Assembly (NCBI GenBank): GCA_977020255.1
Contig: CDROCS010000253.1
Span: forward strand, 3,596,001 to 3,660,000
Length of the DNA stretch: 64,000 bases
Reading direction: 5' to 3'
Origin: Obrimoposthia wandeli
Lineage: Eukaryota
Positions 1-64,000 of the stretch are shown here, one piece after another (within the stretch, counting starts at the first letter, position 1; every line of letters begins with the position of its first letter). The notes under the pieces were generated by a model. It worked only from the letters and a program-made list of their open reading frames with translations, made no database searches and had not been told where the DNA came from. A program made the position numbers and the translations under genes.

Positions 1-3000
1 TTCTGCACGTAATGGATGCTGTTGCATTTCATTTTGATACTGTTCACGTAACTGCTTAGGGAACGCTTCAATAAGTAAGTTGTTATGGTAAGGATTATCT
101 GTAATTTCTACATGCACCAAATCATCTTTGAGCACCATTTTGCTATAAGCAAGCAATACCGATAATTCTGGGCGTGTTAACCCTTTACCTTGTGCTAACC
201 TATCAGCGATTTCTTCATCATCAGGAATAAACTCTAAACTACGATTTAGTTTTCCTGATCTTTCAAGCTCGTGAATAAAGCGGACTTGTTCTTTTAACTG
301 ATTCACACCACGCATTGCCGTAATAGATAATGAATGTGTTTGGCGATAACAATCTTCAATAACAATATCACCAACTTCATCGGTCATATCAGCAAGTAGC
401 TTATTACGTTGCTTAATGGTTAAATCACCATTTTGCACCAAAGTATTTAGTAATATTTTAATGTTTACTTCGTTATCTGAGCAATCAACACCACCCGCAT
501 TATCAACTGCATCGGTGTTAATACGGCCACCTTTGGCAGCATATTCAATACGACCTAGTTGAGTTAACCCTAAGTTACCACCCTCGCCAACAACTTTAGC
601 TCGTAAATCAGCACCATTGATACGTAAAGTATCATTAGCTCTATCTCCAACCTCTAAGTGTGTTTCTTTACTACCTTTAACGTAAGTACCAATACCACCA
701 TTCCAAAGTAAATCCACTTTCATGGTGAGCAGCGCTTGCATTAAATCAGTCGGCGCCATGCTCTGCTTTTGCGTACCAATCATTTTCTTAATTTCTGGAG
801 TAAGTTTGATTGATTTAACATGACGGCTGAAAATACCACCACCTTTAGAAATTAGCTCTTTGTTATAATCTTCCCAAGTACAACCCGCTAGATTAAACAA
901 GCGTTCACGTTCTACATACGAGCTGGCGGCCTCAGGACTTGGATCGATGAAGATATGCATGTGGTTAAATGCAGCTTGTAAACAAATATGCTTCGATAAC
1001 AACATACCATTACCGAAGACATCTCCCGCCATATCACCAATAGCAAGACAAGTGAAATCAGTACTTTGACAATCAACATCCATTTCTCTGAAGTGACGCT
1101 TAACTGATTCCCATGCACCCTTGGCTGTAATACCCATGGCTTTATGGTCATAACCAACACTACCACCAGAGGCAAATGCATCGCCAAGCCAGAAGTTATA
1201 TTCATCTGAAATAGCGTTAGCTACATCAGAAAACGTTGCTGTTCCTTTATCAGCGGCAACAACTAAATAAGCATCATCTTCATCTAAACGTACCACGTCT
1301 TTTGGTGGAACAATTTCACCATCAACGATATTATCCGTGATATCTAATAAAGCACGAATAAAGGTGCGGTAACATTCTTTACCTGCTTCAAATATTTCTT
1401 GGCGAGAGCCATTGGGTAGTTGTTTACAAACAAAACCACCTTTAGCGCCAACAGGAACAATCACACTATTTTTAACTTGTTGGGCTTTAACTAAACCCAG
1501 TACTTCCGTGCGGAAATCTTCACTTCGATCTGACCAACGTAAACCACCACGAGCGACTTTACCACCGCGTAAATGTACGCCTTCAATTTGTGGAGAATAA
1601 ACAAAAATTTCAAATTTTGGTACCGGCTGAGGCATTTCACTTATCTGCTCAGGCAGTATTTTAAATGAAATGTATGATTTATCACCTTTAATAGGATCAG
1701 CTTGAAAATAGTTAGTACGGATCGTAGCATTAATCATTTCAACAAAACGGCGAATGATACGGTCATCATCTAAGTTAGCAACGTTATCAAGTGAGCTTTC
1801 AATTTCAGCTAATAGCTTGATAGTTGCTTTCTCTTTCGCAGTTGCTGTTGATTTACTTTTGGGATCAAAGCGTAAAATAAATAGATTAATCAATGACTCA
1901 GCAATACTAGGGTAGTTTGAGAAAGTATCCTCAATATAACTTTGGCTAAAAGGGCCTCCTATTTGACGCTCATACTTAGCAAAAGCACGTAAAATTGAAA
2001 CCGCTCGTCCTTCAATACCTGCACCTAAAATAAGGCGGTTAAAACCATCATCTTCTAAATCGCCATGCCAAACTTTGGCAAAAGCATCTTGAAAAAGTGT
2101 TCTAACTTTATAAACATCAAACTTACCTTCACCGGTTAGATACATTGAAAAATCTAATATCCAGCTTGTTTCATCTTCTGTTGTTTTAATCGCATAAGGT
2201 CTTTCACCGATAACACGTAAACCAAAGTTCTCTAACATTGGTAACACATCACTTAAATGAATTGGTTCGCCTTTATGGAATAATTTTAGTTTTACAAAAC
2301 GACTATCATTTTTCTCTTCAACTGGCTGATAAAAAAGCATTTCTAATTCATTTTCAGCACTGATACTTTCAAGCTTATCAATATCTACAATGGCTGAGCC
2401 GGGTAATACTTCATCTTTATAAGCTTGAGGAAATTTAACATACTTACGACTTAATGCTTTCGCTGCAGCTTCACCACGATTAGCCCCTAAAGCACTGACT
2501 AATTTATCGTCCCAGTTACGAGCCGCTTCATTTAAATTCTTTTCAATTTCTTTCACGTCTATATCTGCTTTCGTTGAGTTCACTCGAACAATGTAATGGG
2601 TTCTCGCATGAACCGATTCAGAGAAGAAGGTAGTGAATTCAACTTCTTCATTACTATTAAACACTTCTTGTAATAATTTTTGCGTTTCCATACGTAATTG
2701 AGTGTTATAACGTTCTCTTGGGACATAAACCATACAAGAGTAAAAACGGTCAAAGGTATCGCGACGAACAAATAAGCCAGTATAATCACGTTCCTGCATT
2801 TGTAAGATGCCCGTTACGTTATGTAGTAACTCTTCTACAGAAGACTGTAATATTTCATCTCTTGGGTAAGTTTCTAATATATTAATTAACGTTTTATAGT
2901 TATGCGTACCCTTGGCAAAAGGAGACGCTTCACAAACAGCCATGACTTTAGAGTTAATAAAAGGTAAGTCTAATGCACTATTGGTGTAATAAGCAGAGCC

Positions 3001-3996
3001 GAAAAGCCCAATAAAACGTTCTTCACCTACAACATTACCCTTATCATCAAAACGCTTAACACCAATATAATCTAATTGAGCGGGACGATGGACACGCGAA
3101 CTAGAGTTAGTTTTAGTTAAAATAAGGTGGTTTTGGTCCAGTGCTACTCTACGCCCTGTTTCACTTAAGCTTGAGACTAATCGAGACTTGGAACCTTGCG
3201 AGTTTTTCATCAAACCAAGACTTGATTCAACATTCGCTTCTAAAGAGATATCACCCTTAACAGCTTTAACATCGTATGAACGATATCCCATTAAGGTAAA
3301 GTTATTAGCAGCAACCCAGTTTAAGAAACTTAAAGTATCTTCTTTATGCGTTTTGGGTCCTGGATATTTACCTTTCTTAACATCAACAATAACCTTGTTT
3401 AAACAAGATAACATTGGTTGCCAATCACTGACTGTTAAGTGAATATCTTCTACTACAGAGAGTAAGGTAGTTTTGATCGCGTCTAACTCGTCTTGACTCG
3501 ATTGACGATCAATTTCGATTAAAAAAACAGTTTCTTCTGAGTTCGCTTTTATTTTGCTGTCAACAATCGGTGCTAATTCAGTCACCTCATGTTTTTTATC
3601 ACGCGTAATTTTAAGCGGCGCATTTAACATTAAATGCGGCGATAAACCTAAGCGGTTTAAGGCAATGCGGATTGAATCTACTAAAAATGGCATATCCTGA
3701 ATGATCACTTCAATAATAGTGTGGCTAGATTTCCAGCCATTTCTGCTTACTGAGGGATTAAAAACATGAATAACGGGAGCATCATCTTTATGTTCATTAA
3801 GTGAACTCCATAAACTAAGTACCGCACCATACATATCACTTTCATTACGGTGATCGAGGTCTAAAGATGACATATTTCCATAAAGTAAGTGGGCAAACTG
3901 CTCTACTAAAGGAGCTGTTTCTCCGTTTACTTTTTGTTGGATAAGTTGTGCAACATTGCTAAGTATAACCGAGGGTAAACCGTTTACTAACGCCAT
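1..3996 (-). CDS. gdhB: NAD-specific glutamate dehydrogenase, large type (3' end runs off the window start)
   Basis: Manual translation from ATG at 3996 (MALVNGLPSVILSNV...). Contains GGKVARGGLRWSDRSEDFRTEVLGLVKAQQVKNSVIVPVGAKGGF at about 1440-1570 and ends ...MQQHPLRAE at base 1. Absent from the ORF track because the stop lies outside the window. Confidence 0.95.
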   Translation of the reverse strand, partial: MALVNGLPSVILSNVAQLIQQKVNGETAPLVEQFAHLLYGNMSSLDLDHRNESDMYGAVLSLWSSLNEHKDDAPVIHVFNPSVSRNGWKSSHTIIEVIIQDMPFLVDSIRIALNRLGLSPHLMLNAPLKITRDKKHEVTELAPIVDSKIKANSEETVFLIEIDRQSSQDELDAIKTTLLSVVEDIHLTVSDWQPMLSCLNKVIVDVKKGKYPGPKTHKEDTLSFLNWVAANNFTLMGYRSYDVKAVKGDISLEANVESSLGLMKNSQGSKSRLVSSLSETGRRVALDQNHLILTKTNSSSRVHRPAQLDYIGVKRFDDKGNVVGEERFIGLFGSAYYTNSALDLPFINSKVMAVCEASPFAKGTHNYKTLINILETYPRDEILQSSVEELLHNVTGILQMQERDYTGLFVRRDTFDRFYSCMVYVPRERYNTQLRMETQKLLQEVFNSNEEVEFTTFFSESVHARTHYIVRVNSTKADIDVKEIEKNLNEAARNWDDKLVSALGANRGEAAAKALSRKYVKFPQAYKDEVLPGSAIVDIDKLESISAENELEMLFYQPVEEKNDSRFVKLKLFHKGEPIHLSDVLPMLENFGLRVIGERPYAIKTTEDETSWILDFSMYLTGEGKFDVYKVRTLFQDAFAKVWHGDLEDDGFNRLILGAGIEGRAVSILRAFAKYERQIGGPFSQSYIEDTFSNYPSIAESLINLFILRFDPKSKSTATAKEKATIKLLAEIESSLDNVANLDDDRIIRRFVEMINATIRTNYFQADPIKGDKSYISFKILPEQISEMPQPVPKFEIFVYSPQIEGVHLRGGKVARGGLRWSDRSEDFRTEVLGLVKAQQVKNSVIVPVGAKGGFVCKQLPNGSRQEIFEAGKECYRTFIRALLDITDNIVDGEIVPPKDVVRLDEDDAYLVVAADKGTATFSDVANAISDEYNFWLGDAFASGGSVGYDHKAMGITAKGAWESVKRHFREMDVDCQSTDFTCLAIGDMAGDVFGNGMLLSKHICLQAAFNHMHIFIDPSPEAASSYVERERLFNLAGCTWEDYNKELISKGGGIFSRHVKSIKLTPEIKKMIGTQKQSMAPTDLMQALLTMKVDLLWNGGIGTYVKGSKETHLEVGDRANDTLRINGADLRAKVVGEGGNLGLTQLGRIEYAAKGGRINTDAVDNAGGVDCSDNEVNIKILLNTLVQNGDLTIKQRNKLLADMTDEVGDIVIEDCYRQTHSLSITAMRGVNQLKEQVRFIHELERSGKLNRSLEFIPDDEEIADRLAQGKGLTRPELSVLLAYSKMVLKDDLVHVEITDNPYHNNLLIEAFPKQLREQYQNEMQQHPLRAE

Positions 3997-4345
3997 GTAT
4001 GTTACCTTTTAAAAAGAAAGCTTAAAATAATTGATTTTTGGTTGTGATAAAACCTATGCTTTGGACAAAAAATGTCATAAGAACAGCCTTTATACTTTAT
4101 ATTTTTATATATTGTCTATCAGAATAGACTATGGATTGAATTTTATTAATAAATTTAGGCTTTTGCGAGTGTTTTTTTGTATTTTAGTGAGTTAATTTTC
4201 AAGTGGTGAAGCAGTAAGTGAACCGTTTATTTTACAGTTAACTATGTTTATGCAGTTATGATAAATAGATACTGGTTAAACGGCTTTTTTACTGTTTATT
4301 TATGCAATATTTTCAAGTGATCTTTATTTAATTTAAGCAAAAAAA

Positions 4346-4385
4346 AAGCACTTAATTATACGGTTATGTATTTAATTAAGTGCTT
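4346..4385 (-). terminator. Intrinsic terminator downstream of the RND gene
   Basis: AAGCACTTAATTA ... TAATTAAGTGCTT inverted repeat followed by a long U-tract on the minus strand. Confidence 0.7.
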
Positions 4386-4498
4386 ATTATCATGTAAAGT
4401 AAAATTGTAAATTATGAGAACTGTTATTTAACAACTTGGTAACTAAATTTCGTAATGAGCATTATTGTCCTCCACGAGAAATCATTCAGTAACCTGTC

Positions 4499-6817
4499 TT
4501 ATTTTTTTTCATCCACTTTATCTGACCATAAAAAGGCTGATAGTGCGGGTAAAATAATAATAGCAGCCAACATATTAACCAAAAACATAAAGGTGAGTAA
4601 TATTCCCATATCTACTTGAAACTTCAAGTCTGAGAAAAACCAGGTTGAAACACCAATGGCTAAAGTTAAGCCGGTAATCAGTACTGCGCTACCACGCTCT
4701 TTTAATGCCTCAAGATAGGCATCATGAACATTCATCCCTTCTTTCAGTTTAATACTCATGGTAGAGAGTATATAGATGCCATAATCAACACCAATACCAA
4801 CACCCAAAGCAATAACAGGTAAAGTAGATACGGTTAGACCAATATCAAGTGCAGTCATTAACCACTGAGCTAACGTAGAAACTACATATAAGGGTAAAAC
4901 AACCACTAAAGTTGCTCTGATACTTCTAAAGCTAATCAAGCAGAGTCCAATCACAGCACCATAAACATAAAGCATCATAGGTAACTGTGCTTCTGCTACC
5001 GCTTCATTCGTTGCGGCCATAACACCAACAGGTCCAGAGGCTAGCTTGAATTGAACATGTTCACTACCCAACTCTTTCGCTGTAGCTTTAACCGCATCAA
5101 TAACAGTGTTAATCGTATCGGCTTTATGATCTTCTAAGAATAAAACCACGGGCATCACACTACAATCACTGTTGAGAAGACCGCTAGAAGAAGGTACCCG
5201 TGCAATCGATTGTACTAACGTTTGCTGATTACGTGGGATAACTCGCCATTTTGGATTACCTTCGTTATAACCCGCATTAACGATTTTGGATATAGAGGCT
5301 AAACTTACCGCGGATTGCACACCAGGTACATTTTCCATCTGCCATTGAAAACGGTCTATCGTTGACATCGTATCGTAATAAGTACAAGCATCAGGGCTTG
5401 TCTCAACAATGACCGACATATAATCAACACTGATAGCATACCTATCAGTAATTAAAAAGGTGTCTTGGTTATAACGCGAAGATTCATGTAACGCTGGAGC
5501 CCCTGCATGCAATTCACCAATCTTCAAACCTTGTCCTTGATAAAAGCCAACAACGAATAAAATAGCAGTAAAAAACAGTATGATTCTTGCTGGCCCTTTA
5601 CTGGCGAAGCTTGCCATAAATGACCAAACAGCACTTTCTTCGCTGAGCTGGCCAACTTTTGCGCTGACTTTTATTTTGGTAAAAGAAAGTAATACCGGTA
5701 ATAAAATAAGGTTAGTTAAAATAATCATCGCCACACCGATGGAAGCGGTGATAGCCAACTCTTTAATAATACCAATATCAATAGAAAGCAGTGTTAAAAA
5801 ACCAACCGTATCGGAGAGTAATGCCACGCCACCAGGAATCAACAATGCGCGAAAACTTGCTTGGGCTGCTAAAGCAGGTGTTAAGCCTGTTGCTACTTTT
5901 TTAACTACTGAATTTATCATTTGCACACCATGACTTACCCCAATGGCAAACACTAAGAAAGGAATCAATATCGACATAGGATCAAGGCCGAAACCAAGAC
6001 TTGATAACATACCCATTTGCCAAACGACGGCAACTAAAGAACAAAGAATTGGTAAAATAGTTAAACGAATTGAATGACTGAAAATGTAGACCATCACTGC
6101 GGTAATAGCGATTGCCAGGGCAAAGAACAAAACTACGCCCTTGGCGCCTTCAGCTACATCGCCGACCATTTTGGCAAAACCAATAATATGGACACTTATA
6201 TTGCCACGTTCAAACTCTTGACGAACTTCTTGTTCTAGCTTTTCTGCTATTTCAAGCGTATCTAACTTTTCACCTGTATCAGGGTTAAACTCTAATAAAG
6301 CCGCTTTTACCATGGCACAACTGTAATCATCCGCAACAATACTACCGACAATACCTGCTTTTTCTATATTCCCCTTAACAACGCCAAGGCCTTTTTCTGA
6401 TGGTTGAAAATCTGCGGGAATAACCGGACCACCGGCAAACCCATCCTCAACGACCTCGACAAAACGAGTGCTGGGTGAGAACAGCGACTTTACTTGAATC
6501 CTATCAACACCAGGAATGAAAAATAATTTGTCGTGCACACCTTTTAGAGCGTTAAAGAAATCGGCATTAAAAATGTCACCATTACTATCACATACAGAGA
6601 TAAGAATATTATTAGCACCACCAAAATTTGTCCTATGTTTCAAATAGGTTTTCATATAACTATGGTTTAGCGGTATATTTTTAGTAAACGAAGCATCGAG
6701 TCTAATTTGTGTCGCTTGAAAGAGAAAAAAAGCACTGGTGATAACGAATAACATTAGCACGAGGAGTTTATGGCGAAATAGGCCTACTTCAATACGATTA
6801 GCCAGAGAAATTTTCAT
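4499..6817 (-). CDS. RND/MMPL-family inner membrane transporter
   Basis: 772 aa with two repeats of TM bundle plus periplasmic domain; GIGVDYGIY motif. Confidence 0.9.
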   Translation of the reverse strand: MKISLANRIEVGLFRHKLLVLMLFVITSAFFLFQATQIRLDASFTKNIPLNHSYMKTYLKHRTNFGGANNILISVCDSNGDIFNADFFNALKGVHDKLFFIPGVDRIQVKSLFSPSTRFVEVVEDGFAGGPVIPADFQPSEKGLGVVKGNIEKAGIVGSIVADDYSCAMVKAALLEFNPDTGEKLDTLEIAEKLEQEVRQEFERGNISVHIIGFAKMVGDVAEGAKGVVLFFALAIAITAVMVYIFSHSIRLTILPILCSLVAVVWQMGMLSSLGFGLDPMSILIPFLVFAIGVSHGVQMINSVVKKVATGLTPALAAQASFRALLIPGGVALLSDTVGFLTLLSIDIGIIKELAITASIGVAMIILTNLILLPVLLSFTKIKVSAKVGQLSEESAVWSFMASFASKGPARIILFFTAILFVVGFYQGQGLKIGELHAGAPALHESSRYNQDTFLITDRYAISVDYMSVIVETSPDACTYYDTMSTIDRFQWQMENVPGVQSAVSLASISKIVNAGYNEGNPKWRVIPRNQQTLVQSIARVPSSSGLLNSDCSVMPVVLFLEDHKADTINTVIDAVKATAKELGSEHVQFKLASGPVGVMAATNEAVAEAQLPMMLYVYGAVIGLCLISFRSIRATLVVVLPLYVVSTLAQWLMTALDIGLTVSTLPVIALGVGIGVDYGIYILSTMSIKLKEGMNVHDAYLEALKERGSAVLITGLTLAIGVSTWFFSDLKFQVDMGILLTFMFLVNMLAAIIILPALSAFLWSDKVDEKK

Positions 6818-6877
6818 ATTAATACATTCCGAACTTTATTAAATTTATAATGTTTTGTGTGTTTTACGAAATTGCAA

Positions 6878-7912
6878 TTATTGTTGCGATAGATCAACTA
6901 CCTTGATACCAACATCAGAGACTGCAATTAACTCACCTTTAAACCACACACCCGCGATTAACGTTTTTCCATCTTGCTGAGGTCTTTTGCTAAAACTTTC
7001 ACCATCGTCGGTGCTAATAAGCAACATACCATTGTTCCCTAGAATGAAAATACGCTCATCATTAGCAAAAACAATATCATTTAATAATGCAGTGGTATTT
7101 GTGGGAACTTCATGCCATTGCGAACCATTATTAAGGCGACGAAAAACATGGCCACGAAGACCGGCGACTAAAACATTACCCTTTTTTGTTAGCACCAACG
7201 AGAAGAAAGAGCCTTGATAAAAATTATCATACTGTTGCCAAGTCAAACCAAAATCTTCACTTTTTGCCAACAATCCTGTTTCACCTAATAAAAATAAACT
7301 CTGGCCATTTTGAACTAAACCATTAAAGTGCGGCAAGATGAAAGCAATTTCATCTAGATAAGCTGCTTCATCTTCAGCTTTTAGATCATTAAGGTATTCA
7401 ACATCATCGGCTAACAGGAATTCTTGATGAAACTCGCTTTGCCAAGTCTGACCACCATCATTACTACGAAATACCTGCCCATAAGCACCAACAGCAATCC
7501 CCTGCTGAGAGTTTTTGAAATAAATATCAAGAAGCGGTTTTTCCAATAAAGGTAAATATTGTTGAACTTGCCAATTCAGTCCTCCATCTTGGCTGTGTAA
7601 TATCGTGGCATCATGACCGACCGCCCAACCTAGTTGATCATTTAAAAAGAAAACACTGGTTAACGTAACTTGTACCGGTACATTGGCTTGTTGCCATTTT
7701 TCACCATCACTAGAGAGTAATATATGACCGTGTTGTCCCACCGCTACTAGCCTTTCTTTACCAATAGGAGAAATGTCTAATAAGAGTGATTTACTTGCTA
7801 ATGGTGACTCTATTGCTGGAGTTGGGATGATGATAGTTGAAGCTGTGCTCTGGGCACAAACAGAAGAAATAGACATAAAATAAATAACTGCAAAAGCAAC
7901 TAATAAACGCAT
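6878..7912 (-). CDS. YCF48-like / BNR-repeat beta-propeller periplasmic protein
   Basis: Signal peptide; repeated SxDGGxxW (Asp-box) motifs and GWAVGHDATIL. Confidence 0.88.
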   Translation of the reverse strand: MRLLVAFAVIYFMSISSVCAQSTASTIIIPTPAIESPLASKSLLLDISPIGKERLVAVGQHGHILLSSDGEKWQQANVPVQVTLTSVFFLNDQLGWAVGHDATILHSQDGGLNWQVQQYLPLLEKPLLDIYFKNSQQGIAVGAYGQVFRSNDGGQTWQSEFHQEFLLADDVEYLNDLKAEDEAAYLDEIAFILPHFNGLVQNGQSLFLLGETGLLAKSEDFGLTWQQYDNFYQGSFFSLVLTKKGNVLVAGLRGHVFRRLNNGSQWHEVPTNTTALLNDIVFANDERIFILGNNGMLLISTDDGESFSKRPQQDGKTLIAGVWFKGELIAVSDVGIKVVDLSQQ

Positions 7913-7960
7913 AACAACACTCTTTTGATTTTCTAATGATAAAAAATAAATATAAAACTA

Positions 7961-8000
7961 AACTAAGCTCAATTAAGCTCAATTAAGCTCAATTAAATTA
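7961..8000. repeat. 10-bp tandem repeat (AATTAAGCTC)n, about 3.5 copies then decaying
   Basis: aactaagctc aattaagctc aattaagctc aattaaatta, read directly. Confidence 0.8.
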
Positions 8001-8044
8001 AACAGCATTAAACTGAATTAAAATAAGCACTAAATTTAGCACTA

Positions 8045-8072
8045 AAAAAAACGGCTAACATTTGTCAGCCGT
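8045..8072 (-). terminator. Intrinsic terminator after the DUF1329 gene
   Basis: Minus strand ACGGCTGACA-AA-TGTTAGCCGT followed by a U-tract. Confidence 0.75.
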
Positions 8073-8086
8073 TTCGTTGTTACTGA

Positions 8087-9460
8087 TTATCTACGACCTT
8101 CTCGTCTTAACGCCGCGGGAGTAAAATCTCGCTCATTTAGCTGTTCAGAGAAATCATACATTTTCGCTTCATTATCTAATCCTATCGCTATATAACGACG
8201 TGATTGAAGATCATGGAACACATCAAGCGTTGACCAAAGGGTTGGTACGTCATAATAATTGATTGCATGTGCAACACCTACACGATAAAGCTCATCGCGG
8301 TTATCATAAATATCAGTGACGGCTACTTGCCAGCTATCCTCATCGATATAAAAAACACGTTTCTTATAGATATGACGAGTATTTTCTTTCAGGTTAGCTT
8401 CAACTACCCAAACACGATGCTTTTCATAACGCACTAAGTCTGGATTGATGTGCCCTGCCTGTAAAATATCTTCGTACTTAACTTTATCACTATGAAGTCG
8501 ATAGTCATTGTAAGGGATCAGCAATTCTTGCTTACCCTTTAAAGTCCAGTTATAACGATTTGGTGCGCCATTATACATATCAAAATCATCGGTGGTTCTT
8601 AAACCATCTGACGCTGTACCTGGTGCATCATAAGCTACATTGGGTGCACGACGCACACGACGCTGCCCCGTATTATAAGTCCATGCTTGTCTAGGTGTTT
8701 TAATTTGGTCCATCGTTTCATGTACTAATAACGCGGTACCAGCTAGACGAGCAGGCTCAGTTAATTTTTGTTTAAATTTAAACAAAATATTAGTTTTTTC
8801 AAGCTCCTCTGGTGAGGCTCCTTTAACACTATAGGGTAATAGTAAAGTTTCATTTAAACCAACATAGGTAAAACTACCTGATGCTGTCGGTGATGCTTGA
8901 CCCGCTTGACGAGTAACACTTTCACCGCGATAACGTAAAGTATGATTCCAAATTGCCTCTAGACCATTTGCTGGTACAGGAAAAGGAATGCCCACTGCAG
9001 CTTGTTTAATACCATTACCATTTTTAACTAGCTCGGAGCGCGTAGCATTATCTTTAACAGCCTGATAAACATGCTCTGGATATGAAGCACTACGTCGTGT
9101 TTGATAAACATTCATTTTATAAGTATCAGGATAGGTCTCGAATAATTTAATTTGACCCGGTGTTAACAACGATTTGTAATCTGCAATGTTACTTGCTGTA
9201 ATCGTAAATTGAACTTTATCATTTGGATACGGGTCAATATGGTGATCACCTGCAGTATATCCTGCAGGTGCCTCAGTAATACCGCCTGTCCATTCAGGAA
9301 TTGAACCGTCTTTATTACCAGCACGTGTTGCACCTAAAGGGGTTAACTCCGACGACAAGGTTGCCGCTTGCTCGGCAGGTATTTTAGCTAAAGCACCCGC
9401 CGATAAGACCATAGCGATGGTCAATGATAATAGCGTGACTCTATTCATGTTATTTCTCAT
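8087..9460 (-). CDS. DUF1329 domain periplasmic protein
   Basis: Signal peptide; LTPLGATRAGNKDGSIPEWTGG and WTYNTGQRRVRRAP motifs typical of DUF1329. Confidence 0.9.
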   Translation of the reverse strand: MRNNMNRVTLLSLTIAMVLSAGALAKIPAEQAATLSSELTPLGATRAGNKDGSIPEWTGGITEAPAGYTAGDHHIDPYPNDKVQFTITASNIADYKSLLTPGQIKLFETYPDTYKMNVYQTRRSASYPEHVYQAVKDNATRSELVKNGNGIKQAAVGIPFPVPANGLEAIWNHTLRYRGESVTRQAGQASPTASGSFTYVGLNETLLLPYSVKGASPEELEKTNILFKFKQKLTEPARLAGTALLVHETMDQIKTPRQAWTYNTGQRRVRRAPNVAYDAPGTASDGLRTTDDFDMYNGAPNRYNWTLKGKQELLIPYNDYRLHSDKVKYEDILQAGHINPDLVRYEKHRVWVVEANLKENTRHIYKKRVFYIDEDSWQVAVTDIYDNRDELYRVGVAHAINYYDVPTLWSTLDVFHDLQSRRYIAIGLDNEAKMYDFSEQLNERDFTPAALRREGRR

Positions 9461-9475
9461 GATTTCTGCCTTAAA

Positions 9476-11611
9476 TTAGATTGAATATTTGATACTGAAA
9501 GAAACATAGTCATGGTCTTCCATCTTGTTAGTCGTGCCAACACCACCGAAGAAGCTGTTATAGTTCAAGTCTGCTGACCAACGACTCTGATAATCAAAGG
9601 TTACGCCTAACGCCATTGATTTTCGGCCCTCAATAAACATAAACAATGGATCGGGTGTAATACCTTTAACATCGTGAGAAAATACTAGACGTGGCGCTAT
9701 ATTGATACCGGCGATAACGTTAGTATATTCAAGTTTAGCGATTGCACGATAACCCCAAGCGAACTCAGTGGGGAATGGATTAGACTCAACACCGTCTTGT
9801 AAAGCTTTGTTTAAACCTGGAGCGCCATTACTAACACCACCACTGCGCGCGGTGCCAGGGCCATTTAAACGTAATTCACTTTGCTCAGGCATATCATTAA
9901 TATTGATACCACCTACTTCAATGAGTCCTACTAATTGGCTAGCACCAATAGTTGGTCCAAACAAATGTGTTAATGTCACTTGTGCTTGTACGGTATCTGA
10001 TAATATATAGCCCTTTGCCGTTTGGCCTGGGCCATAAGGTAAACCGTCAACGGTCTTCATTTGTGAAACACCATTTAAAGCTTCATACTTCACAGGGTCT
10101 GCATTATAAAGTTGTTGCGGTACTGCAGCAAATAGTAGTTCAACATCATCAATTTGCAGCGGTTCATCTTGACGGTAACTTACTTCACCGGCAAAGGCTG
10201 TTGTACCCAAGGTTGTGTTAAAACTCATTGCGTACATTTTTATGTCTTCTACATAATCTAACTCAACACGAGAGAAACTATTTAAATCAGTATAGTTACC
10301 TTCGTTAATTTGATTTTTTGTGAGATACCCAAGATCCCCCCCTATTGATTCAGCACTATAATCTGCGGTAATACCTGAAAAGATAGGACGACGACTATGA
10401 TAATTCACATGATACAAACTTATCTCGGTATCATTAAATTCAGGCAAGAACCAAGATAAGCGCAAACCATATTGGCCGCCATCATCTGGTTCATTTTCAG
10501 CTTTAGAACCTGGAGCTCTTAAGGTAAGGTTACCAGCATAAGCAGCGTACATTCCTCCCGCTTTAGCTTGAGCTGCACCTACGGCTGCTGCTCTTTCTGC
10601 TGGATCAGCAATAGATGCAGCTGCAGATAGGTTTGCTTTTAAACCAGTACCAATTTCATTTAGACCCGCCATTAGGTAATCTAAGTTCATATCGGGATTG
10701 CCACCGAAACCGAGTTGAACATTATTGTATTGACCACCGTCACCGGCAAAATCGTTGGTAGAGAAATAACTACCTGGTGGTGGTAAAATAGTTTTTTCCC
10801 AAGCGTATTGATAAAAGGCTTCAATGTTGAAGTTATCGGTAACACCTAAAGACGCCCATAAGGAACCAACCGGAATAAAGGCTTCTTTTAATTCGGCACC
10901 AGGCGCACGTAAACGAGCAATATCAACCGAGTTTATCTCACTAATGCCGTGAGAGATAAGGGTACTTTCACCCCAACTAATCACCTGGTCACCGAGACGT
11001 ACTGAGAAAGGCATTTCGCCAATTTCAAAATCACCATAAACATAGGCATCAAGTAAACGAACATCTTTACAAACTTGCTCTCGCGCTGCACCATCTCGAC
11101 ACGGGTCGAATACATTACCGGTAAGCGCATTAGATGATGCTCTATCATCATCCATCATGGCATAATCATAAAAATACATACCACGAACAAAGACACCAAC
11201 ATTTTGATAGTGAACATCTAATTCATGAACACCTTTAAATATTTTAGAGAAACTTTCGCCGGCATCGTAGTTTAAATTACCATTATCACCATTGGTAGAA
11301 TAACCACCTTCACCTTGCGCCCAAACATCTTCTTTCATCGGGTTTGGTGCGTAGACTTTATAATTATTAAAATCTAAGCCACTATTGGCATTGTTAGACT
11401 TACCTATATTGTCATTCCAGTTTCTATCTTCTGTTCGCCAGCTTGAGCCAACGCTAAAGGTAGAATCAAAACTGATCTCTACATCACCGAGCTCCCATCT
11501 TGCTGCTTGAGCAGTATTAACCATTGAGGTTAACAATGACATTGAAAGTGCGGCAGCAATACCTACAGCTAAAGGTTTTTTGGCAAAGCCATGTTGAGGC
11601 TTGTTTTTCAT
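9476..11611 (-). CDS. DUF1302 domain outer-membrane protein
   Basis: Signal peptide, DDGNLNY-like motif, GDQVISWGES, C-terminal FSIKYSI; directly upstream of DUF1329. Confidence 0.88.
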   Translation of the reverse strand: MKNKPQHGFAKKPLAVGIAAALSMSLLTSMVNTAQAARWELGDVEISFDSTFSVGSSWRTEDRNWNDNIGKSNNANSGLDFNNYKVYAPNPMKEDVWAQGEGGYSTNGDNGNLNYDAGESFSKIFKGVHELDVHYQNVGVFVRGMYFYDYAMMDDDRASSNALTGNVFDPCRDGAAREQVCKDVRLLDAYVYGDFEIGEMPFSVRLGDQVISWGESTLISHGISEINSVDIARLRAPGAELKEAFIPVGSLWASLGVTDNFNIEAFYQYAWEKTILPPPGSYFSTNDFAGDGGQYNNVQLGFGGNPDMNLDYLMAGLNEIGTGLKANLSAAASIADPAERAAAVGAAQAKAGGMYAAYAGNLTLRAPGSKAENEPDDGGQYGLRLSWFLPEFNDTEISLYHVNYHSRRPIFSGITADYSAESIGGDLGYLTKNQINEGNYTDLNSFSRVELDYVEDIKMYAMSFNTTLGTTAFAGEVSYRQDEPLQIDDVELLFAAVPQQLYNADPVKYEALNGVSQMKTVDGLPYGPGQTAKGYILSDTVQAQVTLTHLFGPTIGASQLVGLIEVGGININDMPEQSELRLNGPGTARSGGVSNGAPGLNKALQDGVESNPFPTEFAWGYRAIAKLEYTNVIAGINIAPRLVFSHDVKGITPDPLFMFIEGRKSMALGVTFDYQSRWSADLNYNSFFGGVGTTNKMEDHDYVSFSIKYSI

Positions 11612-11828
11612 CTATTCTCTCCCCTGTTCAGAACATAATACTAAAATATAAAATATCACCAAAAGTTCATCTACATTAATGTAATCAAAAGTTAGTTCTT
11701 ATTATATTATTTATCTAACGAAAACAATAATTACATCATTTGACTTAGGTAGCAAGCGTAAAGGTATGAGTTAAAGCCCTATATTTTAATGACTTGCATT
11801 CAAGTAATTGCGCGCTTGAATCTCGCGT

Positions 11829-11846
11829 TTAAAACAAGCGTTTGAA
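11829..11846. promoter_or_regulatory. Candidate PsrA (TetR-family) operator
   Basis: TTAAAACAAGCGTTTGAA; one mismatch to the (G/C)AAAC-N4-GTTT(G/C) PsrA consensus. Confidence 0.5.
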
Positions 11847-11932
11847 ACTAAGGGATTACAATACTGGGTTTGTTTTATAAGCTCATAAAATAACGATTAT
11901 TTGTTTAAGTTGCTATTGTAGACACACTAGGT

Positions 11933-11949
11933 GAATGGTCGGACCACTG
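11933..11949. promoter_or_regulatory. Candidate FadR/GntR-family operator
   Basis: GAA-TGGTCGGACCA-CTG; central 11 bp match the FadR consensus AACTGGTCnGACCAGTT. Confidence 0.5.
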
Positions 11950-11988
11950 TTTCAAGTGATTACTCTATTTAACATTACTGCAGCGAAA

Positions 11989-12204
11989 TTATTTAAGCTT
12001 AACTAAGGATAAAAATTTATTTTGTTGTGTTTGTAAACAAAAATCACCTTGAATGCCATTAACGGTAAGGTACTTTCGTAAATGCATTGCAGGAAATTGA
12101 ACTTTAACACCTTGGGTTGTTGTTACGACAACATTCAAAATTTTTCCTTGGTAGTAAGGGAGAAACTCATTCGTTGTTATTTTAATAGAGAAGTAATATT
12201 TCAT
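11989..12204 (-). CDS. DUF2835-family small protein
   Basis: 71 aa, YYQG...VVVTTTQGVKVQFPAMHLRKYLT pattern; downstream of pepN. Confidence 0.75.
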   Translation of the reverse strand: MKYYFSIKITTNEFLPYYQGKILNVVVTTTQGVKVQFPAMHLRKYLTVNGIQGDFCLQTQQNKFLSLVKLK

Positions 12205-12313
12205 GTCTTTAAATACTTGTAACGGATATAAATACTAGTAACGTGCTTATTTACAATAAAAGCACGTTACTACAAAGTGATTTACCTAATGTTCTACCTA
12301 GTAATAAGTTGAA

Positions 12314-14932
12314 TTAGTCATTGAGCGCAGCATCAAGCTTTTCTTTCAAATCATTTGATAAGTTAGCCAATGCTTGCAACTTAACTAGCTCTGCTTTCAT
12401 TAACTCTTGATGCGCGGGTGCAAAATTTTTATATTGAATTAACGGGGTAATCAATCTTGAGGCAACTTGTGGATTGATTTCATTTAATTTAGCAATTTGA
12501 TCTGCTAAGAATTGATAACCTTGTCCTGTTTGACAATGAAAGTACCTAGGGTTATTCATTGCAAAAGCACCGATTAAAGACCGCGCTCTATTAGGGTTTT
12601 TTAAACTAAATTGCGGATGCTCTAATAGTGTGGCAAGTTGTGAAAAAACATCTTCACTAACCACACTAGCATTAAGGGCAAACCACTTATCCATAACTAA
12701 GGTAGTTTGCTGCCATTTATTTTCAAAATGCTGCAGCTGTTCACTTAAGTCGTCTAAATTATTTTTTGCGCTGCAGGTTAAGGCGGCCAAGCTATCTGTC
12801 ATATTCTCTTGTAAGATGTCATCATTATTCGTTGCATGCTGGTATTGTTGGGTAACCAAATGCTGATGTTCAGGTAAAAGACTTAAATACGCCAAACAAA
12901 CATTTTTTAATGCTCTATTCGCTACTGCATTTTGATTTAAATTTTCTTGCTGACAAGCTTTGTAGCTAATAAGTAATTGTTGCTGAGTGCCTTGAGCAAT
13001 AAAGATAGAAAGCGTGGTTATCGCATCGGTTAATGCTATTGGATCAATATCTATCATCAAACTAGCAGCTTCATCGAAACTAGGTAATGATAATTGCTCA
13101 GCAATGAAAGCCCGATCGCCACCACTATTTAACATATCATTAATAGCATTAAGTAATTCAGTAGGGATAGTGTAATCAATATCAAACGTTAATTGTTGTA
13201 CGTATGTCATTAATAACTTTTGACCGGCATCCCAACGACAGAAACTATTATCAGCTTGCTTCATAATGGTTAATAAACTGGTATTGTCTTGATCAAAAAT
13301 CAACTTAACGGGTGCACTAAAGTCAGCCAGCATTGCTAAGGTCGGCTTACTGTTAAAACCACTAAATTGCCAACTCTGCTCTGTTTGCGTCAGCTCTAAT
13401 AACTCACTTTGAGAAGCCTTGTCATTATTTTCACTGATTAATTCAACCTTGATAGGTATATGTAACGCTTGTGGGTGTTGTTGATTCTTAGTGATTGGTG
13501 ATTGCTGTATTAAGGTTAACGTATAAACGTTAGTTTGTGAGTCAAAAATTTCTTGTGCTTTAATCACAGGCGTTCCAGACTGACTATACCATAACTTAAA
13601 TTGCGTTAAATCTTTACCGCTAGCATCACTCATCGCATTGATGAAGTCATCACAAGTGACGGCCATACCATCAAAACGAGAAAAATATAAGTCCATACCT
13701 TGTCTAAATTTATCTACACCAATTAAGGTATGTAACATACGAATAACTTCTGAGCCCTTTTCATAAACAGTTAGGGTATAAAAATTATTCATTTCCAGTA
13801 CTTTTTCAGGTCGTATTGGATGCGCCATTGGGCCTGCATCTTCAGCAAACTGTTGTGAGCGTAACAAACGTACATTTTGAATACGGGTCACTGCACTTGA
13901 ATGCATTTGGGCACTAAATTGCTGGTCTCGAAAAACAGTTAAACCTTCTTTTAAGCTCAGCTGAAACCAATCACGACAGGTGACGCGATTGCCGGTCCAG
14001 TTATGAAAGTACTCATGGGCGATAACCGCTTCAATATTAAAATAATCGTTATCTGTTGCACATTGACTATCTGCCAGTACGAATTTGGAATTAAAAACAT
14101 TTAAGCCTTTGTTTTCCATCGCGCCCATATTAAAAAAGTCTACCGCGACAATCATGTAAATATCTAAATCATATTCAAGACCGAAAGTATCTTCATCCCA
14201 CGCCATTGATTTTTGTAATGACACCATGGCATGCTCAGCTTTAACCAAGTTACCTTTATCAACAAATATCTCAAGAGCGACTTCACGACCCGACACCGTA
14301 GTAAAGTTATCCTCAAGTAAATCAAAATCTCCCGCCACTAAGGCAAAAAGATAACAAGGTTTTGGAAATGGGTCATGCCAAGTCACAAAGTGTTTATTGT
14401 TCGCTAATTCACCACTCGCTACTTTGTTACCATTAGATAATAAATAGGGATATAACGTTTTGTCTGCAACAACTTTAGTGGTGAATGTTGCCATCACATC
14501 AGGTCTATCTAGATAATAGCTAATCCGACGAAAACCTTCGGCTTCACATTGAGTACAAAAAGCATCACCTGACTTAAATAAGCCTTCTAGCGCCGTGTTT
14601 TCTTGTGGGTTGATCTCGGTAGTAATAATGAGGGTAAAATGGCTTCTATCAGGCAAGCTACTTGCCGGAATAATTAATAGCGTATCGTTGAGTTGATACT
14701 GCTCTTTATTAAGTGCTTGGTTATCAACCACGACTGACGCTAATGTTAGATGCTCACCGTTTAGTTGCAAAGCGTCTTTACTATCGCCTTTTCGCTCTAT
14801 GGTCAATTCACTAACAACTTGGCTACAAGTATCATCTAAATAAATAGTTAAATTCACTGTATTAATAGTAAAGTCAGCTGGGCGGTAGTCCGCTAAAAAT
14901 CGTGGTGCTGTGTCTGGTAAAATAGATGACAT
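12314..14932 (-). CDS. pepN: Aminopeptidase N (M1 family)
   Basis: GAMENKGLN, HEYFH...E zinc motif, TQCEAEGFRRI. Confidence 0.97.
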   Translation of the reverse strand: MSSILPDTAPRFLADYRPADFTINTVNLTIYLDDTCSQVVSELTIERKGDSKDALQLNGEHLTLASVVVDNQALNKEQYQLNDTLLIIPASSLPDRSHFTLIITTEINPQENTALEGLFKSGDAFCTQCEAEGFRRISYYLDRPDVMATFTTKVVADKTLYPYLLSNGNKVASGELANNKHFVTWHDPFPKPCYLFALVAGDFDLLEDNFTTVSGREVALEIFVDKGNLVKAEHAMVSLQKSMAWDEDTFGLEYDLDIYMIVAVDFFNMGAMENKGLNVFNSKFVLADSQCATDNDYFNIEAVIAHEYFHNWTGNRVTCRDWFQLSLKEGLTVFRDQQFSAQMHSSAVTRIQNVRLLRSQQFAEDAGPMAHPIRPEKVLEMNNFYTLTVYEKGSEVIRMLHTLIGVDKFRQGMDLYFSRFDGMAVTCDDFINAMSDASGKDLTQFKLWYSQSGTPVIKAQEIFDSQTNVYTLTLIQQSPITKNQQHPQALHIPIKVELISENNDKASQSELLELTQTEQSWQFSGFNSKPTLAMLADFSAPVKLIFDQDNTSLLTIMKQADNSFCRWDAGQKLLMTYVQQLTFDIDYTIPTELLNAINDMLNSGGDRAFIAEQLSLPSFDEAASLMIDIDPIALTDAITTLSIFIAQGTQQQLLISYKACQQENLNQNAVANRALKNVCLAYLSLLPEHQHLVTQQYQHATNNDDILQENMTDSLAALTCSAKNNLDDLSEQLQHFENKWQQTTLVMDKWFALNASVVSEDVFSQLATLLEHPQFSLKNPNRARSLIGAFAMNNPRYFHCQTGQGYQFLADQIAKLNEINPQVASRLITPLIQYKNFAPAHQELMKAELVKLQALANLSNDLKEKLDAALND

Positions 14933-14959
14933 AATAGAGCCTTACTTTGGAGAAGAAAA

Positions 14960-16438
14960 TTAAGCTGTCGCTTTTTGAGTGGTTTCTTTAGTCGTTGCTG
15001 TAGTCAGCTTCTTTATATTAAAACCAATAAAGCCATAAATAACAGCAAGAATCGGATTAATCCAGTTAAAGAAACAATAAAACATATAATCAAGTGGATT
15101 AACTAATAGCACACCTGACATATAAACGGCACAAGTATTCCAAGGGATAAGCGGTGAAGTAATGGTACCTGCATCTTCCAGTGTACGACTTAATACCAGT
15201 GGATCTAAACCTCTTCGCTCATATTCTTCTTTATACATGCGACCTGGCATGACAATAGCCATATATTGATCCGCTGTTAGAATGTTAGTGCCTATACAAG
15301 TTGCCACTGTACTCGCGATAAGACTACCGGTTGATTTAGCAGAAGCTAAAATAACCTCAACAAACTTTTTCAACATACCTAAGTGCTCTAATACCGCACC
15401 AAAACTTAACGCACACATGATAAGCCAAACAGTATTAAGCATAGAAGACATCCCTCCTCCACTTAGTAAGGAATCAAGCTGACCGTTACCCGTTTCAATC
15501 ACTACACCATCAAAGAAGGCCGTCCAGATCACTTTAACATTTGCTGTAATCAAGTCAGTATCTCCGCCTAAGCGTACAATTAACTCTTGCTGAAATACTA
15601 ATGCCCAAACGCCACCAATTAAAGCACCAATAGCAACTGCGGGAAAAGCAGGTACTTTTTTAATGGCTAGCGTTAATAAAACTAATAACGGCACTAAATT
15701 AAAGATCGAAATATTAAATTGTTCTGCTAATTGCAAGCTTAACAAATCAATACTGTCATTATTTACTGTTATTGTTTCATTAAGCCCAATAATAACGAAC
15801 AGTACTAACGCGGTGATAATAGAAGGCGCTGTTGTCCAAAACATATAACGTATATGAGCAAAAAGTTCACTACCTGCAATAGCGGGAGCTAAATTTGTCG
15901 TCTCTGAAAGAGGAGAGATTTTATCACCAAAATAGGCACCAGAAATAACAGCACCTGCAGTAACAGCCGGGGATAAATCTAACCCTTGAGCTATACCAAT
16001 TAAAGCAACACCTATTGTAGCTGCGGTAGTCCATGAGCTACCAATACTCATAGAGACAATTGCGCACATTACACACGCCGCAGCATAAAACCATGATGGA
16101 TTTAATAACTGTAAACCATAATAAATCATAGTCGGTACAGTACCTGATAATAACCAGGTACCAATCAGCGAACCTACGGCTAATAAGATTAAAACAGCAC
16201 CAAGAGAAAGAGAAATACCATTGACGATAGCTTTTTCAATAGACTGCCAATTATGTCCATTTTTCACGCCAACAATAATAGCAACACCCATAGCTATAAG
16301 TAGTGCTATTTGATTGGGGCCATAAGACGAGTTATCGCCAAAATAAAATACGGCGAGGGTGAGTAAACAAATTAAAGTGAGCACTGGAATGCTGGCATCG
16401 AGCATACTTGGTTTTTTTGGGGGACTTAACTCAGACAT
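14960..16438 (-). CDS. nhaC: NhaC-family Na+/H+ antiporter
   Basis: Multi-TM protein; GSSWTT, GDKISPLSETTNLA, SRTLEDAGT motifs. Confidence 0.88.
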   Translation of the reverse strand: MSELSPPKKPSMLDASIPVLTLICLLTLAVFYFGDNSSYGPNQIALLIAMGVAIIVGVKNGHNWQSIEKAIVNGISLSLGAVLILLAVGSLIGTWLLSGTVPTMIYYGLQLLNPSWFYAAACVMCAIVSMSIGSSWTTAATIGVALIGIAQGLDLSPAVTAGAVISGAYFGDKISPLSETTNLAPAIAGSELFAHIRYMFWTTAPSIITALVLFVIIGLNETITVNNDSIDLLSLQLAEQFNISIFNLVPLLVLLTLAIKKVPAFPAVAIGALIGGVWALVFQQELIVRLGGDTDLITANVKVIWTAFFDGVVIETGNGQLDSLLSGGGMSSMLNTVWLIMCALSFGAVLEHLGMLKKFVEVILASAKSTGSLIASTVATCIGTNILTADQYMAIVMPGRMYKEEYERRGLDPLVLSRTLEDAGTITSPLIPWNTCAVYMSGVLLVNPLDYMFYCFFNWINPILAVIYGFIGFNIKKLTTATTKETTQKATA

Positions 16439-16520
16439 GTAATGTAAACCTTTTTATTATTGTAGTTATACCAATCGGACTAATTAACGGTAGGCTAATA
16501 TCATTGTGTTTATATAACAA

Positions 16521-16546
16521 TAAAGCCGCCTCGATGGGCGGCTTTA
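16521..16546. terminator. Terminator hairpin downstream of prc
   Basis: TAAAGCCGCC-TCGATG-GGCGGCTTTA. Confidence 0.7.
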
Positions 16547-16561
16547 TTACGTAAATATTGC

Positions 16562-18613
16562 TTATTTTTTCGCGATTTTTCCTAAAGAAATAAAATCAAA
16601 TGTTATACGTGCTGCTTCATCTAAAAAGGGGTCTAAATCATCAAGTTCATCAGATAAATCATCTAAATCGGTTACTTTCTCTTTACCTAAAAGTACAAGT
16701 TGTTCATTAACACGTACTAAACGTTTACTTTTACGTTGTTCGCGTTCTGATTGTCGAGTAGCAAGATTTAATGAAATAGTTTTATCATCTTTTTCAGCTT
16801 GGTAAATACCGATATCTTCGAGTAAGTAATTAAACTCTGGATTGTTTTTAATGCGTTGTTGATAAAGCGAGCTCAAGTAGTCAATATCTTTATTGAGTTC
16901 ATTTAGTGGCGTATATTTTGCTTGTTGGATCTGATCCCAAGGTAGTGCATTTTCTTCTTTACTTTCACCCCACTCTTCTGGGTCTATAGCAGTAGGAAAA
17001 GATATATCAGGCAAAACACCGCGGTGTTGAGTACTACCGCCATTGATTCGGTAAAATTTAGCAATAGTATATTGAATACTTCCTAAAGGTTTTTCATACA
17101 AGTCATATACACGACCTAAACCACGATGTTGTTGTACGGTACCTTTACCAAACGTATGTTCACCAATAATGACACCACGTCCATAATCTTGAATGGCAGC
17201 GGAGAATATTTCAGAGGCTGAGGCGCTGTAGCGATCAACCATTACCGTTAATGGGCCATCAAAAAAGCTGACACCATCGCGATCACTATTTACTTGAATA
17301 CGATTCGCACCGTCTCTAATTTGAACAACAGGACCTTTATCAATAAACAAACCGGTTAATAGCGTCGCTTCACTTAATGAACCACCACCATTACCACGTA
17401 GGTCAACGATAATGCCCTGCACTTTCTGTTCTTTTAGTTTGGCAATTTCTTTATTAACATCTTTAGATAGATTGTTGTAAAAGCTAGGTATGGTGATTAC
17501 ACCTAGTTTTTTACTGTCTGCCACCTCAGGGTTTTCAAGATAAACCTCAGACTTTGCCGCGCGATCTTCTAACTTAATAATATCTCTAACAATAGAGACA
17601 ACTTTAATGTTAGCTTCATCATCACTATCACCTGATAATATTTGCAGGCGTACTGTAGTGCCTTTAGCACCTTTAATTAATTCGACCACATCATCTAAGC
17701 GCCAACCAATAACATCTTCAAAATCTTTTTCGCCTTGGGCAACGCCAACAATGCGATCCTTTGATTTTAATTGTTTTGACTTATCTGCAGGACCGCCAGT
17801 AACAATACGGTGAATAACAGTATAATCTTCAATTGAGCGTAACTCTGCACCAATGCCTTCAAGAGACAAATTCATATCAACTTGGAAACGTTCTGCATTA
17901 CGAGGAGATAAATATGATGTATGTGGCTCAACAACACGGGCAAAACTATTCATCACAAGTTGGAAAGCATCTTCACTTTCACTCTGCTTTAAGCGTTTAA
18001 TCGCATAGTTGTAGCGTTTAGTTAATACTTCTTTGATTTTTGGCCATTCTTTCTTGGTTAATGTCAGATTTAAAACATCTGATTTAACTTTTAAGCGCCA
18101 TAACTCATCCAACTCAACCTCACTAGCAGGCCAAGGTGCTTCTTCACGATCAAAAGAGTAAATTTCTTTTTTGGTGAAATCGAAAGGGTTTTTATCACCT
18201 TTAACATTTAATAACTTAACAGCATATTCATAACGTTCTAAACGTCTTTGCATATTTAAGTTATAAATATCGTAAGCGGTGTCTAACTTACCGCGAGTCA
18301 AAATTGAGTCAAACTCAAGACGGTATTTCTGGAAGTTATCAATATCAGTTGCTAAGAAAATATTTCTCGCATAATCGAGTTGTTTAATAAATCGATCAAA
18401 AACTTCACCTGACAAAGCATCGTCAATGGTGACTTTCTTATAATGTGCACGAGTGAATCGTGCCGTAATGCGCTTGCTTGCTGTGGCATGCTGAGTTTCA
18501 GGCATGAGTACAGGGAGTTCTTCTGGAGTCTTTGGCTTTTCAAACGCAATAGCGCTTACTGATAAACCTAACGATAAAGATACGGCGAGAGCGATACGAC
18601 AAAATTTTTGCAT
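16562..18613 (-). CDS. prc: Tail-specific (carboxy-terminal processing) protease
   Basis: PDZ domain, DLRGNGGGSL, SASASEIF, GKGTVQ; follows proQ. Confidence 0.96.
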   Translation of the reverse strand: MQKFCRIALAVSLSLGLSVSAIAFEKPKTPEELPVLMPETQHATASKRITARFTRAHYKKVTIDDALSGEVFDRFIKQLDYARNIFLATDIDNFQKYRLEFDSILTRGKLDTAYDIYNLNMQRRLERYEYAVKLLNVKGDKNPFDFTKKEIYSFDREEAPWPASEVELDELWRLKVKSDVLNLTLTKKEWPKIKEVLTKRYNYAIKRLKQSESEDAFQLVMNSFARVVEPHTSYLSPRNAERFQVDMNLSLEGIGAELRSIEDYTVIHRIVTGGPADKSKQLKSKDRIVGVAQGEKDFEDVIGWRLDDVVELIKGAKGTTVRLQILSGDSDDEANIKVVSIVRDIIKLEDRAAKSEVYLENPEVADSKKLGVITIPSFYNNLSKDVNKEIAKLKEQKVQGIIVDLRGNGGGSLSEATLLTGLFIDKGPVVQIRDGANRIQVNSDRDGVSFFDGPLTVMVDRYSASASEIFSAAIQDYGRGVIIGEHTFGKGTVQQHRGLGRVYDLYEKPLGSIQYTIAKFYRINGGSTQHRGVLPDISFPTAIDPEEWGESKEENALPWDQIQQAKYTPLNELNKDIDYLSSLYQQRIKNNPEFNYLLEDIGIYQAEKDDKTISLNLATRQSEREQRKSKRLVRVNEQLVLLGKEKVTDLDDLSDELDDLDPFLDEAARITFDFISLGKIAKK

Positions 18614-18699
18614 GCATTAACTTCCTATTCAATTTCTATGTGACCTAGCAGTTTTGCTAGGCCTAGCCGCCAAACCTAATAATGGCGACTTTTGACTAC

Positions 18700-19368
18700 T
18701 TATAAGTAGATATTTTGTAGTTGAGTTTTGATAACCATGCCAGAATCAAGTTGTACACTGATATCTTTACCCGATATTTCAGTGATGGTGGCTTTCATTG
18801 GTGAATTACCTAGTTGAACTCTCACTTTACTACCTACATTAATTGTAGTTGATTCAACAGCTTTAAGTGGCTCTACTTCTTTTTTCACAGCTTTTTTAGT
18901 CGTTGACTTAACTGTTTTAAATTTAGTTGATTCACGTTTTTTATCAACAGGCTTACTGGTACCAGCTTCTGTTGAGGCTTGCTTACCTTTATAAGGCTTT
19001 TTGCCATCGCTGTCTGTCGCTTTTTTGTTACCAAATTTTTCTTGGCTTTCTTTAAGCGTTTTACTTGCGTAAGCTGCTTGATCTTCATCAATTTTGGCAA
19101 CATCTTTGCCATCAACGTCTACACGAGAAGTGCCAACTTTGATAACCTTTAGATAGCGCCAGCTGCTTGTATAATGTCTTAATGCTTGACGTAAACGCGT
19201 TTTACTCACCGTTTCATCATCATTAAGCTTTTCAGCTAAATCTTGGAATATACCAATTTTAAGGGGTTTAACGGGACCTTTAATTGAAAAACACTCTGGG
19301 AATTTTTCAGTTAAATAAGCAATGATGTCTTTCGTACTTGTACGTTTAATTTCAGTTTCCATAACCAC
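18700..19368 (-). CDS. proQ: RNA chaperone ProQ
   Basis: KPLKIGIFQDL...LRQALRHYTSSWRYL FinO/ProQ domain plus C-terminal Tudor-like region. Confidence 0.96.
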   Translation of the reverse strand: MVMETEIKRTSTKDIIAYLTEKFPECFSIKGPVKPLKIGIFQDLAEKLNDDETVSKTRLRQALRHYTSSWRYLKVIKVGTSRVDVDGKDVAKIDEDQAAYASKTLKESQEKFGNKKATDSDGKKPYKGKQASTEAGTSKPVDKKRESTKFKTVKSTTKKAVKKEVEPLKAVESTTINVGSKVRVQLGNSPMKATITEISGKDISVQLDSGMVIKTQLQNIYL

Positions 19369-19474
19369 ACTTTTTTTACAATTTAAATTAAATTAAGCTG
19401 ATTTTATTTTTAAACAAGAATCACTCTAATAAGAGCAACTCTAGCAAGAAAATAGCGCCAATGTTTATCTTTCT

Positions 19475-19762
19475 TTATTCTTCAGATTGGAGATGCTGTT
19501 CGGGATTATCGATCACATGTTTACACCAATCATATATATCATCTGTTTCTATTTCAGCAATCGCTTCTTGACCTATCCAGGTGTCCCAAATGAGTGCCAA
19601 TAGTTGTTCTAAAACTTCCGTATCTATATCTTCATCAGCTAAGTCGTACATAGTATGATAAATTTCATTCATACGCTCAGCAACTTCTTCTTCCTGGCCA
19701 TCCCAGTCACCCACAATTTCTTGGGTTACTAGATAGTCATGAATGACCACAAATTCTTTCAT
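19475..19762 (-). CDS. Hypothetical, highly acidic 95-aa protein
   Basis: Clean ORF, co-oriented between msrC and proQ; 28 D/E versus 3 K/R by hand count. Confidence 0.8.
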   Translation of the reverse strand: MKEFVVIHDYLVTQEIVGDWDGQEEEVAERMNEIYHTMYDLADEDIDTEVLEQLLALIWDTWIGQEAIAEIETDDIYDWCKHVIDNPEQHLQSEE

Positions 19763-19799
19763 TAAACCTTCACTTACTCTATAAATTTTAGACTACAGG

Positions 19800-20282
19800 T
19801 TAAACTTTCGCATTATCCATAGCAGTAATATTTTTCTCAAAAACCTGCACTATCGACATAATTCCTTGCTCGTCTTGTAGATCAAATCGGTCGAACACCG
19901 TGCTATCAATATCTAAAATAGCAATGACTTTACCTGCAACTTTCACAGGAACAACGAGTTCCGCATTACTACTTGCATCACAAGCGATATGGCCATCAAA
20001 TTGATGAACATCTGAAATACGCTGAACATTTCCAGTTGATACACAGGTACCACAAACACCTTTTCCGACAGGTATTCGAATACAAGCAACTTTACCTTGA
20101 AAAGGCCCAAGTACTAGCTCATCGTTAATAAGACGATAAAAGCCAACCCAATTTACTTCAGTCAAACGTTCAAACAGTAAAGCACTAACATTTGCCATGT
20201 TAGCAATAATATCAGATTCATTACTTATTAGCGCCTTAGTTTGCTCTAATAGTTCATGATAAAATTCAGCTCGATTGTTCAT
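19800..20282 (-). CDS. msrC: GAF-domain free methionine-(R)-sulfoxide reductase (YebR)
   Basis: NWVGFY, LGPFQGKVAC, HIACDASSNAELVVP; msrC-proQ-prc synteny. Confidence 0.9.
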   Translation of the reverse strand: MNNRAEFYHELLEQTKALISNESDIIANMANVSALLFERLTEVNWVGFYRLINDELVLGPFQGKVACIRIPVGKGVCGTCVSTGNVQRISDVHQFDGHIACDASSNAELVVPVKVAGKVIAILDIDSTVFDRFDLQDEQGIMSIVQVFEKNITAMDNAKV

Positions 20283-20398
20283 TTAAAGGTACCATTGAAT
20301 AAAGCTATGATAAAAAGCGCTAACATACCTAAAAACACACGATAATTAAAGCTTTTCTCGAACAAATGGTCAACTATTGTGAGTTGTTAGCTCATTTT

Positions 20399-21229
20399 TC
20401 AATCTTTAAGACTAAATTTAACTAAAACACGGGCTGTAATGGTTTGACTACCCGTTAAAGATGCATGCGTTCTTGGACTTGCATCACTCATCATTGCCTC
20501 AGCATACATGGGTCGATAATGATTACTTGAAAGTTCTTTAATAAGTTGTAACTGCTCTATTTTTCGCTCTGCTTGCTCAGCCATACGCTGTGCTTTTTGT
20601 TTTGCATGGCTAATCGCTTTTAATAACGCTTGTTGATAATACTCGTCTCGCCCTTTAACACTCATAGACAGCGAGGAAATATGGCTGACATTTATTTTAA
20701 TAATCTGAGTTAAAAAGCTATCGTACTGCTCAATTTTGTTAAAGTTTACGGTAATTTGGCGACTTAATTCAAATAATGGCTTTTTATGTTCATTAACATT
20801 ATTCGCATGCTGATTAATACTTTGACCATCAATATAAACACTTCCTTGCCCAGCGTTGTTATACTCAACGCCTTGCACTTGAATTGATGGTTTTTCTTCG
20901 ACTATACGTAAGTTAACTCGTGCGGATGAGATATTACGCTCTTTTACCGCAATATTTTTAGCTGCATTAATGACTGAATTACTTTTTTTATCGACTAATG
21001 CTTTTAATTTACTTGGCACTCGCCCGCGCTCAGTAATTGTCAAGGTTAACGAGAATTGATCCGGTGTCACCACAACACTGCCTTGACCTGAGACCTCAAT
21101 TCCTGCTTCATCAAAAGAAAAAGCGGTCATTGGAAATAACACGCACATCAATAATGTAAAGTACGATAAGTTCCGTTTTATTTTTGATAAAATACGTCTA
21201 GGTGAACGAGTAAAAGATAACAACTTCAT
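20399..21229 (-). CDS. SIMPL (DUF541) domain periplasmic protein
   Basis: IEVSGQGSVVVTPD start, ALLKAISHAKQKAQRMA, ITARVLVKF end. Confidence 0.85.
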   Translation of the reverse strand: MKLLSFTRSPRRILSKIKRNLSYFTLLMCVLFPMTAFSFDEAGIEVSGQGSVVVTPDQFSLTLTITERGRVPSKLKALVDKKSNSVINAAKNIAVKERNISSARVNLRIVEEKPSIQVQGVEYNNAGQGSVYIDGQSINQHANNVNEHKKPLFELSRQITVNFNKIEQYDSFLTQIIKINVSHISSLSMSVKGRDEYYQQALLKAISHAKQKAQRMAEQAERKIEQLQLIKELSSNHYRPMYAEAMMSDASPRTHASLTGSQTITARVLVKFSLKD

Positions 21230-21425
21230 GTTAGCTCCTTAAATTAAAGTGTTGTGCCAATCAAACTAGCTAAGTGATATTTTTAAATCATCTAAAGATC
21301 TAGTAACATTGTTGCTTTCAATCCCAATAGCCAGCGACACTTCATGCGTTCTGCCTTGCCTAACTATCACAAAGCCATCAAGTTATATCGAGAAATCAAC
21401 AGACCCTATTATCGAGTATGATTTT

Positions 21426-22100
21426 CTACTTTAGTTCCTTATTTTTATTGATAAAATTAAGGAATTTTTCTTTTTCATCTTTATTAGCTTTCTGCCACCA
21501 GTATTTGAGCATAGGAACAGTGTCTACATTATTGATAACTTTGTTATTAAAAGTTTGACCATCTTCTATGGTACTCGTGCTTGGAGACATAACCGCTGGG
21601 ACTGAAAGCGTGGTTACCACTTTGGTTACCTGTTTACCTAGTCTATAGTCACTTAACGTCTCTAACTCTAAAACCATTTCTTGTTTATGTTCATCGAGCA
21701 TTGTTAGCTCAGGCGATTGAACAAAACGCTCAGCTGAAGCTAAATCATTAATTTCACTCGTAGTTAAAAGTATTTTTTGTTGATTTTTCACTATAAATTT
21801 AACGACAAAATAATCAGACTTTACCAGCCTATCTTCTCCAAAATCTAAGTCTTCAAAAACATCTTTATATTTAATAACTAAAACATGTTGCCCTTGAGTT
21901 AACTCAATCTGTTTCTTTTTTGACAAGAAACCATGTTCAACAGCCTTATCATCCAAATCACGTACTATCAGATTATCAGTGATCGTTAATGTAGCAGCAT
22001 TAGCCTTAACAGTGATAAAACTGCATAACAGTATACTGGCACAGAGATAACTCAGCAGAGTATTGCTCAAAAAATTTGTGCGAGAGGTAATTGTAGACAA
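21426..22100 (-). CDS. DUF2057 (YccT-like) secreted protein
   Basis: Signal peptide, C-terminal MLKYWWQKANKDEKEKFLNF. Confidence 0.8.
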   Translation of the reverse strand: MSTITSRTNFLSNTLLSYLCASILLCSFITVKANAATLTITDNLIVRDLDDKAVEHGFLSKKKQIELTQGQHVLVIKYKDVFEDLDFGEDRLVKSDYFVVKFIVKNQQKILLTTSEINDLASAERFVQSPELTMLDEHKQEMVLELETLSDYRLGKQVTKVVTTLSVPAVMSPSTSTIEDGQTFNNKVINNVDTVPMLKYWWQKANKDEKEKFLNFINKNKELK

Positions 22101-22247
22101 GATGAATCCTTTATATTGATGATATCTAATAACTCTTTATAAACTGCCTAGCGAATTAATTAAAGTAAAAGATGCGATAAAGGTTAGACTTTTACTCAAG
22201 CCCATGCGTATTATCCATGCAAGTTAAAACGTATTGAGTAAACATGG

Positions 22248-22799
22248 ATGGCAAGAAACTCGACATTAACCACGCTTTTTCTCAACTCCAAAAGAAACAT
22301 AGGCCGCTTGATTAGTCATATCGTTAAACCTGATGATATTGATGATATTGTTCAAGAAACCTTTGTTAAAACTTATGAGGCCGATTTAAAGCAAGAAATT
22401 AAATATGTTCGCAGCTACATGCTTAAAACAGCAAGAAACCTTGCTTTAAATCACGTAGCTAGATGGGATAATAAATATAATGACTCGCTAGAGGATTTTG
22501 CTGAGCCACCTGTCCAATTAACTAGCATTAACGTTGAAGACGACTATGAAAGCAAAGAACAGTTTTTGTTTTTTTGTCGTGCAACCGATCAACTCTCGGG
22601 TTCAGTACGTAAATGTTTTATACTAAAGAAAGTTTATGGTTTAAGCCAAAAAGAAATAGCTAGCTATTTAAACTTAAGTGAAAGCACCGTAGAAAAACAC
22701 ATCGCCCAAGGGTTACTGAAAAGTGCTCTTTATATAAAACGAATGAATCAAGATCAAAATGATATAAGTCTTAAAACGCAAAAAAAAGCAAACACATAG
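22248..22799 (+). CDS. ECF sigma factor (FecI-like)
   Basis: DDIVQETFVK region 2; GLSQKEIASYLNLSESTVEKHI region 4; adjacent to a fecR-like gene. Confidence 0.92.
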   Translation: MARNSTLTTLFLNSKRNIGRLISHIVKPDDIDDIVQETFVKTYEADLKQEIKYVRSYMLKTARNLALNHVARWDNKYNDSLEDFAEPPVQLTSINVEDDYESKEQFLFFCRATDQLSGSVRKCFILKKVYGLSQKEIASYLNLSESTVEKHIAQGLLKSALYIKRMNQDQNDISLKTQKKANT

Positions 22800-22824
22800 C
22801 AGCTAAGTAAATAGAGAAATTCGA

Positions 22825-23946
22825 ATGGGTAATGTCAGCCAACTATTTGGCAAGGATAATAAACAGCAAGATAATAATATCCAAGAAGGTAATGTTCAAG
22901 AACTTGCTTGTCTTTGGATCAGTCGTTTGGATAGAGGATTGAGTACCTCTGAAAAACAACAACTCATCACTTGGTGTAAGCAAAAGACTCAACATCATAA
23001 TGCTCTGCTTGAGATGGCCTCTTATTGGGATGACTTAAGTGTTTTAAATGAATTAAGCGATTTATTTCCCTTGGCACAAACTAAAGCACACACTAAGCGG
23101 TATAAATACTCTGCTATTGCACTTGCAGCAAGTGTCGCCATTATCTCTATCCTCGGTATCAATACACTAACCAATGAATCTTTCTTACCTTATTTACCTT
23201 CACTTAACGAACAAGCGTTAACCCAAAATCATACTTTGAATACTCAAGTGGGTGAACAAAAAAGTTTCACTTTACAAGATGGATCACAGATTAAATTAAA
23301 TACCAACAGCCTTATCGAGGTTGAATATAGCCCCAAACAACGTCTACTGACGTTAGTGCGAGGCGAAGCCCGTTTTGATGTTGCTAAAGATAAAAATCGT
23401 CCTTTCACCGTCACCGTTGGCGCGAAATCATTTACTGCTCTTGGTACTATATTTAATGTTCAGAAAAGTGATAACCAGATGATGGAATTAGTTGTTACCG
23501 AAGGAAAGGTTCTAATCACCAAAGCAACCACTCCCGTAATTGATATTAAAGATACGTTAACCCAAGCTGGCACTGCCTTTAACCCTAAATCTTTAGAAGC
23601 AACATTAGTTGTCTCTGGTGAAAAAGCGGTAATAACCAAGAACACCCCCTCAATTATTGCCACCCCCGTAGAAAAAGTCTCTTTAGATCAAATTAACCGT
23701 GATCTGGCATGGCAACAAGGTATGCTGATTTTCGAAGGTGAGCCTTTATCAACCGCACTGGCAGAGATTAGTCGCTATACCACCAGCGACTTTGCGATAG
23801 TGGATAGTAAACTAGCAAAACTAGCCGTTGCGGGTTATTTCAAAGCCGGTGATATTGACGGTCTATTAGCCTCGTTACACAGTAATTTCGGCATCAACTA
23901 TAGCAAAAGTGCTAACGGTACTATTTTACTTTCATCTTCAAAATAA
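22825..23946 (+). CDS. FecR-family anti-sigma / signal transducer
   Basis: N-terminal ACLWISRL...W, single TM segment, LQDGSQIKLNTNS, AWQQGMLIF. Confidence 0.92.
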   Translation: MGNVSQLFGKDNKQQDNNIQEGNVQELACLWISRLDRGLSTSEKQQLITWCKQKTQHHNALLEMASYWDDLSVLNELSDLFPLAQTKAHTKRYKYSAIALAASVAIISILGINTLTNESFLPYLPSLNEQALTQNHTLNTQVGEQKSFTLQDGSQIKLNTNSLIEVEYSPKQRLLTLVRGEARFDVAKDKNRPFTVTVGAKSFTALGTIFNVQKSDNQMMELVVTEGKVLITKATTPVIDIKDTLTQAGTAFNPKSLEATLVVSGEKAVITKNTPSIIATPVEKVSLDQINRDLAWQQGMLIFEGEPLSTALAEISRYTTSDFAIVDSKLAKLAVAGYFKAGDIDGLLASLHSNFGINYSKSANGTILLSSSK

Positions 23947-24087
23947 CCCCTTCACCTCTTTATTCCTTTTTATCTACTCCTTTATTTATTCGACAAACAG
24001 CCAGTATTTATTACTGGCTATTTAATTACACATGAAACAGAATAAAAATAAAATAGAGGATTTCCCCTGCTTAACTGTTTATTACTA

Positions 24088-27012
24088 TTGCACAGTTGGC
24101 GAAAGCAATTTCGTCTGAATCAAGTCTCGTTTAGGCATAACTTGTTAGCTAATATCACTCTAGTGATGATGCTATTAACAACCTATGCCAATGCTAAGGA
24201 CTTTGTTCGCTTTGATATTAATAAACAACGAGCTGATAAAGCGTTAATCGCATTTGCCCAAAAGGCCAATCAAACAGTTATATTTTCTTTTGATTTGACC
24301 AAGCAACATCAAGCAAATACTTTAAAAGGCTATTATTCTGTTAACTCGGGCCTAAAAAAATTATTAAATGGCTCTGGCTTAATCGCTGTTGTTAATAACT
24401 CTGGTCAACTGAGTATTCAAGTTGATTCACATAACAAGAGAGATATAACAATGAAAAATAAAAATATACATGCCGCGCTAATACCTATTTTACTCGGTGC
24501 AGCAAGTCAAACAGCATTAGCTCAAGAACCAGCACAAGTACAAGAAGAAGACATAGAGAAAATAGCCATAGTCGGTAGCCGCGTCGCTGGCCGCTCTGTT
24601 GAAGACTTACCAGTACCCGTTGATATTTTAACCGCAGAAGCACTAGCTAATACTGGCCAGACAGAAGTTGGCCGTATGTTGCAAGCTATTGCCCCATCAT
24701 TTAATTTCTCTAGCTCCTCTATCAGTGATGGCACCGATGCTTTACGCCCAGCGACATTACGAGGCCTAGGACCTGATCAAACCCTCGTTTTGATCAATGG
24801 TCGTCGTCGTCATCAAGCCAGTTTAATTCATATCAATACATCGGTTGGTCGAGGAACGGCTGGTACTGATATGAATGCTATCCCTGCAGCTTCAATCAAA
24901 CGTATTGAAGTATTACGTGATGGTGCTGCCGCACAATATGGCTCTGATGCAATAGCAGGTGTTATTAACATTGTGCTTAACGATGCCGATGAAGGCGGTA
25001 AAGTCGCGGTATCTTATGGTGAATATTCAGAAGGTGATGGTGAGACAACCAATGTAGATATTTCTAAGGGCTTTAGCTTAGGAGATAGTGGTTACCTTAA
25101 TACCACACTTAACTTTAGAGACCGTGGTTATACTAATCGCTCAGGCTTACATGGCTCATGTCAATTCTCTGGATGTATTGAGCAAGCTAATGGTGATTTA
25201 TTATTAGGTGATCCTAGAGAAGCAACAGCAACTCGATCAACCTTTAGAATCGGTGATGCTGATGCGAGCCAATTTGGTTTAACCATTAATGCCGGCTATG
25301 AATTAGGTGATGGTGAATTGTATGGTTTCCTTACTTACTCAAATCGTGATAATGAATCTGCGGCATTTTTTCGTCACAACAATAATAATGGTGGCAATGC
25401 GCCACTACAAGATGGTGACGCGACCATTCCTGCCGGATTTTTACCTAAAATTAATACCGAAATAAAAGACATTTCTTATAATTTTGGTTATCAAACAGAG
25501 TTTTCAGATGGTTCGTCTTTAGATTTTTCGTATACCTATGGGCAGAACAATATTGATTATGTGACCAGTAATACGATTAACTCTTCTTTTGCTAACTCAT
25601 TACGCTATGGTTCAAGCTTGAGTGCTGATGAAATTAGAGCATCGATTCCACGTCAAGCGTCTGCTTACGGATTAGAGTTATCGCTGCAAACGTTAAACCT
25701 TGATTATACGCAAGACTATGAATTCTTTTCATTAGCCATGGGTGCAGAAATTAGAACAGATCAATTTATAGTCACTGCCGGTGATGAATACTCCTATAGA
25801 GACTATGATACCGATGAATTAGGCAATAGCTTATTCCCTGATGATCGTTCTGCCGGTACGCAAGGATTTGGTGGCACAGCCCCGATGCAAGCCGTAGATG
25901 AAACCCGTGATGTCATCTCATTTTATGTTGATGCTGAAACTGAACTTACTGAAGATTTAATTATTAGTGGCGCGGTTCGATATGATGATTATCAAGGTTT
26001 TGGTGATAGTACCAACTTCAAACTAGCGGCTAATTGGTCCATAACTGAGGCTATCGCTATTCGTGGTGCTATGAGTACAGGTTTTAGAGCACCATCAATG
26101 CAACAACTTTACACTGACAATATAAGTACCCAGTTTCAAAATGATCCAAACAACCCCGGTGGCGATCAAATTGCCGTGCAAGTTGGTACCTTTCGTAATG
26201 ATTCAAACTTAGCCAAAGCGATAGGTATTCCTGAATTAAAAGAAGAAGAAGCCACTAACTTCAGTTTAGGGACTGTCATTAATATTACCGATAACATTAA
26301 CTTAACTGTCGACTGGTATTCAATCGACATTGATGATCGAATAGTATTAAGTAACTCTCTAGGCCAAGGTTTATCACCCGCTTTAGATGCGGCACTCATT
26401 GCCTCTGGCGCTGGTGCTGGTCAGTTTTTCCTTAATGGTGCTGATACTGAAACCACGGGTATTGATATCATTGCCACTTGGAATACTGAACTATTAGGTG
26501 GTGACTTTAACTTAACGGCTGCAGCAAACTTTACTGAAACCGATGTGGTAAGTATCTATACGCCGCCAAACAGTGCATTGGGTGGTATCGATCCAAGTGA
26601 TGTTTTTTCAGAGCAAGCTGTTTCTATTATTGAAGAATGGCAACCGCAAGATCGTATCAGCTTAAGCGGTTTATACACTATTGGTGATGTAAGTATTAAT
26701 TTAGCCTTCAACCGTTATGGTGAATATACCGTTACTGATGGTGGTACACAAACATACGGTGCTGAAGTATTAACTGACTTACGTGTTAACTATCAAGTAA
26801 CTGAGAGCTTATCATTTAACATTGGTGGTAATAACTTATTTGATGTTTACCCAGATAAAAACACCATAGGTAACTCACGTTCAGGAACAATAATAGATGC
26901 AAGTGGCGATGTTGTAGTAAGTAGCCCTGGCGTATTTACTTATTCACGTCGTTCGGCTCCTTTTGGATTTAATGGCGCATTTTACTATGCAGGCGCTGAA
27001 TTTAAATTCTAA
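24088..27012 (+). CDS. TonB-dependent receptor with N-terminal signalling (STN) extension; alternative internal start at 24451
   Basis: STN-like domain, TonB box region IEKIAIVGSR, plug motif LRGLGPDQTLVLINGRR, C-terminal AEFKF. Confidence 0.93.
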   Translation: MHSWRKQFRLNQVSFRHNLLANITLVMMLLTTYANAKDFVRFDINKQRADKALIAFAQKANQTVIFSFDLTKQHQANTLKGYYSVNSGLKKLLNGSGLIAVVNNSGQLSIQVDSHNKRDITMKNKNIHAALIPILLGAASQTALAQEPAQVQEEDIEKIAIVGSRVAGRSVEDLPVPVDILTAEALANTGQTEVGRMLQAIAPSFNFSSSSISDGTDALRPATLRGLGPDQTLVLINGRRRHQASLIHINTSVGRGTAGTDMNAIPAASIKRIEVLRDGAAAQYGSDAIAGVINIVLNDADEGGKVAVSYGEYSEGDGETTNVDISKGFSLGDSGYLNTTLNFRDRGYTNRSGLHGSCQFSGCIEQANGDLLLGDPREATATRSTFRIGDADASQFGLTINAGYELGDGELYGFLTYSNRDNESAAFFRHNNNNGGNAPLQDGDATIPAGFLPKINTEIKDISYNFGYQTEFSDGSSLDFSYTYGQNNIDYVTSNTINSSFANSLRYGSSLSADEIRASIPRQASAYGLELSLQTLNLDYTQDYEFFSLAMGAEIRTDQFIVTAGDEYSYRDYDTDELGNSLFPDDRSAGTQGFGGTAPMQAVDETRDVISFYVDAETELTEDLIISGAVRYDDYQGFGDSTNFKLAANWSITEAIAIRGAMSTGFRAPSMQQLYTDNISTQFQNDPNNPGGDQIAVQVGTFRNDSNLAKAIGIPELKEEEATNFSLGTVINITDNINLTVDWYSIDIDDRIVLSNSLGQGLSPALDAALIASGAGAGQFFLNGADTETTGIDIIATWNTELLGGDFNLTAAANFTETDVVSIYTPPNSALGGIDPSDVFSEQAVSIIEEWQPQDRISLSGLYTIGDVSINLAFNRYGEYTVTDGGTQTYGAEVLTDLRVNYQVTESLSFNIGGNNLFDVYPDKNTIGNSRSGTIIDASGDVVVSSPGVFTYSRRSAPFGFNGAFYYAGAEFKF

Positions 27013-27043
27013 TTTTATAGCGTAATATAAAAGAAAAACCAAT

Positions 27044-27073
27044 AAAAAAGCGCAGAGTGATCTGCGCTTTTTA
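27044..27073. terminator. Bidirectional terminator between the receptor and prpF
   Basis: AAAAAAGCGCAGA-GTGA-TCTGCGCTTTTT. Confidence 0.85.
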
Positions 27074-27185
27074 TTTTATAACGGTTCGTCAATGTTAAAA
27101 GATATTCATATAAGCGTTATCAATAAAAAGATGGTCAAACCCTATGAAAAAAAACCTTTACGTTAAACATTAAACCATTTCGAAT

Positions 27186-28379
27186 CTATTCAAACAATGC
27201 CGGCACCCTTATCTGACCTTCCATAAGTACTCGCGCACTTCGGCTCATACTTACTTTTTTCACCGTCCAGTTATCATTAACACATTCAGCTTGTGCGCCA
27301 ACTTTTAATGTTCCTGATGGGTGACCAAAAGTTACCTCGCTTCTTTCTCCCGAGCCAGCAGCTATATTGACTAAAGTACCAGGAATGGCCGCCGCAGTAC
27401 CAATGGCAACAGCAGCAGTGCCCATCATGGCATGGTGTAATTTACCCATAGAGAGTGCACGTACATGTAAATCAATATCACTAGCCGCAATATTTTTACC
27501 GCTAGAAGAAGTATAAGCTTGTGCTGGTGCAACAAACGCTACTTTAGGGGTATGTTGACGAGAGGCAGCTTCAGAGATATCACTGATCAAGCCCATTTTT
27601 ACTGCGCCATAAGCACGAATGGTTTCAAAACGCGCTAATGCTTTTTCATCACCATTAATTGCCTCTTGAAGTTCAGTACCTGTATACCCTATTTCACCTG
27701 CATTTAAGAAAATGGTTGGAATACCCGCTGTTATCATCGTTGCTTTAAACGTGCCGATGTCAGGTACAACAAGATCATCAACTAAATTACCTGTTGGGAA
27801 CATCGCTTCGCTTGGGTCTACTGGTGCAACAAAATCAACTTTCACTTCAGCTGCAGGGAAAGTTACGCCATCGAGCTCAAAGTCACCCGTTTCTTGTACT
27901 TCACCGTTTGTGATGGGTACATGGGCAATAATCGTTTTACTGATATTCTTTTGCCAAATTCGCACTTCACAAATACCGTTCGCAGGTATTCTGTCTGCAC
28001 TCACTAATCCTGAACTAATAGCAAAAGAACCAACAGCGGCAGTAAGGTTACCGCAATTGCCACTCCAATCAACAAACGCTTTATCAATGGCCACTTGCCC
28101 AAATAAATAATCTACATCGTGATCGGCTTGCTCTGTTTTAGCTAAGATGACCGTTTTACTAGTACTAGACGTTGCTCCGCCCATACCATCGGTTTGTTTT
28201 CCGTAGGGATCTGGGCTACCAATGACGCGCAATAACATGTTATCGCGAGGTTTACCTGGTACCTGACAGCTTACTGGCAAATCGGTTAAATTAAAAAAGA
28301 CACCTTTAGAAGTGCCACCACGCATATACGTAGCAGGAGTTTTCACTTGAGGTTTGTGCACTTGAGGAACGTGAGACAT
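27186..28379 (-). CDS. prpF: 2-methylaconitate cis-trans isomerase
   Basis: YMRGGTSKG, SGNCGNL, HHAMMGT motifs; follows acnD. Confidence 0.96.
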   Translation of the reverse strand: MSHVPQVHKPQVKTPATYMRGGTSKGVFFNLTDLPVSCQVPGKPRDNMLLRVIGSPDPYGKQTDGMGGATSSTSKTVILAKTEQADHDVDYLFGQVAIDKAFVDWSGNCGNLTAAVGSFAISSGLVSADRIPANGICEVRIWQKNISKTIIAHVPITNGEVQETGDFELDGVTFPAAEVKVDFVAPVDPSEAMFPTGNLVDDLVVPDIGTFKATMITAGIPTIFLNAGEIGYTGTELQEAINGDEKALARFETIRAYGAVKMGLISDISEAASRQHTPKVAFVAPAQAYTSSSGKNIAASDIDLHVRALSMGKLHHAMMGTAAVAIGTAAAIPGTLVNIAAGSGERSEVTFGHPSGTLKVGAQAECVNDNWTVKKVSMSRSARVLMEGQIRVPALFE

Positions 28380-28408
28380 TGCATTATCCTTTTATTTTTT
28401 CTATAAAA

Positions 28409-28437
28409 AAGCAGTAAATAGAACCTATTTACTGCTT
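28409..28437 (-). terminator. Terminator-like hairpin between acnD and prpF
   Basis: AAGCAGTAAATAG-AAC-CTATTTACTGCTT, with a U-tract on the minus strand. Confidence 0.6.
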
Positions 28438-28462
28438 AAAATTAAATACTCATAATGAATTT

Positions 28463-28571
28463 AATGGGTAAAGCAGGATTTTAGTGTTAGTTCAAGGCGG
28501 CAGCGCGGAATGTATACTTATACATGAGCACTGCCAACGCAGAAATAATACTAAAAGACCATTTACCCGTT
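28463..28571. repeat. About 110-bp palindromic ERIC/REP-like intergenic element
   Basis: Nested IRs AATGGGTAAA/TTTACCCGTT and TTTTAGTGTTA/TAATACTAAAA; core TTCAAGGCGG...CCAACGCAGAAAT around an ATGTATA-CT-TATACAT hairpin. Confidence 0.65.
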
Positions 28572-31166
28572 AGATTTCAAGAAATCGGTGGCAAACTTCT
28601 GAAGTACCCCGCCGCCGTTGTACACGGTAACTTCTTCAGCAGTATCTAAACGACATTTCACTGGAATTTTAATTATTTCGCCATTTTTACGCGTCATAAT
28701 CACAGTCATAGCACCACCTGGAGCGGTAGTACCTTCAACATCATACGTTTCAGTACCATCAATGCTATAAGTATTACGTGTGTCACCCTTGGTAAATTCG
28801 AGTGGTAACACGCCCATACCAATCAAGTTAGTACGGTGAATACGTTCAAAGCCTTCTGATACGATAACTTCAACACCCGCTAAACGAACACCTTTTGCTG
28901 CCCAGTCACGTGATGAACCTTGACCGTAATCAGCACCAGCGATAATGATTAATGGCTGTTTGCGTTCCATGTAAGTTTCGATCGCTTCCCACATGCGAGA
29001 TTCAGTACCTTCAGGCTCAATACGTGCAAGTGAACCTTGCTTAACTTCGCCTTTATCATCACGACACATTTCATTGAACAATTTCGGGTTAGCGAATGTT
29101 GCACGTTGTGTTGTTTCATGATCGCCACGATGCGTTGCGTATGAGTTAAAGTCTTCGTGTGGAACGCCCATTTTATCAAGGTAAGCACCTGAAGCACTGT
29201 TTAACTGAATAGCGTTAGACGGTGATAAATGATCGGTTGTGATGTTGTCACCAAGTACCGCTAAAGGTCGCATGCCCTTCATGGTACGTTCACCCGCTAA
29301 GGCACCTTCCCAATAAGGAGGACGACGAATATAAGTACTGGTAAGATCCCAGTCGTATAATGGACTTTCAGCAGGCTCAAAAGCGCCTAAATCAAACATT
29401 GGCGTGTAGATTTTTTTGAATTGCTCAGGTTTAACACATGATGCAACAATTGAATCAATCTCTTCATCTGATGGCCAGATATCTTTCAAAGTAATGTCAT
29501 TACCATTTTGATCTTGACCAAGTATATCTTTTTCAATATCAAAACGCATGGTACCGGCAAGCGCATAAGCAACAACTAATGGTGGCGACGCTAAGAAAGC
29601 TTGTTTGGCGTGTGGATGAATACGACCATCAAAGTTGCGGTTACCTGATAATACTGCTGTTGAGTATAAATCACGGTCGATGATTTCTTCTTGGATTTTC
29701 GGATCTAAGGCACCCGACATACCGTTACAAGTAGTACATGCGTAACCAACAATACCAAAACCTAGTTTTTCCATTTCAGATAATAAACCGGCTTCTTCTA
29801 GGTACAGTTTTGCAACTTTTGAACCCGGAGCGAATGATGATTTAACCCAAGGTTTACGTACTAAACCTAACTCGTTTGCACGTTTTGCAACTAAACCAGC
29901 AGCAACAACGTTACGTGGGTTAGAAGTATTAGTACAAGAAGTGATTGCTGCAATAATTACTGCACCGTCAGGCATTAACCCTTCAGCTTCTTGTGCTTTA
30001 CAAGCATCTAGATTTTTAGCGATATCTTTTGATACAAGATCAGCTGTCGCTAAACGACGATGTGGGTTAGATGGACCCGCTAAATTGCGACATACCGTTG
30101 ATAAATCAAATTCAATAACACGTGGATATTGTGCGTCAACTAAATCGTCAGCCCATAAACCAGTGTGTTTTGCGTATGTTTCAACTAATTTAACTTGCTC
30201 TGGCTCGCGGCCAGTAAGCTTCAAGTAATCAATCGTTTGTTGATCGATGTAGAACATACCTGCAGATGCACCATATTCTGGTGTCATATTTGAGATAGTT
30301 GCACGGTCACCAATGGTTAAATCTTTAGTACCTTCACCGAAAAATTCTAAGTAGCTTGAAACAACTTTTTGATTACGTAAAAATTCAGTGATCGCAAGCA
30401 CCATATCGGTTGCTGTGATACCTGGCGCACGTTTACCCGTTAACTTAACACCAATAATATCAGGTAGGCGCATCATTGATGGGCGACCTAGCATTACTGT
30501 TTCAGCTTCTAAACCACCAACACCAATCGCGATAACACCTAAAGCGTCAACATGTGGTGTATGTGAATCGGTACCAACACAAGTATCAGGAAAAGCAACA
30601 CCATCACGTGCTTGAATAACTGGCGACATTTTCTCTAAGTTGATTTGGTGCATAATGCCGTTACCAGCAGGAATTACATCAACATTTTTAAACGCTGTTT
30701 TGCTCCACTCAATAAATTTAAAGCGGTCTTTGTTACGACGGTCTTCAATCGAACGGTTTTTCTCAAACGCGTCAGGGTCAAAACCCGGCGCTTCTACTGC
30801 CAGAGAATGATCGACAATTAATTGTGTCGGTACTACTGGATTTACTTTTGATGGATCGCCACCTTGATCAGCGATTGCGTCACGAAGACCGGCTAAATCA
30901 ACTAAGGCTGTTTGACCTAAAATATCATGACAAACAACACGGGCAGGATACCAAGGAAAATCAAGGTCTTGCTTAACGTCGATAATTTGTTTTAATGAAT
31001 CGATCAGTGTCGCAGGATCACATTTACGTACTAGTTGCTCAGCAAGTACGCGTGAAGTGTAAGGTAATTTAGCGTAAGCGCCTGGTTTAATGGTTTCAAT
31101 AGCTTCACGCGTATCAAAAAAATCTATATTCGCACCAGGAAGCGGTTTGCGGTAATCATAATTCAT
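28563..31166 (-). CDS. acnD: Fe/S-dependent 2-methylisocitrate dehydratase
   Basis: RVVCHDILGQ, AITSCTNTSN, YACTTCNG aconitase cysteines; prp context. Confidence 0.96.
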   Translation of the reverse strand: MNYDYRKPLPGANIDFFDTREAIETIKPGAYAKLPYTSRVLAEQLVRKCDPATLIDSLKQIIDVKQDLDFPWYPARVVCHDILGQTALVDLAGLRDAIADQGGDPSKVNPVVPTQLIVDHSLAVEAPGFDPDAFEKNRSIEDRRNKDRFKFIEWSKTAFKNVDVIPAGNGIMHQINLEKMSPVIQARDGVAFPDTCVGTDSHTPHVDALGVIAIGVGGLEAETVMLGRPSMMRLPDIIGVKLTGKRAPGITATDMVLAITEFLRNQKVVSSYLEFFGEGTKDLTIGDRATISNMTPEYGASAGMFYIDQQTIDYLKLTGREPEQVKLVETYAKHTGLWADDLVDAQYPRVIEFDLSTVCRNLAGPSNPHRRLATADLVSKDIAKNLDACKAQEAEGLMPDGAVIIAAITSCTNTSNPRNVVAAGLVAKRANELGLVRKPWVKSSFAPGSKVAKLYLEEAGLLSEMEKLGFGIVGYACTTCNGMSGALDPKIQEEIIDRDLYSTAVLSGNRNFDGRIHPHAKQAFLASPPLVVAYALAGTMRFDIEKDILGQDQNGNDITLKDIWPSDEEIDSIVASCVKPEQFKKIYTPMFDLGAFEPAESPLYDWDLTSTYIRRPPYWEGALAGERTMKGMRPLAVLGDNITTDHLSPSNAIQLNSASGAYLDKMGVPHEDFNSYATHRGDHETTQRATFANPKLFNEMCRDDKGEVKQGSLARIEPEGTESRMWEAIETYMERKQPLIIIAGADYGQGSSRDWAAKGVRLAGVEVIVSEGFERIHRTNLIGMGVLPLEFTKGDTRNTYSIDGTETYDVEGTTAPGGAMTVIMTRKNGEIIKIPVKCRLDTAEEVTVYNGGGVLQKFATDFLKSNG

Positions 31167-31256
31167 AAGTTAATCCAGGAAACATTTCTAATAAACAATA
31201 ATTATAAATAAAGGCATTAATTCAACACAGAAAATACCTTTATATAAATCAAATCT

Positions 31257-31356
31257 AGACGACTGAATTTGCTTTGAGTTCAAGGCGGACGATACGACGC
31301 ATAGTTTACTATGCGAGTAGAGGTCCAACGACGAAATCAGAGCAAATAACAAGTCT
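31257..31356. repeat. About 100-bp palindromic element, same core family as 28463-28571
   Basis: ATTTGCTTTGA/TCAGAGCAAAT IR; core TTCAAGGCGG...CCAACGACGAAAT; CGCATAGT-TT-ACTATGCG hairpin. Confidence 0.65.
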
Positions 31357-31359
31357 CTC

Positions 31360-32511
31360 CTATCTAGCGGAGATAGGCTGAACCTTACGTGGTTCGCTGC
31401 CGGTGTAGTCAGCACTTGGGCGAATGATACGGTTATTTTGACGCTGCTCCATTACGTGAGCTGCCCAACCCGTTAAACGTGAACACACAAAGATAGGTGT
31501 AAATAGTTTAGTTGGAATACCCATGTAGTTATAAGTAGAAGCATGGAAGAAATCAGCGTTACAGAATAACTTTTTGGTATCCCACATGAACTCTTCACAC
31601 GCAACTGAAATGTCGTATAAAGAAGTATTGCCATTTTCAGCCGCTAATTTTTCAGACCATGCTTTGATTACGGTATTACGGGGATCTGAAGTGCGGTAAA
31701 TCGCATGACCAAAGCCCATGATTTTTTCTTTACGCACTAACATGCCAGCCATTTGCTCTTTAGCATCGGCAGGTGAGTTGAATTTTTCAATCATATCCAT
31801 TGCAGCTTCGTTAGCACCACCGTGAAGTGGTCCACGTAAAGTACCAATAGCACCTGTGATACAGGAGAACATATCTGATAATGTTGATGCACAAACACGC
31901 GCAGTAAAGGTTGACGCGTTAAACTCATGTTCTGCGTATAAGATTAATGAAACATCCATTACACGCTTATGTTGCTCAGAAGGTTCTTCTTGGTTTAATA
32001 AACGTAGGAAGTGACCACCTAATGAGTCTTCATCAGTCATACAGTCAATTTCAACACCATCATGTGAAAACTTATACCAATAACACATGATTGCAGGGAA
32101 AGCGGCTAACAAGCGGTTTGCCGCTTGGTTTTGCTCAGAGAAATCATTTTCAGGTTCAATATTACCTAACACAGAACAACCCGTGCGCATCACATCCATC
32201 GGATGAGTATCTTTAGGAATAAGTTTTAATACTGATTTTACCGCTGCTGGTAAGTCGCGCATTGACTTTAATTCAATCTTGTATGCATCTAATTGCGCTT
32301 GGTTTGGTAATTCACCGTTAAAAAGTAAGTATGCTACTTCTTCAAAGGTTGAATTTTCAGCTAAATCGGCAACATCATAACCACAATAAGTTAAACCTGA
32401 ACCTGATTTTCCTACAGTACAAAGGGCTGTTTCACCCGCGCTTTGCCCGCGAAGTCCTGCAGTATTTGCTGGTTTGCTAGCGACACTTTTTTCTGCTGTT
32501 GTTTCGGTCAT
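31360..32511 (-). CDS. prpC: 2-methylcitrate synthase
   Basis: GLRGQSAGETALC, LRGPLHGGANE, GFGHAIY, CNADFF. Confidence 0.96.
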   Translation of the reverse strand: MTETTAEKSVASKPANTAGLRGQSAGETALCTVGKSGSGLTYCGYDVADLAENSTFEEVAYLLFNGELPNQAQLDAYKIELKSMRDLPAAVKSVLKLIPKDTHPMDVMRTGCSVLGNIEPENDFSEQNQAANRLLAAFPAIMCYWYKFSHDGVEIDCMTDEDSLGGHFLRLLNQEEPSEQHKRVMDVSLILYAEHEFNASTFTARVCASTLSDMFSCITGAIGTLRGPLHGGANEAAMDMIEKFNSPADAKEQMAGMLVRKEKIMGFGHAIYRTSDPRNTVIKAWSEKLAAENGNTSLYDISVACEEFMWDTKKLFCNADFFHASTYNYMGIPTKLFTPIFVCSRLTGWAAHVMEQRQNNRIIRPSADYTGSEPRKVQPISAR

Positions 32512-32595
32512 TATGCTTTCCTCATTTGATAATTTTTATAACAATTTGTTGTATCCATTCTACTGACCCTATTGGTCAGCAGAATACTGGCTTTA

Positions 32596-33501
32596 TTATT
32601 TGTTTTTACCTTCAGAGAAAAGCCCATCTAGCTTTTGCTCATAGTCGTGGTAACCAAGGTAATCATATAAATCCATGCGTGTTTGCATGTTTTGAATTTC
32701 AGTTTTTTGATCGCCATCGGCTAACAATGTTCTGTAAACTGACTCAGCTGCTTTGTTCATAGCACGGAATGCAGATAATGGGTAAAGCACCATTGCACAG
32801 CCCCACTCGCCTAACTGCTCTTTATTCCAAAGTTCTGTTTCACCAAATTCAGTAATGTTCGCTAATACAGGAACATCTAATGCTTCAGTAAATGCACGGT
32901 AATGTTCTTCAGTTTTTACCGCTTCTGCAAAGATACCGTCAGCACCCGCTGCAACATAAGCTTTAGCACGTTCAAGAGCTGCTTCGATGCCTTCTTGAGC
33001 AAAAGCATCAGTACGAGCCATGATGAAAAAATCAGGATCAATACGCGCATCAACAGCCGCACGAATACGGTCAGACATTTCTTCTGTCGAAACAATTTCT
33101 TTATTTGGACGATGACCACAACGCTTTTGCGCTACTTGATCTTCAATATGAACCGCTGCTGCCCCTGCTTTTTCCATATCACGAATAGTTTTAGCAATAT
33201 TAAACGCGCCGCCCCAGCCAGTATCAATATCTACTAATAAAGGTACACTTGATGCGCTGGTAATTCTTTGCACATCGGCAATAACATCATTAAGTGACGT
33301 CATGCCTAAATCAGGTAAACCGTAAGATGCATTAGCAACCCCACCACCTGATAAATAAATAGCTTGATGACCCAGTTGTTCAGCCATCATGGCGCAATAG
33401 GCATTTATCGTACCCACTACTTGTAGAGGCTTATTATTTTCTAGGGCAAGTCGAAATTTTTTACCCGGTGAAATAGTTTTCGTTGATACATTTACTGACA
33501 T
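32596..33501 (-). CDS. prpB: Methylisocitrate lyase (start moved to ATG 33501)
   Basis: DIDTGWG and KRCGHRP motifs; GAGGAG RBS before ATG at 33501, just after the regulator stop. The track's 33576 start overlaps the upstream gene. Confidence 0.96.
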
Positions 33502-33502
33502 C

Positions 33503-34207
33503 TTAGATCTCCTCAGATTTTTGTGTTGCTTTTTGCAACGCAATTTTGTTTTCAATATTTTTTCTTGAAGCCGCAATATGCCTACGCATTAATAACTCGG
33601 CTAGTTCACCATCTCGATCACTGATCGCTTGGATAATGTTTGAATGTTCGGTAAAAGCACGCGTAGCTCTTGGGCTATGCATACCAAACTGACAACGATA
33701 CATGCGGACTAAGTGATATAACTGGTCACAAATAAGGTTAATCAGCTGTTGATTATGACTACCTAAAATAACTTTATAGTGAAAATCAACATCACCTTCT
33801 TCTTGGTAGTAAGCCACACCTTCTTGTAACGCTTTATCATCTGCGTGTTGAGCTAGCATATCTTGCATATGAGCTATCTCTTCATCGGTCATATTCAGTG
33901 CCGCTTGTCGACATGCCATGCCTTCAAGGGCTTCTCTCGTTATATATAACTCAAGTAAACCTTCTATGGTGCAATCAACTACACGTGAGCCAATATTTGC
34001 CTTGCGCTCTATCAAGTGGCATTTTTCAAGACGATTTAATGCTTCACGTAAGGTGGAGCGGCTTACTTGGTAATGCTTAGCAAGCTCAGGCTCACTTATT
34101 TTACTACCAGCAGCCATATCACCTTCAACAATCGCATGTTGGAGCTGTTCAAAGACCTTATCAGCAGTTGTTACTGCGGCCTGTTTTGTTGGGTTTTGTA
34201 AAAGCAT
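33503..34207 (-). CDS. prpR: GntR/FCD-family methylcitrate operon regulator
   Basis: w[13 protein letters not shown] plus FCD domain; first gene of the prp operon. Confidence 0.85.
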
Positions 34208-34246
34208 AATGTGTCGTATAAACCTAGATATAACGTTAAGGTTATC

Positions 34247-34348
34247 TTGTCGAACAAAGCCATATTGTCGACAAACATAATAATATAAATCAATAATATC
34301 TTAATTCATGAATTAATCAAGTAGACTTAAGTATAATTGTCGACAATT
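34247..34348. promoter_or_regulatory. TTGTCGACAA palindromes, likely operators of the GntR-type PrpR
   Basis: TTGTCGAACAA 34247-57, TTGTCGACAA 34265-74, AATTGTCGACAATT 34335-48, all upstream of prpR. Confidence 0.7.
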
Positions 34349-34522
34349 TAAGAGCGTTGATTAGACTAATAGTAATCTTTATGATTGGATTATTTGAAAA
34401 GGGAGATGAGATAATTAATTAAAGCACGTAGATAAATAGGACTTTTAATGGGTGATATTTGATAAAGAACTCCCCCACTACAAAAAGTAATAAGGGGGTA
34501 ATTTACCTTTAGCGGGTACTAG

Positions 34523-34577
34523 TATAAACCCGCTCCACTTTAAGTGGCTTGGGTATATTCAAGTGGAACGGCTATAA
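34523..34577. repeat. Collapsed MITE/ERIC-like ends
   Basis: TATAAACCCGCTCCACTT/AAGTGGCTTGGGTATA, then a second right end TTCAAGTGGAACGGCTATA. Confidence 0.5.
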
Positions 34578-34658
34578 ATACTACACAGTCAGTGATACTA
34601 ACCGATAAAGCTGACTGAACACATTCAACGAGTCCAAACTATAAACTAAATCTATCAA

Positions 34659-35198
34659 CTAAAATGAGGAGTTAGGTTGCGATAAAAATTGAACTTCTTC
34701 GTAGGTAGATTTTCTATTTAAGATAATATTTCGATGTGGGTAACGACCAAAGCGCTCAATAATATCTTTATGTTTGCCTTCAAATTCAACATTGCTCACT
34801 ATACCATTAGCCTGATAAAGCGCTATGGCTTTTTCGTGAATGACTAATGATTCACTGTGCATAAAAGGCATATATAAAAAACTATTCTCTATCGGGTTGA
34901 GTTTCTTATCTGCGCCCAGCGCAATAGCTTCTTGTGCTAGTGCTAAAGCAATCCCATCATAAGCAAATGCTTGTGGGGTATCTCGATACATGTTTCGTGA
35001 AAATTGATCCAATATAATGATTTCTGCAAGTCGGCCTGAGGCTGTTTCACGCCAATGCACTAATTCACATTGTTTTGCCGACTGGTGAATTTTAAAAAAT
35101 CTCTCTGTTATTTCGCCATCAAAGGATATATCTTTAATCCACCAGCGAGCAGGCTCTATGTCCTTAAACCAAAAATCGATAACGTCTTGAGAGTTCAT
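34659..35198 (-). CDS. DUF924-family protein (probable start ATG 35198)
   Basis: VIDFWF, LAEIIILDQFSRNMYR, FLYMPFMHSE, IIERFGRYPHRN. Confidence 0.92.
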   Translation of the reverse strand: MNSQDVIDFWFKDIEPARWWIKDISFDGEITERFFKIHQSAKQCELVHWRETASGRLAEIIILDQFSRNMYRDTPQAFAYDGIALALAQEAIALGADKKLNPIENSFLYMPFMHSESLVIHEKAIALYQANGIVSNVEFEGKHKDIIERFGRYPHRNIILNRKSTYEEVQFLSQPNSSF

Positions 35199-35335
35199 TT
35201 TATTTCCTCTGTCCCCTTTACCAATAATGATGCATTTTTTAGAGGACACTTTTAATGGTAAAGACTATTTATACTCATGGTCACTAACCCTACTGGATTC
35301 AACAGCAACACTGATCATTAATAATAATGAGGCAA

Positions 35336-35755
35336 TTAAAATGGCTGTTTTTCATGAGAGGGTAAATCTGCCGGTAGTTTAAACCATGCTTGTTTTTCAC
35401 TGGTCCAAATATGCATAGTCGGTTGTATGACTCTGGTATCTTCTAACGTACTCGGTTTTAATTTTATTTTATCAGGAAAATTAGGATTAAAATGATAGAT
35501 TCGATTACCACAACCTGGACAAAATTTTGCTCCGTTGGTATTACCGTTATCAGCCAAGCGGCTCCAATCAGACATTTTGCCAGAAAACTCGACATCTGCC
35601 GCGTTAACTACAGCAGTAATACTAAAAGCACTAGTGGATAACTTTTGACATTCACGACAATGACAAGCAGCAACCATAAGTGGCGCAGCGAATAATTGAT
35701 AGGTCACTTGCCCACACTGGCAAGAACCTTTAATTGGATAGTTAATTTCGCTCAC
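35336..35755 (-). CDS. GFA-family (CENP-V-like) zinc protein
   Basis: GSCQCG, CHCRECQ, FCPGCG, HIWTSEKQAW. Confidence 0.92.
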   Translation of the reverse strand: MSEINYPIKGSCQCGQVTYQLFAAPLMVAACHCRECQKLSTSAFSITAVVNAADVEFSGKMSDWSRLADNGNTNGAKFCPGCGNRIYHFNPNFPDKIKLKPSTLEDTRVIQPTMHIWTSEKQAWFKLPADLPSHEKQPF

Positions 35756-35884
35756 ATTATCTCCTTATTGAATTTCAATGTGACATCAATGATACATCAG
35801 TCAATTGGAGGTAATACTATAAAGTGAAAAGCAAACGCTGCCAACGAAAAAGTCAGTACTAAAAGTAAATACCAAAAAATAGGC

Positions 35885-35924
35885 AAAAAAAAACCCACGT
35901 AATATTTGTATATTACGTGGGTTT
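35885..35924 (-). terminator. Terminator of the tRNA operon
   Basis: AAACCCACGTAATA-TTTGTA-TATTACGTGGGTTT with a U-tract on the minus strand. Confidence 0.85.
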
Positions 35925-35963
35925 TCTTGTGTAGTTACTTGCTTACTTATTCAAGAAAGAAAG

Positions 35964-36039
35964 TGGCATCCCTAAGGGGATTCGAACCCCTGTTACCGCC
36001 GTGAAAGGGCGGTGTCCTAGGCCTCTAGACGATAGGGAC
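35964..36039 (-). tRNA. tRNA-Glu (TTC), copy 6 in transcription order
   Basis: GTCCCTATCGTCTAGAGGCCTAGGACACCGCCCTTTCACGGCGGTAACAGGGGTTCGAATCCCCTTAGGGATGCCA, 76 nt with encoded CCA. Confidence 0.98.
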
Positions 36040-36266
36040 ACTGATTGATTTAACTCTTACTTCTTCTAGTAAATAAGTAAATCATTTCAAACTATCTAGC
36101 AGATCACTCTGCTGATTTAATTTCATCAAGGTCAATAATAAAAGACATTGAAAAACTAAAACTCTAATTTCTTATTTTAAGTCTCTGTATTTAAAATACG
36201 ATACTTAACAGTAATAAGATAACTGCATGCTCCTTTCATCATCTCTTATTACAGGTATGATAAAAG

Positions 36267-36342
36267 TGGCATCCCTAAGGGGATTCGAACCCCTGTTACC
36301 GCCGTGAAAGGGCGGTGTCCTAGGCCTCTAGACGATAGGGAC
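36267..36342 (-). tRNA. tRNA-Glu (TTC)
   Basis: Identical 76-nt copy. Confidence 0.98.
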
Positions 36343-36452
36343 ACAGAACTAGCATTACGCTAAATTCAGAACAGCTTAATTTTTTAAAAGTTAAAGCAAC
36401 TTCTTGTACTTAATGCTCCTTTCATCATCTCTTATTACAGGTATGATAAAAG

Positions 36453-36528
36453 TGGCATCCCTAAGGGGATTCGAACCCCTGTTACCGCCGTGAAAGGGCG
36501 GTGTCCTAGGCCTCTAGACGATAGGGAC
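36453..36528 (-). tRNA. tRNA-Glu (TTC)
   Basis: Identical 76-nt copy. Confidence 0.98.
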
Positions 36529-36707
36529 ACAGAACTAGCTTCTTCGAAGTAAACTTCGTTAGTTATGTGTAAAAGGAGTGCTGAGCCTGCGAAGCCGACC
36601 AACATTATCCAAATACAGAACTAGCATAACGCTATTTCAGAACATGCTTAATTTTTTAAAAGTGTAAGCAACTTTTTAATGCTCCTTTCATCGATTACTG
36701 ATAAAAG

Positions 36708-36783
36708 TGGCATCCCTAAGGGGATTCGAACCCCTGTTACCGCCGTGAAAGGGCGGTGTCCTAGGCCTCTAGACGATAGGGAC
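36708..36783 (-). tRNA. tRNA-Glu (TTC)
   Basis: Identical 76-nt copy. Confidence 0.98.
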
Positions 36784-36971
36784 ACAGAACTAGCTTCTTC
36801 GAAGTAAACTTCGTTAGTTATGTGTAAAAGGAGTGCTGAGCCTGCGAAGCCGACCAACATTATCCAAATACAGAACTAGCATAACGCTATTTCAGAACAT
36901 GCTTAATTTTTTAAAAGTGTAAGCAACTTTTTAATGCTCCTTTTATCATCGCTATAAAGCTATGATTAAAG

Positions 36972-37047
36972 TGGCATCCCTAAGGGGATTCGAACCCCTG
37001 TTACCGCCGTGAAAGGGCGGTGTCCTAGGCCTCTAGACGATAGGGAC
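36972..37047 (-). tRNA. tRNA-Glu (TTC)
   Basis: Identical 76-nt copy. Confidence 0.98.
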
Positions 37048-37241
37048 ACAAGAACTAGCTTTTTCGAAGTAAACTTCGTTAGTTATGTATATGAGCAGTG
37101 CTGAATAAGCAAAGCCTATTAACATTATCCAAATACAGAACTAGCAAATTGCTATTTCAGAACATGCTTAATTTTTCATAAGTTTAAGCAAACTTAATTA
37201 CCTTCATCTCATTTACATAATAAATAAGACAAAGAGAATAG

Positions 37242-37317
37242 TGGCATCCCTAAGGGGATTCGAACCCCTGTTACCGCCGTGAAAGGGCGGTGTCCTAGGC
37301 CTCTAGACGATAGGGAC
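37242..37317 (-). tRNA. tRNA-Glu (TTC)
   Basis: Identical 76-nt copy. Confidence 0.98.
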
Positions 37318-37419
37318 ACAAATTAGTTTTTATATTATAAATAATATTAATAAACAAATTAAACTATCTATTTTTTGTAACTGCTAACTCAAGAGTTAAC
37401 CTCAACAAAAAACCTAATA

Positions 37420-37495
37420 TGGTGGAGCTATGCGGGATCGAACCGCAGACCTCTTCGCTGCCAGCGAAGCGCTCTCCCAGCTGAGCTATAGCCCC
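37420..37495 (-). tRNA. tRNA-Ala (GGC)
   Basis: GGGGCTATAGCTCAGCTGGGAGAGCGCTTCGCTGGCAGCGAAGAGGTCTGCGGTTCGATCCCGCATAGCTCCACCA; anticodon arm CTTCG-CT-GGC-AG-CGAAG. Confidence 0.98.
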
Positions 37496-37583
37496 GAATT
37501 ATTCGAGTCGTTTAATAACTGGCCTAATAGCTATCAAACATGTTCTCAACCAGTGAACTTAACACTTGCTGAAAACGAGGCGC

Positions 37584-37612
37584 ATTATGAGCAGCAGCCT
37601 TTAAACTGTCAA
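37584..37612 (-). promoter_or_regulatory. Sigma70 stable-RNA promoter of the tRNA operon
   Basis: TTGACA-17 bp-CATAAT followed by the GC-rich discriminator GCGCCTC. Confidence 0.85.
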
Positions 37613-38119
37613 CACTTATTTGTAAAATAAAGCATTTATTTAGAAAGAATTGCCTTAACTGATCGCATAATAACCAAGATGGTTATTTCTTATCTAATTT
37701 AAACTAACTCCCTGTAATAATAGTGCAATTATTGACCAGCAATAAAGGTCAGTTATCCGTCTATAATATGCAAATCATTATTAACTGTATTCCAACCTTC
37801 GAGATATTATCGTTTCCAATCAATATATATTGTCAGTATTTATCAATTTTAAGATTCAATAAGGGTTATTCCCTATTTTATGGTTACAACAAAGTGACAT
37901 TTCTCACAAAATTAGCCGATGGGTTTACATTATTTGATACGACTTTAAAGAATCAAACATTTTTTTGCTTAATGTCATTTTAATTATCACTGAAACCCAC
38001 CACTTTCAAGTTAAGCGGGTATAAATTATTTTCAGTACGGTTAGTTACTTTATCTTTTTGCAATTTAGCGGTATGGTTTACATAACTTAGCCATACAATA
38101 ATGAAAGCAGTTAAACCGT

Positions 38120-39034
38120 ATGCAGCTCAAAAAACTTAATATTGTCGCTATCGGCGGCGGACACGGTTTAGGTCGTGTGCTCTGTACCCTATCCTTTATG
38201 GGTAATAAACTCACCGGCATTGTAACGACCACAGACAATGGTGGTTCAACGGGTCGATTAAGAAAAAGAAGTAGTACTATTGCTTGGGGTGACTTACGTA
38301 ACTGTTTAACGCAGTTAGTCGATCAAAATTCCATTGGTAGTCAGTTATTTAATTTTCGCTTTGAAGGTAATGATGAGCTTGGCGGCCATAATCTGGGTAA
38401 TTTGATTCTTTACGGTCTGGGTAAAGTACAATCAAGCCCGATGGACTCTATTAAACTAGTTCGCCGTATACTGGGAGTAAAAACGCATGTATTACCTATG
38501 TCTGAAACGCCAACAGACTTAATGGCTTTCTATCCTGAGGGACGCTGTCGGCTAGGTGAGCTCTCTGTAGATGAAATGCCTATAATGCCTACTGACTTAA
38601 TGTTAGCGCCATTGGTGAAGCCGGTTACACCCTGTATAGAAGCTATTGAGAATGCGGATCTTATTATTCTAGGACCTGGTAGCTTCTTGACCAGCGTTAT
38701 TCCACCACTTTTAGTGAGGGATATCGCCAAAGCATTAGATAAACGTAAAGGGCATTGTGTTTTTATTGATAATATTATTGCTGAGCAGAGCCCTGCCGCT
38801 AAATTATCAATAGATGAAAAGCTTAACTGGATTGAAAGAAATATTGGTTGTATGCCCGTTGATAGTGTTATCTGCCAAGATGAAAAAATTAGTTCAGATA
38901 AAGTTAATATCATTTGCCAAGATTTGACTCATAATAAAGTGTCACATCACCACGATACTGAAAAACTCATTCATGCATTAGAAACGTGCGTAAATCAAAT
39001 TTCTAATACTGCTAAAATAGAAATAGCGAGCTAA
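38120..39034 (+). CDS. yvcK: YvcK/YbhK (CofD-like, UPF0052) protein
   Basis: IGGGHGL, TTTDNGGSTGRLR, GHNLGNL, LGPGSFLTS. Confidence 0.9.
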   Translation: MQLKKLNIVAIGGGHGLGRVLCTLSFMGNKLTGIVTTTDNGGSTGRLRKRSSTIAWGDLRNCLTQLVDQNSIGSQLFNFRFEGNDELGGHNLGNLILYGLGKVQSSPMDSIKLVRRILGVKTHVLPMSETPTDLMAFYPEGRCRLGELSVDEMPIMPTDLMLAPLVKPVTPCIEAIENADLIILGPGSFLTSVIPPLLVRDIAKALDKRKGHCVFIDNIIAEQSPAAKLSIDEKLNWIERNIGCMPVDSVICQDEKISSDKVNIICQDLTHNKVSHHHDTEKLIHALETCVNQISNTAKIEIAS

Positions 39035-39089
39035 GCTCGCTATTTACTTTATTCACGTTTGAAAACGGTTAAGCTTTCAGCATCAAACT

Positions 39090-39680
39090 CTATTCGTTAT
39101 CGTCTTCACTAATACGACTAGCAACTGCACCTTTTTGATCTCTATATTTAGCATCTTCACGCTTGTTATAAGGGCGTGCGGCGCTAGATGACATAGTTTC
39201 AAAGTTTAATGCTGCTATTTTCATTTTAGGACGCAGCGCTAACGGTAATTTACCACTGTTATAAAACTCTAATACTATTTGACCTGACCAGCCTGGATCA
39301 ATACGGTGCGCCGTTACATGAACCATTAAACCTAAACGCGCTAATGAAGAACGACCATCAAGCCAACCAACAATATTGTCAGGCAATGTCACTGATTCAA
39401 GCGTTACTGCCAATGCCAACTCTCCTGGATGTAAAAAGAAAGCATCACCATCCGCTATATGAATTTCATCACTCATAATCGCATTCATGGCTGCTTGTAC
39501 TTCAGCTTTTGGCGCACTTAAATCAATATACGGAGCGGTATGATCTTGAAAAACTCTAAATTCATTACCCAAACGAATATCAACACTAACGCCTGAGATC
39601 ATTGAACTGTCAGGTTTTGGCTCAATAATGATTTTGTCATCATCAAGGTATTGTTCTATATCTTTATCACATAATCTCAT
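39090..39680 (-). CDS. dcd: dCTP deaminase
   Basis: [29 protein letters not shown]. Confidence 0.97.
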
Positions 39681-39733
39681 AATGGCTTGTCTTTACCTTA
39701 GTTTACATTCGGTTGCGTTTAAACCTTTCTGGT

Positions 39734-40903
39734 TTAAGTTCGCGTTGTTATTGTTGCTGTGAGCGGGCTGGCCGTGTCACACTGTAAAAATAATTGCGCC
39801 GAAACATTTCGGGCTATTTTACGGTAATGATTAGCTATTTCACCAGCGCTATTTTCAATTATGTCCGATTCACCAAAATCAGCATCTTGGCGAATAGCAA
39901 TATCTAAAGGTAATTGTCCCAATAGATGTGTTTCATGATCTTGTGCCATATGTTTGCCACCAGACTCACCAAAGATATGACTTTGATGACCGCAGTTTTC
40001 GCACAGGTGATAACTCATATTCTCGACAATGCCTAATACCGGCACTTTCACCTTGTCGAACATGGCAATACCTTTAACCGCATCAATTAAAGCGATATCT
40101 TGTGGTGTGGTAACTATCACGGCGGCTGCAACGGGTACTTTTTGCGCTAAGGTCAATTGAATATCTCCCGTGCCAGGCGGCATATCAATAAGTAGATAAT
40201 CAAGTTCTGGCCAATCGGTTTCATTTAATAATTGACTAAAAGCAGAACTAGCCATGGGACCTCGCCAAACGGTGGCATCGGCTTCATCGACTAAAAAGCC
40301 AATTGACATAGCACTCAAACCTTTCGCATTGAGCGGAGTCATCAGTTTACCATCATTAGAACTGGGCTTTTCATTCTTAAGACCTAACATCGAAGGAATT
40401 GATGGGCCGTATATATCCGCATCTAAAATCCCTACCCTAGCACCTTCAGCCATCAGAGCGTAAGCTAGGTTCACCGTAGTCGTTGACTTACCTACCCCAC
40501 CTTTACCTGAGGCTATGGCGATAATATTGGCAACCTTGCCTTGTGCGTTGCTTTCTTGCCCTTTCCCGAGAGAGAATTGACGCACGGGTTTTATCGCTAA
40601 CTCGACCTTAATGTTAACTGGGCAAGCTAAGTGCTCAGTTAACGTTTGCGCAAGCAAGTCTAATTCGCCTTGGCAGACAAATGGCATAATAAGATTGATA
40701 GTGATTTTTTTATTTTGCGAATTTTTGTTTTGAGAGATGGTTAACTGCTGACAAACAGCTAATACACCTTGTGGAAAATTATCTGAAATATAATGCGTTA
40801 ATGACTCTTTAATTAGCTGTTCAATTTCAGCGGCATTCAGTGTTTCACTGTTTGATTTTACGTCAGTTTTAGACGATTTTTTCGAGAAAATGTTACCAAA
40901 CAT
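39734..40903 (-). CDS. apbC: Iron-sulfur cluster carrier ApbC/Mrp
   Basis: GKGGVGKST, DADIYGPS, VWRGPM, DMPPGTGD, CENCG. Confidence 0.95.
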   Translation of the reverse strand: MFGNIFSKKSSKTDVKSNSETLNAAEIEQLIKESLTHYISDNFPQGVLAVCQQLTISQNKNSQNKKITINLIMPFVCQGELDLLAQTLTEHLACPVNIKVELAIKPVRQFSLGKGQESNAQGKVANIIAIASGKGGVGKSTTTVNLAYALMAEGARVGILDADIYGPSIPSMLGLKNEKPSSNDGKLMTPLNAKGLSAMSIGFLVDEADATVWRGPMASSAFSQLLNETDWPELDYLLIDMPPGTGDIQLTLAQKVPVAAAVIVTTPQDIALIDAVKGIAMFDKVKVPVLGIVENMSYHLCENCGHQSHIFGESGGKHMAQDHETHLLGQLPLDIAIRQDADFGESDIIENSAGEIANHYRKIARNVSAQLFLQCDTASPLTATITTRT

Positions 40904-41021
40904 AATACTTGGGAGACCTTTATAAGAGAAATAACAAAATTAGTTGCATTCAACTAATGAAAAGCATTGCTAAATTCTGTACTATTGCCGACATTATTAC
41001 CATCAAAAACAACTATTTTTC

Positions 41022-43175
41022 ATGTCTGAATCTACTTTATCTGAAACTACATCAAACGCTGCATCGCATTCTTTACCAGAAAAGCGCAAAATTCTAGTTA
41101 CTTGTGCCCTGCCTTATGCCAATGGTTCTATCCATTTAGGCCATATGCTAGAGCACATTCAAACCGATATTTGGGTACGTTTTCAACGAATGCGTGGACA
41201 TGAAACCTATTTTGTCTGTGCTGATGATGCTCATGGCACACCGATTATGCTTAAAGCGCAAGAGCTTGGCATCACACCAGAAGAAATGATCAAAGGTGTG
41301 CGTGAAGAGCGTATCAAAGAATTTAGTGATTTCCACATTAGCTTTGATAATTACCACACAACGCATAGTGATGAAAACAAAGAGTACTCTGAAAGAATAT
41401 ACAACAGTTTACATGCGAAAGGTCATATTAAAACCCGCACTATTTCTCAGTTATATGACCCTGAAAAAGGCATGTTCTTAGCTGACCGATTTGTTAAAGG
41501 TACTTGTCCAAAATGTAAAAGTGAAGATGAAAATGGTGATAGCTGTGACAACTGTGGTGCGACTTATTCACCAACAGAAGTACTTAATCCACGTTCAGCT
41601 ATTTCAGGTGCTACACCGATATTAAAAGATTCTGAACATTACTTCTTTGACTTACCTGCTTTTGAAACCATGTTAGCAGACTGGATACGCAGTGGTACAT
41701 TGCAAGAAGAAGTAGCGAATAAGCTGACTGAATGGTTCGAACAAGGCTTAAAACAGTGGGATATTAGCCGTGACGCGCCTTATTTTGGTTTTGAAATCCC
41801 TAATGCGCCAGGTAAATTCTTCTATGTTTGGTTAGACGCACCTATTGGTTATATGGGCAGTTTTAAAAACCTCTGTAATAAAGACGCCAGCATTGATTTT
41901 GACAGCTTTTGGAATAAAGATTCAGACGCCGAGCTATACCACTTTATCGGTAAAGACATTATTAACTTTCACAGTCTTTTTTGGCCAGCCATGTTAGAAG
42001 GCGCTGACTTCCGCAAACCTACGGCTGTTTTCGCTCATGGTTTTGTTACCGTTAACGGCGAAAAAATGTCTAAATCTAAAGGGACTTTTGTTAAAGCAAG
42101 TACCTATTTAGCGCATTTAAACCCTGAATACTTACGTTATTACTACGCGACTAAATTAACGCACAAAATTGATGACTTAGATTTAAATCTTGAAGATTTC
42201 GTCCAACGCGTTAACTCTGATTTAGTGGGTAAAGTGGTTAATATCGCTTCTCGTTGTGCCAGTTTTATCACCAAACGTTTTGATGGCATGTTATCAACTA
42301 ACATTGATGATCAAGCCCTAGCAGATGAAGTAATGGCTGCAGGCGATAGTATTGCTGCCCATTATGAAGCACGTGATTTTGGTCGTGGTATGCGCGAAAT
42401 CATGGCACTTGCTGATAAAGTAAATGAATATATCGCCATTAAAGAACCATGGCAGCTGGTTAAAGACGAAACTAAGCAACAAGAGGTACAAGATATTTGT
42501 TCTCTTGGTATCAACATGTTCCGTACTTTAATGATCTACTTAAAACCGGTATTGCCTGTACTTGCCGATAGTACTGCTGCTTTCTTAAATGATGAACTCG
42601 TTTGGGATGGACACAAAACCTTATTAACTGACCATAAGATAAATAAATTCAAAGCGTTATTACAACGTGTTGATATGGATAAAGTTAATGCCATGACTGA
42701 TGCTTCAAAAGACAGTTTAGGTGGCGCTGAAGCAGAAGAAGAGAAAAAACCTGCCAAGAAAAAGAAAGCAGCAAAACCGAGTAAAGTAGTTGATAACTCA
42801 GCTGCACTTGCTGATCCTTTAGCAGCTGACCCGATTTCTGAAGAAATTCAATTTGATGATTTTGCTAAAATTGATTTACGCATCGTTAAAATCATTAATG
42901 CTGAACATGTTGAAAAGGCTGATAAATTAATACAGCTAACCTTAGCACTTAATGAAGAAGGTACGGAAACTCGTCAAGTTTTCGCCGGCATTAAGTCAGC
43001 CTACAACCCAGAAGATTTAATCGGTAAGCATACTGTCATGGTTGCTAATTTAGCGCCACGTAAAATGCGTTTTGGCATGTCTGAAGGTATGGTATTAGCG
43101 GCTGGCCCTGGCGATAAAGATTTATGGATATTAAATCCAGATGATGGCGCCATAGCAGGTATGCGCGTTAAATAA
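41022..43175 (+). CDS. metG: Methionyl-tRNA synthetase
   Basis: [11 protein letters not shown] (HIGH), KMSKS, zinc knuckle, C-terminal tRNA-binding domain. Confidence 0.98.
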
Positions 43176-43206
43176 TATTTCGTGCTTAATACTTTGATCT
43201 AAAAAC

Positions 43207-43238
43207 AAAAAGGTATAGTTATTGACTATGCCTTTTTT
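43207..43238 (+). terminator. Terminator after metG
   Basis: AAAAAGGTATAGT-TATTG-ACTATGCCTTTTTT. Confidence 0.75.
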
Positions 43239-43256
43239 ATTATCTGTAACTTTATA

Positions 43257-43700
43257 ATGAACACCAAAGGAAATTGTATGAGCTTTACCTCTACCCCTAA
43301 AATACCTTTAAAAGTATTGCTAGCGATTACTATCCTCACATCCATGCTTGCTGGATGTAGCGGTAACTATACTTTTGAAAGTAATGTAAAAGCTGAAAAT
43401 TCCAAGGAATATTTTAGTGCCAGTAAAGTTAAAATATTTAATGACGAGCAAGATTTTAACGTAAATTATCAATATGTAGGTTTGGTTGAAGGGGAAGATT
43501 GCCAAAAAGAGCAACACCTTGCCGCACCCGATGTAATTAATGCACGTACCCAAGCAAGACAAGCCGCTTATTTACAACAAGCTAATGCCATTATTTTTAC
43601 CAATTGTATCGATATAGAAACCAAGCATTGTGTAGCACAAGTTGTTTGTTATGGTAAAGCTTACCGATTAGGTGATCCCGACAAGAAATTAGAGCAATAA
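43257..43700 (+). CDS. rcsF: RcsF-like outer-membrane lipoprotein
   Basis: Lipobox LAGC, four further Cys, GLVEGEDCQ; rcsF-tsaA synteny. Start may be the ATG near 43278. Confidence 0.72.
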   Translation: MNTKGNCMSFTSTPKIPLKVLLAITILTSMLAGCSGNYTFESNVKAENSKEYFSASKVKIFNDEQDFNVNYQYVGLVEGEDCQKEQHLAAPDVINARTQARQAAYLQQANAIIFTNCIDIETKHCVAQVVCYGKAYRLGDPDKKLEQ

Positions 43701-43701
43701 C

Positions 43702-44448
43702 ATGTCAAACACATACGAATCCCCTCATGATGTACAAATTTTTAAATTTGATGCCATAGCCGTTATTGAGTCACCCTATCAAGAAAAATTTGCCATACCT
43801 CGCCAGCCAAACTTGGTCAGTGCAGCAAAAGGTAAGGTAGTACTCGTTGGTGATACCAATAATCATGAGCTGGTTCGAGATATTGAACAGTTTAGCCACT
43901 TGTGGTTACTGTTTGTGTTTCATGGCACACAAGAGCAAGGGTGGAAACCGTTAGTACGGCCACCTCGCCTTGGCGGCAATGTAAAAACAGGTGTACTAGC
44001 AACCCGCTCAACTTTTCGGCCAAACCCAATTGGTATGTCCGTAGTGAAACTCGATAAGGTTGTGACAGAAAAAAAGCAAACCATTTTGCATATCTCTGGC
44101 TTGGACTTATTAAATGGCACGCCTATTATCGATGTAAAGCCTTATGTGCCATATTCTGACTCAATCCCCCTTGCCAATGGCGGCTTCGCACAAACTGAGC
44201 CTGAAGCTAAATTAACCGTAGTATTTAGTCAAAAATCCCACACTGATTTAACTCAACACCAACAGGCGTACCCTGAGTTAGCTTTATTCATTGAGCAAGT
44301 ATTAGCTCAAGATCCTCGACCGGCCTATAAACAAAGTAAAGCTGATGATAAAATTTATGGCATGAGCTTATATGACTTAAATATCCAATGGCAATTGATC
44401 ACATTGGATACCGTATTAGTACTGAATATTACTCAAGTAACCAAGTGA
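43702..44448 (+). CDS. tsaA: tRNA N6-methyltransferase TrmO/TsaA
   Basis: KFAIPRQP, VRPPRLGGN, GVLATRSTFRPNPIG, DPRPAY. Confidence 0.94.
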   Translation: MSNTYESPHDVQIFKFDAIAVIESPYQEKFAIPRQPNLVSAAKGKVVLVGDTNNHELVRDIEQFSHLWLLFVFHGTQEQGWKPLVRPPRLGGNVKTGVLATRSTFRPNPIGMSVVKLDKVVTEKKQTILHISGLDLLNGTPIIDVKPYVPYSDSIPLANGGFAQTEPEAKLTVVFSQKSHTDLTQHQQAYPELALFIEQVLAQDPRPAYKQSKADDKIYGMSLYDLNIQWQLITLDTVLVLNITQVTK

Positions 44449-44529
44449 TAAAGCAATAAAGTGGCTTTGCCCTTTTTTGCTAAGCACTCGATAAGTTAAC
44501 ATCAGCTAACATCAGTAAAAGAGATAACC

Positions 44530-45177
44530 ATGAGCCAGTATATTATTAACAAAACAGTCTCGATTAACAACGCGACGAGCTTTATCCCTGATTGGCAAGC
44601 AATAGATGCCATAGAAATTAATCACTTCCCATGGTACCAAGGGGGTAAAAAGCAAAAAACACAAGTAAAGCTGACTGCAAATAACGAGACTTTATTCATC
44701 CAGATAATTGCACAAGACCAATACAGCTTCGCCAAACAAACCGAACTAAACAACATGCTCGTATGTGAAGATTCCTGTGTCGAATTTTTCTTTAGCCCTA
44801 GTGGTAAGTTGGGCAGTAGTTACGTTAACTTAGAAGTGAATTGCTGTGGCACACTTCACCTCGCTTATGGTGAAGGACGTGATAATCGTCAATTTATCAG
44901 CCTTGAAGCTGCGAGTTTAATCCAACGTAAAAGCAGTATTACCTCACCAGTTAAAATAGAAAGTGAACATGATCATGAATGGTGTGTTGAAATAGCACTA
45001 CCCTTTGCAGCAATTGAGCAACTAACTAGTGAAAGCGTGAATAAAGCTAAGTGGTTCGCCAACTTCTATCGTTGTGGCGGTAGAACAGAGCCACAATACG
45101 CGGTATGGCATAATATTGATGTTCCAGAGCCTGATTATCATCGACCTGAATACTTTGGCGAATTAGTGTTTATCTAA
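44530..45177 (+). CDS. CBM9-like (carbohydrate-binding family 9-like) protein
   Basis: EDSCVEFF, YVNLEVNCCG, ANFYRCG, DYHRPEYFG pattern; no signal peptide. Confidence 0.75.
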   Translation: MSQYIINKTVSINNATSFIPDWQAIDAIEINHFPWYQGGKKQKTQVKLTANNETLFIQIIAQDQYSFAKQTELNNMLVCEDSCVEFFFSPSGKLGSSYVNLEVNCCGTLHLAYGEGRDNRQFISLEAASLIQRKSSITSPVKIESEHDHEWCVEIALPFAAIEQLTSESVNKAKWFANFYRCGGRTEPQYAVWHNIDVPEPDYHRPEYFGELVFI

Positions 45178-45243
45178 CGCCTCTACTAATTATATCTAAA
45201 AAGCAAAAGTTGATAAGGGTGGTTCCTTACCGCAATGGTTTTA

Positions 45244-45828
45244 TTAGAACAATGGCTTCCTTGCAATAATCTGGGCAATAGCTTGTTTTCCTGATGCATT
45301 ATTAACATCAGCATTTTTTGCATCAATGACGCCTTCAAAACTATCGATAATATGCCAATCAGAAAAGAGTTCAGCCAACTCACCATGATTTAATAAAAAA
45401 TTAGGATTTTTGGGTCGGCCAAATTGTGGCTGATCTACGGTAAAGGTTTCATAAACAACATAACCACCCGGAATAACAGCTTGCTTGATTTGTTCAAATA
45501 GAGGTCGGTGTAAATAACGAAAAACGATAATCGCTGAAAAGGACTTACCCGCCAAAGGCTTTAACTCCTCTTGTTCAAAACTGTCTTGCTCAAAATCAAC
45601 TTGCCAAAAGTCCGCCATTGATTTTTCTTCGCAATGATGACGAGTTACGGTACGTTCAACCTGCTCTAGAGTCGACTCTTTTATATCAGCAAAAATTACA
45701 GGGATGTTTTGATTTACCAGGTAAAGTCCATTTCTGCCACTACCACAGGCAAGATCAAGCACTGGCGCTTGCATATTTGCTTTATGTAATAACTCAATAG
45801 CTTTTTCTAATAACGGGGAGTGACTCAA
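45244..45828 (-). CDS. Class I SAM-dependent methyltransferase (TehB-like)
   Basis: VLDLACGSGRNG, IIVFRYLHR, NPNFLL; TTG start. Confidence 0.85.
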   Translation of the reverse strand: MSHSPLLEKAIELLHKANMQAPVLDLACGSGRNGLYLVNQNIPVIFADIKESTLEQVERTVTRHHCEEKSMADFWQVDFEQDSFEQEELKPLAGKSFSAIIVFRYLHRPLFEQIKQAVIPGGYVVYETFTVDQPQFGRPKNPNFLLNHGELAELFSDWHIIDSFEGVIDAKNADVNNASGKQAIAQIIARKPLF

Positions 45829-45960
45829 TTGAAGCTATCCTTTGGTGTCGTTTAATGAGGTAATTTTTCTACCATGAACAAATGAATAATAACGCACCGA
45901 ACTTGGTGCATGGGAGATCATGCCTGAGATAATAATTATCGCAACTAAACCATGCCAAGC

Positions 45961-46275
45961 ATATACCCGTTACCATTCAAAGTGCTTGATTTCAGTGGGA
46001 GCTAAAAATGATTTAGGTAAGGCATTTATTATAAACAATGGTTGTTCCCTTGTTCAAATGAATAACGCCACTTAAATCGTTTTTAACCCCATCGAAGAAG
46101 TGCTTGAGCAACACCACTACGTCGTTTCGCCTCTTTGTAAGGACGCTACATGGATGTAGCTTCTTAGAGAATGCAGGAGCACATTCTCCTGAATAACCAT
46201 TACTACATAGGCGCGCCTTGTATCGGAATTGCTCAAGCACTCTGAAACATGCATCTTGATTGGCAACGGGTATAT
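45961..46275. mobile_element. 315-bp composite MITE/ERIC-like element
   Basis: Imperfect 25-bp TIRs ATATACCCGTTACCATTCAAAGTGC / GCATCTTGATTGGCAACGGGTATAT enclosing two palindromic modules; no transposase. Confidence 0.7.
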
Positions 46276-46425
46276 TCATCAAAAAAGAAAACACAGGTAA
46301 GCAGCGTCAATTTAATGTACATAGCAAGCGCTCTGATTTGTACAAACCAGACAAAGTTCGATATAGAATGACTATACCTACACAAACTTTATTTGGTCTT
46401 AAGTGACCTATTAAAATCAAAAAAT

Positions 46426-46456
46426 CGCTAAGTAGTTTAACTACTTAGCGCTTTTT
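46426..46456. terminator. Hairpin downstream of slyD
   Basis: CGCTAAGTAGT-TTA-ACTACTTAGCG flanked by A and T tracts. Confidence 0.7.
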
Positions 46457-46506
46457 ATTTAGTCTTTATTCAGCCGTAACAACGGCTAATTAATATCTAA
46501 TGCATT

Positions 46507-47010
46507 CTAATGATCGTGACCACAGCTGCTATCAGCACTGTGAACATGTCCATGTGTTACTTCTTCTTCAGTCGCTTCACGTACATCAACTATTTCAATA
46601 TCAAAGGTCAGTACTTTACCCGCTAATGGTGGGTTAATATCAACAGTAACCATAAATTTACCCACTTTTAGTACGGTAACTTGGCGTTGACCAGCGTCAG
46701 TTTGTACTGCCGCAGTCATGCCTTTTTTCCATTTAGCATTTTTGCTGACTAAACCGTGTAAGTGTTTAACAGGTACACGTTGCTCTAAGCCTTCTTGATA
46801 AGGACCGTAAGCGTCTTCTGGTTGTAAAGTTACTGAAAACTTCTCGCCTCTACTTTTACCCGTTAAAGCTACTTCTAAACCAGGTAAAGTGTTGTTAGCG
46901 CCATGTAGATAAGTTAAAGGCTCATGACCGCCTGATGACTCTATTTCTTCACCTGCTTCATTTTTAAGGGTGTAGTGAAAGTGAGCAACAGTTTTTTCAG
47001 CAATTTTCAT
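46507..47010 (-). CDS. slyD: FKBP-type peptidyl-prolyl isomerase SlyD
   Basis: PLTYLHG, PEDAYG, PLAGKVLTFDIEI, His-rich tail HGHVH...CGHDH. Confidence 0.93.
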   Translation of the reverse strand: MKIAEKTVAHFHYTLKNEAGEEIESSGGHEPLTYLHGANNTLPGLEVALTGKSRGEKFSVTLQPEDAYGPYQEGLEQRVPVKHLHGLVSKNAKWKKGMTAAVQTDAGQRQVTVLKVGKFMVTVDINPPLAGKVLTFDIEIVDVREATEEEVTHGHVHSADSSCGHDH

Positions 47011-47167
47011 AGTAATCTCTTCTTTAGTACTTTTGTTAATATTTAGGTTTAATATTTATGTAGATACTCGTGTGAGTAAAAATAATATTCAATGTTATGT
47101 TGAGCATAATACCTTGCTTTACCGAGTAATCAAGTCTATTTGACACCATACGTTTATGACCATACTT

Positions 47168-48067
47168 TTACGACCATAGTAGTAAGATAACTACACTTAA
47201 AACAATCAGGAACATACCGAAGTATTCTTTTAAAGTGATCGTCTCTTTAAACACACGATAAGTTAATGCCAAGGTAATAAAAAACTCAACCTGTCCCAAT
47301 GCTTTTACATAAGCGGCATTTTGATAACTCGCCGCAGTAAACCAACCGATTGAGCCTAATACACTGGTAATGCCAACAAATAAACATAACCGCCAGTGTT
47401 TAAACATTAGCGGTAGTTGTGATTTATCTTGGAGATAAACATAAATGAGTGAAATAAAGGACTGCACTGTGATCATAAACACCAAGGTGACTGCAGCACT
47501 GACCATTAAATCAGTGTTGAGTGCCAAGCTAGATTCACGAATAAGTAAGGTGGTAATAGCTAAACCAAGGCCGGCGGCTAAACCATAACCCATACCAATA
47601 AGACCTTGTGAATCCGCCAACATATCTTTTAGGCTAAACCTCACTTTAGACACTAAAAATACCCCAACAACACCGACAACCACACTAAACCAACCTAAGC
47701 CAGAAAGTGTCGCACCGAACAGCAAAGCGCCAACAATGGCCACTTGAATAGCCTCTGTTTTAGCTAAACTGGTGGCAACAGCAAAGTTACGGTAGCGAAA
47801 TGCGGCGACTAAACACGCGGTTCCCCCTATTTGCATCACACAAGCAATTAAGGCGTATTGCAAAAATGCGTTATTGAGTGCTGGTACTGCTACCTCTCTA
47901 AAATCAAGCATCCACCAGAGGTATGCCCAGGCAAAAGGTAAGGCAAAAAAATAGCGAACACCCGTAGTTGCCATTGAATTGAGCTTAGCCGATAACTGTT
48001 TTTGTCCTGCGGTTCTTACCGCCTGCATTGTCGCGGCGAGTAAAGTGAAGTAAATCCAAATGTCCAA
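47168..48067 (-). CDS. DMT/EamA-family transporter
   Basis: About 10 TM segments; NFAVATSLAKTE, AAYVKALGQVE. Confidence 0.85.
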   Translation of the reverse strand: MDIWIYFTLLAATMQAVRTAGQKQLSAKLNSMATTGVRYFFALPFAWAYLWWMLDFREVAVPALNNAFLQYALIACVMQIGGTACLVAAFRYRNFAVATSLAKTEAIQVAIVGALLFGATLSGLGWFSVVVGVVGVFLVSKVRFSLKDMLADSQGLIGMGYGLAAGLGLAITTLLIRESSLALNTDLMVSAAVTLVFMITVQSFISLIYVYLQDKSQLPLMFKHWRLCLFVGITSVLGSIGWFTAASYQNAAYVKALGQVEFFITLALTYRVFKETITLKEYFGMFLIVLSVVILLLWS

Positions 48068-48122
48068 AAATATATCCTTATGTTACTCGTTAGGCGGTAG
48101 CTTATACTGTTAGGCTGTACAG

Positions 48123-51100
48123 TTAGTTAACGGTTTCAGCATGAAACTCATACTGTTTATCTAAGCTGCTGATCCCAAGGCCACTGAGTTTTTTGACTTT
48201 AATTTGCACACCAATACGTTCTTTTAATGCATCAACATGGCTGATCACACCAATCATTTTGCCACTAGCGTTTAAGTTATCGAGGGCATCAAGTGCGACT
48301 TCAAGGGTATTGTTATCTAAGGTACCAAAGCCTTCATCGAGGAATAAAGAATCTATACTGGTTTTATTGCTGACTAAATCTGACAGTGCTAACGCTAACG
48401 CCAAACTTATCAAGAAACTTTCGCCACCTGATAACGTTTTAATGTCTCGCGCAGTATCTCCCTGCCACGTATCAACAACTTCTAATGCTAAGGTATCGCT
48501 TTGTTGACATTGCAATTGATATCGACCAAATAGTCGCTCTAACTGCGCATTGGCTAGGTGTACCAAATTGCTTAACGTTAGACCTTGAGCAAAACGTCTA
48601 AATTTAGCACCATCAGCTGAGCCAATCAGAGCATTAAGATGGCTAAGATCATCTAAAGCAAGTTGCGCTTGTTTGATTTGCTCAAGCAAAGATTGTTGTT
48701 GAATTTTATTGGCTTTATCATGGCTGATTTGTTGGCTGAATTGACCTGTTTTTTGCTGACACTGCTTTAACGATTCTGACAAGTTGATTAGCGTCGTTGC
48801 AACAGATTCACCGTCAAAATCAATGGCACCACTTTCGCTCAGTATTACCTTTTGTTGACTCAACTCAAGCGCAACTTTTTCGCCTTGCGCAATCAATACT
48901 TTCGCGTGTTTTTTATTATCATTAATGTCGCTAGCAAGCTTGTGAAGTTGCTGCGCTTTTTCTGGGCTAATCAAGGCTAATAAGAAGTGTGCTTCATCGA
49001 GAAAGGTACTGGTAGCAAAGTGGTTTATCCAATCAGCTTTTACCGTGTCATTTTGTTTCAACAAATTCTCTAATTGCGAGTTAGCCGTGGTTAATTGACC
49101 TTTGTTAAGTTGTTGAACTGACATTTTCTCATTATGTTGGACATCAGCAATATTCAATGACATTTCGTTATCTTTGCGTTGTTTGCTGATATTTTCCCTC
49201 AAAATAGCAGTATCTTGCCTACTAACATCATCAAAACCAAGCTCAACAAACAAGGTAAGGCGTGATGCATTATTGATCGCTAGTTCACTTTCTTGCTGAC
49301 TACATTGTGTTTTTGTTTGCTTAAGCTGGCTTTGTTGCTGATCAACTTGTTGCTTTAACAAAGCCAAATTATTTTCAAGGCTTATTAACTGTTCTTGTGC
49401 TGCTTGATGGGTGTTAACAATACCTTGATATTCTTGTCCTTGTTCTAATACAACATTGAGCCAGTTTTCATCAATACCTATGTTTTGATATTGCTCACTA
49501 CTTTCACTCACTGGTAATGCTATTTTAGTTGCCGCGATATCTGCTACTAATTGTGCATTGAGGGCAGACATTGTTTGTTGTGTTAAGGCTAAGTCATTAA
49601 CAACTTTTATTTTAACATTGTGCTGAGCATTACCTTGCTCTTGTACCAATTGTAATTGACTCTGCTGAGTAGATAATTGCTTATCACAATGTATTATTTG
49701 TTCCGCGTTTTGTTGTTGAGTCTGGCTATTTTCTTGTAATTGTTGTTGTAAGGAAATGAGCTCTTCAAGCTGGTGCAATATTTCATTTAATTGGTTATTT
49801 AACGCTTGCTCCGCGTTACCCTTTTGTAATGAAAACTGCTGCTCATTTTGACCGTGGCCACTGTCTTTACTGCCATAATGATTAACATTTAACGATTGCC
49901 AATTTTGATCAATGCTCTGTTGTTCATTCTCTATACTTTGCCGACGATTTTGCTGCATAGCAAGTCGCTCAGTTAATTGCGCCTGCACGTTATTGAGCTG
50001 TTTACCCTGTGTTTCTAATATCGCTAATTCATCATTGAGTAGTGATAAGCGCTGTTGATGTTCATCACTATCCAACGCTTGATAATCATTAATTGCCGGA
50101 TGCTCAACTGAGCCGCACAAAGGACAAGCTTCTTCTGGTTGAAGTTTTACTCGGTGATCACTTAACGCCATAATAGTTTGTTGCTGAGCGAGCAACGTTT
50201 CTACATCTTTTTTCTGCTGTTTGGTAGCACTATAGCCATGTCGTAACTGTGTTAGCTCTTGCTCTGTTACGACGAGTTGTTGCTTGTCGTTTATTTGTTG
50301 TAGTGAAAGCGTTTGCTGCTCTTGTGCTAACACATGAAAACGCTGTGCTAGCTGCATAGCTTGCTTTAACGTTAACTGTTGGTTTTGCCTAGCAACGATG
50401 CCTTGATTAATTACAGCCGTTAACTCTTTTTCATTACACCCTGCATTGTTATTCGTGTCGTTAGCTAATATTTTTTGAGCCACTTGGCTGTGTTGCACAA
50501 GTTGTTGTACTTGCTCCGCCATCACTTGCTTTTGATTATTAAGTTGCTGTAATTGCCCTTCACTATCAGTAATCTGTTGCTGTTGTACCTGTTGCTGGGA
50601 CGTTAGCTCTACCAGTGTTTGTTCAACATTACTTTGATCTGTTAATAAGCGCTGCACACTGGCTTGCTGCACCGTTAATTGCTGATATTGACTTTGCCAG
50701 AGTGGTAATTTTTCAGGCAGCTGTTGTAACGATTGGCTCTTGGCTAAGTAGGTTTGTTGCTGCACAACCGTTGCTGATGCTTTTTGTTGCTCAACTTCAG
50801 CAGCTTTTAGCTTATCTGCATTATGATCGAGTGCTTGCTTTTGTGTCGCGACATTGTTATTTGTTTCGAGCAAAGTCGCTTTTTGATGATCGATAGTATG
50901 TTCAAGCGGCTGGATCTTGTCATGCAATACTTGCTCAATCACTTTACGCTGTGTTTCGGCCTCAACCTGACTGGTTTTTAGCTGTGTTAATGCTGCTTCA
51001 CTGGTTACAACAGCTTGGTCGAGTACGGCGAGTTGTTCGGTTTGCTTAGTCACTTGTTGCAAGGTTTGTTGATATTGCTCACGGTAGTGCACCATTTTTT

Positions 51101-51983
51101 CATAGGGCGCGCGCAGTGGCTCAGCGATTGTCGATTGTGCGAGTAAATCAAGATCACTCACTGCCAGCTTCTCTTGCGCTTCTACCGCCACTAGTTGCTG
51201 ATTTGCTACTTTTTGCGTTGCTTCATTGGCGACAAAATTAGCACACCACGTTTTCACTTGTTGAGTTTGCTGTAATTGTTTATTTAACTGCTTTTCTTCC
51301 TGAGTGGTGTGCTCAAGCTGTTGTTCCAGTTCACTAACCTGCTCATCATCAAGCAAGGTGACACCCTGACTTTTAGCTTGTAATAGCTTTAACTCAACAC
51401 TGGCACTGCGGTGATTATCAAAAACTTGTTGAGATATATCACCATAAATTTCAGTGCCGGTAAGCTGCTCTAACAATTGTGCACGTTCATTGGCAGGAGC
51501 ATTTAAAAAGGCAGCAAACTCTCCCTGCGACAGCATCATTGATTTGGTAAAACGTGAAAAGTTAAGCCCGGTTAGTTCGCTAATATCACTGCGCACCGTT
51601 CTAAGCTTGTCTGACACTATAGTGCCATCAAGTTTAGCTAACTCAGCAACCGGCTCTAATAAATTACCATCAAGCTTATTACGGGCGCGTTTTTGGCTCC
51701 AAAATGCTCGGTAACCCTGTCCTTTTACCTCAAATTCAACCTCGCTCATACAATGGCTGGTATGGCGTGTCATTAATTCATTTTGCTTCTTAGAAACATT
51801 TAAACGCGGTGTTTCATGATAAAGCGCTAAACAAATAGCATCGAGTATGGTGGTTTTACCTGCGCCTGTAGGGCCAGTAATGGCAAACAAACCATTGTTA
51901 TCAAAAGGTGCTTCACTAAAATCTATTTTCCAACTGCCTTTGAGTGAATTGATGTTCTCAAAGCGTAAACTTAATATTCTCAT
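48123..51983 (-). CDS. sbcC: SbcC SMC-like ATPase subunit of SbcCD nuclease
   Basis: Walker [10 protein letters not shown], coiled coil with CPLCGS zinc hook, LSGGESF signature, [11 protein letters not shown]. Confidence 0.96.
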
Positions 51984-53611
51984 AAATTTTCTTGCTCAAC
52001 TTCTTCAGCTTTACCACTGCTATTTATACCACTAGTGCCACTATCACTGTCACTTGTTCCGTCTTGAAATTCAGCCTTAACTGCTGGCTTAACTACTGTC
52101 TTGGCTGCTTTAGCTTCTGTTGACTTTACTGCGCCAGTATTTTGCTCCGCAGGTACATTAGCTTGTTTCTGCTCAGCGGCTAACTCAACGGAAATCTCGG
52201 TAAACAATTGCTTTAAGCGTGTTTTACGTGCTACTTCTTCATCTGTTTGCCAATCAAGTTGCGATAAACGTGAATCAAATACTTCCGCTAAAGACAACTC
52301 ACTTAAGGTGCTGTTATCTTGTTGTGAAAGTTGTGCTTGTCTCCGTTGTCGCGCCTTTTTACAACGACGTACTAGTAATACCTCAAAAGGCATATCAACG
52401 GCTAATTCACTAACCCGCTGTGATAAGTCGCTCAAATGGTCGCCATTATCAATTTCGATATCAAGCCAGCCTTTAATCTCTGCTGGACCTTTTGTTGAAA
52501 CTTTTATTGAAAATTCGGTGGTATTGCTTGCTGCTGCTTGTTTCGTTTTAAAAAGCTCAAACTCAGCCAACGTTGCTTTCAAACTTGATTCAAGCTCATC
52601 TACCGATGTTTTCACCATATATAAGGGTTGAAAACACGGCACAATAAGATCTTCAACCTGACTCAATTTACCTGAAGTGAACTCTACCATCAGCACACGT
52701 TTATCTTGTTTGGCTTCATCAAAACTTAACGGGATTGGCGAGCCGCAATAGCGTATATGCGCTGATTTAGCCACTTGTTGCGCTCGGTGAATATGACCAA
52801 GGGCAATATAATCGGCTGGCGGAAAGGCACTGGCTGGAAAGGCTTCTAAAGAGCCAATATAAATATCTCTTACCGAATCACTCTTACTATCAGTGACTGA
52901 TACGCCAAGCGCCGTTAAGTGACCTGTGGCAATAATAGGCAGTTGTTCGCCCTGCGCTAGTTGCTGTTCTTTCGCCAAATCCTTTGATATTTTTTTAGAT
53001 GATTTTTTCGATAACTTCTTTGATAAGGTAAGCGCGTGTTGATAAAGGTAGTGATAATGATCACTGATCGCTTGTTGCAAACTTTGTTGCTTATCCTTAG
53101 CTGATTGTCCTGCTCTACTTTTAATAACATCACGGGGACGGACAAAAGGAATCGCGCAAATAATGGCACTTGGCTGTCCTTTAGCATTCATTAGCGGAAA
53201 AACTTGCTGATTTAGCGCAGCGTTTTCACTTTCAAGGGTACTTTCCAATGCATTGTCTAGTTCGTCTTCACTAATCGATGCGGGGATTACTTGGGTGATC
53301 ACACGAGTAGATAAGCTAGCTAGAACAGCTTGGGATTCGGCCAGCATGGCAACCGAGTCATGATTACCTGCCAAAATAACAAGCTGACATTGGCTTACAT
53401 GCAATTTGGCAATAAAATCAAAGTACATTTCACGAGCATAACTTGGCGGTGTTGAGGTATCAAAAATATCACCCGCGACAATAATGGCATCAATGTTATG
53501 TGTGCTAACTTGTGCTAATAACCAGGTAAGAAATTGTTGATGTTCAGTGGCGCGGCTTTTGCCGTAAAAATATTGGCCAAGATGCCAATCTGAGGTATGG
53601 ATAATGCGCAT
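51980..53611 (-). CDS. sbcD: SbcD nuclease subunit with low-complexity insertions
   Basis: [38 protein letters not shown]; 4-bp overlap with sbcC. Confidence 0.96.
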
Positions 53612-53940
53612 AAAAACGTTAAGAAACTGTGCAATGGAGAATTGTCCATAGTTTACCTGAACGGATAAACTAAGTGTAGTAACTCAGATTTTATCTAGGG
53701 ATACTATAGGCTGTTGGACACCAAAGCTGCACTAACTGCTTACTGCCAACACCATAAGCTACAACGGCGACAAAATTTAACTTACTCAGGCATCCTAAAA
53801 CTTGCCTCTGAAATATCATCGACATATAACTATAATTTTTGATTATTGAAATGATAGTTATTATATATTTTAATTATTGATATAATATTGCTATTGTTTT
53901 ATCAATTCCTCTAATAGTTCTCGTTATTAAACGCCACCTC

Positions 53941-55185
53941 TTGAGTGTTATCACCATGATTGAAATAAAAACAGCTGCTTATCGTCGTGCAAGCTTTGCG
54001 TTAGCGTTAGGATCTTTCCTCGTCTTTTGTAACTTGTACATGTTCCAACCTATGTTGCCCTTGATGGCTGAGAAATTTAACGCCAGTGCCATTGAAATAA
54101 ACTGGTTACTGGCGGCAAGTACCTTAACCTTAGCGCTTACACTGGTGCCATGGGCTATCGGTTCAGAAATTATTGGCCGTCGTAAAGTGATGATGCTAAG
54201 TCTTTTTTTATTGCCCTTTGCTGGTATGGCAATGTTGCTGACAGATTCATTACTGATGCTAACATTCGCCCGCGGGCTAATGGGTATATCTCTGGCAGGA
54301 TTTGCAGCCATTGCTGTGGCATACATGGCTGAAGAATTTACCCCGAAAGCCTTGATGCTTGCCATCGGGGGCTATATTAGTGCCAATTCATTAGGGGGGA
54401 TTACTGGGCGTTTATATGGCGGTTTTGTCACTGAGTATTGGGGTTGGGAAGCGGCCGTTATTGGTATGGCTATTGCCAGCTTATTAGGCGCGCTATTAGT
54501 TAACCGACTATTACCCGAACAGCAACATTTCATGCCAAAAAAAGGGCAATTCCGCAGTCATAATCGCAATGTCATGGGTCACTTAAAGCAACCTAAATTA
54601 TGGTTAGCAATGATTATTGGCGGGCTAAATTTTGCGTTATTCGTTAACCTTTATACGGTAATGGGATTTCGTCTTGTCGCGCCACCCTATTCACTGTCTA
54701 TCAGCTTAACGTCAATGATTTTTTTATGTTATCTCAGTGGTACCATTACCGCAAAACTAAGTGGTCGATGGAGCCAATTTTTCAGCCCGATAAAGGGCAT
54801 GGTATTAGGGACAACGGTGAGTGCAATAGGCATGTGGGTCGCTGGTTATGATTCATTATACGCCATGATTATTGGTCTATTGCTTATAAGTTCTGGCGCT
54901 TTTTTCACCCACTCACTTGCCTATGCCTGGGTAAGTCAAAAAGCGGAGACAGCGAAAGCAACAGCAACAGCGTTATACCTAGTGCATTATTATGTTGGTG
55001 GTAGTTTAGGTGGCTTTTACTTAATTGCCTGTTGGCAATATGCTGCATGGCATGGGGTGCTGATTGGTGGAATGGTGCTTTATGGCTTGATTTATTTGTT
55101 GTGTTGGCTATTACAGCGCTGTACCGTGTCTCAACGCAAAGAAGATGATATAGGCGCGTTAAAAGAAACACACCCTGTCATTTAA
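53941..55185 (+). CDS. MFS transporter, YnfM-like
   Basis: 12 TM segments; LYMFQPMLP, GYISANSLGGITGR, ATALYLVHYYVGGSLGG. Confidence 0.88.
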   Translation: MSVITMIEIKTAAYRRASFALALGSFLVFCNLYMFQPMLPLMAEKFNASAIEINWLLAASTLTLALTLVPWAIGSEIIGRRKVMMLSLFLLPFAGMAMLLTDSLLMLTFARGLMGISLAGFAAIAVAYMAEEFTPKALMLAIGGYISANSLGGITGRLYGGFVTEYWGWEAAVIGMAIASLLGALLVNRLLPEQQHFMPKKGQFRSHNRNVMGHLKQPKLWLAMIIGGLNFALFVNLYTVMGFRLVAPPYSLSISLTSMIFLCYLSGTITAKLSGRWSQFFSPIKGMVLGTTVSAIGMWVAGYDSLYAMIIGLLLISSGAFFTHSLAYAWVSQKAETAKATATALYLVHYYVGGSLGGFYLIACWQYAAWHGVLIGGMVLYGLIYLLCWLLQRCTVSQRKEDDIGALKETHPVI

Positions 55186-55228
55186 CTATGATTATATTTT
55201 TCAGTACACTTTATCGCACTGCACTTGA

Positions 55229-55795
55229 TTAACGTATTTCTATGTCGGGTAACCAACGTTGTACGCGTTCTATCTCATCTCGTAATTCTTCAGAGTAAAA
55301 AGGCGTATCTAAATCTTCAGGGGGTGCTGCAAGCAAGTTAAGATCTATTGCTTGTGCTTCACCTAAAATAACACCCTCTTTAATCATCAAAGCATAATAA
55401 ACCCCATTCCAGAAGTTAGCACCAAACTCTCTATTTTTCTTAAACATAAAGAGCAAATCATGCTCTAACCAGCGTAGATCATTAGTTGTTATGGTATGCG
55501 GTTGTTTGTAGGGGTAACTGATATGACACCAAAGCTCAGGCCCTTCTAAGCATTTCATCTCTTTCATCGATAAAAAATAATCTTTAAAGCGGCTATGATC
55601 AATATGTAATTTATAGTGAATATTGTCAGATGAAGGTAAAAATTCAATACTGCCAATAGGGAAACGCTGACCTTCTTTAGTGAGTAAGTTTATTGTTTTT
55701 GTGCCACTTAATACCGAAGCACTATAGCTAACGGATGACACTAAAGTGGCGAGTAGCAATGCACCAGTGAGAAAAAATTTTATGACTGTAGACAT
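55229..55795 (-). CDS. Hypothetical secreted protein
   Basis: Signal peptide; CLEGPELWC disulfide-like motif; no family recognised. Confidence 0.8.
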   Translation of the reverse strand: MSTVIKFFLTGALLLATLVSSVSYSASVLSGTKTINLLTKEGQRFPIGSIEFLPSSDNIHYKLHIDHSRFKDYFLSMKEMKCLEGPELWCHISYPYKQPHTITTNDLRWLEHDLLFMFKKNREFGANFWNGVYYALMIKEGVILGEAQAIDLNLLAAPPEDLDTPFYSEELRDEIERVQRWLPDIEIR

Positions 55796-55840
55796 CTTAA
55801 TACTCCAGTTATAGGCTTGACTATGAATCGCTTAGACTTC

Positions 55841-55873
55841 CTGAAACGAGCATTTTCAAGTGGATCGGGTATA
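55841..55873. repeat. Isolated right end of the 45961-46275 MITE family
   Basis: CTGAAACGAGCATTTTCAAGTGGATCGGGTATA versus CTGAAACATGCATCTTGATTGGCAACGGGTATA. Confidence 0.5.
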
Positions 55874-55989
55874 AGCTTACCTTCTGATGAATTTAAGTCC
55901 ATGCCACTTAAGTAGGATTTTTTTGATGACAATAAGTAGTACTATCTCGTTATGCTTTTTATCACATCGCTTTGCTTTTTCTTGTTGAC

Positions 55990-56310
55990 TTAGAAAAACA
56001 CCTTCAACAAGGCAAAAACACTCATACCAAAGATGACAACCGCCAGCGTATTTTTTACCTGTAGACTAAATATCACTGTCGCTACACCTGCTATTAAAAA
56101 AGGGCTGGTAATAAAATCACTACCGCTCTCCTGATGGCCAAGAAATACAATAGGTACCCACATCGCTGTCATAACAGAAGGTGCAGTATAGCTGAGTAAC
56201 CTGGATACTTTTGGCCCAAGTTTAAAAGGGACGGTTGTTGAGAAAAAGAAGTATCGACATGAAAAGGTGATACATGTCATGCCTAATAAAGCTAACCAAA
56301 AATCATTCAT
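55990..56310 (-). CDS. azlD: AzlD-family protein
   Basis: Small hydrophobic protein overlapping azlC by 8 bp; LSYTAPSVMTAM. Confidence 0.85.
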   Translation of the reverse strand: MNDFWLALLGMTCITFSCRYFFFSTTVPFKLGPKVSRLLSYTAPSVMTAMWVPIVFLGHQESGSDFITSPFLIAGVATVIFSLQVKNTLAVVIFGMSVFALLKVFF

Positions 56311-57040
56311 TAATGCTCTCCTTGTCTTTTGTTAAGTAACCACAAATCATACCAATGAAGGTTGCTGCGATTAGCGCATATTCTTTCATAAAGACTGAAA
56401 GGATAATGGCACTTAAACCGCTAGTAACAACAGATACCATGGTAGATTTATTTTTAATAAGCGGAATGACTATCGCGATGAATGTTGCCGCAATAGCAAA
56501 CTCAAGTCCTAAATGTTCTAGGTTTGGGATATGCTGACCTGCAACGATTCCTGCAAAAGTTGAAATGTTCCAAATAACATAAAAGGTAATACCAGAACTG
56601 AGTGCGTAAACAGGACTAAATCTTTTGTTTTTCACTATATAAGCACAAGTTACTGCAAACATTTCATCGGTGAGAAAAAAGGCAATACTGCAACGAAGTC
56701 CGAAAGAACTTTTTCTCACGTGCTCTCGAAATACAGCTGAATAAAGTAAATGTCGAGAACTAATAACAAAGGTTGATGAAAACATTGAAGATAAAGAGCC
56801 AACAGCCCCCATAAGAGTAAGTGCTGCTAATTGCGCCGCTCCGGCAAAAATTAACAATGACATTAATTGCGCTTGTAAAGGTGTCAGACCTACATTAATT
56901 GCTAAAGAGCCACAAAGCACTCCCCATGGTACTACAGCGAGTGAAAGCGGGAATATAGCAACGATTGCTTGCTTCATTGTTTGAAAATCGCTTGAGACAG
57001 ACTCTCCAGCGATAACGGTTTTACTTGGCATTAATAACAC
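56303..57040 (-). CDS. azlC: AzlC-family branched-chain amino acid exporter
   Basis: IFAGAAQ, RHLLYS, FFLTDEMFA, GLEFAIAATF. Confidence 0.9.
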   Translation of the reverse strand: MLLMPSKTVIAGESVSSDFQTMKQAIVAIFPLSLAVVPWGVLCGSLAINVGLTPLQAQLMSLLIFAGAAQLAALTLMGAVGSLSSMFSSTFVISSRHLLYSAVFREHVRKSSFGLRCSIAFFLTDEMFAVTCAYIVKNKRFSPVYALSSGITFYVIWNISTFAGIVAGQHIPNLEHLGLEFAIAATFIAIVIPLIKNKSTMVSVVTSGLSAIILSVFMKEYALIAATFIGMICGYLTKDKESINE

Positions 57041-57076
57041 TCCTTCTAGATTTTGAAAGAGTTTACAGGGTAAACG

Positions 57077-57931
57077 TCAGCAATTCTTGTACAAAACTGC
57101 TTGTTTTTGAAACTTACTTGGCGAAGTGCCCAGTGTTTTTTTAAAGTGCCTATTGAAATGACTTTGATCATGAAAGCCACAATCGCTCGCAACCATAACG
57201 GGTTTCACTCCCGCTTTGAGTAACGTTTTAGCTTTTTTTAATCTGGCCTGTATCTGATAGCTATGTGGCGCAAGGTCGAACATTTTTTTAAATTGTCGAA
57301 TAAAGTGATACTGGCTTAAGCCAGCGATTATCGCCAACTTTTTCAACGATATATCTTCAGCGGGATAAAAATCTAAATAGTCTTTTACCCTAATAAGCTT
57401 TGCTTTACTGCCTGAAATATCTTTTGGCACATTGCGAAGTGAAGAATGCCTTAATGTTAACCTTAACATTAAGGCATACAGAATAGTTTCTGTGAGTAAT
57501 TTTGAGGCCTTGTTATCGACTTGATTAAATAGCAGCCTTAACTGTTCTGTTAAGATAGGATCGTTAATAACTGACGAGCTGAAGTATGGTGCAAATTTCC
57601 CACCATCATAAAGATCAATGCTGATATTTTCAAAATGTTCCGGCAAAGGATACATTGCTCGATATTGCCACCCACCCGGTGAAGCAGACTCTCCCGTGTG
57701 TACATCGTCGGCATTTACCAAAATAATAGAATTAGTATCCGCAGTATGAATTTCACCACTACGATAAAAGCGTTGCGCACCTTTTTCAATTACACCTATG
57801 GTGTAACCTTCATGAACGTGTTTAGAGAACGCTTGCCCCTTATAATCGGCGCGCACCATTTCAACGCCACCATAGGCATTGGCAAGAGTAAAGTCGGCTT
57901 TTTCCTGTGTTTTATTATCCATAGTTAGCAA
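57077..57931 (-). CDS. AraC-family regulator of azlCD
   Basis: FSKHVHEGY cupin; C-terminal HTH CGFHDQSHFNRHFKK. Confidence 0.93.
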   Translation of the reverse strand: MLTMDNKTQEKADFTLANAYGGVEMVRADYKGQAFSKHVHEGYTIGVIEKGAQRFYRSGEIHTADTNSIILVNADDVHTGESASPGGWQYRAMYPLPEHFENISIDLYDGGKFAPYFSSSVINDPILTEQLRLLFNQVDNKASKLLTETILYALMLRLTLRHSSLRNVPKDISGSKAKLIRVKDYLDFYPAEDISLKKLAIIAGLSQYHFIRQFKKMFDLAPHSYQIQARLKKAKTLLKAGVKPVMVASDCGFHDQSHFNRHFKKTLGTSPSKFQKQAVLYKNC

Positions 57932-58053
57932 TTAAGTTTCATTCTTAAAAAGTAGTACAATATTGCTGTTATTTATCACAGCTATTTGCAGCTTTTATCA
58001 AGCTTAATTATCCCCGCTTATTTGCGCACCTGAGTTCTAATCTGAATTGTGAA

Positions 58054-58371
58054 CTAATGGATTGTCGGTTTTTGCCTATCCCACATGCTTCCTTGCCAGT
58101 TAGAGATGGTTCCAGACGCTTCACAGGTGTCGCAATGCCACTCAATTATGTTGTTTGTAATACATCTTGCTTCAATGTCCCCTTCACAAGACAGCTCATT
58201 CGCTCGGGTATTACATCTCAAGTCAATCTCAATGAGTCGCTGTTCGATTTTGTCAGAAACCGATAACACAATCGTAGTCAGAAATTTGAACACCGCTTTG
58301 GCTTGTTCAGTAAGCGCCAATACGTTGCCCTTCTCGTCAAGAAAATGTCTTAAATCTACTTTTAACGCCAT
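58054..58371 (-). CDS. Hypothetical 105-aa Cys-rich protein
   Basis: ORF with RC...SCEG...EWHCDTC..G.ISNWQGSMWD. Confidence 0.75.
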   Translation of the reverse strand: MALKVDLRHFLDEKGNVLALTEQAKAVFKFLTTIVLSVSDKIEQRLIEIDLRCNTRANELSCEGDIEARCITNNIIEWHCDTCEASGTISNWQGSMWDRQKPTIH

Positions 58372-58394
58372 ATATTTTCCGTTTAATGTGCTTG

Positions 58395-58598
58395 TTAACC
58401 ATTTTCACAGCATACCAAACTTTTAATAAAGTCCTGATATGCTCTAATATCTTTATCTTTTTTCATTGTTTCAGCGTGTTCTGCTTTTGGAGTAATTGCT
58501 AATACCTTCATTTGACTTGTTGATATACCGTAAAGCTCTTTTGAGCTTTTCACTGGTGTTGTTGAATCATCAGCGCCAATTAAGAAAAGTAATGGTTT
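58395..58598 (-). pseudogene. C-terminal remnant of an alpha/beta-hydrolase-like cassette gene
   Basis: Manual translation KPLLFLIGADDSTTP...PKAEHAETM...CCENG*; no in-frame start. The stop lies in GGTTAAC, followed by an attC-like left arm AAGCACATTAAACGG. Confidence 0.5.
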
Positions 58599-58648
58599 TC
58601 ATATTGAGTAACACCCCTTGTTAGGTGCACGATTCTAAATGGTATAGG

Positions 58649-58855
58649 TCAAGTTAGCCATTTAAACGACTTATTTAAAAATTGTTGAGCATCATGTTCA
58701 ACGATTAATCCGTGAGCCATAACGATGATATTTGGTTGCCAAGCGAAGATCTCTTCTAAATTTTTTCTCGCACGAGACTTACCAAAAACGAAACTAAGAC
58801 GCCAATCGATAGGAATTTTACCATTAGGTGCTAATACCCTGCACCTTTGGCACAT
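58649..58855 (-). pseudogene. C-terminal fragment of a DUF4336-family protein
   Basis: LAPNGKIPIDWRLSF...AWQPNIIVMAHG...SFKWL resembles the DUF4336 C-terminus; N-terminal part missing. Confidence 0.65.
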
Positions 58856-58933
58856 AATCGTTGCCAGTAAATAAATAGATAGTAATTATTGAGACAATTT
58901 TTTCATGATAAATACTCTAAAAAACCAATGCTC

Positions 58934-59020
58934 AAATAACAGGCTAAGTAAACGTTGGCTAAAATGTTAAGGAACAAAAACAGCCAACTGTATTTTGTCC
59001 TACTTTAATAGTTTGTATGT
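58934..59020 (-). repeat. Degenerate attC site
   Basis: Shares GTTGGCTAAAATGTT.AGGAAC.AAAA...AACTG..TT..GTCCTA.TTTA with 62976-63076; directly downstream of the 59035 gene. Confidence 0.65.
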
Positions 59021-59034
59021 TTTACTACAACGTA

Positions 59035-59238
59035 CTAGTTAACAACAGCTTTACGTTCCTTTTCATATTCTTCGTAAGATTTACTTTTAACCTTTGTGCA
59101 CTCTGTATACTGTTGCTCTGTTTTAGCCTTATTAATACACTCACTTTTTTGGTAGTCTTGTCCTACTTGGTATAAATCTTTGCTACTACAAGCTGTTAGG
59201 GTGATTAAAAATAAAAGGGAAACAACTAAATTACTCAT
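59035..59238 (-). CDS. Small lipoprotein (cassette-like)
   Basis: Lipobox LTAC, two further Cys, followed by an attC-like site. Confidence 0.8.
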   Translation of the reverse strand: MSNLVVSLLFLITLTACSSKDLYQVGQDYQKSECINKAKTEQQYTECTKVKSKSYEEYEKERKAVVN

Positions 59239-59566
59239 AAAATAACCTCAAAAAAATCTGATATTAAAATTCATTAATCATAGAGTGATTGATTACTCAT
59301 AAAGTTCAACAACAGATGAATATTGATCGTAATGACGCTTTATTATATGTTCCATGATTAACCACTTTGGTAACAATTAAATAAATAACTATCCGCCAAA
59401 GTGGCACTTAAACTGCTTGTATGGATAATAAATTACATAAACTCATTGAAAGTTGTTACGAATGAAAAATGGCATAATCCAGAGCGATGTAGATAGCAAT
59501 GATGTAGGGATCCATTATAATGCCATAGCAGCTATACACACGTATTTAAGAGATATTAAAAAGACC

Positions 59567-60328
59567 ATGGATATCAATGGAAAATGTATCTTATCTACAG
59601 CAGATGAGCACGGCCCGATTTATGTTTACCAAACAAGGACCAGCCGAATTCTCAGCTTTGATGGGCAAAGATATCAAAGCTCAATGAAACTCAACAACAT
59701 TAATGGATTACATCTCGTCTACACCCAGGCCATGATGGCGGGTTTATTTTTTATCCCCACAGTAAAAACAGCCACCGTCATGGGGCTAGGTGCCGGCTCT
59801 ATGGCAAAGAAACTGCTCAGTAGTTTCTCCGAATTAAACGTACACGCGATTGAGTACCGTGAAGCAGTGGTAAAGACCGCAACAGAATATTTTTACTTGC
59901 CCGACACTGAACGCCTATTTATCTATATAGACGATGCTGTGAACTACATAAAAAATACCGTTATTAAAAGCGATATTATCTTTTCAGATCTATACAAATC
60001 ACAAGGTATGGAACCAAAACAAGTACAACTATCCTACTTGCGTGATTGTAAAAATTCACTCAAAAAACAAGGTGTCCTCGTACTCAATATCTGCCATACG
60101 ACTCTTAAATTACGAGAAGAGTTAAATGAATTACTCGCGCTAGAATTTGAAAACCAACTACTCAGTTTCGAAGTAGACAGTGGAAACACGATCGTACTCG
60201 CATTCAAAAACGACATCCCTTCGATAAACGAAGAAGAGCTACTTGCTAGAAGTAAATGCTTGCAAGAGAAGATGAACATTCCGATGGAACGTTATGCCAA
60301 ATTACTATGCGATACACAAAACTTATGA
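59567..60328 (+). CDS. Spermidine-synthase-like SAM methyltransferase (frame open from 59453; family-like sequence starts at ATG 59567)
   Basis: HLVYTQAMM, MGLGAGSMA, AIEYREAVV, DIIFSDLY. Confidence 0.85.
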   Translation: MDINGKCILSTADEHGPIYVYQTRTSRILSFDGQRYQSSMKLNNINGLHLVYTQAMMAGLFFIPTVKTATVMGLGAGSMAKKLLSSFSELNVHAIEYREAVVKTATEYFYLPDTERLFIYIDDAVNYIKNTVIKSDIIFSDLYKSQGMEPKQVQLSYLRDCKNSLKKQGVLVLNICHTTLKLREELNELLALEFENQLLSFEVDSGNTIVLAFKNDIPSINEEELLARSKCLQEKMNIPMERYAKLLCDTQNL

Positions 60329-60797
60329 GAATTTTTGATAGCTTTCCTAGTGCAGGACCGCAATTGGCACCACCATTATTATATGCATTACCTATCAACC
60401 TCCCCATAAGCCTTGCTGAAGTTGGGTTGTGACTTTTTATATAATAGAGCTGAAGCACATCAACATATAGGTGTGTATCACTGTCTGATTTATTATTAAC
60501 CAGCACAAAACCTCTTTCTTCGAAGCTAGCTTTTAAGAAAGATCTAACAATTACTTCCAATTTATCGTTTGATAAGACTTCATATTCATTACCCAATGAA
60601 GAAAGACCGATTCCTAACGTAATATAATTCCGCTTATCCCTTACTTCTAAATATAAAGAGGTAGCATCGACAAGGTGGATAGGCTTAATTTTCAATTTAG
60701 GAGATAACTTTATAAGTTTTGGAGAAGACGAACAGGCACTTAAAGTTAATAAAAAGATAACAAAACTATAAGTAAATAGTCTTTTCATGACACTCAT
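60246..60797 (-). CDS. Lipoprotein, weakly YajG-like; 3' end probably altered
   Basis: Lipobox LSAC, LEVRDKR motif; overlaps the convergent gene by 83 bp; core site GTTAGCC just upstream of the RBS. Confidence 0.6.
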   Translation of the reverse strand: MSVMKRLFTYSFVIFLLTLSACSSSPKLIKLSPKLKIKPIHLVDATSLYLEVRDKRNYITLGIGLSSLGNEYEVLSNDKLEVIVRSFLKASFEERGFVLVNNKSDSDTHLYVDVLQLYYIKSHNPTSARLMGRLIGNAYNNGGANCGPALGKLSKILISFVYRIVIWHNVPSECSSSLASIYF

Positions 60798-60821
60798 CCA
60801 AAACTTTCCTATAAGGCTAAC

Positions 60822-61200
60822 GAGCTTGTAGAATTACTCGTTTTTTATTGTTATTACTAATCTGAGAAACATTAACTGACTTTGCGTAGTGATTCAAATG
60901 AAAGCTTTGTTTTTATTAAATATTATTTTGATCGCGATATTTTTGGAATTAGTGCTTTTTGAGGGGATTACTAACGAAATTTCAGCAATAACGGGAGGAG
61001 TCTCCGTTACCTTGCTGCTATTGCAGGCTATTTCTTAACTTCTCTATATTATGAACTAAGCAATACATCTGCCACTGGATATACACTTTTTCTTGTCCGC
61101 GCAAAGTGAATTTATTCATACCTTTATTGACGGTGATGTTGCCAAATACGGGTCAATCATGCCTAATCGTTATTTACACTATAAAGCAGACGTCGGGCTT
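60822..61200 (-). mobile_element. IS1182-family remnant: transposase C-terminus plus probable right terminal inverted repeat
   Basis: 61152-61018 translates PVFGNITVNKGMNKFTLRGQEKVYIQWQMYCLVHNIEKLRNSLQ*, preceded out of frame by RLGMI. End motif GAGCTTGTAGAATTACTC at 60822. Confidence 0.72.
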
Positions 61201-61255
61201 GTCCAACACCCGAATAAGGTGTCGGCTGCACGACACCTATTCTTATTTGTTATAT
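61201..61255 (-). repeat. Short (55-bp) attC site
   Basis: Minus strand ATATAAC-AAATAAGAATAGGTGTCG-TGCAGC-CGACACCTTATTCGGGT-GTTGGAC, 4 bp after the stop of the 61260 ORF. Confidence 0.78.
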
Positions 61256-61259
61256 GCGT

Positions 61260-61555
61260 TTACTCATTAACTGAAGTGGATTTATGCTCACAAGAAACTA
61301 CTGCTGCACATAAACCACTAAATGCTAACACGCAGACTGAAGAAACTATTCCCCATATTGAAATCATAATTGCGGGACCACTATTACTTGGTACAGTCAT
61401 AGTCATTCCATTTCCAAAATTCGTAGTTCCGCCAGAGCCACCAAAAACACCGTAAATACCTATAAAAACAGTGATTATAAATAAGTACACCAAGCACCCG
61501 AGAAGCAATAAGTAAGATTTTCAGTTCTGATTTTTGAGTATGGATAAAGTTTCAT
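61260..61555 (-). pseudogene. Small membrane-protein cassette gene, probably frameshifted
   Basis: AAAGGA RBS plus ATG at 61555 reads only 26 codons; the hydrophobic body (track ORF 61260-61508) is in another frame. Confidence 0.55.
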
Positions 61556-61596
61556 ATTATTCCTTTAATGTGAATTTAACTTGACGTGGGGAGTCA

Positions 61597-61683
61597 TACC
61601 AAAGCCTTTCTAAGCAGAAAATAATGGTTAGCTATAATTACGAAGCGATGGCCAACTGTTATTTTTCCGTTTAAGCAACTTGT
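61597..61683 (-). repeat. attC site interrupted at its inverse core
   Basis: Close paralogue of 63381-63470 (TAAGC.GA...CGAAGCGATGGCCAACTGTT..TT..CCGTTTAAGCAACTT); ends at TTGT where intron-like sequence begins. Confidence 0.75.
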
Positions 61684-61874
61684 GTACGCCCAGCATGGGC
61701 ATGAACTAATGAGGTAAAAGTCCTCTGTAGGAAGATCACCGTTTAGTTAACTGATTGTTATTAAACACTAAATACTAGCGAATGGCAAGGGCTTAGGCTA
61801 GAGGTGAGTTGGCACAAGACGACGAAACCACGTGATCTAATGGCCACCGTAAATGATGCAGCAGTGCAAAGAAG
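61684..61874 (+). mobile_element. 5' remnant (part of domain I) of a group IIC-attC intron, no RT ORF
   Basis: GTACGCCCAGCATGGGC start, GAGGTAAAAGTCCTC hairpin, ACTAGCGAATGGCAAGGG, CGTAAATGATGCAG; inserted antisense to the cassettes after attC TTGT. Confidence 0.7.
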
Positions 61875-62049
61875 CGAACCAGATGAAAACTCTTTATTGA
61901 CTTGTTAGTTGCTATTTATTAAAAGCGCAATAGAAGCAATAATTTACCATGTTTATTTGATAAGTGAAAGACACAAAAAACATCTCCGTACTACACGAAT
62001 AACGTGAACTTTGAGCCTTAAAAAGTAAAGCTAGCTTGGTAATTAAACT

Positions 62050-62105
62050 GAGTAAGGCGAAAACTTGATTGGGCAAAAGCCAACTGTACTTTGTCCTTGT
62101 TTAAC
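62050..62105 (-). repeat. Heavily degraded attC remnant
   Basis: AGCCAACTGTACTTTGTCC matches AGCCAACTGTATTTTGTCC of the 58934 site; lies just after the CPBP stop. Confidence 0.4.
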
Positions 62106-62108
62106 AGC

Positions 62109-62924
62109 TTAAGTGCAATGACTTAAGGATTCATTAAAGCGCTTTTTATTAAACGCTACAACAAAAATTATAATAATGCCAAATATCGCAAATGCGGCTC
62201 CAAACTCCCCAACGACATATTCAGTTTTACCTGTATTTACGGTCAACAGGTCGAATACATGCTGAATATACAAGTTGTGACTACTGTGCAAAAACAATCC
62301 TGTCCATAAGCTCCCAGATTTAATTCTGAACCAAGTGTAAATGAAATTTGTACCTATAATCATAAGCGAAAAACACACTAACTGATAAAAAACACTCACC
62401 TCAGTGCCGTATAACCCTAGAACGATAATGGGGTAATGCCATACAGACCAAATAACACCAATAATTAATGAAATTTGAAATGGACTATATTTTTGAAACA
62501 ATTTTGGAGTTAAATAGCCACGCCAACCAATCTCTTCGCCTACAGCAGAATGGGCTGCATAAAGAGTACCTTCAGCGAATAGTGCTAGCATTGAAATAAA
62601 TGCAACACTTGTTACATACGTAGAATCTAATCCTCCATAACTGCCTAATGGAGTAAGCCAAACAACTCCGTATACAAGTAAACTGTATAAGATTGGAGTA
62701 AGATAACTCAAGACTTGGTATTTAACTTTACCAAGTCTCCAACCAAATGATTTTAAATTATTTTTAAATAAAAAAGCAGTTAATAAGCCTGATAAACCGG
62801 GGCCCCATGCAAAACCTAAAAGCCATCCAGTATTATCAGTTGTTACCCACAAATAAGTAAAAATAGAACTTATTGAAAATGTTAAGATCAAAAATATGCA
62901 GACTTCAAACCTTACATTTTTCAA
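62109..62924 (-). CDS. CPBP (CAAX/Abi) intramembrane metalloprotease
   Basis: GEEIGWRGY, GVIWSVWHYP, HSSHN motifs. Confidence 0.92.
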   Translation of the reverse strand: MKNVRFEVCIFLILTFSISSIFTYLWVTTDNTGWLLGFAWGPGLSGLLTAFLFKNNLKSFGWRLGKVKYQVLSYLTPILYSLLVYGVVWLTPLGSYGGLDSTYVTSVAFISMLALFAEGTLYAAHSAVGEEIGWRGYLTPKLFQKYSPFQISLIIGVIWSVWHYPIIVLGLYGTEVSVFYQLVCFSLMIIGTNFIYTWFRIKSGSLWTGLFLHSSHNLYIQHVFDLLTVNTGKTEYVVGEFGAAFAIFGIIIIFVVAFNKKRFNESLSHCT

Positions 62925-62975
62925 TCAATATCTTCCTTATTATTTTAATACACATAACTACAAGAATACTCTAGG

Positions 62976-63076
62976 CACCAACGCCCACGTTAAGGGGCAA
63001 TAATAAAGTTGGCTAAAATGTTGAGGAACGAAAAACAACAAACTGTTTTAAGTCCTAGTTTATTTGCTTGTTATAG
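62976..63076 (-). repeat. attC site (101 bp), both cores intact
   Basis: Minus strand CTATAAC-AAGCAAATAAACTAGGAC...GCCCCTTAACGTGGGC-GTTGGTG, 6 bp after the excalibur gene stop; right end resembles VCR (GCCCCTTAGGCGGGCGTT). Confidence 0.82.
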
Positions 63077-63082
63077 GTTTAA

Positions 63083-63361
63083 TCACCTACCTTTATTAAA
63101 CTGCCTTTCGCATGGAGTACCGTCATTATCACCATCCATTTTGGTATTAGGGCAATGTTCGATGAAGTATTTAGCTTCAGCATAAGACTTCATTTGCGAG
63201 CAATGCTGCCTACCGTCGCACTTAAATTTGGTATTAGATTTCTGCTTTTTAGTTGTAACTTTTTTATCTGGAGCTTTAGAGTACTGGTTAGCTGAACTTG
63301 TAGCAGAAAAAGCTAAAATACAGCACAGGCTTATTAAGATAATTGGATATGAATTTTTCAA
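63083..63361 (-). CDS. Secreted excalibur calcium-binding domain protein
   Basis: Signal peptide; CDGRQHCSQM...CPNTKMDGDNDGTPCE. Confidence 0.88.
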   Translation of the reverse strand: MKNSYPIILISLCCILAFSATSSANQYSKAPDKKVTTKKQKSNTKFKCDGRQHCSQMKSYAEAKYFIEHCPNTKMDGDNDGTPCERQFNKGR

Positions 63362-63380
63362 TGTACACCTTCCTTGTGGA

Positions 63381-63470
63381 ACCTATAGACTTGCTAAGCG
63401 GATAAAAACAGTTGGCTATAATCGCGAAGCGATGGCCAACTGTTTTTATTCCGTTTAAGCAACTTATATG
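63381..63470 (-). repeat. attC site with both core GTT triplets destroyed
   Basis: Perfect 15-bp inner IR ATAAAAACAGTTGGC/GCCAACTGTTTTTAT; ends ACCTATAG (for ACCTAAC) and CAACTT-ATATG (GTT missing). Confidence 0.75.
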
Positions 63471-63473
63471 ATT

Positions 63474-63851
63474 TTATAAGTGACTACCCGCGTAATGGGC
63501 AATTGCATCACCTAAATAATTAACCATTTCTGGATGATACGAATTGTGAAACTTTTTCATATCGTCATTTTCTTTATAAAATATTCCCATGCCTATATAT
63601 GCTTCTTTGGATGGGGTATAGAAACGACAAGCTATTTCAAAGTGTTCTTTCATTAACTCTTGAACACTTTCATTATCAACGGCTGTCTCATCGGCGTACT
63701 TTGCTAATTTTTTATACAGAATATCCCAGTCTTGATAGACAAGCTCTCTATTAACATGCGCCCAATTATCTGTTGTTGATAAGCTGTGAGTTTGCTCCAC
63801 ATTAAGAGCATTTTTACATTTTCCTAAATATTCTTTACTTAATTTATTCAT
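63474..63851 (-). CDS. Stand-alone TipAS antibiotic-recognition-domain protein (ATG 63851; track start 63860 is a TTG)
   Basis: VQELMKEHFEIACRFYTPSKEAYIGMGIFY...YLGDAIAHYA resembles TipAS. Confidence 0.75.
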   Translation of the reverse strand: MNKLSKEYLGKCKNALNVEQTHSLSTTDNWAHVNRELVYQDWDILYKKLAKYADETAVDNESVQELMKEHFEIACRFYTPSKEAYIGMGIFYKENDDMKKFHNSYHPEMVNYLGDAIAHYAGSHL

Positions 63852-63854
63852 CTG

Positions 63855-63907
63855 GGACAACCAGCTGCGCTTAAGTGTAGTGTCCGACTTGAATTATCTT
63901 GTTATTT
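63855..63907 (-). repeat. Short attC-like site upstream of the TipAS cassette
   Basis: Minus strand AAATAAC-AAGATA-ATTCAAGT...ACTTAAG...GTTGTCC; TT(C)AAGT/ACTTAA pairing with an extrahelical base; ATG starts 4 nt after the core. Confidence 0.55.
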
Positions 63908-64000
63908 GATGGTATCGGAAAACTACTAACGATAACAAGAGCTTTAATAAGTTTGGCGGCCCGACCGTAGAACTAAAAAGTGCCCAGCGCCACGACTAAC

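What the first reader, a model, noticed from the sequence alone, without database searches (positions are those of the whole stretch)
58054..64000. Unannotated, decaying integron cassette array (CALIN-like) at the window end
Seen: short minus-strand genes each followed within a few bp by imperfect palindromes starting with a TAAC-type inverse core and ending in a GTT core. Sites are at 63855-907, 63381-470, 62976-63076, about 62050-105, 61597-683, 61201-255 and 58934-59020, with partial arms at about 61875-908, 60815-821, 58606-626 (collapsed ACCTAAC-AAGGGGT-GTTACTC) and 58372-400. Two long subfamilies recur (58934/62050/62976 and 61597/63381) plus short types. Established: this is the architecture of integron cassettes. 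No intI is in the window; orientation predicts attI/intI, if present, beyond base 64000. The cargo (TipAS, excalibur, CPBP protease, lipoproteins) is typical adaptive cassette content.
Basis: partly seen in the sequence, partly recalled or inferred. Interest (0 to 1): 0.72.

Follow-up and report, generated by a model that had tools for sequence, protein, structure and literature searches.

The report
Decaying tail of integrase-less integron array
The last 5.6 kb of the window is the old, eroding far end of a 21-kb integron gene-cassette array in a Colwellia chromosome; the array keeps its docking site (attI) but has no integrase gene of its own, which is a known kind of element (CALIN).

Summary
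A covariance model built from 70 attC sites lying beside intI genes of related Colwelliaceae finds four clear attC sites on the minus strand (58923-59018, 61597-61685, 62976-63076, 63381-63471; 50-60 bits).

The window is part of a 4.68-Mb Colwellia contig. The array runs 15 kb past base 64000, through eight better attC sites (six at 75-99 bits, one of 22), to an attI/promoter head. No intI follows the head, and none lies in the next 85 kb. The only intact intI lies 126 kb before the array's near end.

The window part is truly decaying. Four of five long sites have lost the AAC/GTT core triplets, against 10 of 254 in relatives. Three sites are internally collapsed, there are intron and IS fossils, and three genes are truncated or frameshifted.

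C. psychrerythraea ND2E has the same flank, an attC array of wholly different cassettes, and the same intI-less head junction. The integrase-less state therefore predates the species split, which suggests (not shown) servicing in trans.

This is a new member of a known kind. The scan has already noted integrase-less arrays that keep attI in an Oleispira-like bacterium of this same assembly.

The parts
58054..58371 (-). 105-aa ORF at the distal edge; conserved flank or fixed last unit, not an exchanged cassette
   Evidence: 82.5% identical and in the same place next to the AraC gene in C. psychrerythraea ND2E, up to window 58364. Absent at the AraC locus of Colwellia sp. 12G3. No Pfam match.
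58360..58400 (-). terminal attC, internally collapsed (R''-L'' and R' kept, about 58 central positions lost); the array ends at G|TT 58366/58365
   Evidence: R1 15.4 bits, alignment; sequence.
58395..58603 (-). frameshifted ORF remnant (ATG at 58603 stops after 10 codons; a 52-aa frame follows)
   Evidence: Read from the sequence; no Pfam match.
58606..58626 (-). attC collapsed to its two core boxes (ACCTAAC-AAGGGGT-GTTACTC)
   Evidence: R1 10.8 bits with filters off; sequence.
58649..58855 (-). 5'-truncated gene remnant: the C-terminal 68 aa of a protein that is 228 aa long in a Vibrio integron array
   Evidence: 57% identity to L095 3453-3656, inside a 228-aa ORF of an intI-linked array.
58923..59018 (-). 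long-type attC with both core triplets mutated (R' GTT to ATT)
   Evidence: R1 56.9 bits.
59035..59238 (-). 67-aa lipoprotein cassette gene (lipobox LTAC)
   Evidence: ORF and sequence; no Pfam match.
59453..60328 (+). spermidine-synthase-like methyltransferase gene, opposite strand, with no attC; not a normal cassette
   Evidence: Pfam PF01564. An 85% identical copy in C. piezophila has no attC nearby.
60246..60797 (-). lipoprotein gene (lipobox LSAC); its cassette starts at the R' core 60815-60822
   Evidence: ORF; weak Pfam Lipoprotein_16 match.
60815..60822 (-). R' core (CGTTAGCC) left beside an IS end
   Evidence: Sequence. The full IS copy in L017 sits in the same way at an R' core, with CGTTG on both sides.
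60823..61169 (-). remnant of an IS1182-like element (right inverted repeat and transposase C-terminus)
   Evidence: 85-90% identity to copies in L017, L019 and L032; the L017 copy carries Pfam DDE_Tnp_1_6.
61201..61255 (-). short hairpin site with ATATAAC and GTTGGAC cores; attC status less sure
   Evidence: DNA fold z -2.6. Recurs with a conserved 35-nt tail in arrays 1 and 2 and on contig C2866. R1 only 8.5 bits.
61260..61557 (-). small membrane-protein gene, apparently frameshifted (ATG at 61557 stops after 26 codons; an 82-aa frame follows)
   Evidence: Read from the sequence.
61572..61596 (-). remnant of an IS110-family element end, abutting the R' side of the next attC
   Evidence: The same GACTCCCCACGTCAAGTTAAA follows the attC at L021 3581-3680, next to a degenerate IS110 copy.
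61597..61685 (-). long-type attC; R' GTT is now TTT, and R'' is cut by the intron fossil
   Evidence: R1 50.3 bits; alignment with family members.
61686..61873 (+). fossil of the 5' end of a group II intron inserted in the attC R'' box, opposite to the cassettes
   Evidence: About 90% identical to the 5' roughly 280 nt of the intact intron in L017. That intron has Rfam group-II hits and an RT/maturase gene.
61875..61908 (-). R''-side stub of another attC (bottom strand GACTTGTTAG)
   Evidence: Sequence.
61912..62076 (-). 54-aa ORF cassette
   Evidence: Homologues (62% and 52-73% identity) lie between attC sites upstream of intI in L039 and L064.
62077..62114 (-). 5' half of the CPBP cassette's attC (R'' with the 3-nt loss, then L'' and the 5' stem arm); the 3' half is gone
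   Evidence: R1 14.5 bits over 62008-62114, with only the 5' half aligning.
62109..62924 (-). CPBP / Rce1-like intramembrane protease cassette gene
   Evidence: Pfam PF02517, E 4e-13.
62976..63076 (-). long-type attC with both cores intact (CTATAAC, GTTGGTG) but 12 non-pairing positions in the stems
   Evidence: R1 52.3 bits, alignment; DNA fold no better than shuffles.
63083..63361 (-). Excalibur-domain secreted protein cassette gene
   Evidence: Pfam PF05901, E 2e-10; a homologue lies in the array of L072.
63381..63471 (-). long-type attC with a near-perfect stem but both core boxes destroyed
   Evidence: R1 59.6 bits; DNA fold -25.8 kcal/mol, z -8.7.
63474..63851 (-). TipAS-domain protein cassette gene
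   Evidence: Pfam PF07739, E 4e-15.
63855..63907 (-). collapsed attC of the gene-less cassette (first 28 nt as in the 95-nt form, centre lost)
   Evidence: Alignment with three other copies.
63873..64000 (-). gene-less repeated cassette (runs on to about 64130 beyond the window; this copy has a 97-nt internal deletion)
   Evidence: 93-97% identical copies in arrays 1 and 2, each starting at a core site behind a different attC or behind attI.

Best explanation
Window 58365-64000 is the attI-distal, oldest end of a 20.7-kb integron cassette array. The array spans C253 3654365-3675044 of a 4.68-Mb Colwellia chromosome-sized contig. Cassettes read on the minus strand.

The array ends, 15 kb beyond the window, in a complete attI/promoter head: attI core CTG|TTAT, an 18-19-bp inverted repeat and a LexA-box-like sequence. 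The head is not followed by intI, so by definition the array is a CALIN.

The chromosome has four such heads:
- one with an intact intI (3527236-3528201)
- one with a broken intI (3018453-3019194)
- two without intI: this one, and one at 2972251 that I could not inspect

How it works, as inference: new cassettes can enter only at attI and leave by attC x attC recombination, and the recombinase must come in trans from the one intact IntI. The attI-proximal 15 kb still has canonical sites and can take part.

The tail in the window no longer can. Point changes at the crossover G of R', 3-nt losses in R'', internal collapses, an intron fossil and IS remnants have frozen its cassettes in place, and several of their genes are decaying.

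Shown: the array, its extent, the head, the absence of intI, the decay, and orthology with ND2E. Inferred: recombination in trans, and age increasing with distance from attI.
For: Identity of the sites:
- Model R1 hits only in the array, always on the minus strand.
- The same subfamilies lie upstream of intI on this and other contigs.

Extent:
- L017 sites score 87.4, 74.6, 88.9, 89.9 and 85.3 bits; L021 sites score 77.4, 22 and 99.3 bits.

Head:
- L021 5036-5222 is 99.4% identical to the region just upstream of the broken intI at 3.018 Mb.
- It is 85-90% identical to the regions upstream of intI in Colwellia sp. 12G3 and C. psychrerythraea ND2E.
- Homology stops about 25-45 nt before the intI start codon.

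No intI:
- tblastn with the contig's own IntI finds nothing in 3660001-3760000.
- The TIGR02249 scan of the assembly gives no hit there.

Decay:
- Both core triplets are intact in 1 of 5 long window sites, against 244 of 254 in relatives (p 3e-5).
- R' GTT is intact in 1 of 5 window sites, against 8 of 8 in the proximal part (p 0.007).
- There are collapsed sites, a truncated gene and an intron fossil.

Age and turnover:
- ND2E contig C57 has the same AraC/105-aa flank (82%) abutting at least 13 co-oriented attC sites.
- No cassette is shared with this array.
- ND2E contig C40 has the same intI-less head junction next to czcA.

Exchange between arrays:
- The gene-less cassette occurs in arrays 1, 2 and 3, each time behind a different attC or behind attI.

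Organism:
- IntI is 93% identical to that of Colwellia sp. 12G3.
Against: - The attC model is my own, lineage-specific and partly tuned to canonical AACAAG sites. IntegronFinder's model was not run.
- Lower bit scores in the window could partly reflect subfamily differences rather than decay. The loss of core triplets does not depend on the model.
- Nothing shows that the intact IntI acts on this array. Apart from the gene-less cassette (93-97% identity) and shared IS and intron copies, no cassette is shared between the three arrays.
- The ND2E array and the ND2E head are on different contigs, so their linkage is assumed.
- Three other Colwellia genomes have neither a head nor attC sites beside czcA. 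The locus is therefore not ancestral to the genus, and intI may never have been here.
- Two stretches (59.2-60.8 kb, and the 61201 hairpin) do not fit the cassette pattern.
Confidence: 0.85

Rival explanations
1. A piece broken off a complete integron: an IS-mediated inversion or translocation split the array of integron 1 or 2 and left these cassettes far from intI. This is the usual proposed origin of CALINs in genomes that encode IntI.
For: IS110-family and IS1182-like copies lie inside the array, and related copies lie in arrays 1 and 2. Cury et al. 2016 (PMC4889954) found IS next to 38% of CALINs, and more often in genomes that encode IntI.
Against: A split array would not carry its own attI head, and this one does. 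The same head-without-intI junction and the same distal flank exist in ND2E, so the arrangement is old and stable rather than a recent break.
Confidence: 0.08
2. A wholly dead fossil: no integrase has acted here since intI was lost or left behind. Differences from ND2E come from ordinary deletion, homologous recombination between attC repeats and horizontal replacement. The good proximal sites are simply younger or slower to decay.
For: No protein-coding cassette is shared at high identity with arrays 1 or 2. ND2E's array at this locus also shows many broken R' boxes, with 5 of 11 intact. The 99.4% identity of the head to that of array 2 points to homologous recombination or gene conversion.
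Against: All eight proximal sites keep R' GTT. The cassette content of two species with 82% identical flanks has turned over completely, down to the last unit. The gene-less cassette sits behind different partners at core sites in three arrays.
Confidence: 0.3
3. Not integron sites at all: a family of intergenic palindromic repeats (REP/MITE-like) that happen to follow small genes.
For: Most window sites fold no better than shuffled sequence, and several lack AAC/GTT.
Against: The same families lie only in co-oriented arrays upstream of intI in this and dozens of related genomes. There the sites show 18 of 25 covarying pairs and linked 7-nt cores between neighbouring sites. The array ends in a region homologous to intI-proximal attI regions.
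Confidence: 0.02

Closest known systems
[quoted passage not shown] 2016, PMC4889954; IntegronFinder 2, PMC9024848)
   Same: Co-oriented attC sites with small cassette genes and no intI nearby. The genome encodes IntI elsewhere, there are IS inside and next to the array, and the cargo is mostly of unknown function.
   Different: With about 17 sites it is larger than most CALINs: 83% have fewer than six, and only 6.6% have more than ten. It keeps a recognisable attI/promoter head, which IntegronFinder does not look for outside classes 1-3. Its integrase-less state is shared with a second species.
Sedentary chromosomal integrons of Vibrio and other marine Gammaproteobacteria
   Same: Long (about 100 nt), homogeneous, species-group-specific attC repeats. 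Cargo includes toxin-antitoxin cassettes (Phd/YoeB here), group IIC-attC introns and IS110-family elements. A LexA box lies in the head.
   Different: No integrase in cis. Only about 21 kb long. It is one of four heads on the chromosome.
Xanthomonas integrons with inactivated intI, and CALINs at conserved loci (bioRxiv 10.1101/2025.06.18.660453)
   Same: An integrase-less or integrase-dead array held at the same chromosomal place in related species, with cassette sets that differ between species.
   Different: In Xanthomonas the intI remnant is usually still visible downstream of ilvD. Here there is no remnant, while the head is intact up to about 25-45 nt before where intI would start.
Integrase-less arrays that keep attI in an Oleispira-like bacterium of the same assembly
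   Same: The same pattern: the head and leader survive, intI is cleanly missing, and there are several heads per genome.
   Different: Different genus and different attI sequence. I did not examine those loci.

Membership tests
Integron cassette array / CALIN | Two or more neighbouring sites that fit an attC sequence-and-structure model | tested here: met
   Lineage model R1: four window hits of 50-60 bits, eight more in the next 14 kb, none in the other 57 kb. IntegronFinder's own attC model was not available.
Integron cassette array / CALIN | Sites co-oriented, each at the 3' end of a cassette ORF | tested here: met
   All hits are on the minus strand, 3-20 nt after the stop codons of minus-strand ORFs. 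Exceptions are the plus-strand gene at 59453-60328 and, past base 64000, the plus-strand Phd/YoeB pair (L017 7891-8518).
Integron cassette array / CALIN | No integron integrase gene or pseudogene beside the cluster | tested here: met
   tblastn with the contig's own IntI over 100 kb beyond the window, and the TIGR02249 scan of the assembly.
Functional attC site | R'' ..AAC and R' GTT.. triplets able to pair in the folded bottom strand | tested here: not met
   In the window only 62976-63076 (of five long sites) and the short 61201-61255 keep both. In the attI-proximal part 8 of 8 keep GTT and 6 of 8 keep AAC, with one of the two exceptions interrupted by an intron.
Functional attC site | Recombination by IntI in vivo | not testable with these tools
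   Needs an attC x attI assay.
Complete integron | intI next to attI, divergent from the cassettes | tested here: not met
   The head is present and intI is absent.
Complete integron | attI site at the head of the array | tested here: met
   By homology only: 85-99% identity to the regions immediately upstream of intI in five loci. Variable cassette sequence starts right after CTG|TTA.
Sedentary chromosomal integron | Same chromosomal place across strains or species, with homogeneous attC sites | tested here: inconclusive
   Shared with C. psychrerythraea ND2E. Absent at the czcA or AraC loci of four other Colwellia genomes. The attC sites are homogeneous.
Group IIC-attC intron | Group II ribozyme domains plus an RT/maturase gene, inserted in the R'' box of an attC, antisense to the cassettes | tested here: met
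   L017 copy: Rfam RF02001, RF01998 and RF00029; Pfam RVT_1 and GIIM; flanks CAACTTG|..|TTAGCC. The window fossil 61686-61873 is 90% identical to its 5' end. The IIC subclass itself was not tested.
IS1111-attC group (IS110 family) | DEDD transposase element inserted at a fixed point of attC sites | tested here: inconclusive
   Pfam DEDD_Tnp_IS110 and Transposase_20. Three copies, and one end remnant, abut the R' side of attC sites. The exact target was not analysed.

The most novel reading that the evidence does not exclude
One integrase, several docking heads. In this Colwellia lineage an attI/promoter head without intI has persisted, with full cassette turnover, since before two species split. 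It is one of four heads on the chromosome served by a single intact IntI. The heads are kept alike by gene conversion (99.4% identity between heads 2 and 3). Together with the Oleispira-like cases noted earlier in this scan, this would make 'distributed' integrons a regular but unrecognised architecture, hidden among CALINs because attI is not annotated outside classes 1-3. In such an integron, several attI-headed arrays share one trans-acting integrase.
Probability: 0.3. Interest if true: 0.55.

Novelty: new member of a known kind. Interest (0 to 1): 0.35.

Why it matters
By itself this is an ordinary marine chromosomal cassette array. It is still useful in three ways.

1. It is a clean natural series of attC decay along one array: canonical sites near attI, and broken cores, collapsed stems and dead genes at the far end. 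This shows how cassettes become fixed chromosomal genes.

2. It shows that a CALIN can be a full integron platform minus the integrase gene, and that this state can outlast a speciation. That bears on how CALINs arise and on whether they are still serviced in trans.

3. No paper in the searched library describes Colwellia integrons.

Tried and rejected
- Two home-made energy-based attC scanners failed. AT-rich sites fold weakly, palindromes score on both strands, and the background at -10 kcal/mol was about 0.4 per kb. They were used only to harvest strong seed sites from relatives.
- Rfam has no attC family; its only hits were the group II intron. It found nothing in the gene-less cassette either.
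- I looked for an intI remnant beside the head and for homology of the 200 nt after the head to sequence downstream of intI in other loci. I found none except in the ND2E orthologue. A precise in-place deletion of intI is therefore not shown.
- I looked for cassettes shared with ND2E's array and with arrays 1 and 2. Only attC sites, IS copies, the intron and the gene-less cassette are shared.
- The promoter scan of the head gave no more matches than shuffles, so nothing can be said about Pc.
- The idea that the window array belongs to the intact intI 126 kb away was rejected. That intI faces the other way and has its own array on its other side.

Full report
WHERE THE WINDOW LIES

The window is C253:3596001-3660000 of a 4,677,312-base contig inside a 1.35-Gb, 6912-contig assembly. 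The contig is bacterial.

Its integron integrase is 93% identical to that of Colwellia sp. 12G3 and 88% to that of C. psychrerythraea ND2E. The genes left of the finding are 81-83% identical in DNA to those two genomes. I take it for a Colwellia chromosome.

Other contigs of the assembly (C2866, C666, C5466 and many more) carry further intI genes and the same attC family. The assembly therefore holds several related marine bacteria.

THE OBSERVATION

To test them I needed an attC model. Rfam has none, and my own energy-based scanners could not separate the sites from background. I therefore did the following:
- fetched 80 loci around relatives of the contig's IntI;
- harvested strong hairpins between AAC and GTT from the 10 kb upstream of each intI;
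- aligned 70 non-redundant ones.

The alignment is a textbook attC family of about 100 nt..TAAC-AAG-..TTxAA..GGAC..CAGTTGGCT-loop-AGCCAACT..GCC.CTTAA..GGC-GTTA... Of its 25 predicted pairs, 18 show compensatory changes. Neighbouring sites have matching 7-nt cores, as expected of cassettes that circularise.

The covariance model R1 built from it finds four sites of 50-60 bits in the window: 63381-63471, 62976-63076, 61597-61685 and 58923-59018, all on the minus strand. It finds weak hits at 58360-58400, 62008-62114 and 58606-58626. It finds nothing at all in window 1-57000. The same subfamilies occur, in the same orientation, upstream of intI genes on this and other contigs.

THE WHOLE ELEMENT

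Beyond base 64000 (locus L017 = C253 3660001-3670000; L021 = 3670001-3680000) the array goes on with:
- small minus-strand ORFs and eight more R1 hits (87, 75, 89, 90 and 85 bits in L017; 77, 22 and 99 bits in L021);
- a frameshifted IS1182-like element inserted at an R' core, with CGTTG on both sides;
- an intact group II intron with an RT/maturase gene, sitting antisense in an R'' box (flanks CAACTTG|..|TTAGCC);
- three IS110-family copies abutting attC sites;
- a Phd/YoeB pair.

At L021 5045/5044 the cassette sequence gives way to about 180 nt that are 99.4% identical to the DNA just upstream of a broken intI at C253 3018453. The same stretch is 85-90% identical to the DNA just upstream of intI in Colwellia sp. 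12G3, ND2E and GAB14E.

In all these loci the variable sequence starts right after CTG|TTA, which is the expected attI crossover. The conserved part holds an 18-19-bp inverted repeat and a LexA-type box. In the window's array the homology fades about 25-45 nt before the place where intI would start.

No intI fragment is found there or in the next 85 kb. The universal stress protein gene, a SnoaL-like gene and an RND pump gene follow.

So the array spans C253 3654365-3675044 (20.7 kb, about 17 sites). It has its own attI head and no integrase. The window contains only its far end.

THE OTHER INTEGRON LOCI OF THE CHROMOSOME

- An intact intI (TIGR02249, 470 bits, no stops) lies at 3527236-3528201 on the plus strand, with its own array at lower coordinates.
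- A broken intI (internal loss of about residues 179-224, stops, frame changes) lies at 3018453-3019194, with an array of at least 15 sites. Its flank is syntenic with the intI loci of ND2E, 12G3 and GAB14E.
- A fourth head, 85% identical, lies at 2972251-2972432 with no intI hit near it. I could not read it.

DECAY

The window's sites are worse than those nearer attI, and not only in score. The aligned sequences show the following:
- 63381-63471 has a near-perfect stem (fold -25.8 kcal/mol, z -8.7), but R'' is ..ATAAG.. instead of ..ATAACAAG.. and R' is GTCTATAG instead of GCGTTAT.
- 58923-59018 has R' GCATTGG.
- 61597-61685 has R' GGCTTTGG. Its R'' is cut by a 190-nt fossil of the same group II intron (about 90% identical to the intact copy), and an IS110-end remnant sits on its other side.
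- 62008-62114 is only a 5' half.
- 62976-63076 keeps both cores but has 12 non-pairing positions.
- Three further sites (58360-58400, 58606-58626, 63855-63907) are internally collapsed.

With a sequence profile of the same alignment, both core triplets are intact in 1 of 5 long window sites, against 244 of 254 sites in relatives (p 3e-5). R' GTT is intact in 1 of 5 window sites, against 8 of 8 in the proximal 15 kb (p 0.007).

The cargo decays too:
- 58649-58855 is the last 68 residues of a protein that is 228 residues long in a Vibrio array.
- 58395-58603 and 61260-57 (that is, 61260-61557) look frameshifted.

The distal part of array 1 (L019) and the ND2E array show the same erosion.

AGE

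In C. psychrerythraea ND2E, contig C57 carries the orthologous MFS-AzlCD-AraC block and the 105-aa ORF (82% identity, up to window 58364). It then carries at least 13 co-oriented attC sites over 10 kb, running off the contig. None of its cassettes is shared with this array, not even the last ones.

ND2E contig C40 starts with the same head, followed by the same non-intI sequence and the czcA end (79-85% identity, same junction). The integrase-less head is therefore older than the split of the two species, while the cassette content has turned over completely.

GAB14E, C. piezophila and Colwellia RE-S-Sl-9 have no head or attC sites beside czcA. 12G3 has none beside AraC. So the locus arose in the common ancestor of this species and ND2E. 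Whether intI was ever there cannot be told.

HOW IT LIKELY WORKS

Established integron biology says that cassettes enter at attI and leave by attC x attC recombination on folded bottom strands, with cleavage at the R' G|TT. An array without intI can be processed only by an integrase made elsewhere. The Xanthomonas preprint states this as accepted for CALINs.

Four things here are compatible with such servicing of the attI-proximal part:
- the one intact IntI of the chromosome;
- the canonical proximal sites;
- the turnover since the split from ND2E;
- a gene-less cassette that sits behind attI in array 2 and behind different attC sites in arrays 1 and 3.

None of this proves it. Homologous recombination is also at work: the heads of arrays 2 and 3 are 99.4% identical, while the orthologous heads of the two species are 85% identical.

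The window part has lost the crossover nucleotides and cannot be excised by the integrase. Its cassettes are fixed and drifting.

NOT FITTING THE PATTERN

- The plus-strand spermidine-synthase-like gene at 59453-60328 has no attC. It has an 85% identical copy outside any array in C. piezophila.
- The 61201-61255 hairpin travels with a conserved 35-nt tail in four arrays, while its upstream neighbour differs each time.

KNOWN OR NEW

CALINs, their frequent occurrence in genomes with IntI elsewhere, their link with IS, and conserved CALIN loci are all described (PMC4889954; 10.1101/2022.09.11.507474; 10.1101/2025.06.18.660453).

The library holds no paper on Colwellia integrons. Earlier notes of this scan report integrase-less arrays that keep attI in an Oleispira-like bacterium of the same assembly. 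I did not check those.

This is a new member of a known kind. The retained head and its persistence across species is the one point that goes a little beyond the standard picture.

Noticed in passing
window 63381-63471 and 62105-62114; L017 91-191 and 873-970; L019 2484-2581 and 6000-6096: Six attC sites of this chromosome, from different subfamilies, read ..ATAAG.. where the family reads ..ATAACAAG... This 3-nt loss removes the AAC of R''. Only 1 of 269 sites in related genomes has this form (p 2e-5). The loss sits exactly at the group II intron insertion point (TAA|CAAG). No mechanism was tested.
   Followed up: partly
window 63873-64000, continuing to about 64130; C253 3017898-, 3522273-, 3526181-: A gene-less cassette of about 330 nt occurs in four copies across three arrays, and is the first cassette behind attI of array 2. 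The window copy has a 97-nt deletion and a collapsed attC. There is no Rfam match and only ORFs under 45 aa. It is probably the non-coding cassette family noted earlier in this scan (s1-224250).
   Followed up: partly
C253 2972251-2972432: A fourth attI/promoter head, 85% identical to the one of this array, with no intI hit nearby. It could not be fetched.
   Followed up: no
L021 5070-5088 and 5210-5228 (C253 3675070-3675228): The attI head is bracketed by an 18-19-bp perfect inverted repeat (AATTCCTTCTTTCTACAAG / CTTGTAGAAAGAAGGAATT) that is conserved in all related heads. In the intI-less heads, homology to intI-linked heads fades just past the second arm and a LexA-like box.
   Followed up: partly
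window 61165-61255; L032 2743-2832; L029 8640-8721; L033 5738-5796: A 55-nt hairpin with attC-like cores plus a conserved 35-nt tail recurs as one unit. Its upstream boundary is exactly at TAAC and its upstream neighbour differs each time. This is unlike an ordinary attC, which belongs to the gene before it.
   Followed up: partly
L017 1385-3140 (C253 3661385-3663140): An IS1182-like element with a frameshifted transposase is inserted at an attC R' core, with CGTTG on both sides. Related copies lie in arrays 1 and 2, and a remnant lies at window 60823-61169.
   Followed up: partly
window 55816-55874: A 58-nt intergenic repeat has dozens of 80-93% identical copies in the genomes of Colwellia sp. 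12G3, C. psychrerythraea ND2E and C. piezophila. It looks like a REP/MITE-like element.
   Followed up: no
L021 5480-5600 (C253 3675480-3675600): A short pseudogene copy of the 3' end of the RND pump gene (which itself ends at L021 8016) lies right after the head. In ND2E the head abuts the pump gene itself, so about 2.4 kb (Usp, SnoaL-like and another gene) was inserted here with a duplication.
   Followed up: partly
contigs C2866, C666, C5466, C410, C3921, C5179 and others: Many other contigs of this 1.35-Gb assembly carry the same attC family. Four contigs carry intI genes over the TIGR02249 cut-off (three intact, one with an in-frame stop). The assembly is a mixture that includes several related marine bacteria.
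   Followed up: no

What the first reader, a model, noticed from the sequence alone, without database searches (positions are those of the whole stretch)
60815..61255. IS1182-like remnant whose two ends both coincide with attC core sites
Seen: the transposase C-terminus (EPVFGNI-like...TLRG.EKV..QW.MYCLVHNIEKL) at 61018-61200. Its putative terminal repeat abuts a cassette core exactly (minus strand ...TTCTACAAGCTC|GTTAGCC, then RBS and the lipoprotein ATG). The other end begins at the GTT of the 55-bp attC (GTTGGACAAGCCCGACGT, which reads like continuing transposase codons). Established: IS1111-attC elements (IS110 family) target attC sites, and IntI crosses over between G and TT and can use secondary GTT sites. 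Inference: (1) this IS1182 lineage inserts specifically at attC cores, which I do not know to be described for this family; (2) the rest of the IS was removed by IntI recombination between the attC and a GTT inside the transposase. The terminal-repeat assignment rests on my recollection of GAGGCTGTAGAAAA-type ends and needs checking.
Basis: partly seen in the sequence, partly recalled or inferred. Interest (0 to 1): 0.7.

Follow-up and report, generated by a model that had tools for sequence, protein, structure and literature searches.

The report
Stump of an integron-homing transposon
A 350-base stump of a jumping gene lies exactly at the joint between two integron gene cassettes, and dozens of intact relatives in other marine bacteria sit at that same three-letter joint, so this transposon lineage homes to integron recombination sites; the stump's other end is only a deletion scar.

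Summary
Window 61171-60822 (minus strand) is the last 350 bp of an IS1182-family insertion sequence. It holds transposase codons ~460-510 (frameshifted), the 3' untranslated region and an intact 18-bp right inverted repeat.

The repeat ends at 60822. GTT (60821-60819), a ribosome-binding site and the lipoprotein start follow, which is the 5' boundary of a cassette in a decaying attC array with no integrase nearby.

This placement is not chance. Among 38 full-length relatives at 38 different sites in about ten marine genera, 35 are flanked GTT|IS|GTT. Nearly all have an attC ending GGCGTT on the left, always in one orientation. I found no paper describing it. This scan had already noted the same element on another piece of this genome.

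The second inference fails. IS identity stops at 61171, not at the GTT of 61207-61205. The stretch 61254-61165, including the '55-bp attC', is the terminal 90 bp of an element carrying an IS91-family transposase and a tyrosine recombinase, seen in at least seven copies. The two fragments meet in a 7-bp microhomology (61171-61165) that contains no GTT. That is an ordinary deletion, not an IntI crossover.

The parts
60815..60821 (-). Cassette 5' boundary GTTAGCC. GTT at 60821-60819 is the target triplet (the attC R' core, where IntI crosses over).
   Evidence: Read directly from the sequence. The same GTT+purine follows the IS end in 15/15 ends in this assembly and 60/65 ends in other genomes.
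60822..60839 (-). Right inverted repeat (IRR) of the IS1182-family element. It is intact.
   Evidence: Aligns with the IRR of copies L002-L004. The 18-nt inverted repeats are 94% complementary in L004.
60840..61017 (-). 3' non-coding region of the IS. It has diverged from the copies on this chromosome.
   Evidence: One continuous 356-nt alignment at 77% identity to a Colwellia relative (L122) runs from the transposase gene through the IRR. See also the alignment.
61018..61171 (-). Transposase pseudogene fragment, codons ~460-510 of 510. It has a 1-nt deletion near 61153. The stop codon is at 61020-61018.
   Evidence: Pfam DDE_Tnp_1_6. 94% DNA identity to a Thalassotalea copy and 90% to the intact copy on this chromosome, both ending at 61169-61171. 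The frameshift is visible.
61165..61171 (-). Deletion junction: the 7-bp microhomology AACGATT, shared by both fragments.
   Evidence: Three-way comparison of the window, IS copies and IS91-type ends.
61165..61254 (-). Terminal ~90 bp of an element carrying an IS91-family transposase and a tyrosine recombinase.
   Evidence: Seven other copies at 81-92% identity continue past this point into the element body. The element's ORFs match Phage_integrase, Zn_Tnp_IS91 + Y2_Tnp and NCBIfam IS91.
61249..61253 (-). ATAAC, the probable R'' core left over from the lost attC of the 82-aa cassette.
   Evidence: Conservation among copies of the repeat begins here, and the upstream flanks all differ. The motif matches the R'' consensus of this genome's attCs.
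60246..60797 (-). Lipoprotein-like cassette ORF directly downstream of the IS end.
   Evidence: ORF list; weak Pfam Lipoprotein_16 hit.
61260..61508 (-). 82-aa hydrophobic ORF of the upstream cassette.
   Evidence: ORF list.
61600..61683 (-). Canonical attC of this array. Its R' triplet reads TTT instead of GTT.
   Evidence: nhmmer with an attC profile built from this genome, E 1.2e-14; alignment.
58926..59016 (-). Next attC downstream. It closes the lipoprotein cassette and is the leftmost attC of the array.
   Evidence: nhmmer E 2.2e-15.
61568..61596 (-). Solo 29-nt end of an IS110/IS1111-type element lying against the attC.
   Evidence: The same sequence begins full elements after two other attCs. 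Those elements encode a DEDD IS110-family transposase.

Best explanation
The window holds the decayed 3' end of an IS1182-family DDE insertion sequence. Full size is about 1.8 kb, with a 510-aa transposase and 18-bp inverted repeats beginning GAGGCTGTAGAA.

This lineage inserts in one orientation into the GTT triplet of the attC R' core, the point where cassettes are joined. It duplicates GTT, so the left repeat touches the end of an attC (GGCGTT) and the right repeat touches the start of the next cassette (GTT, purine, ribosome-binding site, ATG). The copy in the window landed in front of the lipoprotein cassette in this way.

Later, one deletion of roughly 3.7 kb ran between two short direct repeats (AACGATT). 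One repeat lay near the end of a neighbouring IS91-family/recombinase element, which itself sits in the R'' core of the upstream attC. The other repeat lay in transposase codon ~460. The deletion removed most of both elements and the attC between them.

Shown: the anatomy, the target pattern, the orientation and the breakpoint.

Inferred:
- that the transposase itself chooses the site, probably by reading the base of the attC stem as IS1272 reads hairpins;
- that GTT is a true 3-bp target duplication;
- the order and size of the deletion.
For: Remnant anatomy.

Full copies on this chromosome: an intact 510-aa ORF and 18-bp inverted repeats.

The repeats are attCs:
- Three minus-strand arrays of about 90-bp imperfect palindromes with AAC...GTT cores.
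- Two of the arrays start within about 0.5 kb of an integron integrase gene (469 bits, cut-off 265) or its pseudogene.
- They also host an IS110-type element and a group II intron reverse transcriptase.

Target pattern in this assembly: 15/15 right ends are followed by GTT and 8/8 left ends are preceded by CGTT, including MITE-like derivatives.

Target pattern in other genomes (78 loci from Colwellia, Thalassotalea, Psychromonas, Pseudocolwellia, Psychrobium, Psychrosphaera, Pseudoalteromonas, Marinomonas and others, plus relatives at 37-50% identity):
- 38 full copies at 38 unique sites: 35 GTT/GTT and 1 ATT/ATT.
- 42 of 56 unique left flanks end in GGCGTT.
- Binomial P below 1e-88.
- An attC profile hit ends within 6 nt of the left repeat in 28/38 copies.
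- All 103 attC hits are co-oriented with the transposase.
- Seven of the nine profile-negative sites with flank sequence still look like attCs: four fold with AAC paired to GTT, three by sequence.
- A Pseudoalteromonas chromid shows the same layout.

Target duplication: the ATT|IS|ATT site, and tandem arrays of the form IS-GTT-MITE-GTT.

Precedent: IS1272, an IS1182-family member, targets hairpins (PMC5678879, PMC4923244).

Breakpoint.
Against: - I found no empty-site/occupied-site pair. The flanks of the MITE I tested have no paralogue without the insert, so the GTT duplication rests on consensus attCs having a single GTT and on one ATT/ATT case.
- There is no experimental transposition data.
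- attCs were called with a home-made nhmmer profile, not with IntegronFinder.
- The transposase scores 267.6 bits against NCBIfam IS1182, just under the cut-off of 270.
- In tandem insertions the left neighbour is another IS end rather than an attC. Two sites (L067, L088) are not attCs. An attC stem is therefore not strictly required.
- The array in the window has no integrase of its own.
- The single-deletion scenario is the simplest one, but the order of events cannot be read from one genome.
Confidence: 0.85

Rival explanations
1. The IS does not choose the site. It is a passenger or pseudo-cassette that the integron integrase moves between G and TT, which would also leave GTT on both sides.
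For: The element begins after GTT and ends before GTT, as a cassette would. It always points the way the cassettes do. The last bases before the right repeat can pair with the flank as a 6-bp AACGAG/CTCGTT stem.
Against: The element has no attC-like two-box stem at its 3' end. Its 18-bp terminal inverted repeats and DDE transposase are typical of a transposon. Gene-less derivatives of 31 to about 190 bp keep only the two repeats. Two insertions with GTT repeats lie outside attCs, one of them inside a group II reverse-transcriptase ORF. An ATT/ATT site exists.
Confidence: 0.06
2. One reading: IntI recombined the attC at 61207-61205 with a secondary GTT inside the transposase gene and so deleted the 5' part of the IS.
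For: A GTTGGAC motif sits at the 3' foot of an attC-like hairpin.
Against: The sequence from 61204 to 61172 continues exactly as it does in seven other copies of the IS91-type end, so nothing was recombined at that GTT. IS identity begins only at 61171. The junction AACGATT contains no GTT.
Confidence: 0.03
3. The insertion makes no duplication. One GTT belongs to the element's terminus, and the element is placed by blunt insertion between GGC and GTT, or just after GTT, of the core.
For: IS1272 of the same family is reported to make no target duplications (PMC4923244). GTT is nearly invariant on both sides.
Against: The two GTTs are direct repeats, not inverted ones, so they are not part of the inverted repeats. 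One site carries ATT on both sides, which independent mutation would rarely produce. Tandem elements share exactly one GTT between them.
Confidence: 0.1
4. The 55-nt hairpin at 61253-61201 is a working attC of the 82-aa cassette, and the IS91-type element always lies next to that attC type rather than containing it.
For: It folds with AAC paired to GTT, an unpaired spacer, a 12-bp stem and one bulged base, which is the layout of an attC. It always follows a cassette ORF.
Against: It is 81-92% conserved together with the 35 or more bases beyond its GTT in every copy, while the upstream cassettes all differ. In one copy the spacer after AAC is absent, so only the part after AACAAG travels with the element. 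In two copies the far end of the element runs straight into a canonical attC that starts AACAAG, as expected if the element split one attC at its R'' core.
Confidence: 0.15

Closest known systems
IS1111-attC group (ISPa21, ISPst6, ISKpn4; IS110/IS1111 family)
   Same: Insertion sequences that home to one end of integron attC sites in a fixed orientation (PMC11187229, PMC3001079).
   Different: Those elements use a DEDD transposase guided by a seekRNA. They have no terminal inverted repeats of this kind. They are reported near the 5' end of attC motifs and antisense to the cassettes. The element here encodes a DDE transposase with 18-bp inverted repeats, sits at the 3' (R') GTT, is co-oriented with the cassettes and is flanked by a 3-bp repeat.
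Group IIC-attC introns
   Same: Mobile elements specialised on attC sites. One reverse-transcriptase gene of this type lies in the same array.
   Different: They are retroelements that insert into the bottom strand, antisense to the cassettes. They have no transposase, no inverted repeats and no GTT duplication.
IS1272 and other palindrome-targeting members of the IS1182 family
   Same: Same transposase family. The target is a DNA hairpin or inverted repeat rather than an open sequence (PMC5678879, PMC4923244).
   Different: IS1272 shows no primary-sequence preference, inserts in either orientation, and deletes or replaces the hairpin without duplication. The element here leaves the attC whole, uses one triplet at its 3' foot, has one orientation and is flanked by GTT repeats.
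IS91-family elements that carry a tyrosine recombinase gene (recalled from ISfinder descriptions; not checked here)
   Same: The fragment at 61254-61165 is the end that lies about 270 bp downstream of an IS91-family Y2 transposase gene. That gene is preceded by a Xer-like recombinase gene.
   Different: All copies seen here are bounded by AACAAG, the R'' core of attC sites. I do not know this to be described for the family.

Membership tests
IS1182 family | DDE transposase of the IS1182 type | tested here: inconclusive
   The full copy has Pfam DUF772 + DDE_Tnp_1 + DDE_Tnp_1_6. NCBIfam IS1182 is by far the best model (E 2e-79), but it scores 267.6 bits against a cut-off of 270.
IS1182 family | Single transposase ORF between short terminal inverted repeats; size about 1.3-2 kb | tested here: met
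   1798 bp, a 510-aa ORF and 18-nt inverted repeats that are 94% complementary.
IS1182 family | The window fragment itself is a piece of such an element | tested here: met
   85-94% DNA identity over 61171-61019 to full copies, with contiguous alignment to the right repeat.
Integron attC site (the repeats flanking the IS) | Imperfect palindrome with an AAC core at the 5' end and a GTT core at the 3' end, following each cassette ORF, all in one orientation | tested here: met
   Consensus alignment and 52 profile hits in three one-strand arrays; folds.
Integron attC site (the repeats flanking the IS) | Array adjacent to an integron integrase gene | tested here: inconclusive
   Met for the arrays at 3.51-3.53 Mb (intI 469.6 bits) and 3.00-3.02 Mb (intI pseudogene). 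The array in the window has no intI within the stretch examined, so it is a CALIN.
Integron attC site (the repeats flanking the IS) | Recombined by IntI | not testable with these tools
   Needs an excision or integration assay.
IS1111-attC group | DEDD (IS110-type) transposase | tested here: not met
   The IS in question has DDE domains only. The IS110-type protein in the array belongs to a different element.
IS91 family (fragment 61254-61165) | Y2 HUH transposase with zinc-binding domain | tested here: met
   Found in the full copies: Zn_Tnp_IS91 + Y2_Tnp, NCBIfam IS91 at 301 bits against a cut-off of 125. The window keeps only the non-coding terminal 90 bp.
IS91 family (fragment 61254-61165) | Conserved oriIS/terIS ends and a tetranucleotide target next to oriIS | not tested
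   No reference ends were available. The flank next to this end reads GTTAT on the element's strand, which resembles the GTTC/CTTG target that I recall for IS91.

The most novel reading that the evidence does not exclude
A whole clade of IS1182-family DDE transposons has specialised on the three bases where integron cassettes are joined. The clade runs from Alteromonadales to a Desulfamplus relative at 37% identity. Each element inserts in one orientation and so becomes the 5' part of the next cassette, which would let it travel with that cassette when IntI moves it. In this genome it shares the arrays with three unrelated core-site homers: an IS110-type element, a group II intron, and an IS91-family/recombinase element that sits in the R'' core. 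Integron arrays would then support a guild of site-specific parasites wider than the two kinds described so far.
Probability: 0.6. Interest if true: 0.7.

Novelty: new variant of a known kind. Interest (0 to 1): 0.6.

Why it matters
Only two kinds of mobile element are described in the papers I could search as homing to integron attC sites: IS1111-attC insertion sequences and group IIC-attC introns. A classical cut-and-paste type transposase that hits the exact IntI crossover triplet, with strict orientation, would be a third and mechanistically different solution. It would also be a rare case of near-absolute site specificity in a DDE insertion sequence.

Such elements can shape integrons in three ways.
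- They place homologous repeats in separate arrays; this chromosome has copies in all three of its arrays. Recombination between them can break arrays into integrase-less clusters like the one in the window.
- They separate cassettes from upstream transcription.
- They may ride along with cassettes when those move.

The remnant itself has no function. It is a dated scar showing that at least three different homing elements hit neighbouring attC cores within 800 bp.

Tried and rejected
- **Empty sites.** I compared an antitoxin cassette behind the 31-bp mini-element with its paralogue. I also searched the whole assembly with a MITE plus its flanks. Neither gave an unoccupied copy of the same junction. 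A broader flank search in a script timed out and added only one nested case, in which the IS is followed by GTT and then the IS110-type end.
- **Promoters.** The promoter scan of 60200-61700 found 4 sites against 5.6 expected, so there is no support for an outward promoter in the remnant.
- **RNA families.** Rfam at E up to 0.1 on 58000-64000 found nothing.
- **Motif scan for attC arms.** A simple scan with four mismatches was too noisy. I replaced it with an iterated nhmmer profile.
- **Chance match.** One exact 14-mer match to the repeat (C253:3249162) lies inside a gene and is a chance match.
- **Plasmids.** Only three marine replicons carry a relative and no clinical ones do.
- **Literature.** Seven full-text searches combining IS1182, attC, integron, DDE, MITE, Colwellia and Psychromonas found no description of this target. 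Tetu and Holmes 2008 is not held in the library. ISfinder could not be consulted.

Full report
**Setting.** The window is positions 3,596,001-3,660,000 of a 4.68-Mb bacterial contig (C253) inside a 1.35-Gb assembly that holds many bacterial contigs. The closest transposase relative (96%) is from a Thalassotalea genome, so the organism is probably a member of the Colwellia/Thalassotalea group; this is an inference.

**The remnant.**
- On the minus strand, 61146-61021 translates to the last 42 residues of a transposase and matches Pfam DDE_Tnp_1_6 at E 3e-9.
- Three longer copies lie on the same contig. One has an intact 510-aa ORF (C253:3514412-3516314). A decayed one lies only 4.5 kb to the right of the remnant.
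- The element is 1798 bp long, with 18-nt inverted repeats that begin GAGGCTGTAGAA.
- The full transposase has DUF772, DDE_Tnp_1 and DDE_Tnp_1_6 domains. NCBIfam IS1182 is its best model, at 267.6 bits against a cut-off of 270.
- Alignment shows that the window keeps the gene from about codon 460 (with a one-base deletion), a diverged 3' untranslated region, and a complete right repeat at 60839-60822.

**The surroundings are integron cassettes.**
- I built a profile from eleven clear ~90-bp palindromes and iterated it with nhmmer. It finds 52 sites in the four stretches of C253 examined, and 51 of them lie on the minus strand in three arrays.
- Two arrays end within about 0.5 kb of an integron integrase gene (469.6 bits, cut-off 265) or its pseudogene.
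- The third array starts at window 58926 and runs beyond the window. It has no integrase in the stretch examined.
- On the cassette strand each site starts with ATAACAAG and ends with GGC, GTT and a purine.
- The arrays also contain an IS110-type element and a group II intron reverse transcriptase. Both belong to kinds known to home to attC sites.

**The right end and the core site.**
- In this assembly, every right end of the IS or of its gene-less derivatives is followed by GTT and a purine, then a ribosome-binding site and a start codon (15 of 15).
- Every left end is preceded by CGTT (8 of 8). In the seven that do not abut another copy of the element, that CGTT is the 3' end of an attC.
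- A scan of one genome per species returned 78 loci from about ten marine genera, plus distant relatives.
- Of 38 full-length copies at 38 different sites, 35 are flanked GTT/GTT and one is flanked ATT/ATT.
- Of 56 unique left flanks, 54 end in GTT and 42 end in GGCGTT. Of 65 unique right flanks, 60 start with GTT, and 55 have A next.
- GTT makes up 2% of triplets in these loci, so the binomial probabilities are below 1e-88.
- An attC profile hit ends within 6 nt of the left repeat in 28 of the 38 copies. All 103 attC hits in these loci point the same way as the transposase.
- One of the ten copies without a profile hit (L058) has only 6 nt of left flank. Of the other nine, four (L054, L066, L072, L103) fold into attC-type hairpins of other sequence families with AAC paired to GTT. 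Three more (L049, L051, L113) look like attCs by sequence, and two (L067, L088) are not attCs.
- A Pseudoalteromonas chromid shows the same layout.

**How it probably works.**
- The terminal inverted repeats, the DDE domains and the derivatives of 31 to about 190 bp all point to ordinary transposition.
- The direct GTT repeats, the ATT/ATT site and the tandem arrays in which two elements share one GTT point to a 3-bp target duplication.
- The fixed orientation and the near-restriction to attC sites imply that the transposase reads something asymmetric at the 3' foot of the attC stem.
- IS1272, in the same family, targets hairpins without sequence preference and deletes them (PMC5678879, PMC4923244). 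The behaviour seen here is a more exact version of that habit.
- What the transposase recognises, and whether the target is double- or single-stranded, cannot be told from sequence.
- After insertion the element lies at the 5' end of the next cassette. It could therefore be moved with that cassette by IntI. This is an inference.

**The left end.**
- No alignment to any of more than 40 relatives passes 61171.
- The stretch 61254-61165 is a separate repeat. At 81-92% identity it occurs at seven other places, and there it continues into a 2.3-kb element.
- That element encodes a Xer-like tyrosine recombinase and an IS91-family Y2 transposase. The hairpin lies about 270 bp downstream of the transposase stop.
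However, it travels with the element.
- All copies are bounded by AACAAG. In two copies the recombinase end of the element runs directly into a canonical attC.
- This element therefore appears to split attCs at the R'' core. ATAAC at 61253-61249 is probably all that is left of the upstream cassette's attC.
- The IS91-type sequence and the IS both contain AACGATT or AGCGATT at the point where they meet, 61171-61165.
- One deletion between these short repeats explains the structure. It would have removed the body of the IS91-type element, the attC and about 1.45 kb of the IS.
- There is no GTT at the junction, and nothing is recombined at 61207-61205.

**Novelty.**
- The papers I could search name only the IS1111-attC group and group II introns as attC-homing elements. 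They place both near the 5' end of the site, antisense to the cassettes.
- No paper linking IS1182 to attC was found. ISfinder could not be checked.
- An earlier follow-up in this scan (s1-211128) reached the same reading from a MITE on another piece of this genome. My evidence was gathered independently of it, and it adds the survey across genera.

**Verdict.** The feature is real. The right-end coincidence is meaningful and reflects a probably undescribed target specificity. The left-end coincidence is false and is explained by a deletion into a neighbouring mobile element.

Noticed in passing
window 61568-61596 (minus); full copies at L036:6348-7532 and in L041: A 29-nt solo end of an IS110/IS1111-type element lies directly after the attC at 61683-61600. 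Full elements with a 394-aa DEDD transposase begin with the same sequence after two other attCs, antisense to the cassettes.
   Followed up: partly
C253:3003978-3006303, 3009075-3011331, ~3523745-3525720 (L035, L040, L038); ends on C321, C1101, C410: A 2.3-kb element encodes a tyrosine recombinase and an IS91-family transposase. It is bounded by AACAAG on both sides, and in two copies it is followed directly by a canonical attC. It appears to home to the R'' core of attC sites.
   Followed up: partly
L036:4194-5561 (+): A group II intron reverse transcriptase/maturase gene (455 aa) lies in the same array, antisense to the cassettes.
   Followed up: partly
L045:212-242 (C253:3417811-3417841): A 31-bp mini-element made only of a left and a right repeat lies between GGGCGTT and GTTAGC, in front of an antitoxin cassette far from the three arrays.
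   Followed up: no
C253:3516290-3516314 (region A): The only copy on this chromosome with an intact 510-aa transposase ORF has a degraded left inverted repeat, so it may no longer be mobile.
   Followed up: no
L067:224 and L088:2343: Two relatives are inserted outside attC sites yet are still flanked by GTT. One of them lies inside the YADD codons of a group II intron reverse transcriptase.
   Followed up: no
L090:4229: A nested case in a Colwellia genome: the IS right end, then GTT, then the end of the IS110-type element. Both homers used the same core.
   Followed up: no
window 61600-61602 (minus): The attC at 61683-61600 carries TTT where the core GTT should be, which fits a decaying, integrase-less array.
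   Followed up: no
window 60246-60328: The lipoprotein ORF (minus) and a spermidine-synthase-like ORF (plus, 59453-60328) converge and overlap by 83 bp inside one cassette.
   Followed up: no
whole assembly G000: Four full-length integron integrase genes lie on four different contigs (C253, C5466, C2866, C666). At least 15 MITE copies are spread over about ten contigs, so several related integron-bearing bacteria are mixed into this 1.35-Gb assembly.
   Followed up: no
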